From positions 17,741-81,740 of the forward strand of contig DASQUD010000250.1 of the NCBI GenBank assembly GCA_035641455.1: a stretch of 64,000 nt of DNA, given 5' to 3'. This DNA comes from Propionibacteriaceae bacterium (GTDB lineage Bacteria; Actinomycetota; Actinomycetes; Propionibacteriales; Propionibacteriaceae). The notes beneath the pieces were generated by a model that ran no database searches, was not told the origin of the DNA, and worked only from the letters and a program-made list of their open reading frames with translations. Position 1 is the stretch's first letter. The number at the start of each line of letters is the position of its first letter. Of the stretch, positions 1 through 64,000 are shown piece after piece. The translations under genes were made by a program, and so were the position numbers.

Positions 1-917
1 CGCGACCCGCCTCGGATCGTCAGAATCGACGTAGACCTGGCGGAAGCGGCTCTCCCCCGCCAGCGCGGAAACCCCCGCCATCAGGCCCGGGTGGTCCTCG
101 GCGATGACCTGGTGATCGTGGGGCACATCGACCATGCCGTGGTCTCCCGTGATGATCAACCGTACGTCGTCGGGCAGAGCGGCGCGAAGCCGTTCACACA
201 TCCGGTCGATGCGCACCAAGTGGTCACGCCAGGCCGGTGACTGGCAACCATCGACATGGCCACAGTGATCGAGTTCGCGCTCGTAGGCATAGACCAAGCT
301 TCGGTTGCCTCGTCGGGCAGCCGCGGCTATGAGCGCGATGCGCTGATCTTCGTCTGCTTCCTCTCGGAATCCTACGAAGGTTGCACCTCGTAGCGCGGCT
401 ACCGTTAGTCCGGTTGCCGAGAAACGTTGCAGGGCCACAGAACTCACACCGACGCCGGCTGCCGCAGCTCGCTCGAAGAGCGTGGGCTTGGGCTGGTAAA
501 CCTGGGGCGGCACCGTCGACTCCCAGGTGAGAGCGTTCAAGATCTCGCCGGTCTCCGGTACCCGGGAGGTGTAGCCAACCAAGCCGTGCAGACCCGGCGG
601 CAGCCCGGTGCCTAGGCTTCCCAGGCTGGTCGCCGTGGTGCTGGGCACGCCCGCCGTCACCGGGCGTGCGTCGCCGAGCAACGACCCGAGATAGGGCACC
701 TGCCGAATCGCACCGCGCACCAAATGCCAACCCAAACCATCGACCATGGCCACCACGTAGCGGTCGCTTGACGGCAAACCGAGCCGATCAGCGCAGTCCG
801 GCAATCCCAGATGCGCGCCGATGGCTGGCATCAGGTCGGCCAGCGTCGAGGAACCGTAGGACGGGAGGACCATCGGTGCCAGAGCCGATGCGGGCTCCGA
901 CACCGCTGGTTGTGTCA
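1..917 (-). CDS. alkaline phosphatase superfamily protein (nucleotide pyrophosphatase/phosphodiesterase-like); C-terminus runs off the window
   Basis: Own translation of the minus strand from ATG at 917; it is absent from the ORF track because there is no stop in the window. Sequence reads MTQPAVSEP...VVAMVDGLGWH...GVPSTTATSLGSLGTG...LIITGDHGMVDVPHDH. The DG.G and GDHGM metal-site-like motifs fit the AP/NPP superfamily. The start overlaps the stop of the upstream ORF. Confidence 0.65.
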
Positions 918-1493
918 TACCGCAGCCGCGCGCTGCAAAGCCGTGGCGAAGGAGACCAAGCGGGCCACCCGATCGCGGCCGTCGGCCGCGGCGCTCATTC
1001 GTACGGTCAGGTCATCACCGACCAGCGTGCCGGTGTAGCCGTGGTCGGCCTCGCATTGAGGATCGCTGCAGCTCGCCGGTTCGAGGTCTACCCGACGGAC
1101 GGCACCCCAACCGACTGACAACCAGGTCTCGGTGACGTCGGCCGATCCCACCCGATATTCCGCGGGCCGGGCGACCACCCGCGTTAGCACGACTGAGTTG
1201 ATCGTTGACAGCAGTACCGACTCAGTCGAGGCTGCCGCGAACGTACCCTCCATCGGAGGTTCGGCCGGGTGGTCGTCGGTGTGCCCGACGATCAGCCGGC
1301 TGGGAGTGAGCGCCAGGATCGTGACATGCCGGTGAATCTCGTCCCGGTCAAAGGTGGGCTCGTGATGGACGACGAAGTCCACAAGCTCCTCGTCGCCGAC
1401 GGACTCCATGATCGTGTCCTCGACCAGCTCCGGGAAGTACCCGCACGCGTCGATCTCCGCCCGCAACTCGCGCCTCGTCGATCCCAGCCTCAT
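915..1493 (-). CDS. conserved actinobacterial hypothetical protein (DUF5998-like; family name from memory)
   Basis: 192-aa ORF with coding-like composition (MRLGSTRRELRAEIDACGYFPELVEDTI...). It sits between the Pat-like acetyltransferase and the AP-family gene, an arrangement I recall from other actinobacteria. Confidence 0.55.
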   Translation of the reverse strand: MRLGSTRRELRAEIDACGYFPELVEDTIMESVGDEELVDFVVHHEPTFDRDEIHRHVTILALTPSRLIVGHTDDHPAEPPMEGTFAAASTESVLLSTINSVVLTRVVARPAEYRVGSADVTETWLSVGWGAVRRVDLEPASCSDPQCEADHGYTGTLVGDDLTVRMSAAADGRDRVARLVSFATALQRAAAV

Positions 1494-1577
1494 GAAGGCA
1501 TCTTATTGTGCTGGTCGGACTCTCCGGCGCCCTCGAGCTTCCCGTCTTCCTCTCCCTTTGCAGCAGCGCCTGGCGCG

Positions 1578-4232
1578 TTACAGCGTTCTCGTCAAGGGGT
1601 CGCGGCGGTCGGCCGTGGGAGCGATGAAGGCACGGGCACCAAGGACGGGGACTCCCTGACGCGCCGCGACGCACGGCTTCAGGGTGAGGGATGCCACCTG
1701 CGGCAGGTCGTCAGCGAGCTGCGCGACCCGATGCAGGAGATTCTCGATAGCTTCGATGTCCACTCCAGGACGGCCATTCTGGCCGAAGAGTGTCGGGGCG
1801 GCACGAAGATCCCGCACCATGGCTGCTGCGTCGACTGTGGTGAGTGGCGGCACGCGGTAGACCGTGTCACCCAGCAGCTCGCTGGGAATGCCGTCCAAGC
1901 CCAACGAGATGATGGGGCCGAACGCGGCGTCTTCTCGGCTGGTGATGACCAAAGCGACACCTGGCGGCGCCATTGCCTGTACCACCGGTTCGGCCACGGA
2001 TGGGCCTTGCTCATCGTCGAATCCAAGCCCCCGGACCAACACGGTCAGGTCGTTCCACGCCTCAGCCATCTCGTCCGGTCGGTCGAGGTTGCGCCGGACG
2101 CTGGCCAGATCCGGGCGCCCACGTACGGCATCGGCGGTGGCTTTCAGCACGACGTTCCAGCCGAGTCGCTCCGCCATCTCGACGGCATGGTCGAGGCTGT
2201 CCACCCGGTATCGGGGTACAAGGTCGATTCCGTAGGCGCTGAGCAGTTCGCTGGTCTCGGCATCGGTCAGTTCACGGCCGTCCCGCTGCCGGGTCAAGAC
2301 GCCATTCACCAGGCGCCTCGCCCGATCCGTGTCGTTGTCGAGCATAGGTACCGCACCCGGATCGCGCTGCCGCCAATGCGCGTAGGCACTGACCGCGTTT
2401 AAGGCATGGATTGCACTGGCCGGCCCGTCGAAGCTTGGGAGATCTCCCCAGGTGTCCGGTTCCCACTCGACCTCTGGTGCCGCACGGAAGCCGAGGAAAG
2501 CCCCGATCACAGGCTTGATTGCCGTCGCCGCAATCTCGGCCAGGACGTCGCGGACCGCATCGGTGCCGCCATCGAAGACCCGCACGATCGCGCAAACGAC
2601 CGAATCAGAGTCTCCGGCGATGACCTGGCGCACAGCTCGGGCGACATCCGGTGCCATCACGTCAGGCGGCAGCAGGACCGGCTCGGTGTCGCTCACCAGA
2701 CCAACGCCGCGGACGGTGGCGAGCATCTGCTGCGCCAGCCCACTGGAGTTGGTCACCAGGCCCACTCGAGGGCCACTGGGGAGCGGCTGCCTGGCGGCGA
2801 TCTTGGCGACGTCGAACATGGCAGACCGCTGGTGTACCACCATCACCCCGGCCTGCCTGAACAGGGCGTCCACCGCGACATCAGGAGAGTGGGCCAACCC
2901 ACCCCGATCGCCGACGTGAGAACCCCAGCTGATGCTGCCGGGGGCGAAGACGACCACAGGTTTCCGTCGCGCCAGGCGGCGCGCAAGTCGCGAGAACTTG
3001 CGCGGGTTGCCGATCGAGTCCATGGACAGCAGGCAGACTCGGGTGTCTTCGTCATCCTCCCAGTACTGGATCACGTCGTTGGCCGTGACGTCGGCATAGT
3101 CGCCGGTGCTGACGAACGAGGACAAGCCGATCTGCTGCTCCACCGCGTTGTTCAGCTGCGCGATGCCGACGGCGGCCGACTGACAGAACAGGCCGACGCC
3201 ACCGCTGCGCGGCATGGGACCGGGAGTGGCGTTCAAGCTGGTCTCGACATGGGTGTTGATCAGCCCCAGCGCATCGGGTCCGAGTGCTCGGATACCGTAC
3301 GCGCGAGCCAGGTTGACCAGCGTCAGCCTGTCCCTAGCCTGGACCTGGCTGCCAGTAAGCAGAACGAGGCCGTGCGCCCCTTTGTGCGCCGCCTCGATCA
3401 CGACGTCACCGAGTTGCTCGCTTCCTACCAGGACGAGCGCGAGATCGATCTGGCCGTTGACTTCGGCAATTGTCTGGGCAGTCTGAACTCCGCGGATTTC
3501 TGATCCGTCTGAGCTGATGCCGATCAATTCCCCGCGGAAGCCGCCACCGAGCACCGAATTGACGATGCGCTGGACGACGGCTTGCGGGCCGTAGACCACC
3601 ACTCGATGAGGTGTCAGCAGCCGGTGCACCGACGCGCTCTCGGCACGATGTTCACGGCGCTCCATAACGCCGACCGAGGTGTTCGTGGGCAGGATGGGGA
3701 ACTCCACGGCAAGGACGCCGTCCTGGATCCCTTTCGAGACCCGGTATCCAGCTTCGGCGAAAATCTGAGCCATTCGCCGATTTTGGGGCAGGACCTCGGC
3801 GACGAAGCGGTTGATCCCGCGCTCCCGAGCCGCCTCGGCAAGATGCTCGAGCAGCAACTGCGCGATCCCCCGCCCCTGGTGCGCGTCCTCCACCAGGAAC
3901 GCGACTTCCGCCTCGTTGTCGTCGAGCCGGTCGTACCGGCCGACGGCGATCATCTGATCAGCAACGGTCACGATCAACGCGACCCGGTCGACGTAGTCGA
4001 CTTGAGTGAAACGGGCGACGTCGCGCTGGCTCAACTTCGGATACGGAGCAAAGAAACGCAGGTACTTCGACTCTGGCGACACGCGCTCGTAGAACTCGAC
4101 GAGCATGTCGGCATCAGAGGGCCGGATCGGCCGCAGGTGGGCAACGCCGCCGTCGGTCAGGACGACATCCGCCTCCCATTCCACCGGGTAGCCAGGAGGA
4201 TGAACGACCGTCTCAGCTGGCACCCAACTCAC
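1578..4232 (-). CDS. bifunctional GNAT N-acetyltransferase / NDP-forming acyl-CoA synthetase-like protein (Pat-type protein acetyltransferase)
   Basis: 884-aa ORF. The N-terminal GNAT core reads VAFLVEDAHQGRGIAQLLLEHLAEAARERGINRFVAEVLPQN. It is followed by CoA-binding and succinyl-CoA-synthetase-like/ATP-grasp regions (VVVYGPQ..., KPVVVFAPG...). Confidence 0.8.
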   Translation of the reverse strand: MSWVPAETVVHPPGYPVEWEADVVLTDGGVAHLRPIRPSDADMLVEFYERVSPESKYLRFFAPYPKLSQRDVARFTQVDYVDRVALIVTVADQMIAVGRYDRLDDNEAEVAFLVEDAHQGRGIAQLLLEHLAEAARERGINRFVAEVLPQNRRMAQIFAEAGYRVSKGIQDGVLAVEFPILPTNTSVGVMERREHRAESASVHRLLTPHRVVVYGPQAVVQRIVNSVLGGGFRGELIGISSDGSEIRGVQTAQTIAEVNGQIDLALVLVGSEQLGDVVIEAAHKGAHGLVLLTGSQVQARDRLTLVNLARAYGIRALGPDALGLINTHVETSLNATPGPMPRSGGVGLFCQSAAVGIAQLNNAVEQQIGLSSFVSTGDYADVTANDVIQYWEDDEDTRVCLLSMDSIGNPRKFSRLARRLARRKPVVVFAPGSISWGSHVGDRGGLAHSPDVAVDALFRQAGVMVVHQRSAMFDVAKIAARQPLPSGPRVGLVTNSSGLAQQMLATVRGVGLVSDTEPVLLPPDVMAPDVARAVRQVIAGDSDSVVCAIVRVFDGGTDAVRDVLAEIAATAIKPVIGAFLGFRAAPEVEWEPDTWGDLPSFDGPASAIHALNAVSAYAHWRQRDPGAVPMLDNDTDRARRLVNGVLTRQRDGRELTDAETSELLSAYGIDLVPRYRVDSLDHAVEMAERLGWNVVLKATADAVRGRPDLASVRRNLDRPDEMAEAWNDLTVLVRGLGFDDEQGPSVAEPVVQAMAPPGVALVITSREDAAFGPIISLGLDGIPSELLGDTVYRVPPLTTVDAAAMVRDLRAAPTLFGQNGRPGVDIEAIENLLHRVAQLADDLPQVASLTLKPCVAARQGVPVLGARAFIAPTADRRDPLTRTL

Positions 4233-4292
4233 CCTACGCAGCGCAAGTTACGACTGGGCGACTACGACCAATAAGTCCGTGACGCAGACGAT

Positions 4293-5828
4293 GTGTGGTT
4301 GGCTAGGTCGGTGCCTGACTTCATCGCCGCAGTCGATCAAGGCACGACCAGCACTCGGTGCATGATCTTCGATCATTCTGGTGCCGAGGTCGCCCGGCAC
4401 CAGCTGGAGCACCGGCAGATTCTGCCGCAGTCCGGCTGGGTGGAGCACGATCCGGTCGAGATTTGGGAACGCACCCAGGACGTGGTCTCGGCCGTCTTAG
4501 GCTCGGGCGCTCTCAAGGTCACCGACCTTGCCGGACTGGGCATCACCAATCAGCGTGAAACCGCGGTTGTCTGGGACCGTCGGACCGGTCGGCCATACGC
4601 CAATGCCATTGTCTGGCAGGACACCCGCACGGCCCCCATCGCGGCCGCCCTCGATCGCGATGGACGCGGTGACGTGATCAGGGAGCGCGCCGGGCTGCCG
4701 CCAGCGACATACTTCTCTGCCGCAAAGGTCCAGTGGCTGCTCGACAACGTCGAGGGCCTGCGCGCCGATGCGGAAGCGGGCAACGCGATCTTCGGCACGA
4801 CCGACAGCTGGCTGCTCTGGAACCTCACGGGGGGCGTGGCTGGTGGGATGCATCTCACTGACGTGACCAACGCCAGCCGCACCATGCTGATGGACCTGGA
4901 GACTCTCGACTGGGACGACGAGTTGCTCTCCTTCTTCGGCATTCCTCGGCAGATGCTGCCCACCATCAAGCCGTCGGCGACCGAGGATGGCTTCGGACAG
5001 ACCACGTCTGATAGCCCGCTAGGCGCGGAACTCTCGATCACCGGCGTACTGGGCGACCAGCAGGCAGCGATGGTCGGCCAGGTCTGCCTTGCTGAGGGCG
5101 AGGCGAAGAACACTTATGGGACCGGCAACTTCCTGCTCCTCAACACCGGCGACACCCTGGTGCGATCAGCGAACGGTTTGCTCACCACGGTGTGCTACCA
5201 ATTCGCCGGCTCGGGCCCGGTGTACGCGCTGGAGGGCTCGATCGCCGTCACCGGATCGGCCGTTCAATGGCTGCGAGACCAGCTGAAGATCATTCGCGGG
5301 GTAGAGGAGATCGAAGCCTTGGCCAGCCAGGTCGACGACACCGGCGGCGCGTATTTCGTACCCGCCTTTTCCGGACTCTTCGCGCCCTATTGGCGGGCCG
5401 ACGCCCGGGGAGCCATTGTCGGGCTCTCCCGTTTCCACACTGGAGCACATCTGGCGCGAGCCACGCTGGAGGCCATCTGCTACCAGACCCGCGACGTGGT
5501 TGAGGCCATGGAGAAGGACTCGCAGGTCAACCTTTCCGTGTTGAAGGTTGACGGCGGGGTCACCGCGAACTCGTTATGCATGCAACTGCAAGCCGACGTG
5601 CTGGGCGTCGACGTCAGCAAGCCGGTGGTTCACGAAACGACCGCGCTCGGTGCTGCTTATGCCGCCGGTCTTGCGATCGGCTTCTGGAACGACGTCGCCG
5701 AGCTGCGGCACAACTGGCAGGAGGATCATCGGTGGAGCCCGCAGTGGACTGCGGCGGAACGAGACGCCGGATACGCAGGATGGCAACGAGCGGTTCAACG
5801 CACCCTGGATTGGGTGCCCGCCACATGA
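4293..5828 (+). CDS. glpK: glycerol kinase
   Basis: Contains [40 protein letters not shown] and [19 protein letters not shown]. The true start may be the GTG at 4311. Confidence 0.95.
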
Positions 5829-5859
5829 GCCTGGTGCTCGCGGCGACCGGAAGCCAACG

Positions 5860-7590
5860 ATGCGCTCGATGACCGCCCCACTGAGCCCGCAGGCGCGGGC
5901 CGCGGCGCTGGAGGGACTTCGGCATACGGAGCTGGACGTTCTCATCATCGGGGCCGGAGTTACCGGTGCAGGATGCGCTTTGGATGCAGTGACACGCGGG
6001 TTGCGGGTCGGGCTGGTGGAAGCCCGCGACTTCGCCGCCGGCACGTCGAGCAGATCGACCAAGCTTTTTCACGGAGGTCTGCGGTATCTCGAACAGCTGG
6101 GCTTCTCGCTGGTGTTCGAAGCCCTGAAGGAAAGGGCACTAGCCCTGGACAAGCTCGCACCTCATCTGGCGAAACCCGTCCGCTTCCTTTATCCACTGCG
6201 GCGTCCGGCGGTTGACCGCGGCTATGCCGGTCTAGGGATCGGCGTCTACGACGTGATGGGCGCGGGACGGGGAGTACCTCACCACCTGCGTCATCTCAGC
6301 CGCACCAAGACCCTTGAGATCTTCCCCTCCGCCCGCCGAGATGCGATCCGAGGTGCGATCAGCTTCTACGAGGGCCAGGTCGACGACGCCCGGCACACCT
6401 TGCTGCTGTCTCGCACCGCGGCGCACTACGGAGCGCTGTGTGCCAGCAGTACGAGGGTGGTCGCATTTCTTAGAGATGGCGAGCGGGTCACCGGTGTGCG
6501 CGTACGGGATCTGGAGTCAGGCGACGAGTTTGACGTCCGTGCCCGGCAGACGATCAACGCGACCGGTGTCTGGATCGACGAACTGCAGGAGATGCTCGGT
6601 GGTCGGAGCCAGTTTCGCATCCGCGCATCGAAGGGAATCCATCTCGTCGTGCCACGGAGCCGGATCAACTCCGCCGCCGGCGTCATCACTCGAACCGAGA
6701 AGAGTCTGCTCTTTCTCATTCCCTGGGGCCAACGGCACTGGATCATCGGGACGACCGACACTGACTGGCAGCTTGATCTGGCCCATCCCGCGGCCAGCGC
6801 AGCGGACATCGACTATCTGCTCGGGCACGTGAACGCTCTACTCGCCGATCCCCTGACCCGCGACGACGTGGTCGGTGTCTACGCCGGATTGCGTCCGCTG
6901 CTCTCGGGTGAATCCGACCCGACCTCCAAGCTTTCCCGAGAACACGCAGTCGCGCGCCCAGCGCCCGGAATCATCACTGTCGCCGGCGGAAAGTACACCA
7001 CCTACCGGACCATGGCGCGCGATGCCGTTGACGCCGCTGTACGTGGCCTCGGTGGCCATGTGCCAGCCTGCTGCACCGAAGACGTACCGCTGCTCGGAGC
7101 CGACGGCTACGGCCCGCTCTGGAACGCCCGCGCGCTGCTGGCGGCGGAGTCAGCTTTGCCGGTTCAGCAGGTGGAGCGCCTGCTCAACCGCTACGGCTCG
7201 CTGCTGCTTGAGCTGCTGGAGTTGATCAAGAAGGATCCTGCGCTCGGGTCGCCGATCGACGGTGCGGATGACTACCTCCGAGTCGAAGCCGTGTACGCAG
7301 CGTCCCATGAAGGCGCTCTGCATCTGGACGACATCTTGGCCCGACGAACGCGGATCTCGATCGAGACCTGGGATCGCGGGGTGGAGGCCGCGGCCCACGT
7401 CGCCGCCTTGGTAGCTCCGGTCTTGGGCTGGGGTCCAGCCGACATTTCGCGCGAGATCGAGCACTATCGCCTCCGCGTTGCCGCCGAGCGTGAATCGCAG
7501 GACCAGCCGGATGATCTCTCCGCCGACTCCGCCCGGCTAGGGGCACCTGACGTCCGGATGGGCGGCCAGCATGCACCAGAGGCGCGATAA
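5860..7590 (+). CDS. glpD: FAD-dependent glycerol-3-phosphate dehydrogenase
   Basis: Within track ORF 5548..7590. ATG at 5860 gives MRSMTAPL...DVLIIGAGVTGAGCALDAVTRGLRVGLVEARDFAAGTSSRSTKLFHGGLRYLE. The upstream part of the ORF overlaps glpK and looks non-coding. Confidence 0.9.
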   Translation: MRSMTAPLSPQARAAALEGLRHTELDVLIIGAGVTGAGCALDAVTRGLRVGLVEARDFAAGTSSRSTKLFHGGLRYLEQLGFSLVFEALKERALALDKLAPHLAKPVRFLYPLRRPAVDRGYAGLGIGVYDVMGAGRGVPHHLRHLSRTKTLEIFPSARRDAIRGAISFYEGQVDDARHTLLLSRTAAHYGALCASSTRVVAFLRDGERVTGVRVRDLESGDEFDVRARQTINATGVWIDELQEMLGGRSQFRIRASKGIHLVVPRSRINSAAGVITRTEKSLLFLIPWGQRHWIIGTTDTDWQLDLAHPAASAADIDYLLGHVNALLADPLTRDDVVGVYAGLRPLLSGESDPTSKLSREHAVARPAPGIITVAGGKYTTYRTMARDAVDAAVRGLGGHVPACCTEDVPLLGADGYGPLWNARALLAAESALPVQQVERLLNRYGSLLLELLELIKKDPALGSPIDGADDYLRVEAVYAASHEGALHLDDILARRTRISIETWDRGVEAAAHVAALVAPVLGWGPADISREIEHYRLRVAAERESQDQPDDLSADSARLGAPDVRMGGQHAPEAR

Positions 7591-7662
7591 CCTCTGCGTG
7601 CCGCCCACCATGGCGGAACCGCTGCCAGAGTGTGCGACGCCACGTCCAGTGTGAAGGTGATC

Positions 7663-8571
7663 ATGAACGACCAACCCGAACTTCTCCGCGACCTGGTCGC
7701 GACCTACCTGGCCGAACAATGCCGGGTGCTGATCGAGGCGGAGCCGCAGCTGCGTGCGGGTGAGCCAGTCGTCCACACCACTCGGGTTGCCGTCCGACGC
7801 CTCCGAAGCACGCTGCGCACCTGTGCCGAGCTGTTCGACCCGACCCGCGTGGAAGGGCTGGAACCCGAGCTGGTCTGGTGGGCCGGCCTGCTTGGCGCCG
7901 TTCGTGATCTTGACATTCTGGCCGAGCGGATGTCGGCTCGCCTCACCGAGCTGCCGGTGGAGCTCGTGCTGGGGCCGGTGGCCAACACGATCACCACTGA
8001 GATCGCCGCCCAGCGGAAAGTGCACTTCGACGAGGTGATTGCCGCCATGGACTCGGCCCGGTACCGGGCGCTGGTGATCGAACTTCACCGCTGGCAGAGC
8101 GCGCCACCGTTCACGGATGCAGCGGAGGTAGCACCGAGCGAGATCGCGGACTATGTGGCACGGGCGGGCAAGAAGCTCGACAAGCGCGTGGAGGATGCCG
8201 CTGAGGCATGCCGAAGCGGCGACCAACATACCGATGAGCTGCTGCACCGCGCTCGCAAGGCCGGCAAGCGACACCGCTATGTCGCCGAGCTGGCGCAGCC
8301 GATCCTGGGGTCAAAGGCGGACAAGATGGTTGCCCGGCGGAAGAAGCTGCAGGATGTGCTCGGCGATCACCAGGACAGCCACGTGGCGAGTGAGTTCGTA
8401 CGCGAAATGGGCGCCAGGGTTGGGATCCACGAAGGTCAGAACGGCTTCACGTACGGGGTGCTGCTCGGGATTGAGCGACAAAGACTGCAACAGCTCAAAG
8501 ACGTCCTCGGCCGCTCCAAGCCGGGGAACGCGGAAGCCGAATTGATAGCGCTCGCAAAGTCCTCGTACTGA
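7663..8571 (+). CDS. CHAD domain-containing protein
   Basis: Basic helical repeats VHTTRVAVRRLRSTLR and LHRARKAGKRHRYVAE are typical of CHAD domains. ATG at 7663 is preceded by GAAGGTG. Confidence 0.7.
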   Translation: MNDQPELLRDLVATYLAEQCRVLIEAEPQLRAGEPVVHTTRVAVRRLRSTLRTCAELFDPTRVEGLEPELVWWAGLLGAVRDLDILAERMSARLTELPVELVLGPVANTITTEIAAQRKVHFDEVIAAMDSARYRALVIELHRWQSAPPFTDAAEVAPSEIADYVARAGKKLDKRVEDAAEACRSGDQHTDELLHRARKAGKRHRYVAELAQPILGSKADKMVARRKKLQDVLGDHQDSHVASEFVREMGARVGIHEGQNGFTYGVLLGIERQRLQQLKDVLGRSKPGNAEAELIALAKSSY

Positions 8572-8672
8572 CCTGCCGTCTCAGGTGGTCGTGGTCGGGC
8601 GCGCCGGTCATGTCTCGGACCGAGGCAGCGGGCAGAATCGGCATTGCCCACTGATTGAGGAGTTTCAGCCGT

Positions 8673-11117
8673 ATGGCCCGCACGCCCCCGGCACCGCCCG
8701 ACGACGATTTCACCGAACGCATCCTCGACATCGATGTCTCCTCGGAGATGCAGACCAGCTTCCTGGAATACGCGTATTCCGTCATCTACTCACGAGCCCT
8801 GCCCGATGCGCGTGACGGCCTGAAACCGGTCCAACGCCGGATCCTCTACTCCATGGACGAGATGGGCGTCCGTCCTGACCGGGGGCACGTGAAGTGTGCT
8901 CGAGTGGTGGGCGAAGTCATGGGCAAGTACCACCCACACGGCGATGGAGCGATCTACGACGCGCTGGTCCGGACCGCGCAGCCGTGGACCATGCGGCTGA
9001 CGCTGATCGACGGTCACGGCAACTTCGGTTCACCCGATGACGGCCCCGCAGCCATGCGTTACACCGAATGCCGGATGGCCGCTGCCGCGCTTGCCATGAC
9101 GGCAGGCCTCGACCAGGACACGGTCGACTTCAAGCCGAACTACGACGGCAAGGACGTAGAGCCGGTCGTCCTGCCTGCAGCTTTCCCCAACCTGCTGGTC
9201 AATGGAGCCAGCGGCATCGCCGTGGGCATGGCAACCAACTGTCCGCCGCACAATCTCGTCGAGGTGATTCAGGCGTTGCGACACCTGATCTCCCACCCCG
9301 ACGCCGGAGTGGAAGAGCTGATGCGCTTCATTCCGGGTCCCGACCTGCCGACCGGTGGCAAGATCATCGGGCTGGACGGCATTCGCGACGCTTACACCGC
9401 CGGTCGAGGGTCGTTCCGGATCCGGGCCACAGCCCGGATAGAGCAGGTCCATCCGCGGCGCAAGGGGATTGTGATCACCGAGTTGCCGTATCTGGTGGGG
9501 CCCGAGCGGGTTATTGAGCAAATCAAGGCCGGCGTCAACGCTCGCCGCATCCAAGGCATCGCAGATGTCAAGGACCTGTCAGACCGTGCGAATGGCACTC
9601 GCCTGGTGATTGAAGTGAAGAATGGATTCAATCCCGAGGCGTTGCTGGAACAGCTGTACAAGGTGACCAAGATGGAGGACAGCTTCGCGATCAATGCGGT
9701 TGCGCTGGTCGACGGGCAGCCAAGAACGCTGAACCTGCGAGATCTGTTGACCGTCTACCTCGAACATCGCTACGACGTGACCCGGCGACGGACAGGGTTC
9801 GCTCGAAATCGCGCCGCGGACCGGCTCCACCTGGTGGAAGGTCTCCTGATAGCGATCCTGGACATCGACGACGTCATCGCCATCATCCGCTCATCCGACG
9901 AAGTCGCACAGGCACGGGAGCGGCTGATCGCGGCCTTCGACCTCTCGGAGATTCAAGCGAACTACATCCTGGACATGCCGCTACGCCGGCTGACGAGGTT
10001 CAGCACGCTCGAGCTGGAAGCGGAACGGGACCGGCTCCAGGTTGCCATCGCCGAGCTGACCGCGATCTTGGACAATCCCGACCAGCTCCGAGCGCTGGTC
10101 GGCAACGAGCTGGCAGAGGTCGCCCAGCAGCATGGGACACCACGACGCACGATCCTGCTCGCTGCCAGCGGCGTCGCGGCGACTGCCGCGGCCCCGCCGT
10201 TGGAGGTCACGGATGAACCCTGTTGGATCCTCCTCTCCTCCGCGGGCCTTCTCGCCCGAACCGACCATGCCGATCCGCTGCCCGCCAGTGGGCCGCGGGC
10301 CAACCACGACGTCCTGACTTCCAAAATCATTGCCACCGCTCGGGGCGAATGTGGCCTGGTGACCAGCGCCGGACGGTTGTTCAAGATCAGCGTTCTCGAT
10401 CTGCCGACCGTTCCGGCCACGGCCCACGCCCCCAACCTGCAGGGCGGCACCCACGTCAGCGAGCTCATCACCCTGGACACCGGCGAGCGCGTGCTCTGCC
10501 TCACCAGCTTGTCTCACGACTCGCTGGGACTGGCCCTGGGCACCGCGGGCGGCGTCGTCAAGCGCGTCAATCCCGAGGTCCTCGGCCGCGATTCGTGGGA
10601 GGTGATGCGGCTCGAGCCTGGGGACAAGATCGTGGGTGCCGTCGAGCTTCGCTCGGTCGACAGCGAGCTGGTCTTTGTGACCAATGACGCGCAGCTACTG
10701 CGTTTCCCGGCGGTCTCGGTACGTCCCCAGGGACGCTCTGGCGGCGGGATGGCCGGCATCAAATTGGGGATTGGCGCCCGAGTGGTGTTCTTCGGAGCCG
10801 TTCCGGCAAGCGGATCTGTCCTCGTGACCGTGTCTGGCACGTCCCGCGCACTGCCCGGCACCGATGCCGGATCAGTCAAGGTCACTCCCTTCGGGGAGTA
10901 TCCAGGCAAAGGTCGAGGGACCGGGGGCGTACGCTGCCATCGATTCCTCAAGGGCGAAGACGTGGTGCTGCTCGCCTGGGCGGGACCCGCACCAGCGGTG
11001 GCTGCCGCGGCGAGTGGCAGCCCGATACCGCTGCCTGACGCTGAGGGGCGGCGCGACGGCTCGGGCACTCCTGCCAGCCAACCGATCGCTGCCGTCGGTT
11101 CTGCGGCCGCCGGCTAG
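8673..11117 (+). CDS. parC: type IIA DNA topoisomerase subunit A (topoisomerase IV ParC-like / GyrA paralog)
   Basis: Contains [45 protein letters not shown] and [10 protein letters not shown] (catalytic Tyr region). ATG at 8673 follows GAGGAG. Confidence 0.85.
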
Positions 11118-11135
11118 ACCGACCTGGAGGACACG

Positions 11136-11660
11136 ATGACCGCGCAAGAGGCAGCTCGACCCGCTGCCGGGGATTTCGACGATCTACTCGCCAACAACCG
11201 CGAATTCGCTAAGCATTTCGATCAGCAAGGCTTCGATGGTGTCGCCCACGCCGGAGTTCTCATGGTGACCTGCATGGACTCCCGGATCGTGCCATTGCAG
11301 ATGGTGGGCCTCACCTTCGGGGACGCCAAGATCATCCGAACACCCGGTGGCCGGGTAACAACGTCCGCCATGGCCGGATGCATCGCTGGCGTCCACCTAC
11401 TCCACGTCGAGCGCATCATGGTGATCCCGCACAGCCGCTGCGCCATGGCGGCCGCCGACGACGAGGTGCTGATCGAGCGCATCCGCCAGTCGAGTGGTGC
11501 CGACGCCTCGTGGGTCCGCTTCGGCGCCTCCGCCGACCAGCGCCGTACGCTGCACCGCGACGTCGAAAAACTGCGCAACCATCCGCTGATCGCCGATCGG
11601 GCCATCGTCGGTGGCTTCTACTACGACGTGGACACCGGCCTGCTGGAACGCTGGATTTAG
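11136..11660 (+). CDS. beta-class carbonic anhydrase
   Basis: Contains VTCMDSRI...HSRCAM...GGFYYDVDTGLLE (Cys/His zinc ligands of the beta-CA type). Begins 19 nt after the parC stop. Confidence 0.8.
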   Translation: MTAQEAARPAAGDFDDLLANNREFAKHFDQQGFDGVAHAGVLMVTCMDSRIVPLQMVGLTFGDAKIIRTPGGRVTTSAMAGCIAGVHLLHVERIMVIPHSRCAMAAADDEVLIERIRQSSGADASWVRFGASADQRRTLHRDVEKLRNHPLIADRAIVGGFYYDVDTGLLERWI

Positions 11661-11765
11661 CCTGAGCTATCTCGGCGTCAGCCGCATTCTGGCAGGTGAA
11701 CGGGCCCCTTTATGACGCTAGGGCTGATTGTTGCGCCGATGCCAAGGAAGCCCGAGATGTGGGGG

Positions 11766-11797
11766 GCGACCCGCCTTCGGGCATTGAAGCGGGTCGC
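11766..11797. terminator. GC-rich hairpin between convergent genes (possible terminator)
   Basis: gcgacccgc (11766-11774) pairs with gcgggtcgc (11789-11797), leaving a 14-nt loop. It lies between the carbonic anhydrase and parE 3' ends. There is no clear U-tract. Confidence 0.35.
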
Positions 11798-11870
11798 GAG
11801 CCATCTCAGCTCGGCAAACGCTCACGAAGCGAGGAAGCAACGGACACGCGATCTGCCGGGCTCTAACAGT

Positions 11871-13946
11871 TCACGCGTCGATAGCAGCTGCGTCGAGCTG
11901 GTACGCGCCATCGATGATGAAGTCCTTGCGAGGGCCGACGTCGTTGCCCATCAGCATTTCGAAGGTGGTTTCGGCGATCAGCCCATCATCGACGGTCATT
12001 CTGCGCAGGGTTCGGTGCCGCGGACTCATGGTGGTCTCCGCCAGCTGGTCAGCATCCATCTCCCCAAGGCCTTTGTAGCGCTGCGGCTCCTTGAAGGTGA
12101 GCCCGCGCTTCGTCAACTCGGCGGCCTTCCGCTGGTATTCGGCGTCGGAGTAGGTGTAGATGAACTTCTCCTGGCCCTTTCGCGCATTGGTCAGCTCGAA
12201 TCGGTGCAGCGGCGGTACGGCGGTGAACACCCGGCCGGCGTCGACAAGCGGCCGCATATAGCGGAAGAAGAGGGTGGCGAGTAGGCAGCGGATGTGCGCG
12301 CCGTCGGAGTCGGCATCCGCCATGAAGATGATCTTGCCGTACCGGGCTGTATCGATATCGAAGCTCCGGCCCGAACCCGCGCCCACTACTTGGATGATCG
12401 ACGCGCACTCGGCGTTCTTCAGCATGTCGCCGATGGAGGCCTTCTGGACGTTGAGAATCTTTCCCCGGATCGGCAGTAGAGCCTGGAACTCGGAGTTGCG
12501 TGCCAGCTTCGCCGTACCCAACGCCGAGTCCCCCTCGACAATGAACAGCTCGCAACGGTCGACATCGGTGCTGCGGCAGTCCACCAGCTTGGCCGGCAGC
12601 GAGGACGATTCGAGCGCATTCTTGCGGCGCTGGGCGTCACGATGCTGCCGCGCCGCGACCCGCGCCCGAGACGCTCCGACCACCTTCTCCAGCACCTGCC
12701 GCGCCTGTGCGCGGGTCGTGCCCTTCGTCGATGTCAGGAACGCCGTCAGTTCCCGGCGTACGGCCTTCGTCACCAACCCGGCGACGGCCGGCGTGCCGAG
12801 CACCTCTTTGGTCTGGCCTTCGAACTGCGGCTCGGCCAGCCGTACGGTAATCACCGCTGTCATCCCCTCGAGGACGTCGTCCTTGACGATCTCCTCCCCC
12901 GCTTTCAGCAACCGAGTGCCCTGCAACACGTCGGTGAACGTGCGTGTCAGTGCGCGCTCGAACCCCGCCACGTGTGTGCCGCCTTTCGGCGTGGCAATGA
13001 TGTTGACGTAGGAGCGGGTGGTCGACTCATAGCCGGTGCCCCAGCGGACGGCGATGTCGATGTCGAGGTCGCGCTCGACGTCCCTGGGCTCCATATGGCC
13101 GTCGGCGTCCAGCATTGGCACCGTCTCGGTGAACCGGTCCTGGCCGCGTAGCCGGATGACGTCGGTGATGGCTTCGCCGGCCGCGAGAAACTCACAGAAT
13201 TCCGAGATCCCGCCGTCGTGGCGGAAGCGCTGCTCGCTCACCTCCGCCGTGCGGGCGTCGGTGATGTGGAGTGCCAGCCCGGGCACCAGGAAGCTGGTCT
13301 GCCGGGCGCGCTCCTCAAGCTCCGCCAGCGACAAGGCCGCGTCCTTGAGGAAGATCTGCCGATCGGGCCAATAGGTCACGCGAGTACCGGTAATGCCCTT
13401 GGCCGTCCTGCCCACTTTGCGGAGGCCGCCGCCTGCGGTGAACCTGGCGTTCGGCCCCGGCCCGTCGAAGTTCCCTGGCGTACCCCGCCGGAACGACATC
13501 GCCCAGGTGGCGCCGTTGCGATCCACCTCGACGTCCAGCCGGCTGGCGAGCGCGTTCACGACGGACGAGCCCACGCCGTGGAGGCCGCCGGTCGCGTTGT
13601 AGCTGCCGTTGCCGAATTTGCCGCCCGCGTGCAGCTTGGTGAACACGACCTCGACCCCGGAAAGTCCGGTACGCGGTTCGACGTCAACCGGGATGCCGCG
13701 GCCACGGTCGGCCACCGAGATGCCGCCATCGGCCCGCAGTGTGACGGAAATCTCCTTACCGAATCCGCCGAGAGCCTCGTCGACGGCGTTGTCGATGATC
13801 TCCCACAAGCAGTGCATCAGGCCGCGGGTATCGGTCGAGCCGATGTACATGGCCGGCCGCTTGCGGACCGCTTCCAACCCTTCCAGGACCAGTAGGTGGT
13901 GTGCCTCGTAATCGCGTGTTTCCGTTACAGGATTGGCAGTTGGCAC
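11871..13946 (-). CDS. parE: type IIA DNA topoisomerase subunit B (topoisomerase IV ParE-like / GyrB paralog)
   Basis: Contains LEGLEAVRKRPAMYIGST, GGLHGVGSSVVNALS, ELFIVEGDSALGTAK, IMADADSDGAHI and YKGLGEM. The likely start is GTG at 13946 (VPTANPV...). The track ORF extends to 14111. Confidence 0.85.
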   Translation of the reverse strand: MPTANPVTETRDYEAHHLLVLEGLEAVRKRPAMYIGSTDTRGLMHCLWEIIDNAVDEALGGFGKEISVTLRADGGISVADRGRGIPVDVEPRTGLSGVEVVFTKLHAGGKFGNGSYNATGGLHGVGSSVVNALASRLDVEVDRNGATWAMSFRRGTPGNFDGPGPNARFTAGGGLRKVGRTAKGITGTRVTYWPDRQIFLKDAALSLAELEERARQTSFLVPGLALHITDARTAEVSEQRFRHDGGISEFCEFLAAGEAITDVIRLRGQDRFTETVPMLDADGHMEPRDVERDLDIDIAVRWGTGYESTTRSYVNIIATPKGGTHVAGFERALTRTFTDVLQGTRLLKAGEEIVKDDVLEGMTAVITVRLAEPQFEGQTKEVLGTPAVAGLVTKAVRRELTAFLTSTKGTTRAQARQVLEKVVGASRARVAARQHRDAQRRKNALESSSLPAKLVDCRSTDVDRCELFIVEGDSALGTAKLARNSEFQALLPIRGKILNVQKASIGDMLKNAECASIIQVVGAGSGRSFDIDTARYGKIIFMADADSDGAHIRCLLATLFFRYMRPLVDAGRVFTAVPPLHRFELTNARKGQEKFIYTYSDAEYQRKAAELTKRGLTFKEPQRYKGLGEMDADQLAETTMSPRHRTLRRMTVDDGLIAETTFEMLMGNDVGPRKDFIIDGAYQLDAAAIDA

Positions 13947-14208
13947 GGGCTGAGAGTACCTCCGGTGTGCCCCGCATCCGGGACGGTCGAGACCGCATCC
14001 AGATGGTGTCGCGCAGCGAAGAGTAGGAAAAGACTCGGCTGCAGGCTCGATCCGGCCCTCATTCGTTACATAAGAGACACGGCGTCGAGACCCGCAGAGG
14101 GAACAATTCAAGCCAGAGTGGATGTTGACTGGGAACCGAGGGTACGAAGCAACAGCGACGTAGCCTCATCACAGATGAAGATCATTCGATCCGAAAGCGA
14201 GGCCTACC

Positions 14209-14406
14209 TTGAGCACATCAGTCATCGAAGGCGCCGCGTTGAACGCCGCCGATCGGTGTGATCGGTGCGGGGCCCAGGCCTACGTCCGCGTCATCATGGC
14301 CAATGGTTTCGAGCTCTTGTTCTGCGCCCACCACAGCCGCGAGCACGCGGACAAGCTCAAGCAGGTGGCGCTGAAGATTCACGACGAATCCGAGCGCATC
14401 CAGTAG
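14209..14406 (+). CDS. small conserved Cys/His protein (DUF7455-like; name from memory)
   Basis: 65 aa with CDRCGAQAYV...LLFCAHH (CxxC plus CxHH). Small proteins of this type commonly sit near parE and the principal sigma gene in actinobacteria. Confidence 0.5.
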   Translation: MSTSVIEGAALNAADRCDRCGAQAYVRVIMANGFELLFCAHHSREHADKLKQVALKIHDESERIQ

Positions 14407-14664
14407 CGCTTCAATAGCTATCGACAGTTCGGCCCCTCCATCGTCCCGATGCGAGGGGTCGAGTCGTCTTGGCGCCGACATCTGCATCGGACGAACCGCC
14501 ACTGCGGATTTGTCATGTACCCCTAGCTGACGCCCTCCGACGGCCGGCGGCGGGGCTCCCTGTCAGCAGCAGAACGGTGTACCCGCGAGGCTCCATTCCG
14601 GCATCCTTATGAAGAGGAGCCGCTGTCGTACGCCGATTCTATGGAGATGGCGAGGTGACGACCC

Positions 14665-15657
14665 ATGTTCGACGCAGCAGCAGTCATCGGGACGGGAAGG
14701 TCCGACGATTATCTGCTGTCGCCCGTGGAGCACGCCGAGAGGCTGCGCGCCTCCGCGCCAAAGCTTGCCGCGCTGCTTACCCACAGCGCACCCATGGAGT
14801 TGGCGCGGCAGTACGCAGACGCGGACGCCGAAGCCGTTGCCGCGGGGGTCGCGTTCAAGCGTTGGCTGACAAGGGCTAACTGGACGGTCTTGGTGACCGC
14901 GACCGTGAGCGCCGTACTGATGGCTGTTGCTCTGCTGGAAGGCAGACTAGGCGGATTGACGAGGCCACTACTCGCCGTGCTGGCTCTTCTCGGTGTCGGA
15001 ACAGGTGCGATCGCCTCGATGGCCCTGTTCCGGGTGAAGGAGGGACGGCTGCTGGAGAACTGGTTGACGGCCCGCGCGCGAGCTGAAACGAAGCGCTTGT
15101 CGTACTTCACCTGGCTTGTCGAGGAGTTCGCTAGCCCGATCGACATCCAGCTCGACTTGCTCAAGCTGGAATACTTTCGCCGCTATCAGCTGGACCTCCA
15201 GATCGCCTACTACCGGATCCGGAGATCGGACCACCGCAGCTCGGCTGAGCGGACCCTCAATATTGCAGCTTGGTCGGTCGTCGTTGCTGCGATCGCGTCA
15301 GGTGCCGCCGGAGTGCTCGGCGCAATGATGACCGAATGGGCCGCGCTCGGTTCGCTCGCGGTTTTCGCCGCGGCACTTCAAGGGTTCGCCGCTTCGCGGG
15401 AGGCCATAAACCAGGATCGCCGGAACGCTGAGCGATATGAGCGCAGCGCGGTGGCTCTGCAAGGCCTCCGAGAACGTCTAGACGATGTCCGGGCAGGCAT
15501 CACAGCGGGATCCCGATCGGTGCTGATCGAGTACGTCGCTGCTGTCCAGGACCAGTTGTCTCTCGAGCACCGGCAATGGTTGGAAGCAGCGGAGAGCACC
15601 CAGACAGGCGTGGCGCGGCTCGACAAAGCGCTTCAGAGCGCACTTCACGGGGATTAG
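14665..15657 (+). CDS. 4-TM membrane protein with DUF4231/SLATT-like architecture (SLATT-like 1)
   Basis: 330 aa. Two hydrophobic hairpins (WTVLVTATVSAVLMAVALL / LLAVLALLGVGTGAIASMAL and LNIAAWSVVVAAIASGAAGVLGA / WAALGSLAVFAAALQGFAA). The YYRIRRSDHR stretch precedes hairpin 2. The charged C-terminal helix reads REAINQDRRNAERYERSAVALQGL. Confidence 0.6.
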   Translation: MFDAAAVIGTGRSDDYLLSPVEHAERLRASAPKLAALLTHSAPMELARQYADADAEAVAAGVAFKRWLTRANWTVLVTATVSAVLMAVALLEGRLGGLTRPLLAVLALLGVGTGAIASMALFRVKEGRLLENWLTARARAETKRLSYFTWLVEEFASPIDIQLDLLKLEYFRRYQLDLQIAYYRIRRSDHRSSAERTLNIAAWSVVVAAIASGAAGVLGAMMTEWAALGSLAVFAAALQGFAASREAINQDRRNAERYERSAVALQGLRERLDDVRAGITAGSRSVLIEYVAAVQDQLSLEHRQWLEAAESTQTGVARLDKALQSALHGD

Positions 15658-16556
15658 GGCCCCCAGCCGTCGCGGAGGCCTCGTGACGCCCGCCAGAGGG
15701 TGTGCTCGCGCGAAATCGCCTCTTCGGCCTGGCCGACGAAGACGGTCCAACGCTCCTCGCTCCTCATGGTTGTGAGCTCTGTCGCGATTGAGGCGAGTTC
15801 CTGGCTGGCGATGCCGTATGCCGTCGCCAGGTTCCGGTGTTGCTTGGCCTCGATCCAGGCCGTGACACTCCCAGCGGCCACGGCAAGGAAACCGAGCAGA
15901 TCGAAGTTGATCCAGCCGAACGCCTTGAGCGCGCCGCCGACCATGCCGGCCACCTCCAGCACGATGCTCACCAGCACCCATGCGCGTGCTCGCCGGTCGT
16001 TCCACCGGGCCTTTTGTGAGTACCAGCGTTGCTGGTCGGCAATCCGGTCGTCGAGATAGATCTGCCGACGCTCATCGAAGTCAAGGGCGCGGACTTGGCG
16101 CATCTTGTCGCTGATCTGATGCTCGCCGGGGACGCCGGGACCCAACGAGATCGACTGAAGGTCCTGCAGCAGTGACCGGGTCTGCGCAAGGAACTGCGCG
16201 TCGACATCAGGGATATCGACCTCGAAGGGCTCGGCCCGAACCATGTATCGCCAGGCGAGTGTCTTGGCGGACTCCGCCGCGGCCCGACCTTCGTACCAGG
16301 CCGTGTGCGGACTGGTCATGGCCATGAAGAGCTCGGCGCCTAGTGCGCAGGCGAACGCGAGAAACGCTAGTCCGCCGCCAATCTGGAAGTCTGCCGCGGT
16401 AGTCAGCGTGACGGCGCCGCCGAATGCCGCGACGAGCAAAGCACCGAGGCGCACCCTGAGCGCCCTCAGATAGGACCGTTGCGCTCTGACCGACTCCCCA
16501 TCTGCACTACGACACAGCGCTGGGAAGTCGGCCGGACCGTCAATCGTGACGCTCAT
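15654..16556 (-). CDS. 4-TM membrane protein with DUF4231/SLATT-like architecture (SLATT-like 2)
   Basis: ATG at 16556 is preceded by AGGAG (the track ORF begins at TTG 16604). Hairpins are LGALLVAAFGGAVTL / LAFLAFACALGAELFMAM and AWVLVSIVLEVAGMVGGAL / LLGFLAVAAGSVTAWI. The motif WYSQKARWNDRRARAW is DUF4231-like. The C-terminal helix reads EAKQHRNLATAYGIASQELASI. Confidence 0.65.
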   Translation of the reverse strand: MSVTIDGPADFPALCRSADGESVRAQRSYLRALRVRLGALLVAAFGGAVTLTTAADFQIGGGLAFLAFACALGAELFMAMTSPHTAWYEGRAAAESAKTLAWRYMVRAEPFEVDIPDVDAQFLAQTRSLLQDLQSISLGPGVPGEHQISDKMRQVRALDFDERRQIYLDDRIADQQRWYSQKARWNDRRARAWVLVSIVLEVAGMVGGALKAFGWINFDLLGFLAVAAGSVTAWIEAKQHRNLATAYGIASQELASIATELTTMRSEERWTVFVGQAEEAISREHTLWRASRGLRDGWGP

Positions 16557-17012
16557 CCTGGACGCTCCTATCGAATGGGCCGGAATGAGGCTCCGAGGGC
16601 TCAACCGTTGTCGCTGGGCTTGTCACCGGAGTACTGATTGTTCTTAACCGCGACTCCGACGGATAGTCCCATCCCAGGATCGTCGAGCTGCCGCGTGTCG
16701 ACACTTACCGCTGGATGAGAGCTTCACTTGGCGCAAGTTGGTGTGGGACTACCTGCGTTCCAGGTCCTGAAGCCAGACGGTGGGCGTCTGGGCGCTGAGT
16801 GCGCTCGGGCAACACTAGAGACGGTCGCGCAATGTTGTACGGGGGAGCTGTTCCAGCAAGCTGTCGCGATGAGGGGTCGACCATGCTGCGCTGCGACTGA
16901 TCACCTGCGGCGGCATCTACGACGCAGCCCGGCACACAGCTACCTGGACAACGTCGTGGTCTCCGCCAAGTGCAAATGGTCCGCAAGTCTCACGGCTGGT
17001 CTCCAGAGCCGG

Positions 17013-18806
17013 TCAGCCTTTGACCACCAGCACAAACGGCTCCGACGTCACTCCAGAGCGAGGGTCCACCACCCGAAGCCGGTGCCGACCCTTCGCCAAC
17101 TCGACATAGGCGGTGAACCGGCCCGACGGGTCAGTCCGGGTGGGTAGCGGGAAGAACACCCACCTACCTTCCTCCCGGCGCTGCACCCGCACAAAAGTAT
17201 CCGCTCCACCGCGGTACACGCCCTGAATCGGAACAGGCTCAAAGGCCCTGGCAGAACCGGCCAAATCCTCCAACTGAATGGTTGGCTCGCCTCCCCCCGT
17301 GGCGGGCGATTCATCGGACGGCTCACTCGTTGGACTGCTCACCGTTGGTGCGGACGCGCTCGGCGTAGGGACCGACGATTGGGCGGTCACGCCGCCACCC
17401 CTATTCGCGCCGAACAACAACGCTCCGATAAGCAGTGCCGCCAAGAGGGTGGCGGCAAGGGCTAGCCATCGGAAGCGTTTCTTCTCCGGAGGATTATCAA
17501 CCGGCACAAGTCCGAAGACTTGCTGCTCGGGGAGTTGGGGAGATGGGTGCAGCCCGTCTCCGTTGAGTGCCGCTGGTGCGATGTCGCCCTTCTGCGGGTC
17601 GGTGACTGCTGGATCGACCTGCTTGCTGGCTGTTCTGTGGGGGTCGCTGGGTGCGGACGCTGCCTTGGCCTGGGCTGTTTGGTGGGGGTCGGTAGCTGGC
17701 CGCTCTAGCTTGCCCTGCTGATTCGAGAGCATTTCTGGAGGCCGACCTCCACTGGGCACCGCACGGACTGCCGGTATCTCTACCGTGTCGTCATCTTCTG
17801 GGCCGGCAAGCGCTGTGTCGACCTTTTCGGCGCGGACAGCCGCTGGCTCTGCCTTCGTCTGGGCCGCCTTCTGGGTGACGGCAGCCGCCGGATCGTGGTT
17901 CTTCCCAGTCAACTTTTCGGTGTCCGCGGCCACCGGGTCAGCCTTGGTCTGGGCCGTCTTGTGGCGGGGGGTGGCTGCCGGCTCGACCTGCTTGATGGCC
18001 GGCTCGATCTGCTTGCTGGCCATCTTGTGGGGGTCCGTGGCTGTCGGCTCCGCCTCTGTCTGGACCGTCTTCTGCGGGCTGGTGGCCGCCGACTGTAGCT
18101 TGGCCTGCTGCTTCGAGAGCTTTTGTGGAGGCCGACCTCCACTCGGCACCGCACGGACTGTGGGTATCTCTACCGTGTCGTCATCTTTTGGCCCGGCAGG
18201 CGCCGTGTTGGCCTTCTCAGTGCCGGTAGCCGGAGGCTCAACCTTCGCCTGTGCCACCTTCCGGGCGCCGGTATCCGCCGGATCCAGGTACTTCCCAGGC
18301 CCCTTTTCGGTGTCCGCCCTTGCCGGGTCTGCCACTTTCTCGGCCGCCTTTTCGGTGTTGGCAGTCGCTGGATCCACCTCCTGTGCCGGCTGAATGTCGA
18401 TCGAGTCCGTGGTCTTAGTGCTCCACAGCAGGCCGAGGACCGTGTCGAGCCAGCTGCGGATGTAGCCGAACTCGGGGCTCTGATCACTGGTCCGTTCGAG
18501 CTTGCCGACTTCGCGCAGCGCTGCCTTGCGGACGTTGTCGGGCAGCTGAGCCTCCTCGACTCGCTTCCGGTAGTCCTGGGCACCCTCGGGCTTGTTCTCG
18601 CCGAGCTCCCTCTGCCTGCTCGCCTTCTCGGCCTTGACAGCTGAGGGGTCGGCAGCTCCCGGGTCGGCCTTCTTCTCTGTGGATAACTGCGGTGCCGGCA
18701 TCTTCACCCGAGGGATCCGCATTGTCGGTGTCTCGTCTTGCGAGAGGTTCGGCTGCTGGAGTGTTGGGTCCAGGGCTGAGTTCGGCTGCTTGGACGGCTG
18801 CGACAT
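17013..18806 (-). CDS. repeat-rich single-pass membrane protein with Lon N-domain-like helical segment and C-terminal beta-rich domain
   Basis: ATG at 18806 is preceded by AGGAGG. The N-terminal RVEEAQLPDNVRKAALREVGKLERTSDQSPEFGYIRSWLDTVLGLLWS is collinear with the Lon segment just before the AAA+ module. A long P/A/K/T/Q repeat region follows. The TM helix is RFRWLALAATLLAALLIGALLFG. The C-terminal part reads FEPVPIQGVYRGG...GRFTAYVELAKGRHRLRVV. Confidence 0.6.
   Translation of the reverse strand: MSQPSKQPNSALDPTLQQPNLSQDETPTMRIPRVKMPAPQLSTEKKADPGAADPSAVKAEKASRQRELGENKPEGAQDYRKRVEEAQLPDNVRKAALREVGKLERTSDQSPEFGYIRSWLDTVLGLLWSTKTTDSIDIQPAQEVDPATANTEKAAEKVADPARADTEKGPGKYLDPADTGARKVAQAKVEPPATGTEKANTAPAGPKDDDTVEIPTVRAVPSGGRPPQKLSKQQAKLQSAATSPQKTVQTEAEPTATDPHKMASKQIEPAIKQVEPAATPRHKTAQTKADPVAADTEKLTGKNHDPAAAVTQKAAQTKAEPAAVRAEKVDTALAGPEDDDTVEIPAVRAVPSGGRPPEMLSNQQGKLERPATDPHQTAQAKAASAPSDPHRTASKQVDPAVTDPQKGDIAPAALNGDGLHPSPQLPEQQVFGLVPVDNPPEKKRFRWLALAATLLAALLIGALLFGANRGGGVTAQSSVPTPSASAPTVSSPTSEPSDESPATGGGEPTIQLEDLAGSARAFEPVPIQGVYRGGADTFVRVQRREEGRWVFFPLPTRTDPSGRFTAYVELAKGRHRLRVVDPRSGVTSEPFVLVVKG
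17700..18250 (-). repeat. internal duplication with 390-bp period inside the repeat protein gene
   Basis: About 17706-17810 and 18096-18200 are near-identical at the DNA level (tagcttgccctgctgattcgagagc... versus tagcttggcctgctgcttcgagagc...). They encode GPEDDDTVEIPAVRAVPSGGRPPEMLSNQQGKLE and GPKDDDTVEIPTVRAVPSGGRPPQKLSKQQAKLQ. Similarity decays outside this core. Confidence 0.85.
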
Positions 18807-19240
18807 CGATACCTCCTGCCAAGGACCTCCACACAATCTTGAAGTACGGCTGCATCCGGGCTGATTCGTGTCACACCGCGGACATCTGGATCACGGCCAA
18901 TCACCACTCCACGGCCTGCAGTACACCGACGATTCGCGGGTGACGAGCTCGTCGGCACCAACGGCGCGTATACAAATGAGGTTGCCGGCAAGCCACCGGT
19001 GATCAACCTCAGCTATGACAAGCCCACTAACACAGGGGGCCGGCTGTGCATGCCGGTCGAGTTCGCCGTGGTGGCAATCCCAACGCGCTGACAGCAGCGC
19101 CCAGCCCGCATACCAGACCGAGGAGGCGTGACAGTACATTGCTGACCGCAGCTGAGGCTGAAAGTGCCAACTCGGCTAGCAGGTACGTGCGCACCAGGTC
19201 CCCTGGCACATCGTGATGACATGCAGACGGGAAGGAAATC

Positions 19241-20200
19241 ATGACGGCCCTCGACCAGGAGACGATTGAGCGCGTCAAGGCCGATAAGAAACGGCGCAGG
19301 TCTACAGCCATCAGATATCAAGATGGACCTGGGCTTGCCTTCATCGTCCAATCCTTCAACCGGGTCTCCAACATCGAGCAGCTCTTCGACGGCCTCAGAC
19401 GCATGGGCCAGCACGAGCTGATCGTCTGTGAGGACGGCTCGCTGGACGGCTCCCGTGAAAAATGGATGTCCTATTTGGATCGGCCGAACGACTTCCTAAT
19501 CCACTCCAATGATCTACACGAGATCAGGATCCTTGATCGAGCGATCAGGTTCGCCCGTGCGGATATCGTCTGTCTGGTCCAGGACGATGACGTTATCCCT
19601 CCTGAAACCGACTGGCTGGAATCCGCGCTTAGAGCGTTTTCCAACCATCCCAGGCTGGCGATTCTGGGCGGCTTTCAGGGGTTCGAGAGCTTCGACCCTG
19701 ATCCCGCAAAGGCCAAGCGCCTTTGGGGATGGGACGAATTCCGGTTCGTCCATCACGTCAATATCGGACCCTACTTCATCCGTAGGCGGAGCTACGAGGA
19801 CCTTGGCGGCTGGGAGTACTCGTTTTCCGAGGTCGGCGAGCCAGGCATCTGCTGTGACACCGAGCTGTGCCTCCGGGCCTGGATGAACAACTACCAGGTC
19901 GGCTACAGCTTCGTTCCGTTCAAGGGGCCCTCAGGACATTATCCGGCCGACGGAGGGACTGTACTGTTCTCCGACGACATCAGGGTCAGGAACTCGGTCC
20001 GTAACTCCGACACGATATTTGAGATGTACGGACCACACGCTGGGCGAATCGATGAACTGGTGACCGCCGCCAATTCAGCCTTGGCCTCATCTCAAGCTGA
20101 GGCCACATACCCATCGCCGCTATTGGGACGTGGCCGCGTTGACCCGGCCGTCGTACGTCCCGGCCTCGTCGAACTCGACAGTCCGGCTCAGTCCGGATAA
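19241..20200 (+). CDS. family 2 glycosyltransferase
   Basis: Contains LAFIVQSFNRVSNIEQLFDGL...ELIVCEDGSLDGS...IVCLVQDDDVI (GT-A fold with DxD-like motifs). RBS GGAAGGA precedes the ATG. Codon third positions are visibly less GC-biased than in flanking core genes. Confidence 0.75.
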   Translation: MTALDQETIERVKADKKRRRSTAIRYQDGPGLAFIVQSFNRVSNIEQLFDGLRRMGQHELIVCEDGSLDGSREKWMSYLDRPNDFLIHSNDLHEIRILDRAIRFARADIVCLVQDDDVIPPETDWLESALRAFSNHPRLAILGGFQGFESFDPDPAKAKRLWGWDEFRFVHHVNIGPYFIRRRSYEDLGGWEYSFSEVGEPGICCDTELCLRAWMNNYQVGYSFVPFKGPSGHYPADGGTVLFSDDIRVRNSVRNSDTIFEMYGPHAGRIDELVTAANSALASSQAEATYPSPLLGRGRVDPAVVRPGLVELDSPAQSG

Positions 20201-20229
20201 TCCCGGACTCTTGACGACCCAACGCCATG

Positions 20230-20740
20230 CATCTGAGGGTCTTGAGCCACTCATTGAGCGCGATGGCTGCAAATCGTGGACCGAGACTATCGCCCTTCCC
20301 GGTTGCTCACCCGTGGCCGCTGCGTATCGGGCGCGCCACTTCTGACGCTCGGTGATCGCCCGCAGGAGTACCCGCGCTGTAGCTGGCGTGGGCGCCCATC
20401 TGAGTCGGTCACAGTGGCGGCCATGCCTTCCACCTCAGGGGCCGACGAACCGGGACAGCAGCGCTTCCCGAACCACCGTTTACCCGGATCGTCCTTGTGC
20501 TCGGCCAGCGTCTTTTGGACCAGTCGTGTGAGACGAGAACACGGCGGCCTCCGAGGCCCAGATTCTCCCGATCGTGAGCCTTCGAGGCGCATTGGCCGGG
20601 GATCAGACCAACTCCGGGCAGGCCGTCGGCGTCACCGCGACGTCGGGTGGATCGGATCGGACGCTCCGAGGGAACGGCAGCCTGGCCACACGCTCATCTC
20701 GCAGGCGGCAGTGAAATCGCACCCAGGTTGAGGGCGTGAG
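20230..20740 (-). pseudogene. multi-frameshifted gene remnant, possibly a mobile-element replication initiator (RepSA-like)
   Basis: My minus-strand translations give coding-looking pieces in three different frames: AHDRENLGLGGRRVLVSHDWSKRR, then QKTLAEHKDDPGKRW, then TVVREALLSRFVGP, then LLRAITERQKWRARYAAATGEQPG. There is no intact ORF. The resemblance to the GGRRVLVSR.WSGKTL..HR.DR block of actinomycete integrative-element Rep proteins is from memory. Confidence 0.35.
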
Positions 20741-20742
20741 TG

Positions 20743-21189
20743 TCAGCGGTCGAGCTGTCCTCGCAGCGCTCCCGCGGGGTAGGACGCGTTGTGAACGTTG
20801 ACGTAATACGAGTCGGGATGCAGGACGATGTCTAGCGCCAGTTCTCGGCTGACCACAGTGCACCCACTGGACGTGCTAAGTGGTACAACGATCGGCCCAG
20901 TCGTGGTCGATGGTGCTTCGTGAATGTGCGCCGCGGCGATCGGGTCGACGTCGCTGACCTCGATCGTTGAGCACACCTCGCCGGTCCCTGGATTGATGGT
21001 CACGGTTGCGGTTCCGCTGCCGTCCAGGTCCCCTTGGTTCGGTACACCCGCGGCGGTGACCTCTGCCTCGCCAGTGAGCTCAACCGTGAACGGCACACCA
21101 CCTGTCACAGCGGACGCAGGCACAACGGACGCCAGCAACAGTCCGGCGGATGCGACGAGTCCGAGAGCGAAACGGCGGACCAGCGACAT
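20743..21189 (-). CDS. secreted CHRD domain-containing protein
   Basis: ATG at 21189 gives the signal peptide MSLVRRFALGLVASAGLLLASVVPASA. CHRD motifs are AAHIHEAPSTTTGPIVVPL and YYVNVHNASYPAGALRGQL. The track ORF is extended to 21423. Confidence 0.75.
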   Translation of the reverse strand: MSLVRRFALGLVASAGLLLASVVPASAVTGGVPFTVELTGEAEVTAAGVPNQGDLDGSGTATVTINPGTGEVCSTIEVSDVDPIAAAHIHEAPSTTTGPIVVPLSTSSGCTVVSRELALDIVLHPDSYYVNVHNASYPAGALRGQLDR

Positions 21190-21517
21190 GACAAACCCCC
21201 AAGAAGTAGGAATGAGACGGTTCACCATAACTGCCGTCATCGAGATGTTCGGAGCCAAGGCCATTTCAGATTGCGCCGGTGTCAACCCTTTGCGCCATGA
21301 AGGCTCGCGATTGTATTGACATGCCGCACGGTGGGCGGCCACGGTGAGGCCCGCCGAGCTGTAAGCGCGGGTTCCCACGGGCGTCTCGAGGGCCCCTAGG
21401 ACCGGCGGGAACCTCGGCACCACAACACGACCGCTTCAGAGATTTTGACCCGCGTCATTCAGATCGAGCTCACCCCGGATCTGGTCGCCCCGCGTCAAGC
21501 GATGGCGCGATGGATCA

Positions 21518-21838
21518 GAGAGAGCCTGCAACGGCCTTCTGCCATTCTGGCTGTACCTGGATGCCGGGAGCAAGGTCACCGGCACAGCCGATTACATCGG
21601 CCATCCCGGCGACCGCTATCTCTTTGTCGACGCAGGCGATGATTGCCGACACCTTCTCTTTATCGGTCCACTCCGTCGGGAGAGTCGAGATGTCCAGCAG
21701 CTGGCAGCAGGCGATGTCATGGCCGGAGTTGATCAGATGGCCCCAGCAGACCGGGCTCGTGGCTCGCCCATGTAGATGCGCACAATGGGCGATGGTAGGA
21801 CCTCGTCGACATGCGCCGTACGGAACGTCTCGCTTCGT
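21518..21838 (-). pseudogene. startless open frame, possible gene remnant
   Basis: 107 sense codons lie between stops on the minus strand, with no ATG/GTG/TTG giving 60 aa or more. It ends ...WGHLINSGHDIACCQLLDISTLPTEWTDKEKVSAIIACVDKEIAVAGMADVIGCAGDLAPGIQVQPEWQKAVAGSL. I did not recognise the family. Confidence 0.2.
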
Positions 21839-21920
21839 CTATACGTCGTGGGGGAGTCGATATACGTTGGCAAGTGACCCCGAGATTTCACCATTGTTGC
21901 CCAAGAAGGGAGCGCGTCCT

Positions 21921-22379
21921 ATGTCCGTGGAAGAAAACAAGGCGCTTGTCCGGCGGTATTGGGAGAGCGGACAGGCGGAAGCTCTGCGGGGCAACCTCGA
22001 TGTTATGCATCAGTACTTCGCTGATCACTACCATGATCATACGTCCCTGCATCCGGAGCACCCTGGGGTGCAGGGGATGAAAGAGCAAATGGCTGATGCT
22101 GCTCAGGCGACGCCTGACCTGCGGACCGAGGTCGTGGATATCGCCGCCGAGGAGGATATTGTCTTCGTGCACTGGCGGGCGACCGCCACGCATGAAGGAA
22201 AGCATCAAATGACTAAGCATGTCCGTGACATCGAACCGACGGGTGAAGAGGGGACGGTGTCCGGCATCAGCTTGTACCGGATCGAAGATGGCAAGTTCGT
22301 CGAAAGCTGGGGTTATCACAACGTCCTCGAGTACGCCCTGGCGCGCGGCAAGGCTGGGGCACCAGGCGGCAGCTCCTAA
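21921..22379 (+). CDS. SnoaL-like / predicted ester cyclase family protein
   Basis: ATG at 21921 follows GAAGGGA. The sequence MSVEENKALVRRYWESG...FADHYHDHT...VFVHWRATATHEG...SGISLYRIEDGKFVESW matches the NTF2-like SnoaL pattern. The upstream part of track ORF 21510.. looks non-coding. Confidence 0.7.
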   Translation: MSVEENKALVRRYWESGQAEALRGNLDVMHQYFADHYHDHTSLHPEHPGVQGMKEQMADAAQATPDLRTEVVDIAAEEDIVFVHWRATATHEGKHQMTKHVRDIEPTGEEGTVSGISLYRIEDGKFVESWGYHNVLEYALARGKAGAPGGSS

Positions 22380-22512
22380 TCTGCGGGGGCATCTACTCGA
22401 TCCTGGCTTCTGCTCACCACCACCTCAGCGCATTTAAGGCCTGGGAAACGGCAAGGCTGACGATGAACATCAGCCCTGCTTCCTAGGGCAAGGAGACGCC
22501 AAGGACCAGTGC

Positions 22513-22552
22513 GAGGTAGGCACTCAGTCCAGGAGGTAGGCACTCAGTCCAG
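22513..22552. repeat. perfect 20-bp tandem duplication spanning the sigA stop codon
   Basis: gaggtaggcactcagtccag occurs at 22513-22532 and again at 22533-22552. The second copy contains the last two codons and the TGA stop of sigA (minus strand). Confidence 0.9.
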
Positions 22553-24052
22553 ATAGTCCCGGAGGACCTGAGAGCGGGATGGGTGGCGCAGCTTGCTCAT
22601 GGTCTTGGACTCGATCTGGCGGATCCGCTCGCGGGTGACGCCATAGACCTTGCCGATCTCATCCAGGGTCTTCGGTTGCCCGTCGGTGAGTCCGAAACGC
22701 ATGGAGACCACCCCGGCCTCACGCTCACTCAAAGTGTCGAGGACGTCGTGCAGCTGCTCCTGCAGCAGGGTGAAGCTCACCGCATCCGCGGGAACGACCG
22801 CCTCAGAGTCCTCGATCAGATCACCGAACTCAGAATCGCCATCCTCGCCCAGCGGCGTGTGCAGCGAGATCGGCTCACGGCCGTACTTCTGCACCTCGAC
22901 GACCTTCTCAGGGGTCATGTCCAGCTCGCGAGCCAGTTCCTCCGGCGTGGGCTCGCGGCCAAGGTCCTGCAGCATCTGCCGCTGCACGCGGGCGAGCTTG
23001 TTGATGACCTCCACCATGTGCACCGGGATGCGGATGGTCCGGGCCTGGTCAGCCATCGCACGCGTGATCGCTTGCCGAATCCACCACGTGGCGTACGTCG
23101 AAAACTTGTAGCCCTTGGTGTAGTCGAACTTCTCGACCGCTCGGATGAGTCCGAGGTTGCCTTCCTGGATCAGATCCAAGAAGAGCATGCCGCGGCCCGT
23201 GTAGCGCTTCGCCAGCGAGACCACTAGCCGCAGATTGGCCTCGAGTAGGTGGTTTTTCGCCCGCCGCCCGTCCTCGGCGATCCAGTCGAAGTCATCGAGC
23301 TGAACAGCCTTGATCTTGGCGTGGTCGTCGTTGATCTTCTCGTCCGCGAACAGGCCCGCCTCGATTCGCTTGGCCAGCTCCACCTCCTGCTCGGCATTCA
23401 GCAGCGCGACTTTGCCGATTTGCTTGAGGTAGTCCTTAACCGGATCTGCCGTCGCCCCGGCCGCCATCACCTGCTGTTCAGGCTCGTCGGCATCGTCGGC
23501 TTCGGACAGCGTGAAGCCCTCGTCTTCGACCAGCTGACCCTCAAGTTTGGCTTCCTCGGCTGGCTCGAAAGTCGACTCGTCGACATCGTCCAGTGAGCGC
23601 TTCTTGCCCACGGTGACAACGACCTCGTCGCTCTCAAGATCAACGAGAACGTCAGCCGTCAGCTCGATGTCGCTGACCAGCTCCTCGACCGATATCTCTA
23701 CATCGTCAAGGTCTTCGGTGACGATCTCTGGTTCACCTTTGTCTGTCACGATGGTGATGTCGTCTGCAGCTGGCTCGGGCCCCGCCTTCTTTTCGGCCTG
23801 TTTGCTCGCCGCCTTCCCCACCGGCTCCTCGACAGCACTTACCGCTGCCTTCTTAGCCTTCTTGACGGTGGACTCCTTCGCCGGCCGCTGCGATTCGCCC
23901 GTCTTGCTGGCCGGCGCCTTGCTGACCGACGACTTCCCGGCAGACTCCTTACTCGCTGGGGATTTGGTGACGGTAGCTGTTGCTTGACGGGCCCGGACGG
24001 GGTTCGCTCCGACTGCAGGGACAGATGGTTGTGCTTTGGAGGGGGGCGTCAC
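22544..24052 (-). CDS. sigA: principal RNA polymerase sigma factor (group 1, HrdB/SigA/RpoD type)
   Basis: K/A/P/E-rich N-terminus, then [108 protein letters not shown] and [22 protein letters not shown]. Confidence 0.95.
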
Positions 24053-24241
24053 AAAGAACCTCTCGAACTAGCGAGTGCCGGCTGACCAAACGAAACTAGG
24101 GCAGGCAACGCCCATCGGAAGTCAATAGGCGCTCCGATCGGTATTCTGACACGAACCTCCAAATCTCCCGTGATCTGCTCAGCAGGTGCAGCGGCATGTC
24201 GGCGAAGGCAGCCCGAAAGGCGGGTGACGGGCTGGGACTGA

Positions 24242-24673
24242 TCAGCCGTTGACCTCGGCCTTGACGGCGAGTACGGGACAGGACGCGTCAAGGAGTATGC
24301 GCTGCGCATTAGTTCCCAGCAACCGTTTCCCCACCGGTGATCGGCGTCGCAGACCAATGATGATGAAGTCTGCTCCTTCTGCCTCCGCCGCATTGATGAG
24401 TTGTTCGGCCGGTTCGATCGCGGCGTCGCCCGCCAGGATGCTGTGGGGGATGCCGGTGGTGGCCAGCTCGGCGCTGAGGGCGGCGATCTCTTCGTCGGGC
24501 GAGGCATGCACCACGACTAGCTTGGAGTTCCGGATCCGCGCTTCGTCGAGGGCGCGGGACAGTGCAGCGCGTCCCTCCGGAGCCGACGAGTAGCCAACCA
24601 CGATTACCGACGTCACCAGCGGAGCACCACCGTCATCTGACACGCCGGCCGCCGGTGTCGTCTGCGACATCAC
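24242..24673 (-). CDS. universal stress protein
   Basis: 143 aa with VIVVGYSSAPEGRAAL...KLVVVHASPD...ADFIIIGLRRRSPVGKRLLGTNAQRILLDASCPVLAVK. The start overlaps the upstream gene's stop by 4 nt. Confidence 0.8.
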   Translation of the reverse strand: MMSQTTPAAGVSDDGGAPLVTSVIVVGYSSAPEGRAALSRALDEARIRNSKLVVVHASPDEEIAALSAELATTGIPHSILAGDAAIEPAEQLINAAEAEGADFIIIGLRRRSPVGKRLLGTNAQRILLDASCPVLAVKAEVNG

Positions 24674-26145
24674 CGCACCTCCCAGGTATGGACCGGTTCA
24701 TTACTGTGCATTGCTTCCACGTACGACGCCAACATGTCGCGCAGGGCATCGGCTCGCGAGGAGCCGTCGCGTTCCCTGTTGGCTACTGCGGCAGTTTGCC
24801 ACGTGGCCCCGTTGACCGCATCCACACAGCGGCGCTCGATGATGTCGAGTAAGCGGCCGATCTCGCCTTCGTCGACGTCCCACAGCCGCAGGCCCTCGGC
24901 GGCCAGGGGCAGCAACTTGCGGAGCACGAGCTCGACGACGCTGACCTGACCGATCTGCGGCCAGTAGACATCCGCGGCGATCCCGTGTCGTACGCCGGCC
25001 GCGAAGTTCTCACTCGCCGCGGAGAATGACATTTGGCTCCACAGCGGTCGATCCTCATCTGCCAGCGCGCGGACCATACCGGCGAAAAACGCGGCATTGG
25101 CCATGGTGTCCACCACGGTCGGGCCAGCCGGAAGGACCCGGTTCTCCACCCGGAGGTGCGGAACGCCCGCCCGGATGTCATAGACCGGCCGATTCCACCG
25201 GTACACCGTCCCGTTGTGCAACCTCAGCTCATCGAGCGTCGGGACTCCCCCCGCATCAAGTACCGACAGCGCGTCTTCCTCGGTGCTGATCGGCAGCAGC
25301 GCCGGAAAATACCGGGAGTTCTCCTCGAACAGATCGAAGATGGAGGTGATCCAGCGCTCTCCGAACCACACCCTGGGCCGTACGCCCTGAGCCTTCAACT
25401 CCTCGGGACGGGTGTCGGCGCTCTGCTCGAACAGGGGGATGCGCGACTCGGCCAGGAGCGCCTTGCCGAATAGGAACGGCGAGTTGGCGCCAACCGCCAC
25501 CTGGACACCGGCGATGGCCTGCGCAGCATTCCAGTACCCGGCAAAATCGTCCGGGCTGACCTGTAGGTGTACTTGGGTCGAGGTGCACGCCGCCTCAGGC
25601 ATGATCGTGTCGGAGAACATCTGCAGCCGCTCGACGCCGTCGATGACGATCTCCAGATCCTCGCCGCGGGCCGCTACGATCTGCTGGTCCAGCAGCGTGT
25701 AGCGCGGGTTTTGGCTCACGCTGTCCAGCGTCACGTGCTCAGCACGCAGGGTCGGCAGGATGCCAATCATGACAAGCTTGCTGCCAGCTTCGTAAGCCCG
25801 CGTATCGGCGTCGTTCAACGACTTGCGGACCGACTCCTCGAACGACGTAAACCCGCCGCCGGACAGTTGCCGAGGCGCCACGTTGATCTCAATGTTGAAC
25901 CGGCCGAGCTCGGTTTGGAATGACGGATCAGCGATCGCCGCCAGCACTTCCGCGTTGCGCATGGCGGGCTGGAAGTCGTCGTCAATCAGGTTGAGCTCGA
26001 TTTCCAGACCGGCCATCGGGCGATTGAAGTCAAATCGGGATTCCGTCAGCATTCGCGCCAGGGCATCCAGGCAACGTCGGATCTTTTCCCGGTGCAGCTT
26101 CCTCGCCTTCCGAGTGAAGGTCGTCTGATCGACCTCGGCTCCCAT
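24670..26145 (-). CDS. glutamate--cysteine ligase family 2 / carboxylate-amine ligase-like protein
   Basis: ATG at 26145 (MGAEVDQTTF...). Contains GLEIELNLIDDD...ELGRFNIEINV...TSTQVHLQV...FGERW... consistent with the GCS2 fold. Substrate unknown. Confidence 0.7.
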   Translation of the reverse strand: MGAEVDQTTFTRKARKLHREKIRRCLDALARMLTESRFDFNRPMAGLEIELNLIDDDFQPAMRNAEVLAAIADPSFQTELGRFNIEINVAPRQLSGGGFTSFEESVRKSLNDADTRAYEAGSKLVMIGILPTLRAEHVTLDSVSQNPRYTLLDQQIVAARGEDLEIVIDGVERLQMFSDTIMPEAACTSTQVHLQVSPDDFAGYWNAAQAIAGVQVAVGANSPFLFGKALLAESRIPLFEQSADTRPEELKAQGVRPRVWFGERWITSIFDLFEENSRYFPALLPISTEEDALSVLDAGGVPTLDELRLHNGTVYRWNRPVYDIRAGVPHLRVENRVLPAGPTVVDTMANAAFFAGMVRALADEDRPLWSQMSFSAASENFAAGVRHGIAADVYWPQIGQVSVVELVLRKLLPLAAEGLRLWDVDEGEIGRLLDIIERRCVDAVNGATWQTAAVANRERDGSSRADALRDMLASYVEAMHSNEPVHTWEVR

Positions 26146-26318
26146 GGACCCTATTGTCTCGCTGGCTCGATCGCGCTTGCTACCCCCGCCGTGCATTCTC
26201 GGTCACAGCCGATGCCCAAGCCGTCACGTGGGGCCGCTTAAGGGTCTGCTCGCCCGCTCGTCCAGGCAGGCTCACCGATCCAGCGACGCCGGTGAGGATA
26301 GGGGTTACGCTGACGGCC

Positions 26319-28523
26319 GTGCCCGCCGATACGTCGACCAAACTCGAGCCGCCCCTTGCTGACCGCCGAGTTCACCGTCGCGTTCATCACGGGGATGTCT
26401 TCGAGGACCCGTACGAGTGGCTGCGCAACAAGGAAGATCCCGACGTCCTTGGCTACCTCGAGGCGGAGAATGCCTACACCCAGTCGCAGACGGCGGATCT
26501 GAATCAGCTGTCCGACGCAATCTTCTCTGAGATCAAGAACCGGACGAAGGAAACCGATCTCGGCGTGCCCACCTACACCTCGCATCCCGGCGGAGCCGCC
26601 TATTGGTACTACGACCGGACAGTCGAAGGCTCGGAATACCCGATCTATTGCCGAGTCGTCGCCGATGATCCCAGTACCCCCCCCGACATCGAGGGCGACA
26701 TTCCCGGTGAAGAAGTGCTGTTGGACGGCAACCTCGAGGCAGGCGAATCGGAATTCTTCTCGATCGGCGCGCTAAGCGTCTCCGTCGACGGGCGGCTGCT
26801 GGCCTACTCCACCGACCACAGCGGTGACGAGCGCTTTGTGCTGCGGATCAGGGACCTCCAGTCCGGAGAGTTGCTACCCGACGAGATCCGCGACATCGGC
26901 TATGGGGCGACCTGGGCGCAGAACAGCCACCTCTTCTATACGCGGGTTGACGAGGCTTGGCGACCGTACGCGGTACTGCGGCACCGACTCGGCACCGATC
27001 CGGCCGAGGACACCGAAGTTCTCAGTGAGGCCGACGAGAGATTCTGGGTGGGGGTCGACGCCAGCCGCGATGACCGCTGGGTGATTCTGGGTGCGGCAAG
27101 CAAGCTGACCTCGGAGTATCGGCTGCTCAACACTGAAGATCCGGAGGGTGAGCCGCGGATCGTGGCGCCGCGGCGACAGGGCGTGGAGTACGACGTGGAG
27201 CCAGCCGGTGACCGGCTGCTGATCGTGCACAACGACGGCGCCAAGGACTTCCAGCTCGCTGAGGCGCCGCTGGATGCCACGGGGCCGGAACAGTGGAAGA
27301 CGATCCTGCCGCACGAACCCGGCGTTCGCCTTCTTTCGATAAGCGCCTACGCTGGTCACGGCGTGCTCTCCTTGCGCCGTAACGGGTCCACCGTCCTCCA
27401 CGTCCTCCCCAGGGACGAGGACGGCAACTTCTTGGCCGGGGCCGACGTGCAGTTTGAGGAACCTCTCTTCACCGTGGACTCCCCGGGCGGCACCGAGTAT
27501 GTGACCCCGACCATCCGGGTCCATTACGGCTCATTCCTCACTCCAGACTCGGTCTACGACTACGACCTAACCACCGGAAAACTGACGCTGCTCAAGACGA
27601 CTCCGGTGCTGGACGAGCCGACGTTCGGACCGTACGACTCGGGCTGCTATGTCCAAGAACGGGCCTGGGCCACTGCCGCTGACGGAGTGCGAGTGCCACT
27701 CTCCATCGTTCGCCGCGCTGAGGTGCCCCTTGACGGTCAGGCACCGGCCTTGCTGTACGGCTACGGCTCGTATGAGATCTCGATGGACCCCACGTTCTCG
27801 ACATCACGGTTATCGCTGCTGGATCGGGGCGTGATCTATGCCATCGCCCATATCCGTGGCGGCGGCGAACTGGGACGCAGCTGGTACGACCAGGGAAAGC
27901 TTCTGGCCAAGAAGAACTCGTTCACCGACTTCGTGGCCTGTGCCGACTATCTGATCGAGCACTGCTACACCTCGCCAGAGCGCCTTGCTGCTCGCGGCGG
28001 CAGCGCAGGGGGCCTGCTGATTGGTGCGGTCGCCAATTTCGCCCCCGATCGTTTCCGCGCTCTGCATGCGGCGGTGCCGTTTGTCGACCCATTGACCACC
28101 ATCCTCGATCCGACGCTGCCACTCACGGTGACCGAGTGGGAGGAGTGGGGCGATCCGCTGCATGATGCCGAGGTCTACGCCTATCTGAAGTCCTACACCC
28201 CCTACGAGAACCTCGCCGCCATCCGCTATCCCGCGATTCTGGCGACGACCAGTCTGAACGACACCCGCGTCTTCTACGTGGAGCCCGCCAAGTGGGTGGC
28301 CGCTCTCCGCCGCATCGCCACCAACGACCGTGACCGGCCGATCTTGCTGAAAACGGAGATGTCCGCCGGCCATGGCGGCGTAAGCGGCCGCTACAAGAGC
28401 TGGCACGAGGTCGCGTTCGAGTACGCCTGGATTCTGGCGCAGATCACTCAGGAGAGCGCGCCGCTGCATCCGCTGGGCCCCTCGGCGACGAATTCTCATC
28501 GTGCCGGGGTTACTCCTGGGTAG
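26319..28523 (+). CDS. ptrB: S9A family serine peptidase, oligopeptidase B-like
   Basis: Contains HHGDVFEDPYEWLRNKEDPDVLGYLEAENAYT, a beta-propeller region, and the catalytic domain with RGGSAGGLLIG...SLNDTRV...GHGG. The start (GTG 26319) is approximate. Confidence 0.85.
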   Translation: MPADTSTKLEPPLADRRVHRRVHHGDVFEDPYEWLRNKEDPDVLGYLEAENAYTQSQTADLNQLSDAIFSEIKNRTKETDLGVPTYTSHPGGAAYWYYDRTVEGSEYPIYCRVVADDPSTPPDIEGDIPGEEVLLDGNLEAGESEFFSIGALSVSVDGRLLAYSTDHSGDERFVLRIRDLQSGELLPDEIRDIGYGATWAQNSHLFYTRVDEAWRPYAVLRHRLGTDPAEDTEVLSEADERFWVGVDASRDDRWVILGAASKLTSEYRLLNTEDPEGEPRIVAPRRQGVEYDVEPAGDRLLIVHNDGAKDFQLAEAPLDATGPEQWKTILPHEPGVRLLSISAYAGHGVLSLRRNGSTVLHVLPRDEDGNFLAGADVQFEEPLFTVDSPGGTEYVTPTIRVHYGSFLTPDSVYDYDLTTGKLTLLKTTPVLDEPTFGPYDSGCYVQERAWATAADGVRVPLSIVRRAEVPLDGQAPALLYGYGSYEISMDPTFSTSRLSLLDRGVIYAIAHIRGGGELGRSWYDQGKLLAKKNSFTDFVACADYLIEHCYTSPERLAARGGSAGGLLIGAVANFAPDRFRALHAAVPFVDPLTTILDPTLPLTVTEWEEWGDPLHDAEVYAYLKSYTPYENLAAIRYPAILATTSLNDTRVFYVEPAKWVAALRRIATNDRDRPILLKTEMSAGHGGVSGRYKSWHEVAFEYAWILAQITQESAPLHPLGPSATNSHRAGVTPG

Positions 28524-28610
28524 CTTTCAGGGATTCTTCAGGGCTGTCGAGGAATCCTTTGCCGACCCCGATGCGTTCTGCTTAGCGGAGGCAACGAAAG
28601 GGGCGCCAAC

Positions 28611-29558
28611 GTGACGACAACTCGTACGCGAGTTTCCGAGGGCATCGATGGGAAAGATGCCGTCGGCCTTTACCTGGAAGGTATCGCCAAGACTCCGCTG
28701 CTCACCGCAGAGGAAGAGGTGGAGCTGGCGAAAACGATAGAGGTCGGGCTCTACGCCGAGCACCTGCTGGGTGGAGAGATCACGGCGGCCGAGCGGGGAA
28801 AGCGCGCCAAGCGCCCGAGCCAGGCTGAGCTGGAATTTCTCATCGAGGACGGTCAACGGGCGATGCAGCGCTTCGTCACGGCCAACCTGCGGCTTGTCGT
28901 CTCCGTGGCCCGCAAGTATGGGCGTTCGCAAATGCCGCTGCTGGACCTGGTGCAGGAAGGCAACACCGGGCTTATCCGCGCGGTCGAGAAGTTCGACTAC
29001 ACGAAGGGCTTCAAGTTTTCCACCTACGGCACCTGGTGGGTTCGCCAGTCCATCAGCCGCGGCATCGCGCAGCAGGGTCGGATCGTTAGGCTGCCGGTTC
29101 ATGTTGCGGAGCAGGTCAACCAGGTCGGCGCTGTCCGCAGAACTCTGGAGCGTCGCCTTGGTCGCGACCCGGAGATCGACGAGATCGCCGAGGAAATGGA
29201 TCTCGAGCCGGAGCGCGTCCTGGATCTCATCCGGTACGGCCGTGACCACGTCAGCCTGGATGCGCCGGTCGAGGAAGGCGGCGACACTGCCCTCGGTGAC
29301 CTGATTGCCCGCGAGCCAATGCCTGGACCGGACGAGGTGTTCCTTGACGCCGAGGAGCACGCACGACTCGAAGCGCTGCTCGATCAATTAGACGAGCGGT
29401 CCGCAGACGTGGTGCGTCGTCGCTACGGCCTCATCGACGGTCGGCAGGCAAAGCTCTCCGATATCGGTGAGCTGTGGGGCATCACCGCCGAGCGCGTGCG
29501 GCAGATCGAGCGGCACGCGATCGCCAAGCTGCGCGGCAAGTCCGTCCTCGCCGCCTGA
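28611..29558 (+). CDS. group 2 (SigB/HrdA-D-like) sigma-70 family sigma factor
   Basis: Contains [91 protein letters not shown] and WGITAERVRQIERHAIAKLR. It lacks the long acidic/basic N-terminus of sigA. Confidence 0.9.
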   Translation: MTTTRTRVSEGIDGKDAVGLYLEGIAKTPLLTAEEEVELAKTIEVGLYAEHLLGGEITAAERGKRAKRPSQAELEFLIEDGQRAMQRFVTANLRLVVSVARKYGRSQMPLLDLVQEGNTGLIRAVEKFDYTKGFKFSTYGTWWVRQSISRGIAQQGRIVRLPVHVAEQVNQVGAVRRTLERRLGRDPEIDEIAEEMDLEPERVLDLIRYGRDHVSLDAPVEEGGDTALGDLIAREPMPGPDEVFLDAEEHARLEALLDQLDERSADVVRRRYGLIDGRQAKLSDIGELWGITAERVRQIERHAIAKLRGKSVLAA

Positions 29559-29593
29559 TTCATTGTGCTGCCTTCGGGCCAGCACACACCCAG

Positions 29594-29634
29594 AAGGGCG
29601 ATCCGGGATTTCCCCCTCCGGATCGCCCTTTTTT
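29594..29634 (+). terminator. intrinsic terminator downstream of the group-2 sigma gene
   Basis: A perfect 13-bp stem, aagggcgatccgg (29594-29606) pairing with ccggatcgccctt (29618-29630), is followed directly by tttt. Confidence 0.8.
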
Positions 29635-29674
29635 GCCCCCGGCCACTTGACAAGAATCGTGACGCTCCCGCTGG

Positions 29675-30532
29675 TCAGCGGAGGGGCCGGATCAGTCCCT
29701 CTTGCGCGACATTGGCCACAAGTGCTTCCTGCTGGAAGAGCCGCGCGGTGGAAAGGCCGAGGCTGCCGGATGCCGACGGCGAGGCCTGGTCAAAGAGAAG
29801 CCAATCGTCCGCGCGGAAAGGGCGGTGGAACCACATGGCGTGGTCGATTGACGCGGCCTGGACATTCAACCCGACGAACACGCCATGTGGCACGGTGGTG
29901 ACGGCCAGCAAGGTCAGATCGCTCGCGTAGGCCAGCGCTGCCTGATGCATTCGCCGGTCGTCCGGAAGCGAGCCATTGGCTTTGATCCACACCCGAGCTC
30001 GGGCCGGGTGAAGCGGGTTATCCAGCGCTCCTCCTGGCCGCGAGTCGCCGACGTAGCGGACATCGAGGGCACCCCACTCACGCTCCCAGAATGACGGTTC
30101 GCGACCCGCCACCTTGGCGAGGACCTCGCTGAGCCGAGGGCAGCTGTCCGGGTTTGGCACGTCATCGGGCGCTGGGTCGGCGTGTTCATAACCGATCTCC
30201 GCCTCGTGGAACGAGCTGGAGAGGTAGAAGATCACACGTCCGCCCTGCCGCGCCACTACCCGGCGGGAGGAGAAGGAGCCACCGTCGCGTACCGCCTCCA
30301 CGTCATAGACGATCGGTGTGTCGGTGCGTCCGGCGATGAGGAAGTAACCGTGCAGCGAGTGCAGCACGCGGGTAACGACGACCGTACGAGACGCGGCCAT
30401 CACCGCTTGGGCCAGTACCTGCCCACCGAAGACCCGCTGCAACTGGGTGTCCGGCTGTCGCGCCCGAAACAGCCCGATCTCGATCTCTTCGAGCTCCAGC
30501 AGATCGATCAGCTCACCGACGGACTGAGGCAC
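29675..30532 (-). CDS. tesB: acyl-CoA thioesterase II
   Basis: GTG at 30532 gives VPQSVGELIDLLELEEIEIGLFRARQPD, collinear with the E. coli TesB N-terminus (..LLNLEKIEEGLFRG). Also contains FGGQVLAQAVMAA, SLHGYFL and DHAMWFHRPFRADDWLL. The track ORF is over-extended to 30688. Confidence 0.85.
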   Translation of the reverse strand: MPQSVGELIDLLELEEIEIGLFRARQPDTQLQRVFGGQVLAQAVMAASRTVVVTRVLHSLHGYFLIAGRTDTPIVYDVEAVRDGGSFSSRRVVARQGGRVIFYLSSSFHEAEIGYEHADPAPDDVPNPDSCPRLSEVLAKVAGREPSFWEREWGALDVRYVGDSRPGGALDNPLHPARARVWIKANGSLPDDRRMHQAALAYASDLTLLAVTTVPHGVFVGLNVQAASIDHAMWFHRPFRADDWLLFDQASPSASGSLGLSTARLFQQEALVANVAQEGLIRPLR

Positions 30533-30599
30533 GCCCGCGAGCTTATCGACGCAGCCGCCATGCCTCTGCCACTGACGGCAGCTCAGCGAAGCGCTGCTG

Positions 30600-31502
30600 T
30601 CACGCCTCGTCGTTCTTGTCGCGCTCGGCCAGGAACCGCTCGAACTCTGCGGCAATCTCATCGGCGCTGGGCACCCGCTCGGATTCATTGAGCTGAAGGC
30701 TGTCGTACTGCTGCTCGAGGGTGGCCACCAATTCCTGCACCTCTGATGAGCCTGCCATTTCCTCGGCGATGTCGGCCATGTTGCTGGCCGACGCCTTCTC
30801 CAGCGGTTCCAGCGGCACCGCCAGGCCGGTGGCCTGGTTCAGCGACCGGGTCAACGTGAGGGTGGCCTCGGGAAACGCCGCCTGGGCCAGATAGTGCGGG
30901 ACATGCGCGGCGAAGCCCATCGCCTTCCGCTCTAGTTGGCCGAGCCGGAACTCCAGCAATCCGGCGAAGCTGGCGGGTACTTCTACCCGATCGATCCAGC
31001 TGCGGTAACCGCGAACCAACGTCGTGTCAGTTGCGTGAGCAGTCAACGTCACCGGGCGGGTATGGGGCACCGCCATCGGGATCCCGTGCACGCTCACCGT
31101 GAGCCGAACACCGAACTGCTCGATCAGGCCGACGACGGCAGCAACCAGCCGCTCCCACTGCACGTCTGGCTCCGGTCCGCTGAACAGCAGGAACACTTCG
31201 CCGTGCTCGTCGACAACCCGGTGAAGCCGCAGATGCAAGTCCGCATAAGACTTCCACCGATTGGTATCGAAGACCATCGCGGGCCGCCGGCTGCGGTAGT
31301 CGTGCAGTTGATCATGATCGAACTCGGCGAGCACCTCGTGCTCCAGCTGCTCCAGGAGATGCGCGGAGAACAGCCTGCCCGCCTGCCCCGCGTCGACGAA
31401 GCCATCCATCTGGTGAACCAGCACCGGACGGTGTTCTTTGAGCTTCGCCGCAACACCCTCGTCGAGGGTGTAGAGCAGCCGCGGGTCCAACATGACGTCC
31501 AA
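30600..31502 (-). CDS. PAC2 (proteasome assembly chaperone 2-like) family protein
   Basis: Contains LDPRLLYTL...RPVLVHQMDGFVDAGQAG..., the pattern of actinobacterial PAC2-family proteins. Confidence 0.65.
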   Translation of the reverse strand: MDVMLDPRLLYTLDEGVAAKLKEHRPVLVHQMDGFVDAGQAGRLFSAHLLEQLEHEVLAEFDHDQLHDYRSRRPAMVFDTNRWKSYADLHLRLHRVVDEHGEVFLLFSGPEPDVQWERLVAAVVGLIEQFGVRLTVSVHGIPMAVPHTRPVTLTAHATDTTLVRGYRSWIDRVEVPASFAGLLEFRLGQLERKAMGFAAHVPHYLAQAAFPEATLTLTRSLNQATGLAVPLEPLEKASASNMADIAEEMAGSSEVQELVATLEQQYDSLQLNESERVPSADEIAAEFERFLAERDKNDEA

Positions 31503-31548
31503 TCTACCGTCGCCGCTGATTTCCCCCCGATTTTCCGACCTCGGCGGC

Positions 31549-34500
31549 TCAGCGCGCGGACTCGTCCCTCAGTCGGGATTGTGCCGTCTCAATGGCGGCG
31601 AGAACGCGCTTGTCCGACACAGGTACGCGGGTCCGTAAGGACTGCGCGAACAGACTGACCCGCAGTTCCTCGATCAACCACCCGATCTCCTCGACAAATC
31701 CGGGCAATCGACCCGGCGGTGCCAATTCACACAGGTCGGCATAGGCCTCTTCCACCCTGATTATGACCTCGAATCCGGCGGCATCACGAGCAGCCGTGTT
31801 CCTCAGGGCTTCGATGCGCAACTGGACCGCCTTGAGGTATCGCGGTAGTTCGGTCAGTTGCGCGTACGGCGTCGCTCCCAGGAATCCCGGAAAGACGAGG
31901 TTGCCGACCTGCTCGGCGATGTCGGCGGCGGCGGCCTCACTCACCTCGCGCGTCCTTGGCAGCGCTGCCTGCACGGCCCCGCTCAGCCTGCTGATCTCCG
32001 CTGCCAAGGTGGTTATCTGACGCATCAGGTCGGCGTTCTCAGCCCGTACGCGATCGCAGATCTGCGCGAACGCCGAGGCATCGCGAACCGGCGCCACCTG
32101 GAACCGGCGGACCAGCTCGCCGACTGATGCCAGTCTGGCGTCGGCGAGCAGGGCAGGAACTGAGGCGTAAGGACTTGTGCCCAACGCCAGCTTGTCGGCG
32201 TTGTTCAGATGGGCGACGACCCACCTCGTGGGATCTGGCGTGTTCAACAGGACCAGCCTGCGAAGGCCGAGCGGTGAGGTCGCCTGCTGCCGCTCGGCTG
32301 TCTCGCAAATGGTCAGGCCGACGCTCGAACCCTCGTCGATCAGCGCCGGATAGCCGACAACCTGATGGCCGGCCCGTTGAAGGGTGACGCGCTCGGCGAT
32401 CTGCCCGAAGTCCCATGTCACCGCGCCCGAGCGAGACAACTCCGCCGCAGCGTCGTTCAACAGGCGGTGCAGGCGGCCGCCGAGCTCCGATCGAAGCTCG
32501 GCCAGGTCCTTACCCGCCGCCAATTCCCGGCCCGACCCGTCGCGAATGAGGAACGTCACGCGTAGGTGGGACGGCACTCGGTCGGGGCGCCAATGCGCCG
32601 CCGTGATCATGTCACCGGTGAGCATGTGGAGCGCCCTGGCCAACGCTTCCGGGAGGGACTCGGCAGCACTGCCAGGATGATCATGGAGCCACTCGAGCGC
32701 TCGGCGGGCGGTGTCTGGCGCGGGGCTGTACCGCTTCCGCTGGTCCTTGGGTAGCGACCGAATGAGCTCGGTCGCAAGCTCTGCGCGCAGCCCCGGCACC
32801 TGCCAGGTGAACGGCGCGTCGGGAATCTGGTTCACCACCTCGACCGGAATGATCACGCACACACCGTCTCGGGCATGGCCGGGCTCGAACAGGTAGCCGA
32901 TCTTGAGTGAGTGGCCGGCCACATCCCACCTCGTCGGGAAGGACCTGTCGTCGACCTCGTCCACTGTGGTCAGCAGGTCGTCCAGCGTCATAGCCAGCCG
33001 GTCGCGTTCCGGTTCTGGTGCTTGGCGCCACCAGGAGTCGAAGTGCGCCGCGGAGACCACATCCTTCGGCACCCTGGCGTCGTAGAACGAAAAGATCGCC
33101 TGGTCGTCGACGACCAGGTCGCGACGGCGGGTCCGCTCCTCCATCGACTCGGCTTCAGCTCGAACCCGCGTGTTGTGCGCGAAGAACGGGTGGCGGGTAC
33201 GCCACTGGCCTTCGACGAGAGCTGATCGCAGGAAGATCTCCCGCGCCTCGGCGGGATTGATCTTGCCGTACGCGACCCGGCGGTCGGAGATGATCGGCAC
33301 GCCGTACAAGGTGACTGTTTCGTATGCGAACACTGAACCGCTGCGGGTCGACCAGTGGGGCTCGGAGTACTGACGCCTCAGCAGGTGCTGGCCGACCTCC
33401 TCGATCTGCGCGGCGTCAATGCCGGCTACCGTCCGAGCCCATAGCCGGGTGGTCTCCACGATCTCCGCAGCCATGACGAGCGGCGGCTGGAGCTTCGCCG
33501 CGCTGGATCCCGGGTTGATCGCGAACCGCGTGCCCCTGGCGCCGAGATACTCCCGCAGCGCCGGCCGCCGGCGACCAGCCGACTGCTTGCGCTCTTCGCG
33601 AAGATCAGCAAGCCCTACATGCGATAGCAGGCCGGTGAGAACTGCCGTGTGAACGCGGTCAGGCGATGCAGGCGTGTCGTTGCGCCGAAGGCCGAGCTCG
33701 CGAGCGATCTCCTTGAGCTGCGTATGCAGATCCTGCCACTCGCGGATTCGAAGGAAGTGCAGGAACTCGTCGCGGCACAGCCGCCGAAATCGGTTCCCGG
33801 ACAGCGTCTGCTGTGACTCGCGCAGATAATCCCACAAGCGCAACAGCGCAAGGAAATCACTGGGGTCTCCGCCAGGCTCAGACCCCGTCACACGTCCTGC
33901 ATCTGTCGAAGGGCGGTCGTCGACGAGCTGGAACCGCGGGCCCCAAAACCGCCGGTGGAGGGCGTCGGCCTTGTCCCGCTGTTCGGCGGGCCGCTCCCGC
34001 GGATCCTGGATCGAAAGCCCGGACACGATGATCAACATCTCGCGAAGGCAGCCCTGCCGCTCCCCCGCGAGCAGCATTCTTCCCATCCTCGGATCGATGG
34101 GAATCGCCGCCAGCCGTCGGCCGATCATCGTGAGCCGCGGCCGGGTGCGGCTGCCGCTCTCTGAGATCGCACCCAGCTCGGTCAAAAGGCGCAGGCCGTC
34201 GTTGACTTGGGAGTTGTCGGGCGCATCGAGAAAGGGGAAGGTGGCGATCTCACCAAGATCGGCGGCTGTCATCTGCAAGATCACCGACGCCAGGTTCGTC
34301 CGCAGGATCTCCGGCTCCGTGAACTCGGGCCGGCCCGCGAAGTCCTCCTCGCTGTAGAGCCGGATGCAGATGCCGGGCGCGACGCGGCCGCAGCGTCCGG
34401 CACGCTGGTTCGCCGATGCTTGGGAGATCGGTTCGATGGGCAGCCGCTGCACCTTGGTTCGCGCGGAGTAGCGAGAGATGCGCGCCAGGCCAGTGTCGAT

Positions 34501-35394
34501 GACGTAACGAATCCCCGGCACTGTCAATGACGTCTCGGCCACATTCGTGGCGAGGACGATCCGGCGCCTGGCGTGAGAGGCGAACACTTTGTGTTGCTCC
34601 GCGGCCGACAGCCTGGCGTACAGCGGCAGTACCTCGGTAGAGGGCAGCTTGAGCGCCGCGATGGCGTCGGCGGCGTCGCGGATCTCCCGCTCGCCGGAGA
34701 GGAACACGAGGATGTCTCCGGTGCCCAGTGGGCTCAGATCCCGAACGGCCTCGATGATCCCGCCGACCTGATCGGCCTCGCCGTCGGCCAGCAGCGGCCG
34801 GTAGCGCACCTCCACCGGGAAGGTCCGCCCAGTGACCTCGACGATCGGGGCCGGCTTGCCGTTTGGCTGGCCGAAATGAGCCGCGAAGCGCTCGGTGTCG
34901 ATGGTGGCCGATGTGATCACAATCTTCAGTTCGGAGCGTCGTCCAAGCAACGACTTGAGATAGCCGAGCAGGAAGTCAATATTGAGACTGCGTTCATGGG
35001 CCTCATCGACGATGATCGTGTCGTACCGACGAAGACCACGATCATGGCTGATCTCGGCCAGCAGGACACCGTCGGTCATCACTTTCAGCTGGGTGTCCCG
35101 TGACGCCTTGCGGGTGAACCGCACCTGGTAGCCGACAAGATCACCGAGTGGTGTCTGGAGCTCCTCGGCGATCCTCTCGGCGACGGTACGAGCGGCGATC
35201 CGCCGGGGTTGCGTGTGCCCTATCGATGCCCGGCCGAGCTCCAGGCAGATCTTCGGCAGTTGGGTGGTTTTGCCGGATCCGGTTTCACCGGCCACGACCA
35301 CGACCTGGTGATCAGCAATTGCCTGCTTGATCTCATCGTGCCAGGCGGTGATGGGCAGCGCGTCGTCGTAGCTGATCCTCAGCTCATCGGACAC
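31549..35394 (-). CDS. hrpA: ATP-dependent RNA helicase HrpA (DEAH-box)
   Basis: 1281 aa with VVVAGETGSGKTTQLPK, IIVDEAHERSLNIDFLLG, FLSGEREI, TNVAETSLTVPGIRYVIDTG and QRAGRCGR, plus the long HrpA C-terminal region. Confidence 0.95.
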   Translation of the reverse strand: MSDELRISYDDALPITAWHDEIKQAIADHQVVVVAGETGSGKTTQLPKICLELGRASIGHTQPRRIAARTVAERIAEELQTPLGDLVGYQVRFTRKASRDTQLKVMTDGVLLAEISHDRGLRRYDTIIVDEAHERSLNIDFLLGYLKSLLGRRSELKIVITSATIDTERFAAHFGQPNGKPAPIVEVTGRTFPVEVRYRPLLADGEADQVGGIIEAVRDLSPLGTGDILVFLSGEREIRDAADAIAALKLPSTEVLPLYARLSAAEQHKVFASHARRRIVLATNVAETSLTVPGIRYVIDTGLARISRYSARTKVQRLPIEPISQASANQRAGRCGRVAPGICIRLYSEEDFAGRPEFTEPEILRTNLASVILQMTAADLGEIATFPFLDAPDNSQVNDGLRLLTELGAISESGSRTRPRLTMIGRRLAAIPIDPRMGRMLLAGERQGCLREMLIIVSGLSIQDPRERPAEQRDKADALHRRFWGPRFQLVDDRPSTDAGRVTGSEPGGDPSDFLALLRLWDYLRESQQTLSGNRFRRLCRDEFLHFLRIREWQDLHTQLKEIARELGLRRNDTPASPDRVHTAVLTGLLSHVGLADLREERKQSAGRRRPALREYLGARGTRFAINPGSSAAKLQPPLVMAAEIVETTRLWARTVAGIDAAQIEEVGQHLLRRQYSEPHWSTRSGSVFAYETVTLYGVPIISDRRVAYGKINPAEAREIFLRSALVEGQWRTRHPFFAHNTRVRAEAESMEERTRRRDLVVDDQAIFSFYDARVPKDVVSAAHFDSWWRQAPEPERDRLAMTLDDLLTTVDEVDDRSFPTRWDVAGHSLKIGYLFEPGHARDGVCVIIPVEVVNQIPDAPFTWQVPGLRAELATELIRSLPKDQRKRYSPAPDTARRALEWLHDHPGSAAESLPEALARALHMLTGDMITAAHWRPDRVPSHLRVTFLIRDGSGRELAAGKDLAELRSELGGRLHRLLNDAAAELSRSGAVTWDFGQIAERVTLQRAGHQVVGYPALIDEGSSVGLTICETAERQQATSPLGLRRLVLLNTPDPTRWVVAHLNNADKLALGTSPYASVPALLADARLASVGELVRRFQVAPVRDASAFAQICDRVRAENADLMRQITTLAAEISRLSGAVQAALPRTREVSEAAAADIAEQVGNLVFPGFLGATPYAQLTELPRYLKAVQLRIEALRNTAARDAAGFEVIIRVEEAYADLCELAPPGRLPGFVEEIGWLIEELRVSLFAQSLRTRVPVSDKRVLAAIETAQSRLRDESAR

Positions 35395-35428
35395 CGGCCC
35401 ATGCTAGGCCGCCGGCCCGGCTCCTTGA

Positions 35429-35866
35429 TCAGCGCAGGACCACCACTGGGCAAGCCGCGTGCGCCACCACGTGCTGGCTCACCGAGCCCAGCAACATGCC
35501 GGCGAAGCCACCATGGCCGCGTGACCCTACCACCAGCAGATCGGCACCCTGCGACATGTCGATCAGCACCTTGGCTGGGCTTCCTTTCGAGATCGAGATC
35601 CGCACATCCACGGTTGGTTCCCGGGGTTCCAGCTCAGCGGTGAGCCGCTCGAGCAGGTCCCTGGCGTCTTTCTCCGGCTGGCTCTCATAGCCTTCGGGAG
35701 GCATCGACCCGTACCCCGGTCCCATTGGCAGCGCTGGTGGGTGCCAGGTCGATACGGCCACCAAGGAGGCGCCATGATGCGCGGCCTCCTCGTAGGCCCA
35801 CTGCAGGGCGGCTCGACTGGTGTCGGACCCGTCCACGCCGACCACGATCTGCTTCATGTCGGTCAT
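35429..35866 (-). CDS. universal stress protein
   Basis: 145 aa with KQIVVGVDGSDTSRAALQWA...ADLLVVGSRGHGGFAGMLLGSVSQHVVAHAACPVVVLR. The start overlaps the stop of the upstream MFS-USP gene (35863-35866). Confidence 0.85.
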   Translation of the reverse strand: MTDMKQIVVGVDGSDTSRAALQWAYEEAAHHGASLVAVSTWHPPALPMGPGYGSMPPEGYESQPEKDARDLLERLTAELEPREPTVDVRISISKGSPAKVLIDMSQGADLLVVGSRGHGGFAGMLLGSVSQHVVAHAACPVVVLR

Positions 35867-37719
35867 GCTCTTGCCCCCATCTGGTCGAGAGCCGAGGTCT
35901 GGACGACGACCACATCACAGTTGGCGTTCCTCGCAATCTCCCGGGGCACTGATCCTAGAGCCTCGCCCTCGTGCGCACCGAGACCGCGGTTACCCACGAC
36001 GATCAGGCTGGCGGGACTCCTGTGCGCCACTCTTAGCAGCGCCTCCACCGGGTCGCCTTCGAAGATGTCCTGCTCGATCGATCGAATATGATCCGAGGTC
36101 AGTTCCTGCACGGTCTTGTGCATGGCAGCCCTTGCCGCTTCCCTGCCGTACAGCCGCTGCCGACCCCCCACCTGATCCCTTGAACCGGCTTGATCTTCCG
36201 GCTCGTAGGCGGTGACAACGACCAGCCTTGACTCAGCCGCAGCCGCGATATCGTGCGCCTTGCGGGCCGCGTACAGCGCGGAAGGGGAGCCGTCGGAGCC
36301 GACAATCACCCGGTCGTAGGACGTGAGGTGCCGATGGGCGCCGAGCGGCATGATCGGAGATTCCTCATCCGACTTTGGCGGGTTGACCCACAGCATGGCG
36401 AGTGCCGCGAGACCAAGCAGCACTCCGGCGACCAACATCGCGTTGGTGCCACTCTCGCCCAACAAGTTCTCGTAAATCCAGCCGAACGTCAACGTCTGGA
36501 TCAGCATCGGAACCACGATCATCATGTTCAAGATCCCCATGTACACGCCGGTACGTTCCCGAGGGACCATGCTCGCGACCATCAGATAGGGCACGCCGAC
36601 CATGCTGGCCCAGGCAATGCCCATGCCGATCATGGGGACGAGTGTCAGGTACTGGCTGGTGATCTGCGACAGCCAGGCCAACGACACCGCGACCAAGGCC
36701 AGGCAGCCGGCATGCACGCGCTTGCCGCCGAAACGGACGCACAACGGCAACAAGAACAAGGCGGAGACCATGGTGAAAAAGTTGTAGGTGCCGTTCATCA
36801 GCCCGCTCCAGGCCGCCGCCTCCTCGTACTCGGGTGTGTCCGGGGTCGTATTCCAGACCGATTCGGCGACGCTGACGGATACGAACTGCCAGTAGATGAA
36901 CATGGCGTACCACTGGAACAAAAAGGCCAGACCGATCTTGTGCATACCGATCGGCATCACCTTCACTGCCTGGGCGATCTCGGACACCGTGGCGCCGAGG
37001 CTCTTCGACGCCGCCCGGATCTCCGCCAATTCCCGATCACTTGGTTGAATCTCCTTGGTCCTGATCATGGCGAGTCCGATGGTGACCAGGCATACGGCCG
37101 ATCCCAGCCAGAAGCAGACGAAGACCCAGTAGGGCACGCCGGCCTCGGAGGCCCCAGTGACGAACTTCTGCATCACAAACAGCGACACGTTGGCCAGCAC
37201 AGCCCCGGCGCCGGTGAACATGCTCTGGATCAGGAAGCCTCGAGCGATCTGACTCCTGCGAAGGCGGTCGGAGATCAATGCTCGATAGGGCTCCATGGCG
37301 GTGTTGTTCCCGGCGTCCACCAGCCAGAGGCAGATCACCGCCATCCAGAGAGCAGTGACCAGCGGGAAGAGGAACAAGATGAGAACGCACATGACGCCGC
37401 CGCCGAGCACGTAAGGCTTCCGCTTTCCCCACCGGTCACTCCACGTCTTGTCGCTCATCGCCCCGATGTACGGCTGAATCAACAAGCCTGTGATCGGGCC
37501 AGCGATGTTGAGGATCGGCAGGTTGTGCGCGTCAGCACCCAGCAGCAGGAACAGCGGGTTCACCGCCGTCTGAGTCATAGCGAAGCTGTACTGAACGCCG
37601 AAGAACCCGAGGTTCATCCAGGCGATGTTGCCGAACGTCATCAGGGGACGGCGAAGGTCCTCCTCCTCGCTGATTTCGGTGACGTCCGCCACCGCGGCGC
37701 CTGTTGCCATCCAAATCAC
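35863..37719 (-). CDS. MFS/GPH-type sugar:cation symporter-like transporter fused to a C-terminal universal stress protein domain
   Basis: About 460 aa of multi-TM transporter (QPYIGAMSDKTWSDRWGKRKPYVLGG is an SLC45/GPH-like loop). This is followed by YDRVIVGSDGSPSALYAA...LIVVGNRGLGAHEGEALGSVPREIARNANCDVVVVQTS (USP fold). Confidence 0.8.
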   Translation of the reverse strand: MIWMATGAAVADVTEISEEEDLRRPLMTFGNIAWMNLGFFGVQYSFAMTQTAVNPLFLLLGADAHNLPILNIAGPITGLLIQPYIGAMSDKTWSDRWGKRKPYVLGGGVMCVLILFLFPLVTALWMAVICLWLVDAGNNTAMEPYRALISDRLRRSQIARGFLIQSMFTGAGAVLANVSLFVMQKFVTGASEAGVPYWVFVCFWLGSAVCLVTIGLAMIRTKEIQPSDRELAEIRAASKSLGATVSEIAQAVKVMPIGMHKIGLAFLFQWYAMFIYWQFVSVSVAESVWNTTPDTPEYEEAAAWSGLMNGTYNFFTMVSALFLLPLCVRFGGKRVHAGCLALVAVSLAWLSQITSQYLTLVPMIGMGIAWASMVGVPYLMVASMVPRERTGVYMGILNMMIVVPMLIQTLTFGWIYENLLGESGTNAMLVAGVLLGLAALAMLWVNPPKSDEESPIMPLGAHRHLTSYDRVIVGSDGSPSALYAARKAHDIAAAAESRLVVVTAYEPEDQAGSRDQVGGRQRLYGREAARAAMHKTVQELTSDHIRSIEQDIFEGDPVEALLRVAHRSPASLIVVGNRGLGAHEGEALGSVPREIARNANCDVVVVQTSALDQMGARA

Positions 37720-37861
37720 TCCTTCAAGATCAATGGAGCGCAGTCAATAGCCCTGCGTTCGCAGCGGTTTCCTCGAGGATCGAACGCGTTGTCTAACTCC
37801 GGATGTGGCGCTTACCTGACTGTCGAGGTCTATACCCCGGATCCAATGTGAATTTTTATGG

Positions 37862-37890
37862 ATTCTCGTGCGTAGCCACGGCTCTGTCAA
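37862..37890 (-). promoter_or_regulatory. candidate sigma-70-type promoter for the MFS-USP operon
   Basis: The minus strand reads TTGACA (37890-37885), a 17-nt spacer, then GAGAAT (37867-37862). It lies in a locally AT-richer intergenic region about 140 nt upstream of the start codon. Confidence 0.3.
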
Positions 37891-38084
37891 CGTTTTCCGG
37901 TCCGGGTAGCACATCGTTATCTGTTGGCGTCCGTCTGCTCTGAACTTGGCCGAAAGCCCATGATCTGTTCGGACATCGAGTGCTCGGTGATCATGTGCTG
38001 CCGCAGCCGCGGCGATCATCACCTGCCGCGGCCGAGAGGCGTCACTGAGCGGCTTGCCTTAGGGGGCGCTGACCATGAGGTCGG

Positions 38085-39029
38085 TCAGCTCGGTCCGTCG
38101 CGGTCGCTGAACGTTGTTCGGCCGTCGAGCTTCGCCGCAAGTTCCTCGTCGATGCCGTCTGCCGTATCCGATACGACGCGGACAGCCTGGTGCAGATGGG
38201 CCGGCACGAATGGTTTTGCTGGGACTGACAACGTGACGAAGACCCGGTCGCGGACCAGCTGAAACTTGACCCAGCGGGCTTCGACGTTCAGATCGTTGAG
38301 CACCTCGGTAGCCCGAGACCGACCAGACACATCGTGCACGACGGCCGCGAAGATGATCACCTCTTGACCGTCGGCGGCGGTTCGCAAGAACAGCATGGTG
38401 GACCCCACGCGGATCGCCACGTCACCTTCGGCGTCTCGTAGCGGCGTGTAGCCGTACATGTCAGCGAGCTCCGCTTCGACGAGTTGGTCCAGATGCGACC
38501 GGTTGCGCGGCAGCAGAGGCGCGAGATCGTCGTGCGCCACGTGGAGGGAGCGGCTGTCCAGCGGCGCTTCCCGTGTCAGCGGGGAGGGCTGGAGCACATC
38601 CGCCAGCTGGTCGGGCGCCAGGAATATCGGGTGCTGGACACCATATACGTCGCGCAACGCGCCCACCGCGAGCGCTGCCAGCTCGTCTGATTGCTCCTGA
38701 GGCGCTTCGAACCAGAAGTTGGTCGTCGGGTCAGAGATGGCGCCGCTCGGCGACCGCCAGCCCAGCTGGTTCATAGCCGACAGTTGCTCGGTGCCCAGTT
38801 GGAAGTCCTCCCCCAGGGTGGCGTTACCCGCTGCCTCACAGCGGACCCTGGAGGAGCTGGGGCAGCTGAATCGGACGAACGGCCCCGGATCGTCGCTTTC
38901 GGACTCGGTGCCAATGGTGAGATCGCCGGAGTCGTCCATCATCGAGATGACCTCGCTCAGCCGGGCCTCGAACTCCGCCCAGGCCTCGGCAATGCTCCGA
39001 TCGATGTCGAAGTCGTCGATCTCGGCCAA
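38085..39029 (-). CDS. YbjN/TY-Chap-like (type III secretion chaperone-like fold) domain protein
   Basis: TTG at 39029 is preceded by GAGGAGG. The acidic N-terminal region is AEIDDFDIDRSIAEAWAEFEARL. The C-terminal FLRTAADGQEVIIFAAVVHDVSGRSRATEVLNDLNVEARWVKFQLVRDRVFVTLSV matches the YbjN-type pattern. Assignment from memory. Confidence 0.5.
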   Translation of the reverse strand: MAEIDDFDIDRSIAEAWAEFEARLSEVISMMDDSGDLTIGTESESDDPGPFVRFSCPSSSRVRCEAAGNATLGEDFQLGTEQLSAMNQLGWRSPSGAISDPTTNFWFEAPQEQSDELAALAVGALRDVYGVQHPIFLAPDQLADVLQPSPLTREAPLDSRSLHVAHDDLAPLLPRNRSHLDQLVEAELADMYGYTPLRDAEGDVAIRVGSTMLFLRTAADGQEVIIFAAVVHDVSGRSRATEVLNDLNVEARWVKFQLVRDRVFVTLSVPAKPFVPAHLHQAVRVVSDTADGIDEELAAKLDGRTTFSDRDGPS

Positions 39030-39063
39030 GCCCCACCTCCTCTCCGGCAACCTAGCGCACCAT

Positions 39064-40017
39064 CTACGCATCGAGGGCTGCGACGACGCGGGAGGGCGCA
39101 GGGCGGCCCAGCTCTTCGGCTAACCAGCGGCTGGTCCCGACGAGTTGGGCTAGATCTATGCCGGTGGGGATGCCGAGCCCCTGCAGCATCCAGACCAAGT
39201 CCTCGGTGGCGAGATTCCCGGTCGCCGATCGGGCGTACGGGCAACCGCCGAGACCGCCCGCGGAGGAATCGAATTCGCTGATGCCGGCTTCCAGGCCGGC
39301 GAGGACGTTCGCCAGCGCCTGCCCGTAAGTGTCGTGAAGATGCAGCGCCACCCGACTGCGGGCCACGCCAGCCGTCTCCACAGCGTCAATGACTGCAGCG
39401 ACCTGGCCGGCGGTGGCAACGCCGATGGTGTCGCCAAGGCTGATCGTGTCGCAGCCGAACTCGACCAGCCGCGCTGCCACCTGCGCGGACTGTCGAGGAT
39501 CGACCCGGCCCTCCCATGGATCGCCGAAGCACATGGAGACGTAAGCGCGGACGCGGAGCCCGCTGGCTGCGGCTCGCTGAATGACTGGGGCGGCCATGTC
39601 AAGGGCACCGCTGAGACTCGTTCCGAGGTTCTCTTGAGCGAACCGCTCGGTGGCTGAGACGAAGACGGCGATCTCGTCGGCGCCAACCGCTTCCGCGCGG
39701 TCCAAGCCCCGCAGGTTCGGAACCAGCACCGGATAACGGACGCCCGGTCTCCGCTTGAGCGAGCTGAGCAGTTGATCGGCATCGGCCAACTGTGGGATCC
39801 TCCGCGGCGACGTGAAGCTGGTCGCCTCGATCGCTTGCAGACCGGCATCTCCAAGTCGATCGATCAGGGCCAGCTTCACGTCGAGAGGAATGATCGTTTT
39901 CTCGGCCTGCAGACCGTCCCGCGGCCCGACCTCGTAGATCTGGACTCGATGGGGAAGATCGACCCGGGGATGCACCGCCGGCAAGCCGACCGGGGAAGTT
40001 CCACGCGAGGTGGCCAC
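39064..40017 (-). CDS. hydroxymethylglutaryl-CoA lyase
   Basis: Contains VQIYEVGPRDGLQ, EATSFTSPRRIPQLAD, ISLGDTIGVATAGQV, LHLHDTYGQALAN and GGLGGCPYARSATGNLATEDLV. Confidence 0.85.
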   Translation of the reverse strand: MATSRGTSPVGLPAVHPRVDLPHRVQIYEVGPRDGLQAEKTIIPLDVKLALIDRLGDAGLQAIEATSFTSPRRIPQLADADQLLSSLKRRPGVRYPVLVPNLRGLDRAEAVGADEIAVFVSATERFAQENLGTSLSGALDMAAPVIQRAAASGLRVRAYVSMCFGDPWEGRVDPRQSAQVAARLVEFGCDTISLGDTIGVATAGQVAAVIDAVETAGVARSRVALHLHDTYGQALANVLAGLEAGISEFDSSAGGLGGCPYARSATGNLATEDLVWMLQGLGIPTGIDLAQLVGTSRWLAEELGRPAPSRVVAALDA

Positions 40018-40109
40018 GGCTCCGACCCTACGCCGAAGCTACCCTCGAATTGTTCGCCGCAGGTCCGTCCACGGGACCTGCCGAGCGTCATCGAACGGAA
40101 GGACAAACT

Positions 40110-41348
40110 GTGACCGGCCCCCAAGGGTTTCCATCGGGCGTCGCTCCGGTGGGACCACCTGGCAGCTTGCGCGTGCCGCCCGCACTGCTTCGGCAGACAC
40201 GTTCCCCGTTGAGCTGGGTGTCGATGGTCGTGCTCGGTGCCGGCGCCCTTGTGATTGGGCTCCTGCTGATCTTGAACGGCGGTCCGGCGGAGCTGCTGCT
40301 GACGACGATTCTGGCAGCTCTCTCCTTCCCGGTGGTGCTGGTGATCTGTTTTTGGCTGGACCGATATGAACCCGAGCCCGCGCGGTATCGGATGGCTGCC
40401 CTAGGTTGGGGCGGTGTCGTGGCGGTTTCGCTGAGTCTGGTTGCTGAGCAGGTGCTGTTCGCGCTGCCGGGCACGGACGACGTCATCGACACCATCATCA
40501 CGGCGCCAATCGTCGAGGAGTTCGGCAAGGGACTGTTCCTGGTCGTGATCGTGATCTTGCGCCGGTCTCAGGTCCACGGCGTGCTCGACGGCATTGTCTA
40601 CGCGGCGTTGGTGGGCATCGGTTTCGCCTTCGTCGAGGACATCGTCTATTACCTCAGTGCGTTGGATGCGGGTGAGCTGCCGGCCACATTTTTCCTGCGT
40701 GGGGTCATGGGCCCGTTTGCCCATCCGTTGTTCACCTCGGCCACTGGAGTTGGCATCGGCATTGCGGCGACCACGCGAAGACCAGGCGTGCGGCTGACTG
40801 CGCCGATACTGGGTTACCTGGTCGCTGTGCTGACCCACGCCCTGTGGAACGGCAGCGCACTGTGGGGCGGCCGCGGCTTCCTCTTCGCGTACGTCGTCGT
40901 CATCTTGCCGCTGCTGGGGATCGTGCTGGGCCTGGCGATTTGGGCGCGATGGCGGGAGGGCAAACTGCTAGCCACTGCACTGACGCAGGTCGCCCAGTTT
41001 GGCTGGATCCGTCCAGACGAAATCCGGTGGGTGGCCCGCCTATCGGATCGGCTGTCGGGGCGGTCGTACGCGAAACGGGTCGGTGGGAAGCAGGCAGCCC
41101 GAGCGTTGGGTGCCTACCAGCAGACGCTGATCGAGATTGCCTTCCTTCACTCGCGGGCGGTACACGGCACGCCACCGAGAGATATCAATCAGCGGATGGA
41201 CATGCTCCTGCAGCGGGCGGCGCAGTTGCGACCGTACGTCATACTCCCTCAGCCGGCTCTCCGCCAGCCGGGACCATCGAGCTCGACATGGCCGCCTTCA
41301 CTTCCTCCACCCCCGATGCAGCAACCTGGTCAACCCCGGAACTGGTAG
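40110..41348 (+). CDS. PrsW family intramembrane metalloprotease
   Basis: Multi-TM with APIVEEFGKGL and THALWNG motifs. GTG at 40110 follows GGAAGGA. The C-terminal cytoplasmic tail is Pro-rich. Confidence 0.8.
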   Translation: MTGPQGFPSGVAPVGPPGSLRVPPALLRQTRSPLSWVSMVVLGAGALVIGLLLILNGGPAELLLTTILAALSFPVVLVICFWLDRYEPEPARYRMAALGWGGVVAVSLSLVAEQVLFALPGTDDVIDTIITAPIVEEFGKGLFLVVIVILRRSQVHGVLDGIVYAALVGIGFAFVEDIVYYLSALDAGELPATFFLRGVMGPFAHPLFTSATGVGIGIAATTRRPGVRLTAPILGYLVAVLTHALWNGSALWGGRGFLFAYVVVILPLLGIVLGLAIWARWREGKLLATALTQVAQFGWIRPDEIRWVARLSDRLSGRSYAKRVGGKQAARALGAYQQTLIEIAFLHSRAVHGTPPRDINQRMDMLLQRAAQLRPYVILPQPALRQPGPSSSTWPPSLPPPPMQQPGQPRNW

Positions 41349-41364
41349 TTGCCGGTTGGTGGCG

Positions 41365-42375
41365 ATGCGAACAGGCCGGTTTCGTCGAGCAGGGCGTCGC
41401 ACTAACGTCGCCCTGCTACTACTGGTCCTCGGTGCGTTCTTCACCGGATGGCTCGCCTTTGGCTTCGGAACATCGCTGCCGTCCACGCTCACCACGGTGA
41501 GCCATGGCTTGCTCGGACTTGGACTAGTGGCGTTGGTGCCATGGAAGACGGTGATCGTCCGACGGGCGGCGCCAATCTGGCTTGCCAGCCTGCTGCTGGT
41601 GGCCCTCATCGCGGTGTGTCTGGCGGCTGGCTTCATCCAGGTATTCGCCGGGCACCGAGGCTCGGCGGGGGTTAGTCCCCTGCAGATACACGTGGGTGCC
41701 GCGGTGATCGCCGTGCCGCTTCTCGTGTGGCATGTTTTGCGTCATCGCCCTCGCCGCCACCTCCCTGCTCGGGGGGACGTGTCACGGCGCAACCTACTTC
41801 GCACCGGGGCCTTTGCGCTCGCCGTCGGCGCAAGCTATGCGGCACTTGAAGGTCTCGGGATGCTCGCCAGGTTGCCCTCATCGCGCCGCACGTCAACCGG
41901 ATCACACCGGGTGGAGGCTCTGGAACGGCCGGCCACCATCTGGCTCTTCGATCGCGTGCCGCCACTGGATGTGACGCGCCCGGTGGAGGTCGCCGGCGTG
42001 CGCCTCCAGCCGGACGAGCTTGCTGCGAGGTCCCAAGTCGTTCGGGCTCGACTCGACTGCACGGGCGGCTGGTTTGCGGATGCGGAATGGACTGCCGTGC
42101 CGCTCAACGAATTGATCGCACCGGACCGGCTCACCGCGGCGGCCAGTCTGATCGTCACCAGCCTGACCGGCTACTCCAGGCGCTTTCCGGCTGATGACGC
42201 TGCTTCGCTGTGGCTGGCCACGGGTTGTGAGGGCCAGCCGCTGAGTTCAGCCGGTGGGGCGCCCGTTCGGCTGGTAGCACCTCATCGTCGCGGATTCTGG
42301 TGGGTCAAGTGGGTCGCGACGGTGGAATTGAGCGACCAGCCTGCGTTCGCTCAGTCGCCCTTCCCGCTGCAGTGA
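41365..42375 (+). CDS. membrane-anchored molybdopterin-dependent (sulfite-oxidase-fold) oxidoreductase
   Basis: ATG at 41365. About 4 N-terminal TM helices, then RRNLLRTGAFALAVG (twin-Arg-like), LDCTGGWFADAEWTAVPL and APVRLVAPHRRGFWWVKWV, typical of the Oxidored_molyb fold. Confidence 0.7.
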   Translation: MRTGRFRRAGRRTNVALLLLVLGAFFTGWLAFGFGTSLPSTLTTVSHGLLGLGLVALVPWKTVIVRRAAPIWLASLLLVALIAVCLAAGFIQVFAGHRGSAGVSPLQIHVGAAVIAVPLLVWHVLRHRPRRHLPARGDVSRRNLLRTGAFALAVGASYAALEGLGMLARLPSSRRTSTGSHRVEALERPATIWLFDRVPPLDVTRPVEVAGVRLQPDELAARSQVVRARLDCTGGWFADAEWTAVPLNELIAPDRLTAAASLIVTSLTGYSRRFPADDAASLWLATGCEGQPLSSAGGAPVRLVAPHRRGFWWVKWVATVELSDQPAFAQSPFPLQ

Positions 42376-42424
42376 CGCTCGAGCCGCCTCGGCGGCGACG
42401 CCGTCATGCGGAGGCAGACGCAGT

Positions 42425-43363
42425 TCAGCTGGAGGATCCGGTGAGTTCGCGTGGTACGGCGATCACATCCACCAGGGCGCCGTTGCGCCACACTGTGATC
42501 TCTACCCGTCGACCAATGGCGTCCTCCACCATCCGGCGTTGCAACTCAGTGCTTGAGCCGAGTGGTTCACCGGCAACCGCAACCAGAATGTCGCCAACCC
42601 GCAGGCCAGCCGTTTCCGCCGGACTCCCCGTGATGACCTGCGCGACGCGCAATCCCTCACGCCGACCGAGCTTCTTGGCGAGTGGTGGCGGGAGCGGCGT
42701 CTGGCCTCCAGCGATCCCGAGCCATGCTCGTCGAACCCGGCCGACAGCCATAAGGGCGCTGATGATTCGCTGCGTGGTGTCGTTGATGGGCACGGCCAGG
42801 CCGACACCGATGCCCGCGACCGCGGTGTTGACCCCCACCATCTGACCCCGGCTGTCGGCCAGGACACCACCGCTGTTGCCGGGATTCAGAGCGGCGTCGG
42901 TCTGGATCACCTCGTCTACCACCCGACCTTGCCGGGTTGGCAGCGATCGGCCGAGCGCTGAGACGATACCGGCTGTCACACTTCCGGCCAGCCCGAGAGG
43001 GTTGCCCACCGCGACGACCAGTTGACCAACCTGGAGCTGCCCGGCGTCACCGAGACTCACCGGTGTTGGCACATCGCCGCGCGCCCGGAGCACGGCCAAG
43101 TCGGAGAACGGATCCCGGCCCACAACGTCGGCCATCGACTCTGTCCCGTTGGCGAACGCAGCGACTGCTGAGCTCGCCCCCTCCACCACATGCGCGCTGG
43201 TCAGCAGATAGCCATCTGCGGTGAGGACGCTCGCGCTGCCGGAACCCTCACTCCGACGGGAGGCGACCTTCAAGCTCGCCACACTTGGCACGACCCGCTG
43301 CACCACCGCGGTCACTGCCGCCGAGTAGGCGTCCAGCAGCTCGCGATCACGATCATCGATCAT
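42425..43363 (-). CDS. S1C (HtrA/DegP-like) serine protease with C-terminal PDZ domain
   Basis: Contains LLTSAHVV, DLAVLRA, TDAALNPGNSGGVL and a PDZ-like GSPAETAGLRVGDILVAVAG. Confidence 0.85.
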   Translation of the reverse strand: MIDDRDRELLDAYSAAVTAVVQRVVPSVASLKVASRRSEGSGSASVLTADGYLLTSAHVVEGASSAVAAFANGTESMADVVGRDPFSDLAVLRARGDVPTPVSLGDAGQLQVGQLVVAVGNPLGLAGSVTAGIVSALGRSLPTRQGRVVDEVIQTDAALNPGNSGGVLADSRGQMVGVNTAVAGIGVGLAVPINDTTQRIISALMAVGRVRRAWLGIAGGQTPLPPPLAKKLGRREGLRVAQVITGSPAETAGLRVGDILVAVAGEPLGSSTELQRRMVEDAIGRRVEITVWRNGALVDVIAVPRELTGSSS

Positions 43364-43410
43364 GTTGGTCTAACGCCAAGGAATACGATCTGTTCCCTGA
43401 CCGAGCCCGA

Positions 43411-46400
43411 TCAGCTGCAGCCGCTGGTGGAACCGCAGCCTTCGCAGACGTAGCAGCTCCCGCTGGGGCGCATCTTGGTACCGCAGGTAAGGCAGAGGGG
43501 CGCGTCGACGCTGGTGCCGGTGATCTCCTCGAACAGCTCGGATGTGGTCCGAGCGCCCGGGGGCGCCGGCTTGGCGATCGCTACTGGTTCATCCAGTTCA
43601 TCGGTGTTGATGTTCTCGGTACCCATCTGATCTGTGGCGACGAGATCTCCCGGGTCGTTCCTCAGTGACTGGGCCTCGCTGATCTCCTCCGGCTCCAGAT
43701 ATGAGCCGGTCTCGACGTGCCGTGCGCGCTCGGCTGCGGTGTAGATGCCTAGCTCCGCTCGCTCGTCGAAGGAGAGGTAGTCCAGTGCCAACCGGCGGAA
43801 GATGTAGTCCATGATCGACTGCGCCATCCGGATGTCCGGGTCGTCGGTCAGACCGGCAGGCTCGAACTTCAGGTTGGTGAACTTCTGGACGAAGGTCTCC
43901 AGCGGTACGCCGTACTGGAGCCCGATCGACACCGCAATCGAGAACGCATCCATCACCCCGGCCAACGTCGATCCCTGCTTGCCGAGCTTGAGGAACACCT
44001 CGCCAAGTCCGTCGTCAGGGTAGGAACCTGAGGTCATATAACCTTCGGCACCGCCGACCGAAAACGAGGTCGTACGGCTGGGCCGTGACTTGGGGAGCCG
44101 TTTCCGGGTCGGCCGGTAGACCACCTTCTCCACGATCTCAGTCTCGGCTGGAACCGCCGCCTTGTCATCAGCACTTGAGGACTTCGCATCGCTGAGCGGC
44201 TGCCCAACCTTGCAGTTGTCGCGGTAAACCGCCAAGGCCTTCAATCCAAGCTTCCAGCCCTGCCGGTAAACATCGGCGATGTCCTCGACCGTCGCGGTTT
44301 CCGGCAGGTTGACCGTCTTCGAGATCGCTCCGGACAGGAACGGCTGCGCCGCCGCCATCATCCGTACGTGTCCCATCGGCTTGATCGCGCGCTGCCCCAT
44401 GGCGGTATCGAAGACCTCGTAGTGCTCCGGCTTGAGGCCGGGCGCATCGATCACATGGCCGTTCTCGGCGATGAACTCGACGATGGCTTCCGCGGTCTCA
44501 TTCGCATAGCCCAGCTTCTTGAGTGCCCGCGGAATCGTCTGGTTGACGATCTGCAGCGACCCACCACCCACGAGCTTCTTGAACTTGACCAGCGAGAAGT
44601 CCGGCTCGATACCGGTCGTGTCGCAATCCATCATGAATCCGATGGTCCCGGTGGGGGCACAAACACTGGCTTGAGCGTTGCGGAATCCGCTGGCCGCGCC
44701 GATCTTGATCACGCCGTCCCACGCTGCCGTGGCCCGGCGGCGCACGTCGGCACCCAGACTGTCGGTAGTCCGGAGCGCATCGTTGGCCGCCTGATGCTTG
44801 CGCATCACCCGCTTGTGGGCGTCGGCGTTGCGCGCATAGCCCTCGTAAGGACCGACGATGCCTGCCAGCTCAGCCGAACGGCGGTAGGAGACACCGGTCA
44901 TCAGGGAGGTGATCGCTGCCGCCAAAGCCCGGCCACCTTCAGAGTCGTAGCCGTGCCCGGTCGCCATCAGCAGGGCGCCCAGGTTGGCGTAGCCGATGCC
45001 GAGCTGGCGATAAGCCCGAGTCGTCGCCCCGATCGCCTCCGTCGGGAAGTCCGCGAAGCAGATGGAGATATCCATCGCAGTGATGATCAACTCGACAGCC
45101 TGCTCGAACTTCTCCGCATCGAAGGTGTCGTCGTCGCGGAGGAACTTGAGCAGATTGAGGCTGGCCAGGTTACAGGAGCTGTTGTCCAGGCTCATGTACT
45201 CAGAGCACGGATTGGACGCGGTGATCCGGCCGGTCTCGGGGTTGGTGTGCCAGTCGTTGATCGTGTCGTCGTACTGAATGCCGGGATCAGCGCACTCCCA
45301 CGCCGCCTGGGACATCGTCCCGAAGAGCTCCCGGGCGTCGACGGTCTCCGTCACCCGGCCGTCGATACGTGCTCGCAAGCCGAACTGGGAACCGTCTTCA
45401 ACGGCACGCATGAACTCGTCGGTGACCCGGACCGAGTTGTTGGCGTTCTGGTACTGCACCGATGTGATGTCTCGGCCGCCGAGATCCATGTCGAAACCGG
45501 CATCCCGCAGGGCACGGATCTTGTTCTCCTCCCGGGCCTTGGTCTCGATGAACTCGACGATGTCGGGATGATCGACGTCGAGCACGACCATCTTGGCTGC
45601 TCGGCGCGTAGCACCGCCCGACTTGATGGTGCCTGCGCTCGCATCCGCACCGCGCATGAAGGACACCGGCCCGGAGGCGGTGCCGCCAGAGCTGAGCAGC
45701 TCTTTGGAGGAGCGAATCCGCGAAAGGTTGATGCCCGCTCCCGAGCCGCCTTTGAAGATGAAGCCTTCCTCGCGGTACCAGTTCAAGATCGAGTCCATCG
45801 AGTCGTCGACGGACAGAATGAAGCAGTTGTGCACACGCAGATTGCCGGACAGGTACTCGCCGGACTCGGTCTGGATGTCGTAGACGTCCATCGCGCCGCG
45901 TTGCTCGATCCGCTCGACCTGCAGCCGCTTCATCGCTTTGGCCGCGTGACCCGGCTTGTCGAAACTGCTCTCGAGCTTCTCCTGCTTCACCGGGTCGAGA
46001 AATCCGATCTCGTCGGCGAAGATCCGCCGGTCTCCGGCATTGCGGATCCGCAGATTCCAGGTGCCTTGTCGGTTGCCTCTCGATGCTTCCTGAAAGCCCA
46101 CGCGCGCAAAGATGCCAAAACGCAGGAGAAGTGACTGCAGCCCTCGAATCAGCTCTTCCGACATCAGATCGATCTCGATCCCGAAGGAACGGTCCCGGGC
46201 GGCTACCAAGCCCTCGGCCTGGAAGATGCTTCGCAGGTAGGCCGCGACGACGGGTAGCGGCGCTGTGTAGAGCTGTTCCGGGACGACCATCGACTCGTCA
46301 CCAAGCAGCAGGTTCCACTTCTCGATGTAGTCCGACAACTGAGCACCGTAAAGGCGGATCCGGCGGCTGTCGTCACCGTGGTCATGGTTTCGCACGGCGC

Positions 46401-47379
46401 GCTCGTCTCGATCGCCGTCCGGAAACACAACCTCCAGCGCTTTGGTCACCCAGGCCAGCTCGGCTGGCGTTACGGTCCTGACCTCCATGGTCACAGACCT
46501 GTTCCGGCTTGTGTCCTGGCCGACGAAACCATCGGACTGCAGCCAACCGGCCAACGCCGCCTCGGCGATGTCCGAGGAGGAAATCTGGTCCTCTCCGTGG
46601 GAGTCGCGTCGGTGCCACTCGACCATGTCACCCGGCAGAAGGGTGCCTGCCGGAACGAACCGGCCGGTGGTCTCGCTGCTGCTCCGCCACACCAGATGGT
46701 CGGCCGTCACGTCCAGCGCGTAACCAGCCGTGGTGTGTAGCCGCAGCACGTCTTTGACGCCGTTTGCCTTGGTCGCCACGACCGTGGTGAGTCCGTGGGC
46801 GTCGTACACCTTTGTTCCGACAGCGTCGTCCTCGACCAGCCTGCCGATCGGCACCAGCCCGCCAGGAGTGCTGACCAGCGCCTCGTACGGTTGGCAGGCG
46901 CTCACCTGCTGAGGAGAGGGAGTGCCGACGTTGAACCACACCGGCGAATTGAATGAGAAGTACTGGTGGAGCAGCATCCACGTCAGCTCGTGCTCAAATA
47001 TCTCGGCGCTGACCGGATCGGCGAAATACCCGTAGTCCTCGCCTGCCTTCCGATAGGTCTTGACCACCCGATCCAGCAGTTGGCGGAGGCTGTGCTCACG
47101 AGCCGGCGTACCCAGCGCGCCACGGAAGTACTTGGTCGTCACAATGGTCGAAGCGTTAACACTCCAGAAGTCGGGGAACTCGACTCCCTTTTGCTCGAAG
47201 ACGACGTCGCCGGTCTTCCAGTTGGTCTGGACCACGTCGCGGCGCTCCCAGCTCACCTCGTCGTACGGATGGACGCCGTCCGTCGTGAACACGCGCTCGA
47301 CGGTCAGCCCGACGTTCTTGACCCCGCGGGATCGCCGAGCGTCTGATCGCCCATTCGCCGAACGGGTGGTTTCGGTCAT
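43411..47379 (-). CDS. nrdJ: adenosylcobalamin-dependent (class II) ribonucleotide reductase, intein-containing
   Basis: Extein motifs are SPVWFNVGT...QQVSA[C..intein..N]CFILSVDDSMDSI, NPCSEY, CNLASLNL and TVNLPE. The Cys-rich tail is CLTCGTKMRPSGSCYVCEGCGSTSGCS. Confidence 0.95.
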   Translation of the reverse strand: MTETTRSANGRSDARRSRGVKNVGLTVERVFTTDGVHPYDEVSWERRDVVQTNWKTGDVVFEQKGVEFPDFWSVNASTIVTTKYFRGALGTPAREHSLRQLLDRVVKTYRKAGEDYGYFADPVSAEIFEHELTWMLLHQYFSFNSPVWFNVGTPSPQQVSACQPYEALVSTPGGLVPIGRLVEDDAVGTKVYDAHGLTTVVATKANGVKDVLRLHTTAGYALDVTADHLVWRSSSETTGRFVPAGTLLPGDMVEWHRRDSHGEDQISSSDIAEAALAGWLQSDGFVGQDTSRNRSVTMEVRTVTPAELAWVTKALEVVFPDGDRDERAVRNHDHGDDSRRIRLYGAQLSDYIEKWNLLLGDESMVVPEQLYTAPLPVVAAYLRSIFQAEGLVAARDRSFGIEIDLMSEELIRGLQSLLLRFGIFARVGFQEASRGNRQGTWNLRIRNAGDRRIFADEIGFLDPVKQEKLESSFDKPGHAAKAMKRLQVERIEQRGAMDVYDIQTESGEYLSGNLRVHNCFILSVDDSMDSILNWYREEGFIFKGGSGAGINLSRIRSSKELLSSGGTASGPVSFMRGADASAGTIKSGGATRRAAKMVVLDVDHPDIVEFIETKAREENKIRALRDAGFDMDLGGRDITSVQYQNANNSVRVTDEFMRAVEDGSQFGLRARIDGRVTETVDARELFGTMSQAAWECADPGIQYDDTINDWHTNPETGRITASNPCSEYMSLDNSSCNLASLNLLKFLRDDDTFDAEKFEQAVELIITAMDISICFADFPTEAIGATTRAYRQLGIGYANLGALLMATGHGYDSEGGRALAAAITSLMTGVSYRRSAELAGIVGPYEGYARNADAHKRVMRKHQAANDALRTTDSLGADVRRRATAAWDGVIKIGAASGFRNAQASVCAPTGTIGFMMDCDTTGIEPDFSLVKFKKLVGGGSLQIVNQTIPRALKKLGYANETAEAIVEFIAENGHVIDAPGLKPEHYEVFDTAMGQRAIKPMGHVRMMAAAQPFLSGAISKTVNLPETATVEDIADVYRQGWKLGLKALAVYRDNCKVGQPLSDAKSSSADDKAAVPAETEIVEKVVYRPTRKRLPKSRPSRTTSFSVGGAEGYMTSGSYPDDGLGEVFLKLGKQGSTLAGVMDAFSIAVSIGLQYGVPLETFVQKFTNLKFEPAGLTDDPDIRMAQSIMDYIFRRLALDYLSFDERAELGIYTAAERARHVETGSYLEPEEISEAQSLRNDPGDLVATDQMGTENINTDELDEPVAIAKPAPPGARTTSELFEEITGTSVDAPLCLTCGTKMRPSGSCYVCEGCGSTSGCS
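45826..46896 (-). mobile_element. 357-aa intein with LAGLIDADG homing-endonuclease domain inside nrdJ
   Basis: Covers aa 162-518 of the ORF and starts CQPYEALVSTPGG (Cys1). The block-B-like motif is LDVTADHLV. The two LAGLIDADG-like motifs are LAGWLQSDGFVG and AAYLRSIFQAEGLV. It ends VYDIQTESGEYLSGNLRVHN, followed by the +1 Cys (CFILSV). Confidence 0.9.
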
Positions 47380-47454
47380 GTCTACCTCTCTTGTGCCTTC
47401 AGGATGAGCTGGTCGTGGATTGCTACGAAGGTTCTGTGTGGTTGGAGCCGGGCT

Positions 47455-47488
47455 GGGTCCGCGCAGCCTTCCCCTACCGCGCGGACCC
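47455..47488 (-). other. perfect 10-bp GC hairpin in the nrdR-nrdJ intergenic region
   Basis: gggtccgcgc (47455-47464) pairs with gcgcggaccc (47479-47488), leaving a 14-nt loop. No U-tract follows on the minus strand. Confidence 0.5.
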
Positions 47489-47522
47489 TGCCCGGGAGTC
47501 CAGGGGCCGTTGCTAACCCCGG

Positions 47523-48086
47523 CTAGGGCGGGCTGTCTTCGTCGCCGGCCCGCCGCGTCGGTGTGAGCCGGTGCGGCGTGAAATTGCGGATCTTCGTGTC
47601 GGCTTGCCGGTCTGGAATGAGCGGTTCGATGCCAGTCGGTTCCTGCTCGACGCGAAGCAGGGCAATCTCGGCTTCAAAGTCATCCACCGAGCGAAATTGG
47701 CGGTAAACGCTGGCGAACCGGAGATATGCGACCTCGTCGAGCTCCCGCAGGGGACCCAAGATGGCTACTCCCACTTCGTCGGCTGGGATTTCCGGCTGGC
47801 CTGACGCGCGCAGCGAGTCCTCGACGAGCTGACCGAGCCGAGCCAGTTGATCCTCAGTCACCGGCCGCCCCTTGCATGCCTTCCGCACGCCGCTGATTAC
47901 CTTGTCCCGCTGGAACGGCTCGATGACCCCACTTCGCTTCACCACGACCAGTTGCATCTGTTCAACCGTGGTAAACCGGCGGTCGCAGGACGGGCACTGA
48001 CGGCGCCGGCGGATGCTCGTGCCATCCTCGGCGACGCGGGAATCGAGCACCTTGGAGTCGGTGTGCCGGCAGTACGGACAATGCAC
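47523..48086 (-). CDS. nrdR: transcriptional repressor NrdR
   Basis: [42 protein letters not shown] (zinc ribbon) followed by an ATP-cone, with a C-terminal extension of about 35 aa. Confidence 0.95.
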
Positions 48087-48371
48087 GGTCGACTCCCTTC
48101 TCGAGGACGCTCAACTCCGTTTCCACGGGCCGCTGGGGACAAACCCAGAGAATCGTGGGGAGAGAGTGTGGATGAAGCTGTGAACTGTTGTGTGTGATCG
48201 ACCACAACCTGTGGATGAATCACACGCTTGTGAGTACTAGATATAGATTACGTCCGCTTCGCTTGCTTCCGCAAGAGCTACGGTGCAATAGATGACGTCG
48301 CGTCTTCGCCGGACAGCTCTGGATCGACACTGGGCGCGCCAGACGGCCAGATACCTCCGAAACGCGTGACC

Positions 48372-48794
48372 TCAGAGGGAGTTGCGGAGCACCGTATACG
48401 CCACGAGCACGAGCGCCCCGGCCAGCAGCCAGGACGTGGGGCGCACTGCCGCCAGCCGTTCGCCTACCTTGACCGGCAGTCGAACGCGCGGGCCCCCGGC
48501 AAGTTGCACGGTCCACAGCACGCCCAGTGACCCGGCCACGATGAGCCCGACCAAGGCCAGCGGGTTGAACGCGAAGGCAGCAGTTATCTCGAGGTGGAGC
48601 AGCGCGCTACCCATACGGGTTCCACCGCACAGTGGGCAGTTCCAGCCGGTGACTTCCCGGAACGGACACGGCAATCCGAAGCCGGTCGTCGCATACAGGG
48701 CGCTCAATCCGACGCCGACGGCAAAGAAGCCGGCGATCCACTTCAGTCCGGTCTGGGGCTGGAAGCTCGAAACCGCGGGCGCGGTGCTGACCAC
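48372..48794 (-). CDS. DUF2752 domain-containing membrane protein
   Basis: Contains LPCPFREVTGWNCPLCGGTRM, followed by TM helices. Confidence 0.7.
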   Translation of the reverse strand: MVSTAPAVSSFQPQTGLKWIAGFFAVGVGLSALYATTGFGLPCPFREVTGWNCPLCGGTRMGSALLHLEITAAFAFNPLALVGLIVAGSLGVLWTVQLAGGPRVRLPVKVGERLAAVRPTSWLLAGALVLVAYTVLRNSL

Positions 48795-48894
48795 TGGCCT
48801 ATTGTGCTCTTCTCACCCCCGCAACAACACAATGGCCGTCCTTCCGGTGCGTGGCCAGCTCACCTCGTAGCGCCCCACCGCCGCGCCGAGCGAC

Positions 48895-49272
48895 TCACCG
48901 CCGAACTCCCTGACTCTGCCCGTACGGCCGGTACTCGGGGCTGGTGACACGAAAGGCCGTAAGACCGATCACCGTTGCCGCGGTCACCAGCAACAGCAAG
49001 CCGGTCAGGAGGATGAGGGCTACGCCGCGCTCGGTCAGCCGGACTGGTGCGGCGGCGGCCGTCTCAGCAACACAGGCACGTGGTGCTCGTGACCGCGACA
49101 TCGCTGCCGATGGAGCCTCCACAGGGTGTATCGGTCGGCTCTGCGGTCGCACTCCGCGCCCAGATTGAGCCAACGAGCTCACTCGAGCCCGTTGAGGAGT
49201 AGCGGCCCAGGAAAACTGCCGCCGGGTGTCAGGCCGTCCTGCTGCTCCGGCACTCTCCAACTTCATGGTCAT
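48895..49272 (-). CDS. small single-pass membrane protein divergent from lexA (possible SOS regulon member)
   Basis: ATG at 49272 (MTMKLES...). The TM helix is GVALILLTGLLLLVTAATVIGLTAF. A perfect LexA box lies 18 nt upstream of the start. The track ORF is extended to 49668 across the boxes. Confidence 0.4.
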   Translation of the reverse strand: MTMKLESAGAAGRPDTRRQFSWAATPQRARVSSLAQSGRGVRPQSRPIHPVEAPSAAMSRSRAPRACVAETAAAAPVRLTERGVALILLTGLLLLVTAATVIGLTAFRVTSPEYRPYGQSQGVRR

Positions 49273-49289
49273 CAGCGTGTTCCTCCTCA

Positions 49290-49305
49290 TCGAACGCGCG
49301 TTCGA
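49290..49305. promoter_or_regulatory. LexA (SOS) box, perfect palindrome
   Basis: tcgaacgcgcgttcga matches the actinobacterial TCGAAC-N4-GTTCGA operator. Confidence 0.85.
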
Positions 49306-49357
49306 TAGAACGGCTGTTGGATTTGTATCGCAGAATCCGCTGCGCGCCAAAGGCATT

Positions 49358-49373
49358 CGAGCAAAAGTTCGAT
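49358..49373. promoter_or_regulatory. LexA (SOS) box, one mismatch
   Basis: tcgagcaaaagttcga compared with TCGAAC-N4-GTTCGA. It lies about 114 nt upstream of the longest lexA start. Confidence 0.7.
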
Positions 49374-49486
49374 AGTTTGTGCTCATGAGGCCACTGCACC
49401 ATGGACCACCGACATTTTCTTTTTTGACGCGACACACCTCGAACAGATGTTTGATTCGTCTGCTGTCCTTCTCTAGCGTGTGACTC

Positions 49487-50299
49487 ATGAGAAAGCACGA
49501 CGACGTGAACCGTCCCTTCCCCCTGCCGCAGCGGAAACGAGGCCGCCCCAGCGCGGCTGACGTCGCGGCCCAGTTGGGCGAGACGGCGTCGGTGAGCTCG
49601 CTGCCAGACGGACCAGCCGACGAACATGGTCTGACACCACGCCAACGCCGCATTCTTGAGGTCATCAAAGCCGCGGTCGAGTCGCGCGGCTACCCGCCGA
49701 GCATCCGTGAGATGGGTGAGGCCGTCGGTCTGGCGAGTTCATCGAGCGTCGCCCACCAGCTCAAGGCCTTGGAACAAAAGGGTTTCCTGCGACGCGATCC
49801 GAACCGTCCTCGAGCGCTGGAGGTCCTGCTGCCTGGCCACGCTGCGCCGGCGACGCGGTCAGCGGCGCAGACCTCCGCATCGAGCAGCGAGGTTGACGAG
49901 ACCGGAATCGGCGACGCCTTTCCGGAGCCTGTGCATGTGCCTGTCGTCGGTCGGATCGCCGCCGGTGGCCCGATCCTGGCCGAGGAGCGAATCGAGGATG
50001 TCTTCGCCCTCCCGCGCCAGCTGGTCGGCGAGGGCACCATGTTCTTGTTGGAGGTCCGTGGCGACTCGATGATCGACGCCGCCATCTGTGATGGCGACTG
50101 GGTCGTGGTGCGCCAGCAGCCCACCGCCGACAACGGTGACATCGTGGCTGCCCTGCTCGACGATGAGGCGACCGTCAAGACGTTCAAGCGTCGGGCGGGC
50201 CATGTCTGGCTGATGCCGCACAACCAGGCCTACGACCCGATCGACGGCGACCACGCGTCCATCCTGGGCAAGGTGGTGGCGGTCCTTCGCCGTGTGTAG
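49487..50299 (+). CDS. lexA: SOS repressor LexA
   Basis: Contains [77 protein letters not shown] and TVKTFKR. The true start may be downstream of 49487. Confidence 0.95.
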
Positions 50300-50343
50300 T
50301 TCCGAAAGCCGCGCTTCGACAGAGTCAACGACGAGCGTTCACG

Positions 50344-51789
50344 TCACAGCCTGCTGGGTTCCGCTGTCAAGATTTGCGTGCTCAGCCGCGCCACAGCTCG
50401 GAGCTTGTTCGACACATCGAGCGCGGCGACCTTGTACGCCTCCGACAGCGTCGGATAGTTGAGGACCGTGTCGACGAGGTAGTCGACTGTGCCGCCGCAC
50501 CCCATGATCGCTTGGCCAATGTGGACGAGCTCGGTCGCGTTGGTGCCGAAGACGTGCACCCCGAGAATCTCGCGACTGTCGGCATGGACGACCAGCTTCA
50601 GCATCCCGTAAGAATCGCCGATGATCTGGCCGCGTGCCAGCTCGCGGTATCGCGAAATGCCGACCTCGAAAGGAATCGCCTCACTGGTCAGCTCTTCCTC
50701 GGTCTTTCCGCAGAACGAGATTTCCGGAATGGTGTAGATGCCTATCGGCTGTAGGGCCTGGAGTTCGTTTGCCGGCTCCCCGAAGGCGTATGCGGCGGCC
50801 AGTCTGCCCTGGTCCATCGACGTGGCGGCAAGGGCCGGGAAACCGATGACGTCGCCGACGGCATAGATGTGGGGCATCTCAGTCTGGTATTGCCCGTTGA
50901 CGACCAACCGGCCGCGTTTGTCGGCATGCAACCCGGCCAGGTCGAGGTTGAGCGCGCCGGTATTGCCCTGCCGGCCAGCGGAGTGCATGACGACCTCTGC
51001 GGCGATCTTCTTGCCCGAAGCCAGTGTGGTGATCGTTCCTCGTCCCGCGCTCTCGACGGAAGCAACCTCCTCACCGAAGCGAAATGACATGGCGTGATCG
51101 CGAAGATGGAATTTCAGAGATTCGACGATCTCCGGGTCACAGAAGTCCAGCATCTGTGCACGCTTCTCCACCAGCGTCACTCGGGTGCCAAGTGCGGCGA
51201 AGATTGACGCATACTCGACTCCAATGACACCGGCGCCCACGACAACGAGTGAATCGGGAACCTTCTCCAGCGTCAGGATTTGATCGGAGTCCAACACCCG
51301 TACGCCATCGAAGTCCACGTTGGGAGGCCGAGCAGGCACCGTACCGGTGCCGATGACGACCTTGTCCGAGGTCAGCGTCCGATGTGAGTCTGAGCCTTCG
51401 ATATTGACCGACAGTGTGTGGGGGTCGAGGAATCCGGCGGAGCCGGGAATCAGCTCGATGTGGTTTCGTAGCAACTGGGATCGGATCACTTCGGTTTCTC
51501 GGCCGACCACGTGCTGCAATCGGGCCAGCAGGTCTGAGATCGTGATCTCTTCCTTGACCCGATAGCTGGCTCCGTAGAGGTCGCGCAACTGCATGCCGGT
51601 GAGGTAGAGCACCGCCTCGCGCAAGGTCTTGGACGGGATCGTTCCGGTGTTGACGCAAACGCCACCCACCATGCTCTTACTATCGACGACGCAAACCCGG
51701 TGACCGAGCTTCGCCGCCATGATTGCGGCCTTTTGACCGCCGGGCCCAGAGCCGATGACCGCAAGGTCGAAATCGTACGTGTGCTCCAT
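50344..51789 (-). CDS. sthA: soluble pyridine nucleotide transhydrogenase (Si-specific NAD(P)+ transhydrogenase)
   Basis: Contains [32 protein letters not shown]...[24 protein letters not shown] and the C-terminal [18 protein letters not shown]. Confidence 0.85.
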
Positions 51790-51794
51790 GGTGG

Positions 51795-53927
51795 CTAGCG
51801 TGCCAGACGATGGTTAGCAGCGCTATGCCTCTGGCTGCTCGGCTCGTGTCCTCCCGCTTGCCCAGAGATGCGGCGCAGCGCACCGATCACGACCTCACGA
51901 TCGCTGGTCTGCCACATGTCGGGCATCGACGCGCGAAGATAGTTGCCGTAACGGGCGGTGATGACACGGGGATCCAGGACTGCCACAACGCCGCGATCGC
52001 TGAGGCGCCGGATCAACCGGCCGGAGCCTTGGGCGAGCAGCAGGGCCGCGTGAGTGGCCGCCACGGCAAGGAAGCCGTTGCCGCCGGCTTCGGCCACCGC
52101 GCGCTGGCGAGCCAAGGTCAGCGGCTCGTCGGGTCGTGGAAAAGGGATCCGATCGATGATCACCAGCGAACACGTAGCGCCTGGCACATCGACGCCCTGC
52201 CAGAGGGACAGGGTGCCGAACAAGCTGGCCGCCTCCTCTTCGACGAACCGCCGGGTAAGTTCGGACAGCTGCGCGTCGCCCTGGCAGAGAATCGTCAGCT
52301 TCGGCAGCTGTTTGCGGACATGCGCCGCCGCGGCTTCGGCGGCCCGCCGGGAAGAAAACAGGCCAAGTGTGCGGCCGCCGGCGGCCCAGACGAGCTCGGC
52401 AATCTCCTCGAGGTAGGAGTCTGACAAACCATCCCGACCCGGCGCCGGCAGCGAGCGAGCGAGATACAGGATTCCCTGCCGTCGATACTCGAAGGGGGAA
52501 CCGACATCGATCGCTCGCCACGGCTGGTGGTTATCAGACCGAATGTCCTCGGCGGTCTCGCTCGGCAGGGCCTCCGCACGCTCATCGATTCGCAGCCCAA
52601 CTGAAGTGGCGATGGCCGTGAATTCGCCGCCCAGCCGCAGGGTGGCTGAGGTGAGCACGGCCGTACGGTCGGCGAAGATGTGGTCGCGCATCAGGGCCGA
52701 GACGGACAGTGGCGCTGCGCGGAGCTCCCGCCCCGATCGTTCGCGGTCGGCCACCCACACCACGTCGTGATCCCGCACTGCGGCCATGCGCTCGGCGACG
52801 TCGAAGACCTCTTTCACTGCCGCGGCCGTCTGCCGCTTGTCCGGGTTCTTGTCATCCGTGGACGTCAGGGCACTGATGCAGGCCCGAGCCGCGCTTCGTA
52901 CGGCCTCACATGCGACCACGACACCGGTCTCGGTGTCTTCAACCCTCTCCAGTGGGGACAGATCAAGGGCTTTCCGAAGTGCGTCGGCGGACTCCAGCAG
53001 CGCCAACGCCACCTCGTCGTCGACATAGGGCAACACCCGACGGCCAATCCGATCCACCAGCTGCGGACTGAGCTCGGCGGACGCTGCGCCGGTCACCCGG
53101 GCCACGACCTCATGCGCCTCGTCGATGATCAACGCACGATGCGGCGGCAGCGCGGTGCCGCCATGCATCGCGTTGATCGCCAACAAGGCGTGATTGGTCA
53201 CGATCAGGTCCGCCGCGCGAGCGGCATCACGCGACTTCTCGACGAAGCAATCGTCCCCGTAGGGGCAGCGTTGGGCGCCCAAACATTCCCGAACAGGGAT
53301 GGAGACCTGGTGCCAGCCGCGTTCCGTGTGCGGCGGAGCTGAATCGCGATCTGCCAGCCCGTCGGCGGCGGCCTGCTCCTCTGCCCACTCCCGGAGCGCA
53401 AGCACCTCCCCGCCGAGCGCGGATTCTGGCGTGCTCGGTGTGGTCGACGGAATCGTGCCCACCAGATCAGCGGCGGACAGCAATGTGCCCTGATGGGAGC
53501 TCGCCGAGTCTCGTACCCTCAGCAGGCATGCGTAGTTCGTCCGGCCCTTGAGAATCGCGTGTACGGGCCGATCGCCGGTCACCTGCTCGACGGCATCCAG
53601 GGCGACCGGAATGTCCTTGTCGGCGAGCTGGCTTTGCAGCGCCAGCGTGGCGGTGGCGACGACAATCCGCTCCCCGGGGTGTTGAGTGAGCCAGCTCAGC
53701 GCCGGCACCAGGTAGCCGAGCGATTTCCCGGTGCCCGTTCCCGCTTGGACGAGCAAATGCGTACCTGTATCGAAGGAGTCGGCGACCGCGTCAGCCATCC
53801 GCGCCTGACCCGGGCGTTCCAACCCGCCGATCGCCTGCACGGCCACGGCCAACGCCACGCGGTGAGCGACGTCCCGCGCGGTCTGTCGAGTCACATCCGC
53901 AGGATCGGGCTTGCGATCTGCGGTCAC
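51795..53927 (-). CDS. dinG: ATP-dependent DNA helicase, DinG/XPD-like
   Basis: Contains [31 protein letters not shown], and four Cys in the YACLLRV...[14 protein letters not shown] region (Fe-S cluster-like), plus VLTSATL and QGSGRLIRR. Confidence 0.8.
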
Positions 53928-53987
53928 CCGGCTCAGCCTATTCGCACCGTGGAGCCAGCACGCGGCCCGCCGAGGGGTGGCGGCGTG

Positions 53988-55472
53988 CTACGAATTGGTC
54001 GACTCAACGCCGACGACTTCGTAAGGAGCAAGTTCCGCCGCGAGCGCAGCATTGACGTGAGCAAGGACCATGGTGCCCTCCGACGTGTGCTCGCTGACGA
54101 GAAGTTCTCCGGTTCGGTGAATCCGATCGAGAAGATCACCACGTGCGTAGGGGACAAGAGCCCGGACTTCGACAGCAGGCCGTGGCAGCCGCACCTCGGT
54201 CATCGCCCGGAGCTGGTCGATTCCCCAACCGGTCCGAGCCGAGATCACGGCCGCATCCGGATACGACGTCCTCAGCGCAGTCAGCTGTTCGCCAGACGCG
54301 GCGTCCATCTTGTTCAGCACGAGCAGTTCCGGTACATCACCGGCGCCAATCTCGGCCAACACCGTACGAACTGCCCGAATCTGCCCAGCCGGGTCGGGAT
54401 CGGAAGCGTCCACCACATGCAGCAAGAGATCCGAGTCCGCCGACTCCTCCAGTGTGGAAGCAAAAGCCTCGATCAGGTCGTGCGGAAGATGACGGACGAA
54501 CCCGACCGTGTCGGTCAGCGTGTAGGTGCGGCCGTCTGCGGTCGTGGCGCGGCGAGTTGTTGGATCCAGGGTGGCGAACAAGGCATCCTCCACCAGCACG
54601 CCAGCCCCGGTCAGCCGGTTGAGCAGGCTCGACTTGCCGGCGTTGGTGTAGCCGACGATCGCCACCGACGGCACCTCATGACGCCGCCGTTCATTCCGCT
54701 TGACCTCACGCGTGGCGTCCAGGTTCCGCATCTCGGCTCGCAGCTTGGCAATCCGACTGGAGATGCGGCGCCGATCGGTCTCCAGCTTCGTCTCACCTGG
54801 ACCGCGTCCGCCGATCCCAACGCCGCCGCCCGCACGACCACCAGCTTGGCGGGACAAGTTGCCACCCCAGCCGCGCAGGCGCTGGCGCAGGTACTGCAAC
54901 TGCGCCAACTCGACCTGCGCCTTGCCTTCCGCACTCTTCGCGTGAGCCGCGAAAATGTCGAGGATCAGCGCCGTGCGGTCAATCACCTTGATCTGTATCC
55001 GGTCCTCGAGGTTCCGCAACTGAGCGGCCGCCAACTCTCCGTCGCAGATCACCGTGTCCGCGCCTGTGGCGATGACCACTTCGCGCAGCTCATCAACCTT
55101 GCCGCGCCCGATGTAGGTGGCAGGGTCCGGGCGGGAGCGCCGCTGAATCAATCCGTCGAGCACGTGGGAGCCGGCCGTCTCGGCCAGCAACTTCAGTTCG
55201 GCGAGCGAGTGCTCCGCATCGGCTTGGCTGCCGGTAGTCCACACGCCGACCAGCACCACACGTTCCAGCTGGAGTCGGCGGTACTCGACCTCCGTGATGT
55301 CCTGAAGTTCGGTGGACATCCCGGCGACCCGGCGCAGCGACTGCCGATCGGCGAGATCCTGATGAGCCGCCTCGTCGTCCTGTTCGGGTGTCTGTCTCGG
55401 CTCGAGCCTCTCTACCCGCAACTCGTCGAGATCATCGACATCGGCCGCCGGTTGCTCTGGATGTGCTGTCAT
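53988..55472 (-). CDS. hflX: GTPase HflX
   Basis: ATG at 55472 (MTAHPEQ...). Contains VICDGELAAAQLRNLE, IVGYTNAGKSSLLNRLTG, DTVGFVRHLPHDLIEAF and LNKMD. Confidence 0.9.
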   Translation of the reverse strand: MTAHPEQPAADVDDLDELRVERLEPRQTPEQDDEAAHQDLADRQSLRRVAGMSTELQDITEVEYRRLQLERVVLVGVWTTGSQADAEHSLAELKLLAETAGSHVLDGLIQRRSRPDPATYIGRGKVDELREVVIATGADTVICDGELAAAQLRNLEDRIQIKVIDRTALILDIFAAHAKSAEGKAQVELAQLQYLRQRLRGWGGNLSRQAGGRAGGGVGIGGRGPGETKLETDRRRISSRIAKLRAEMRNLDATREVKRNERRRHEVPSVAIVGYTNAGKSSLLNRLTGAGVLVEDALFATLDPTTRRATTADGRTYTLTDTVGFVRHLPHDLIEAFASTLEESADSDLLLHVVDASDPDPAGQIRAVRTVLAEIGAGDVPELLVLNKMDAASGEQLTALRTSYPDAAVISARTGWGIDQLRAMTEVRLPRPAVEVRALVPYARGDLLDRIHRTGELLVSEHTSEGTMVLAHVNAALAAELAPYEVVGVESTNS

Positions 55473-55539
55473 CCCGACCAGGGTCTCACGTTCGGCCAAA
55501 AGCGTCCGCGCTATTTCTCCAGCCGACTTGTCGGCCACC

Positions 55540-56307
55540 TCAGAACACCGAGTAGCCGCCGTCAACCACGACAACCTCGCCCGTCATGAAGCTCGAGGCG
55601 TCCGATGCCAGGTAGACCACGCTGGGGCCGAGTTCGGCCGGCATGGCGTAGCGACGCATCGGAGCGTCCTCGATCCAATACCGCCGATACTGCGGCTCGT
55701 CGACCGGAGCCATCTCGGTCTTGATGTAGCCAGGGGCCAGGGCGTTGACCCGCACGCCATACGGCGCCCACTCCGCAGCCAGCGAGCGAGTCAGCTGGTG
55801 CACGGCCGCCTTCGATGCGTTGTAACTCGGCTGCCATTGAGGCCGGTTCACGATGAAGCCCGATATCGACCCGATGTTCACGATCACGCCGCTGTGCTGT
55901 GCCACCATCACCTGACCAAAGGCCTGCGCACAATTCCACACTCCGTCGACGTTGGTGTCCATCACGTGGCGCCACTCCTGCGGCGTGACCTCGAGTGCCG
56001 CACGGTGGATGCACGCGCCCGCATTGTTGATCAAAACGTCGACCCGGCCGAGCTGGTCAACGATGTCCTGGACCGCCCGCCGGACATGCTCTGCGTCGGT
56101 GACGTCGGCCGCCACAGCGGTCGCGGTGACGCCGAGCGCCTGCAGATCGTCTACCACTTGTGCCGCTCCCGCCGGATCGCGCACCAGGAGCACGACATCG
56201 CTGCCGGCCTCCGCCAGGGCCCTGGCCAGAGCGCGGCCGATCCCCCGCGCCGCGCCGGTCACCACGGACACCCGGCCGGACAGCGAGAACGCATCGAGAA
56301 CAGACAT
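55540..56307 (-). CDS. SDR family oxidoreductase
   Basis: Contains SVVTGAARGIGRALA, NNAG, YNASKAAVHQLTRSLA and VNALAPGYI. The ATG directly abuts the dapF stop (TGA-ATG at 56310-56305). Confidence 0.85.
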   Translation of the reverse strand: MSVLDAFSLSGRVSVVTGAARGIGRALARALAEAGSDVVLLVRDPAGAAQVVDDLQALGVTATAVAADVTDAEHVRRAVQDIVDQLGRVDVLINNAGACIHRAALEVTPQEWRHVMDTNVDGVWNCAQAFGQVMVAQHSGVIVNIGSISGFIVNRPQWQPSYNASKAAVHQLTRSLAAEWAPYGVRVNALAPGYIKTEMAPVDEPQYRRYWIEDAPMRRYAMPAELGPSVVYLASDASSFMTGEVVVVDGGYSVF

Positions 56308-57144
56308 TCACCCCTCCTCGGGCAGTACGACGTCGCCGTGCGCAATGATCACGGCAGGGCCAGTGAGGAAAGCCTGGTCCGTCGTCAATTCGACATCCAC
56401 CTGGCCGCCTGGAGCCTCAACCCGATAGGTCACCGGCAGAGGCGCGGAATCACCCGCATGGACTCGCGCGGCGGCGGCCACAGCGACAGTGCCGGTGCCG
56501 CAGGACTGTGTCTCCCCCACGCCGCGCTCGAAGACCCTCATGCCGACCTGACGCTCCCCGCGGACGGTCGCGAACTCGAGGTTGACCCCGGCCGGAAACT
56601 CCCCCGGCGGCGACCAACTCGGTGTGGTGTGCAACCGAAGTTGGGCGAGATCGTCAGCGAAGCTCACCGCGTGCGGATTGCCGACGTCGGCCGTCAGTGC
56701 GGCGAACTCATTACCGTCCACCGTGCGTACTCGCACTCCTCGATTCGTCACCCGAACCGGGCCCATCGCCACCCGGATCCGCCCGTCCGGCAGCACAGTT
56801 GCCTCCTTCAGGCCAGCACGGGTGGCTACTTGAACGACAGGTCCGGTAGCCAAATCCTGCTGAAGCAGGAATCGGACGAAGACCCGGATCCCGTTGCCGC
56901 ACATCTCCGCCACTGAGCCGTCCGCATTGCGGTAGTCCATGAACCACAGATGCGGGTCGCCGTCCCAGTCCTGGACGTGCCTGGCCAGCACCGCCCGCAG
57001 CACACCATCGCCGCCTATTCCGAGGTGGCGGTCGCACAGGAATCGCACTTCGGCCTCACCGACAGCCATCATGGCTTCGCGATCGAGCAGTATGACGAAG
57101 TCGTTGCCGGTGCCATGCCCCTTGGCGAACGACCAGTGCCGCAT
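56308..57144 (-). CDS. dapF: diaminopimelate epimerase
   Basis: Contains FAKGHGTGNDFVIL, EMCGNGIRVF, DVGNPH and SCGTG (the two catalytic Cys). Confidence 0.9.
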   Translation of the reverse strand: MRHWSFAKGHGTGNDFVILLDREAMMAVGEAEVRFLCDRHLGIGGDGVLRAVLARHVQDWDGDPHLWFMDYRNADGSVAEMCGNGIRVFVRFLLQQDLATGPVVQVATRAGLKEATVLPDGRIRVAMGPVRVTNRGVRVRTVDGNEFAALTADVGNPHAVSFADDLAQLRLHTTPSWSPPGEFPAGVNLEFATVRGERQVGMRVFERGVGETQSCGTGTVAVAAAARVHAGDSAPLPVTYRVEAPGGQVDVELTTDQAFLTGPAVIIAHGDVVLPEEG

Positions 57145-57149
57145 GCCGC

Positions 57150-58127
57150 TCAGTCTTCCACGGCGGATTCGTCGCGCCGCTGGCTCGGCTCTGCCCGCTC
57201 CATCGCCCCATTTCCGTCAAGTCCGGCGACCGCGTAGGCCGAATCGACAAGCTCTGGCTCGTTCCAGGGCAGCCAGTGAATTCGCGGATCTTTCCGGAAC
57301 CAGTTGTCCTGTCGGCGGGCGAACCGCCGGGTCGCAAGGATCGTCTGGTCCTCCGCCTCAGCCTCGCTGATGGAGTCTGCCAGGAAATCGAGTACCTGCC
57401 GGTACCCGAGCGCCCGAGAAGCGGTCCGCCCGCGGCGTAGGCCGGCTCGATCCAGCCGTCGTACCTCGTCAACGAAACCTGCCTGCCACATCGCCCGCAC
57501 CCGGGCCGCCACCCGCCGATCCAACTCGGCTCGATCGATGGCCAAGCCGATCTGAACGACCCCGGGCAGCCGGTAGGAGTGCGCCGGAAGAGTCGCCGAA
57601 TATGGGCGTCCGGTCAGCATCCCCACCTCCAGAGCTCGGACGATCCGACGGCCATTCCCTGGCTCGATCGTTGCGGCCGCGACCGGGTCGATGGACTCTA
57701 GCCGATGATGCAGGGACTGGGAACCGACGCGCTCCAGCTCTGCTTCGAGCTCCGCCCGAAGAGCGGGGTCAGTACCCGGGAACTCGAAGTCGTCAACGAT
57801 GGCTCGGACATAGAGCGCCGAGCCACCGACGACGATCGGCACCACGTTCCGCACGAGGCAGTCGCTGATGGCGTTGCGAGCCAGCCGCTGAAAGTCGGCG
57901 ACCGTGGAGGTCTGCGTCACATCGAGAACATCGATCAAGTGGTGAGGCACCCCCCGACGCTCGGCCAGGGACGGCTTGGCCGTACCGATATCCATGCCGC
58001 GATAGAGCAACATCGAGTCGGCGTTGATCACTTCTGACCGTTGACCGGCTGCCGCGTATCGCATCGCCAGCGCGACCGCCAGTGACGATTTACCCGCCGC
58101 TGTCGCCCCCACCAGCACCACCGTCAC
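57150..58127 (-). CDS. miaA: tRNA dimethylallyltransferase
   Basis: GTG at 58127 gives VTVVLVGATAAGKSSLAVALA (P-loop). Also contains INADSMLLYRGMDIGTAKP, VPHHLIDV, IVVGGSALY and RRFARRQDNWFR. The track ORF is extended to 58322. Confidence 0.9.
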   Translation of the reverse strand: MTVVLVGATAAGKSSLAVALAMRYAAAGQRSEVINADSMLLYRGMDIGTAKPSLAERRGVPHHLIDVLDVTQTSTVADFQRLARNAISDCLVRNVVPIVVGGSALYVRAIVDDFEFPGTDPALRAELEAELERVGSQSLHHRLESIDPVAAATIEPGNGRRIVRALEVGMLTGRPYSATLPAHSYRLPGVVQIGLAIDRAELDRRVAARVRAMWQAGFVDEVRRLDRAGLRRGRTASRALGYRQVLDFLADSISEAEAEDQTILATRRFARRQDNWFRKDPRIHWLPWNEPELVDSAYAVAGLDGNGAMERAEPSQRRDESAVED

Positions 58128-58281
58128 AGCAGCGAGTCTCCCGCACCTGCAAAGGCATCGTTGTGCGGCCAAGCCGGCAGCGCTCCGTTCGATCAGCCGG
58201 AGTAGTGTGCCGAGTTGGCCAGAAAGATCGCGTGAACCCGGGCCAGGAAAGTGGCCTCGACCGAGGATGGAGAGTGCGCAG

Positions 58282-58521
58282 ATGGGAATCTTCGACAAGG
58301 CCAAAGACGCCCTCGACGACAATCCGGACCAGGTCGAGGGTGGCCCGGACGAGGCCGCTGACTACGCCGAAGACCGCGCGGCCCACCCTAGCCAGATGGA
58401 CTCGAGCGCTGATATGGCGAAGGCGGACGACTACCTCGGGTCCAGCGGCGAGGCGGAATCGATCCCGGATCTCACCGAATCCAACGCGCCGCCAGTCGGC
58501 TCACCCGAACCGCCCGACTGA
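58282..58521 (+). CDS. small acidic 'antitoxin'-annotated family protein (Rv0909/MT0933-like; assignment from memory)
   Basis: ATG at 58282 follows GAGGATGGAGAG. The N-terminus MGIFDKAKDALDDNPDQVEGGPDEAADY is typical of that family. No partner ORF is adjacent. Confidence 0.45.
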   Translation: MGIFDKAKDALDDNPDQVEGGPDEAADYAEDRAAHPSQMDSSADMAKADDYLGSSGEAESIPDLTESNAPPVGSPEPPD

Positions 58522-58530
58522 GTTGCACGC

Positions 58531-60051
58531 CTAGCCGCAGAGCGGAGCCGGGGGGCCCGGCGCCGGCGCTCCTACGGTTGGCAGACCGAGGGGGACGGGA
58601 CGTCGAGATGCACCGACCTCGGTGAGGCGGTCCTGCCAAGCGTCACCGCCGGGCGTCCGTCGGAGGCTGTCCAATCCGGCGTCTGCGGTGAGGTGATGGG
58701 GTGCCGCGTAGGTGATGACGACCTGGGCGATGTCCCCTGGACGTGGTCGGGCGCTGTGCTCGCCGGGCACGGTCACGTGCACGAGCCGGTTGTCCCGCGC
58801 GCGGCCCGACATCCGTGACGTGGCATTGTCCTTTCGACCCTCACCGTCGGCGAACAGCACTTCAACCCGCCGCCCGACCTGGGTGAGGTTCTCGTGCCAG
58901 GCGGTCTCGTTCACCAAGTCGACCAGCCGCTCGTACCGCTCCTGGACCACCGCTTTCCGCACCTGCCCAGCCATCGTGGCGGCCGGCGTCCCCGGACGGA
59001 TCGAGTACTGGAACGTGAACGCCGCCGAGAACCGCGCCGCCCGGACCACCTCCAGCGTCTGTTGAAAGTCCTGTTCCGTCTCGCCAGGGAACCCGACGAT
59101 GATGTCTGTGGTGACCGCGGCCTCCGGCATCGCCGCCCGCACCCGATCCAGGATGGCGAGGTAGCGCTCGCTGCGATAGGACCGCCGCATGGCCTTCAGA
59201 ATCGCATCCGAGCCGGACTGCAGTGGCATGTGCAACGAGGGCATGACATTCGAGGTCTCCGCCATCGCAGCGATCACGTCGTCGGTGAAGTCCTTGGGGT
59301 GCGGGGAGGTGAACCGCACCCGTTCCAAGCCGTCGATGTCTCCGCACGCCCGAAGCAGCTTGGCGAAGGCACCCCGGTCACGAAACTCCAGGCCGTACGC
59401 GTTGACATTCTGTCCCAGCAGCGTCACCTCCTGCACGCCACTGGCCACCAGGGCTTCGATCTCCGCCAAGATCTCGCCGGGGCGCCGATCGGTCTGCCTG
59501 CCGCGCAACGCCGGCACAATGCAGAATGTGCAGGTGTTACTGCAGCCGACGCTGATCGACACCCAGGCGGCGTACGGCGATTCGCGACGGGTCGGCAGAT
59601 TGGACGGGAACGTCTCCAGCGCCTCCACGATTTCGACCTGCGCCTCACGCTCGACCCTCGCCCGTTCCAGCAGGATTGGCAGCGAGCCGAGATTGTGGGT
59701 GCCGAAGACGACGTCGACCCAAGGTGCGCGGCGGATGACCTCGCTGCGGTCTTTTTGCGCCAGGCAGCCACCAACCGCGATCTGCATGCCGGGCCTCGAC
59801 TTTTTGGTCGGTAGCAAATTTCCGAGACTGCCGTAGAGGCGGTTGTCGGCGTTCTCCCGGACGGCACAGGTGTTGAAGACCACGACGTCGGCCGTCATCT
59901 CGTCGGTCGCCTTCACGTAGCCAGCGCCTTCGAGCAGGCCGGCGAGCCGCTCCGAGTCGTGCACGTTCATCTGACACCCGTGGGTGCGGATTTGGTAGGT
60001 CCGACGGACGGCACTGGCGGGCGGGACCAGCACGGATGCAGCGGCAGTCAT
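58531..60051 (-). CDS. miaB: tRNA (i6A37) methylthiotransferase
   Basis: Contains [16 protein letters not shown], the radical-SAM motif [13 protein letters not shown], and a TRAM-like C-terminus. Confidence 0.95.
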
Positions 60052-60132
60052 GGCGGACCCAGCGTAATCCGGGTGGGGGCCTGGGGGCTGCGTCGTTCCG
60101 CCCCAGACCGCATCCCGCTAGAGTGCGATGTC

Positions 60133-61035
60133 GTGGTCTTCCCGACTGGCACTCAATACGAGATCCGATCCGGGGACTGGACAGCGGCAATCACTGAGTT
60201 GGGTGCCACCCTGCGGAGTTTGCAGATCGGCGGCCGCGACGTGGTGAACGGCTTCCCAGCCGACAAGTCCCCCAGCGGCGGCCGTGGCCAGCAGCTGCTG
60301 CCTTGGCCCAATCGGATCCGGGACGGTCGCTACGAGTTCGAGGGAAAGCAGCAGCAGCTCGCGTTGACCGAACCCGCACGCCACAACGCATCTCATGGCC
60401 TCGGTCGTTACGTGCCCTGGCGGGTGCTGAACCACGAAGACGAGACCGTCACGCTGCAGCTCGTGATCTATCCCCAACCCGGGTGGCCAGGAACGTTGCA
60501 AGCTCGGGTCACCTACCGCGTCGACGCCGGGGGATTTACCGTCGACGTTGAGGTGGTCAATCTCGGCGCCAACGCCATTCCGTTCGGTTACGGTGCTCAC
60601 CCGTACATCACCGTGGGCGAAAAGGTGGTGGACGAGGTCATCCTCGAGATACCAGCCAGCCGCTACCTGCTCGTCGACGATCGGATGCTTCCGCTAGACC
60701 TGAAGTCGGTGAACGGAACAACGTTCGACTGGCGCACGGCACACCGCATTGAGGACGCAGTTCTGGACACCGCCTTCACCGATTTGAGCCGGGAAGCCGA
60801 CGGCCGCTGGGAAGTGAGCGTCCGGCTCGGGGACCGCTGCACCTACGTCTGGGGAGACGAGCACATGCGCTGGACACAAATCTTCACCGGCGGTCCGTAT
60901 CGCAACACCTCAGTTGCGGTCGAGCCGATGACCTGTGGACCAGATGCTTTCAATCCGGGACCAACGCACGACGACCTGCTGCTGCTGCAACCCGATGAGG
61001 TTTTGCGCCTCACCTGGGGAATCGGCAGCAGATAG
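60133..61035 (+). CDS. aldose 1-epimerase family protein
   Basis: Contains [50 protein letters not shown] and AVEPMT. The start (GTG 60133) is approximate. Confidence 0.8.
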
Positions 61036-61130
61036 TCGCCCAAAAACGGCAGCGCGACAGCCGAACACGTAACCGAATCTCAACACTAAAGTCGCGACAT
61101 TCTCCGGCGAGGTCGTCTAGCCTCAGGCCC

Positions 61131-61916
61131 ATGGAGGATTCGGCGACCGCTGCGGCTTCGCCCGTCGCCACGCACGTCGGTGGACCATTGGTGGTGTTGA
61201 CCGACGTCGACAAGTACTTCGGTGACCTGCATGTCTTGCAGAAGATCAACATGACGATTCGCTCGGGCGAGGTCGTTGTGGTCCTCGGCCCTTCCGGCTC
61301 CGGCAAGTCCACCCTCTGCCGGGCGATCAACCGGCTCGAGACCATCCAGTCCGGAACGATCACCGTGGACGGCCAAACGCTGCCTGAGGAAGGCAAGGCG
61401 CTGGCCAGGCTTCGCGCGGACGTCGGCATGGTCTTCCAGTCCTTCAACCTGTTCGCTCACAAGACTGTCCTCGAAAATGTCACCTTGGGCCCGATCAAGG
61501 TACGCAAGATGTCCTCCGCCGCGGCGAAGAAGCGTGGCATGGAACTGCTGACGCGGGTTGGCGTCGAATCGCAAGCCGAGAAGTATCCGGCTCAGCTCTC
61601 CGGCGGTCAGCAGCAGCGGGTAGCCATTGCTCGGGCACTGGCGATGGATCCGAAGGTGATCTTGTTCGACGAGCCGACCTCGGCGCTGGACCCGGAGATG
61701 GTGAATGAGGTGCTGGACGTCATGGTCAGCCTGGCTCGTCAGGGGATGACCATGACCGTGGTGACCCACGAGATGGGGTTCGCCCGCAAGGCCGCCAACC
61801 GGGTCGTGTTTATGGACGGTGGTCAGATCGTTGAAGAAGCTGACCCCGACACGTTCTTCACCAAGGCGAAGACAGCGCGGGCCAAGGACTTCCTGAGCAA
61901 GATCTTGACGCACTAG
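61131..61916 (+). CDS. gluA: glutamate/polar amino acid ABC transporter ATP-binding protein
   Basis: Contains [36 protein letters not shown] and THEMGFA. Confidence 0.9.
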
Positions 61917-61969
61917 CGATCAGACAAGAACATCAATCGGCCGCAGGGCCTGAATTTCCGGAGGAAGCA

Positions 61970-62809
61970 GTGAAAATCAGCGTGAGGATCATGGCCGGAG
62001 CGGCTGGCGCGGCGGTCGCGCTCACCATGGCGGGTTGCGGCGGCGGCGGCGGCGCCGGTGGCACAGCCGAGAGCGACAGCATCACCATCGGTATCAAGTA
62101 CGACCAGCCGGGTTTGGGTCAGAAGGAGGGAGACACCTTCAAAGGCCTTGATGTGGACGTCGCGAGGTATGTCGCGAAGGAATTGGGCTTCGAGGGCGAC
62201 AAGGTGGTCTTCAAGGAGACGCCCTCCGCCCAGCGCGAGACCGCGATTCAGGGCGGCCAGGTGGCGCTGATCTTCGCCACGTACTCGATAACCGACGCGC
62301 GAAAGGAGAAGGTTTCCTTCGCCGGTCCGTACTTCATCGCGGGCCAGGATCTGCTGGTTCGAGCGGATAACACAGACATCACGGGCCCGGACACCATGAA
62401 CGGTAAGACATTGTGTTCGGTGACCGGTTCGACGCCAGCGGAGAACATCAAGAAGAACTACGCGACGACGGTGAAGTTGTTCGAGCAGGACACCTACAGC
62501 AAGTGTGTTGAGGCGCTCAATGGCGGCAGCGTCGATGCGGTGACGACGGACAACGTCATCCTGGCCGGCTTTGCGGCGCAGCCGCAGTACAAGGGCAAGC
62601 TGAAGGTGGTCGGTAAGCCGTTCTCGACCGAGAAGTACGGCGTTGGGCTGAAGAAGGGTGACACCGAGCTGTGCGGGAAAGTCAATGCTGCCCTCGAGAA
62701 GATGGTCTCCGACGGCTCGTGGCAGAAGGCCATAGACGACAATGTCGGTCCGTCCGGTTTCAAGGTGGACACCAAGACCAACCCGCCCAAGCCTGAGCCC
62801 TGCTCATAG
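61970..62809 (+). CDS. gluB: glutamate ABC transporter substrate-binding lipoprotein
   Basis: Lipobox ALTMAGCGG, then the family-3 SBP pattern (ITIGIKYDQPGLG...FDVDVARYVAKELG...ATYSITDARKEKVSFAGPY). Confidence 0.85.
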   Translation: MKISVRIMAGAAGAAVALTMAGCGGGGGAGGTAESDSITIGIKYDQPGLGQKEGDTFKGLDVDVARYVAKELGFEGDKVVFKETPSAQRETAIQGGQVALIFATYSITDARKEKVSFAGPYFIAGQDLLVRADNTDITGPDTMNGKTLCSVTGSTPAENIKKNYATTVKLFEQDTYSKCVEALNGGSVDAVTTDNVILAGFAAQPQYKGKLKVVGKPFSTEKYGVGLKKGDTELCGKVNAALEKMVSDGSWQKAIDDNVGPSGFKVDTKTNPPKPEPCS

Positions 62810-62850
62810 CGGCCCAGGCGTCCCGTCACCCCGTTGGGAGGTGAGCGGTT

Positions 62851-63537
62851 GTGATCGACGATCTCCGTGAGCTGCTGGCGGAGTACGACATCCTGGGCGC
62901 GTTCTGGATGACTATCAAGCTCACAGTGGCCGCGGCTGTCGGCGCTCTGTTGATTGGCACCGTGGTCGCGATCATGCGGGTGTCACCGATCAAGGTGTTG
63001 CGGGCGGCGGGGACCGCCTACGTCACACTGGTTCGCAACACTCCGCTCACCTTGATCGTCTTCTTCTGCGCATTCGGGCTCTACATCACGCTGGGGTACA
63101 GGTTGGGTCCGGAGAGCTCCCCGATCGATGTACAGAACTTCCGCTGGGGAGTGCTGGGGCTCGCCGTCTACCACGCCGCCTTCGTGGCGGAGGCCCTGCG
63201 CAGCGGCGTCAACACCGTGCCTCAGGGACAGGCAGAGGCAGCTCGCGCGATTGGCCTGAATTTTGGCTCAAGCTTGACCAACGTCGTGCTCCCCCAGGCA
63301 TTTCGTGGCGCGATCGCCCCGCTGGGCAACGTACTGATCGCCCTGATCAAGAACACAACGGTTGTTGCCACTATCGGCGTGGCCGAGGCTTCTTATCTGA
63401 TGAAAGGAATGATCGAGTTCCGGGCCGATCTCATCTATGTGATCTTCGCCATCATGGCGACCGGTTTCGTGATCTTGACACTCCCGGTCGGCGTCTTGTT
63501 CACCACCCTGTCCCGGCGGCTGGCGGTGCGGCGTTGA
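62851..63537 (+). CDS. gluC: amino acid ABC transporter permease
   Basis: Contains the EAA-loop region VPQGQAEAARAIGL and multiple TM segments. Confidence 0.85.
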   Translation: MIDDLRELLAEYDILGAFWMTIKLTVAAAVGALLIGTVVAIMRVSPIKVLRAAGTAYVTLVRNTPLTLIVFFCAFGLYITLGYRLGPESSPIDVQNFRWGVLGLAVYHAAFVAEALRSGVNTVPQGQAEAARAIGLNFGSSLTNVVLPQAFRGAIAPLGNVLIALIKNTTVVATIGVAEASYLMKGMIEFRADLIYVIFAIMATGFVILTLPVGVLFTTLSRRLAVRR

Positions 63538-64000
63538 GTTCGGCGACAAGCATCCTCTTCGACGCGCCAGGGCCAAAGGCGCGGCTGCGTCACCACGTCA
63601 TGAGTGTGCTGGGCGCGTTAGGTATAGCCGCGGTACTCCTGCTGCTGATCCGTGCGTTGGCCGAGAAAGACCAGCTCACCGCCGAAAAATGGCAGCCGTT
63701 CGTCGACCCCGTCACCTGGACCTCCTACTTGCTCCCGGGACTGCGCGGCACCCTGGTCGCGGCTTTCTACTCGGTCATCCTCGCCATCATCCTCGGAACG
63801 GCGCTGGGCATGGGTCGGCTGTCCGGTCTGGCGCCGGTCCGATGGGTCTGCGGTGTGTTCGTCGAGTTTTTCCGGGCTGTGCCGGTCTTGATGATGATGC
63901 TGTTCGCCTACTACGTATTCCTCTTCGGCCTTCAGGTCACCGGTGACAACCTCTCGCTTTACGGGGTAGTGGCGGGGCTCACGTTCTACAACGCCAGCGT
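63534..64000 (+). CDS. gluD: amino acid ABC transporter permease, partial (runs off window)
   Basis: Own translation from TTG 63534, which overlaps the gluC stop: LSSATSILFDAPGPKARLRHH...GLRGTLVAAFYSVILAIILG...VFVEFFRAVPVLMMMLF. Not in the track because there is no stop in the window. Confidence 0.8.
   Translation, partial: MSSATSILFDAPGPKARLRHHVMSVLGALGIAAVLLLLIRALAEKDQLTAEKWQPFVDPVTWTSYLLPGLRGTLVAAFYSVILAIILGTALGMGRLSGLAPVRWVCGVFVEFFRAVPVLMMMLFAYYVFLFGLQVTGDNLSLYGVVAGLTFYNAS

Follow-up and report, generated by a model that had tools for sequence, protein, structure and literature searches.

Convergent genes for two SLATT-type membrane proteins in a Propionibacteriaceae bacterium: a probable reduced TIR-SLATT module

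How do two genes for putative membrane effectors come to stand together without a gene for an enzyme that could signal to them? The question is posed by a convergent pair, here named A and B, in a stretch of Propionibacteriaceae DNA of 64,000 nucleotides (the window). Their products resemble SLATT proteins, a name that Pfam expands as SMODS and SLOG-associating 2TM effector domain and whose original description is reportedly that of Burroughs et al. in 2015. An adjacent nucleotide-signal enzyme (SMODS/CD-NTase, SLOG or TIR) is a feature of SLATT-superfamily neighbourhoods and is absent in the window. The reading that we consider probable, with some reserve, is that the pair is a reduced TIR-SLATT module from which the TIR gene was deleted and in which A and B were retained, probably as signal-gated effectors that answer an unlinked enzyme.

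Two paralogous double-SLATT proteins

The two convergent open reading frames that an earlier note on this DNA had placed here were both found again in the ORF list (Table 1), and ribosome-binding sites (AGGAG, GAGG) precede both ATGs. The ATG at 16556 was taken as the start of B since all homologues begin MSVTIDGPADFP there; an alternative upstream start, TTG at 16604, would give a protein of 316 aa. The genes overlap by 4 bp at their 3' ends, within the stop codons. A scan for consensus promoters and terminators found nothing above shuffle expectation, an Rfam scan of positions 13900-17300 gave no match at E <= 0.1, and the window has no tRNA genes. As the 3' ends overlap with no terminator between them, the two transcripts would collide, which counts against the favoured reading.

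Table 1. Positions of the gene pair, its predicted domains and candidate elements in the window
Feature	Position	Strand	Extent or sequence	Description	Basis
Gene A	14665..15657	+	330 aa	Two-hairpin double-SLATT-like membrane protein	ORF call
A, N-terminal half	14809..15174	+	aa 49-170	Divergent SLATT_3/DUF4231-like hairpin domain	hhalign onto the SLATT_3 region of B
A, C-terminal half	15190..15579	+	aa 176-305	SLATT_1-like hairpin domain	Near-threshold SLATT_1 score
Gene B	15654..16556	-	300 aa	SLATT_3 + SLATT_1 (DUF4231) membrane protein	ORF call, start at ATG 16556
B, SLATT_3 domain	16065..16523	-	aa 12-164		Pfam
B, SLATT_1 domain	15693..16058	-	aa 167-288		Pfam
Junction	15654..15665	.		Overlapping stops: A TAG 15655-15657; B TAA (minus) 15654-15656	Sequence read
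Candidate cis element upstream of A	14582..14602	+	CCCGCGAGGCTCCATTCCGGC	Inverted-repeat pair I5	
Second copy upstream of B	16579..16599	-	CCCTCGGAGCCTCATTCCGGC (coding strand)		

Protein B exceeded the Pfam cut-offs (24.7-26.3 bits) for SLATT_3 (PF18184; 144.1 bits, 5.3e-42), SLATT_1 (PF18181; 125.4 bits, 1.6e-36) and DUF4231 (PF14015; 57.6 bits, 1.9e-15), as well as those of NCBIfam for SLATT_3 (166.7 bits, cut-off 45) and SLATT_1 (119.4 bits, cut-off 41). By these profile scores it is clearly classed as a full-length SLATT_3 + SLATT_1/DUF4231 protein. Protein A reached 23.8 bits (E 4.9e-5) with Pfam SLATT_1, below the cut-off of 26.3, and 29 bits with NCBIfam SLATT_1, below the cut-off of 41, and its N-terminal half has no Pfam or NCBIfam match of its own, being unrecognised by current models. 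Several homologues of A lie above the SLATT_1 cut-off (P0121, 41.0 bits; P0129, 33.7; P0193, 31.0; P0150, 30.9), most of the close ones (62-94% identity) carry PF18181 in precomputed annotation, and weak DUF4231 or SLATT_fungal matches were found in the N-terminal half of the family members P0150, P0193 and P0134. Judged from its sequence, A is a member of a separate, large and diverged SLATT-like family, which comprises 655 clusters at 50% identity (E <= 1e-3). The protein of the window keeps all 6 invariant and 25 near-invariant polar or aromatic residues of this family, whose alignment has the invariant W133, R137, E141 and R144 in a helix of the N-terminal half. Thus, the assignment of both proteins to SLATT/DUF4231 in the earlier note holds by curated cut-offs for B and at the family or profile level for A, which on its own stays below threshold. 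In PADLOC, B had no match and A only a weak one to '2TM effector' (E 0.016), which is unusable.

A direct BLASTP of A against B found nothing, so it was correct to call the two copies highly diverged. When the A family (78 representatives) was aligned with the B family (14 sequences) by hhalign, residues 49-309 of A fell on residues 14-292 of B, in order and over both domains (probability 95.1%, E 3.2e-8), with WLTARARAETKRLSYF paired with WYEGRAAAESAKTLAWRY and YYRIRRSDHRSS with WYSQKARWNDRRAR. Moreover, the A-family HMM matched B proteins at 1e-6 to 6e-9. The layout that had first been seen by eye therefore reflects real homology and not chance. Compared with known SLATT_3-SLATT_1/DUF4231 two-domain proteins, B is a full-length, high-scoring member and A has the same plan at the profile level; A differs from them in its separate diverged family, in its unrecognised N-terminal domain and in a C-terminal domain near the threshold.

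A hydropathy scan (threshold 1.6) gave three hydrophobic segments in each protein. The AlphaFold2 model of A (pLDDT 95, pTM 0.88) is all helical and contains two long hairpins, helices 41-90/92-126 and 161-221/223-249, with one-residue turns; the model of B is poor (pLDDT 60, shallow alignment), has the same helix pattern and was used for that pattern only. Of the four membrane helices per protein proposed at the outset, three are thus seen by hydropathy and the two hairpins by AlphaFold2, and we infer the fourth, a weaker one in both A and B, from the models. Hydropathy and AlphaFold2 also agree with the plan of a SLATT domain, a hairpin followed by cytoplasmic helices, in each unit, the model of B being of low confidence. 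The N and C termini of A and B are most likely cytoplasmic, since the hairpin turns are short and uncharged and the long regions are charged; the cytoplasmic helices of both are conserved and rich in Arg, Glu and Trp. The best explanation is that A and B are paralogous inner-membrane proteins, each made of two SLATT-type units in which a membrane-dipping hairpin is followed by conserved charged cytoplasmic helices. A Foldseek search with the model of A found nothing in the PDB at E <= 1e-3 (TM-scores ~0.2), and ABC exporters and alpha-pore-forming toxins proved to be long-helix look-alikes only.

A TIR gene between A and B in related genomes

No TIR, CD-NTase, SLOG or nuclease gene was found with Pfam among the 32 window ORFs scanned, and neither tblastn with TIR-GDPD proteins nor a narrow TIR HMM, built from the TIR-GDPD family described below, found anything in the six-frame ORFs of the window. 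The pair therefore does lack a partner gene nearby, as had been observed. A CD-NTase (SMODS) is likewise missing beside A, both in the Pfam-scanned ORFs of the window and in ~30 related loci where the neighbours of A were examined. The neighbours of the pair are core genes (parC, parE, DUF7455, the principal sigma factor, HrpA and ribonucleotide reductase), and the 'surrounding island' of the earlier note is not borne out.

Related loci were surveyed by tblastn over 45 genome loci and 80 metagenome loci, and the counts below refer to 52 non-redundant related loci of soil Propionibacteriaceae-like bacteria. The arrangement A / TIR-TM-GDPD / B is present in 23 of them; 9 have A and TIR-TM-GDPD without B, 7 have A and B without the TIR gene, and in one (L025) the partner of A is a patatin-like lipase. 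Automatic counting had given 24 three-gene loci, from which L009 was moved to the A + B class because a TIR scar alone remains there; L009 left out, TIR-GDPD adjoins in 38 of the 52. The intervening gene encodes TIR_2 and GDPD domains (L001-L003, L005) and occupies the site that corresponds to the junction in the window (L001, L005, L008 and others). It runs in the same direction as B, and A is convergent on both. In L051 and L052, TIR-GDPD also stands alone, with neither A nor B. Since TIR-TM-GDPD lies exactly between A and B in most relatives, the pair in the window is most likely a deletion derivative; the missing partner, which had seemed an unusual trait, is indeed absent here but does not reflect the design of a two-gene system.

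The TIR-TM-GDPD protein is best explained as a TIR domain in the cytoplasm that a single membrane helix joins to an extracytoplasmic phosphodiesterase. It looks catalytic from its motifs, as E95 of the TIR domain and the HRG, ExD and HD motifs of the GDPD domain are invariant in 20 homologues, and its best PADLOC match is ThsB (generic ThsB1, 8e-10). A literature search retrieved no paper joining TIR domain, GDPD and bacteria, and the literature on DUF4231 was uninformative. A cassette in which two paralogous double-SLATT proteins flank a membrane-anchored TIR protein whose glycerophosphodiesterase domain faces outward is apparently undescribed.

Linkage of A and B was confirmed in these relatives, with TIR-TM-GDPD as the third gene, but it is confined to one Propionibacteriaceae-like lineage. 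The B-family HMM found nothing beside 21 distant A-family genes in genome loci of other phyla (L030-L050), nor did B-family tblastn in metagenome loci with 41-51% A identity. Distant A genes adjoin partners other than B: a TIR-NTPase-TPR protein in L041, a 550-aa TIR protein in L120-L122, TIR and TPR-S proteins in L033 and L132, caspase-FGE-sulfatase proteins in 6 loci and, beside one member, an nSTAND1-WD40 protein; P0139 is a fusion of A and TIR. Across phyla, the A family with its 655 clusters has TIR, TIR-TPR-S, caspase-FGE-sulfatase, STAND or patatin proteins as partners. Such components are known from the conflict systems of multicellular prokaryotes, which combine TIR, caspase, FGE-sulfatase (FGS), STAND, TPR-S and occasional SLATT genes, the latter noted as accompanying nucleotide-related effectors (Kaur et al. 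2020, eLife, PMC7159879). The neighbours of distant A-family members (caspase-FGE-sulfatase, TIR-NTPase-TPR, nSTAND1-WD40, TIR-TPR-S) are of this kind; in contrast, the window contains none of these components and GDPD is unmentioned in PMC7159879.

Probable loss of the TIR gene and constraint on the remaining pair

At least 4 independent deletions of the TIR gene are visible, one of them with a 40-codon scar: in L009 the first ~40 TIR codons persist between A and B (E 1.6e-18). The A gene of L101 is 99.7% identical to those of the TIR-carrying loci L075, L076 and L078, and L101 is without the TIR gene and half of B, the deletion extending into B and A having an aberrant end. Further independent cases are L081/L057, where A and B are intact after a recent loss, and L021, where A is split and 30 codons of B are left; in L124 a premature stop interrupts A. 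No independent insertion of TIR-GDPD was seen among the surveyed loci, and deletion is the likely direction of change.

The window belongs to a clade of three species without the TIR gene (window, L006 in DATFOP01 and L007 in CAVWIA01), in which relaxed tblastn and blastn detected no TIR-GDPD remnant between A and B (best E 0.043, in L006, not significant). The loss in this clade is therefore argued from parsimony rather than from a scar and, since the clade is sister to one that carries the TIR gene, a gain in the sister clade is formally possible. Most likely, by parsimony, TIR-TM-GDPD was deleted in an ancestor of the window lineage, and A and B would be without a partner because the gene between them was removed. 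The tail of A would then have been lost through a new stop codon: the TAG is common to the window and L006, and the C-terminal tail in the window falls 12 codons short of that in L007. A further deletion of ~141 bp would have made the stop codons overlap. When the DNA of the window, L006 and L007 was aligned, this deletion proved private to the window, with its breakpoint relative to L006 at the junction, and a comparison of homologue ends indicated that it replaced the final residues of B (now …RDGWGP and stop). The trimming of both C-terminal tails in the window and a 1-bp frameshift of B in L006, the closest relative, are signs of erosion and count against the favoured reading.

Within the TIR-less clade, dN/dS of A is 0.137, 0.092 and 0.107; that of B is 0.116 between the window and L007, and 0.31 on the pair with L006, whose B is frameshifted. 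The dS of A and B in this clade is 0.6-0.75 and matches that of the neighbouring parE, parC and sigma genes. For the parE, parC, carbonic anhydrase and sigma genes on the flanks, comparison with L007 gave dS of 0.44-0.69 and dN/dS of 0.04-0.12, and the dN/dS of DUF7455 is far lower (0.01). Purifying selection at a housekeeping level has thus acted on A and B ever since the three species separated, which indicates that the pair is probably still functional. An 'effector without sensor' would then be the outcome of recurrent cassette erosion, in which soil actinobacteria repeatedly delete the TIR gene from a TIR-SLATT module, and in one lineage A and B were long kept at the constraint of neighbouring essential genes. 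This raises the question of whether a signal-gated effector can function, or be put to new use, once its own signal generator is gone.

Possible roles of the orphan pair

The closest known relative of the module is type VII Thoeris, and the parent cassette of three genes counts as a new variant. Type VII Thoeris joins a TIR protein, ThsB, to a SLATT protein, ThsH, through the canonical cADPR signal and has validated anti-phage activity; in the published model, its effector oligomerises into an assembly that spans the membrane and has charged pockets on the cytoplasmic side (bioRxiv 10.64898/2025.12.03.692087). Similarly, the TIR gene of the relatives is coupled to SLATT membrane genes and runs in the same direction as B, and the charged pockets resemble the conserved Arg/Glu/Trp-rich cytoplasmic helices of A and B, ThsH being compared by description. 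However, the window has no adjacent TIR (ThsB) gene, the TIR of the relatives is membrane-anchored and fused to an outward-facing GDPD whereas ThsB is soluble, and two paralogous SLATT proteins with two SLATT domains each stand in place of the single SLATT protein of Thoeris. When the cassette TIR was compared by BLASTP and HMM with three published type VII ThsB sequences (Table S1 of the preprint), the best E was 0.33, which is not significant.

Other systems are more remote in gene content. SLATT effectors are found in the reverse-transcriptase systems UG17/DRT10, AbiA and UG23, and SLATT accessories in RADAR and DRT type 3 (PMC9226505; bioRxiv 10.64898/2026.04.29.721553). These share with A and B the character of swappable effector or accessory membrane modules that are readily gained and lost, but neither the window nor any related locus examined has a reverse transcriptase or RADAR gene close to A or B. 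CBASS with a transmembrane (2TM/SLATT) effector differs in that no CD-NTase cyclase is adjacent here.

By analogy with type VII Thoeris, and given the repeated pairing of the A family with TIR, the SLATT proteins are probably signal-gated effectors. An NAD-derived nucleotide made by a TIR enzyme, e.g. a cyclic ADP-ribose, would bind their cytoplasmic helices, and binding would lead to oligomerisation and membrane permeabilisation, stopping the growth of the infected or stressed cell. The orphan pair would most likely answer a signal from an unlinked enzyme, and the suggestion in the earlier note of effectors triggered in trans remains viable. Since the cassette lies outside recognisable defence gene sets in the loci inspected, a defence role is itself something that we infer. 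The pair and its relatives extend the catalogue of TIR-linked membrane effectors and supply natural 'effector-only' variants. More tentatively, the pair could be no leftover but a domesticated TIR-independent or 'eavesdropping' module, fixed across species among core genes and as constrained as housekeeping genes, and acting as a heteromeric gated channel or as shared receivers of unlinked cyclic ADP-ribose-type signals. If so, effector-only SLATT loci would be a functional class, and the parent cassette, whose phosphodiesterase faces outward, would represent a novel type of TIR signalling that senses the envelope.

A rather unlikely alternative is that A and B are an autonomous two-gene module, a heteromeric channel or a sensor-plus-pore pair, to which TIR-GDPD is a dispensable gene or an add-on of the sister clade. 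Strong constraint on the pair without the TIR gene in three species is consistent with this, as are the intact A and B after the recent loss in L081 and L057 and the occurrence of TIR-GDPD alone in L051 and L052. A possible shared upstream motif points the same way. Its two copies (Table 1) agree at 16 of 21 positions, a level reached by 5 of 500 shuffles; the element precedes both genes in L006 too and is weaker in L007, and the B-side copy lies inside a ~60 nt stretch conserved upstream of B in all clades, so that the motif may hint at co-regulation of A and B. However, A and B are not linked outside this lineage, deletions of TIR-GDPD were observed and insertions never, and in L006 B is frameshifted while A stays constrained. 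Moreover, A does not need B, as the 9 of 52 loci with A and TIR-GDPD alone indicate.

That the pair is a decaying relic, its SLATT genes useless after the loss of the TIR gene and their frames merely not yet hit on the way to becoming pseudogenes, seems improbable. Deletion of TIR-GDPD is recurrent and is often followed by more decay (L021, L101, L124), B has a 1-bp frameshift in L006, and both tails are trimmed in the window itself. Yet dN/dS of 0.09-0.14 (A) and 0.12 (B) resembles that of the parC and sigma genes, where neutral decay would tend to ~1, and every family-invariant residue is kept; the tail that A has lost is unconserved across its family, and conservation at the very end of B is only partial.

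An effector with a paralogous antagonist, as raised in the earlier note, in which one SLATT protein would be a toxic pore and the other would restrain it in toxin-antitoxin style, is suggested by the arrangement alone (two diverged paralogues, convergent and tightly packed) and is very improbable: the idea was set aside because either gene is intact without the other in relatives, with A and TIR-GDPD but no B in 9 loci and a constrained A beside the frameshifted B of L006, and both proteins retain their invariant residues and a complete, effector-like plan of two domains. We give as slight a chance to a housekeeping, non-conflict role in the envelope, with the two membrane proteins responding to stress and linked to lipid turnover; it would suit the position among core genes, vertical inheritance and housekeeping-level constraint of the pair, the outward-facing GDPD and patatin-like lipase (L025) among the partners in relatives and the location of the cassette outside recognisable defence islands, but most relatives lack the pair at this position, its scattered pattern of gain, loss and decay is one that accessory conflict genes typically show, and elsewhere the partners of the A family are classic conflict parts (TIR, caspase-FGE-sulfatase, STAND NTPases and TPR-S).

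Probable loss of a TIR gene from between A and B

An earlier note had described the convergent genes A and B as lacking a sensor partner. Indeed none lies in the window, and the absence is very probably due to loss of a TIR-TM-GDPD gene that relatives retain. Where A is 74% identical, a 525-aa gene with TIR_2 and GDPD domains sits between A and B, on the strand of B, in different chromosomal contexts. Its product comprises, in order, an N-terminal TIR domain, a Pro-rich linker, one membrane helix after RRR, a Ser-rich linker and a glycerophosphodiester phosphodiesterase domain, and because of this domain-helix order the TIR domain is predicted to be intracellular and the phosphodiesterase extracellular. 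All 20 homologues compared keep E95, the putative catalytic glutamate of the TIR domain, together with the GDPD motifs HRG, ExD and HD. Homologues with 68% identity were also found alone, without A or B. Equivalents of the L001 gene (~520 aa) are present in L005, L008, L010, L011, L013, L015, L016, L018, L020, L027 and other loci; source records, where they give a name, call it glycerophosphodiester phosphodiesterase. Soil metagenomes are rich in it (1599 matches at E <= 1e-3, including proteins matching one domain only). A literature search for "TIR domain" together with "GDPD" found no paper.

The survey used tblastn on 45 loci taken from contigs of one genome per species and on 80 from metagenomes; collapsing A genes at least 99% identical left 52. 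The cassette A / TIR-GDPD / B occurs in 23 of the 52 loci, A / TIR-GDPD without B in nine, A followed directly by B in seven and A followed by a patatin-like lipase in one; a contig end cuts the other 12, in 6 of which TIR-GDPD still adjoins A. L009, with a TIR remnant only, was moved to another class. At B's position, the B-less cassettes of L012, L014 and L029 carry a 246-aa protein, with a Band_7/SPFH domain in the one copy scanned (L012); it may replace B functionally or simply be the next gene along. In L025 a patatin-like phospholipase, convergent with an A homologue of 70% identity, takes the place of TIR-GDPD; the contig is labeled Gemmatimonadales but its A gene is Propionibacteriaceae-like, which may stem from misbinning or from horizontal transfer.

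Deletion can be demonstrated at several of the loci without the TIR gene. In L009 the upstream region and first ~40 codons of the TIR gene persist between A and B (E 1.6e-18). The A gene of L101 is 99.7% identical to those of the TIR-carrying L075, L076 and L078, and the deletion runs from its end to the middle of B. In L081 and L057 A and B are intact, 139 bp apart (measured in L081), and the nearest relative bearing the TIR gene is 94.6% identical; in L021 A is split and B reduced to 30 codons. No surveyed locus requires the alternative, an independent insertion of TIR-GDPD. The parE-DUF7455 context is found only in the window, L006 (A 94% identical) and L004/L007 (88%), with the TIR gene missing in all three, and no TIR scar was found in the window/L006/L007 clade. 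We infer the loss in this clade from parsimony, and descent of the pair from the three-gene cassette is very probable. A three-way alignment of these loci orders the subsequent changes: the window and L006 have in common a TAG that cost A 12 codons, and a deletion of ~141 bp, confined to the window, took out the spacer together with the final codons of B and so produced the 4-bp overlap. In L006 a 1-bp insertion shifts the frame of B near codon 39.

The gene pair and its double-SLATT plan

Features of the window and of related loci
Feature	Location	Strand	Remarks
Gene A	14665-15657	+	330-aa ORF
Gene B	15654-16556	-	300-aa ORF, ATG at 16556
21-nt motif ahead of A	14582-14602		CCCGCGAGGCTCCATTCCGGC (coding strand), 63-83 nt upstream
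21-nt motif ahead of B	16579-16599		CCCTCGGAGCCTCATTCCGGC (coding strand), 23-43 nt upstream
Conserved ~60 nt upstream of B	16557-16620		…GCGCCGCTACGGTAGAGCCCGCGGAGCCGTCAGCGCGGCT…AAGGAGTGCCAGGATG
607-aa protein	17013-18836	-	45-nt-phased repeats
Duplication within 607-aa protein gene	17603-17902 vs 17993-18292		~390 nt, 77% identity
Class II (B12-dependent) ribonucleotide reductase	43411-47379	-	1322 aa; LAGLIDADG homing-endonuclease domain at aa 377-459
TIR-TM-GDPD	L001:9091-10668	-
Patatin-like phospholipase	L025:1408-2745	-
246-aa protein at B's position	L012:10818-11558, L014:10834-11574, L029:5287-6027 (-)
Split A-family gene	L037/L038, 5029-8567		Bauldia MAG

The longest ORF of B opens with a TTG at 16604, and the public call (protein P0272) starts later and has 266 aa. 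The 300-aa form was preferred because every homologue begins MSVTIDGPADFP at the position of its ATG and an AGGAG ribosome-binding site backs that start; GAGG or AGGAG precedes both ATGs of the pair. The stop codons interlock (A, TAG at 15655-15657; B, TAA at 15654-15656 on the opposite strand) with zero intergenic spacer, and a scan of the region found no terminator. The G+C content is ~64%, as in the remainder of the window. Upstream lie parC, carbonic anhydrase, parE and DUF7455, and downstream a repetitive 607-aa membrane protein, a GT2 glycosyltransferase, a CHRD protein and a SnoaL protein, with the principal sigma factor, HrpA, PrsW, HtrA, class II ribonucleotide reductase, DinG and MiaB farther away. 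These are core actinobacterial genes, and therefore the location is no defence island.

The stretch from DUF7455 to the sigma factor differs among the species of the window, L006 and L007. The 607-aa protein, rich in Ala, Pro, Thr and Lys and with a C-terminal hydrophobic segment, had no match in a Pfam search; its L006 counterpart is 62% identical, and tblastn found none at the same position in L007. The LAGLIDADG domain of the ribonucleotide reductase suggests an intein insertion.

The assignment of the pair to SLATT/DUF4231, proposed from reading the sequence, holds for both proteins. B matches SLATT_3 (5e-42), SLATT_1 (2e-36) and DUF4231 (2e-15) in Pfam, all well over the curated cut-offs, with the same SLATT assignment in NCBIfam. 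For A the sole match is SLATT_1, restricted to the C-terminal half and, at 23.8 bits, just short of the cut-off of 26.3; A belongs through family and profile homology. Its family has 655 clusters at E <= 1e-3 and 204 at E <= 1e-30 in a library of 50%-identity representatives; almost every member is 330-350 aa long and alignable over its full length, many pass the SLATT_1 cut-off, and weak matches to DUF4231 or SLATT_fungal appear in the N-terminal half of a few. As the note's wording "highly diverged" would have it, direct BLASTP of A against B gave no match and the homology is seen at the profile level: hhalign of 78 A-family representatives against 14 B-family sequences gave a probability of 95% (E 3e-8; collinear, A 49-309 / B 14-292), with the two motifs of the proposed shared layout superposed, and the A-family HMM recovers B proteins at 1e-6 to 6e-9. 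Thus A and B are diverged paralogues on one double-SLATT plan.

The AlphaFold2 model of A (pLDDT 95, pTM 0.88) is all-helical and has the hydrophobic segments at the tips of two very long hairpins (41-90/92-126 and 161-221/223-249); a structure search found no similar solved structure. The conserved polar residues of the family are W133, R137, E141, R144, R173, Q250, R253, N254, E256, R257, E301, H302 and W305. All of these and both termini are predicted to be cytoplasmic, because the hairpin turns are short and uncharged and the remainders long and charged.

Constraint on the orphan pair and its likely role

Within the TIR-less clade, Nei-Gojobori estimates of dN/dS for A were 0.137 (window-L006), 0.092 (window-L007) and 0.107 (L006-L007), and for B 0.116 (window-L007) and 0.307 (window-L006, frameshift corrected). 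The flanking parE, parC, carbonic anhydrase, DUF7455 and sigma genes gave dN/dS of 0.01-0.12, with dS of 0.44-0.69 to L007 and 0.02-0.44 to L006; for A and B dS was 0.59-0.75 to L007 and 0.18-0.22 to L006. From this comparison of dS, the pair has therefore been vertically inherited at this site since the species split. Judged by these ratios, constraint on A and B is about as strong as on parC or the sigma factor. Such values argue against a simple relic, useless after TIR loss, as does the fact that the window's A and B keep all family-invariant residues and that the tail lost from A is unconserved in the family alignment. B, at least, is dispensable, because it is frameshifted in L006 and decay is seen in other lineages. 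On sequence grounds the pair is probably still functional, and an effector-only pair conserved long-term at housekeeping level is of interest, as is its parent cassette, apparently undescribed so far.

The closest functional analogue is type VII Thoeris, in which TIR + SLATT operons were validated (2025 preprint, 10.64898/2025.12.03.692087). There, infection leads the TIR protein to produce canonical cADPR, ThsH, which is the SLATT effector, was modelled as an oligomer that spans the membrane and has charged pockets on the cytoplasmic side, and the TPR-containing type VIII effector ThsI, at times in the same operon as ThsH, also answers cADPR. By analogy, the same logic would apply to A and B, and the chances that they work as a nucleotide-gated membrane-damaging effector appear evenly balanced. 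The pair is not assigned to type VII Thoeris itself, because the window has no TIR gene, the relatives' TIR shows no significant similarity to three published type VII ThsB sequences, although it gets a generic ThsB match in PADLOC, and no description of the TIR-TM-GDPD architecture or of the paired double-SLATT proteins was found in the searchable literature. Membership in CBASS was rejected, there being no cyclase.

Upstream elements and partners of distant A-family genes

The two copies of a 21-nt motif ahead of A and B agree at 16/21 positions, a score equalled in 5/500 shuffles. L006 likewise has the motif ahead of A and B, and it may act as a regulatory site common to the pair. Across clades (L001, L005, L008-L011, L013, L015, L016, L018, L020, L027 and L081), the ~60 nt ahead of B show strong conservation and contain a short stem, CCGCG…CGCGG; for the B/TIR-GDPD transcription unit, this stretch is a candidate promoter, operator or 5' UTR element.

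Neighbourhood searches of distant loci found no B-type proteins beside A-family genes, and several loci had no recognisable partner. Elsewhere A-family proteins are associated with TIR domains (the P0139 fusion, a TIR-NTPase-TPR protein in L041 and a 550-aa TIR protein in L120-L122), TIR + TPR-S proteins (L033, L132), a patatin-like lipase (L025), an nSTAND1-WD40 protein (L037) and caspase-FGE-sulfatase proteins (six Hyphomicrobiaceae-type loci), all conflict-system components described in Kaur et al. 2020 (PMC7159879). In those six MAG loci (L042, L044-L048) the A-family gene (27-31% identity) lies head to head with the caspase (Peptidase_C14) + FGE-sulfatase gene, whose product in L042 and L044 has a weak, sub-threshold peptidoglycan-binding match. 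The A-family copy adjoining the nSTAND1-WD40 NTPase, the same on contigs L037 and L038, is split by a ~2.5-kb insertion whose two ORFs, of 242 and 513 aa, probably encode a pair of transposase proteins.
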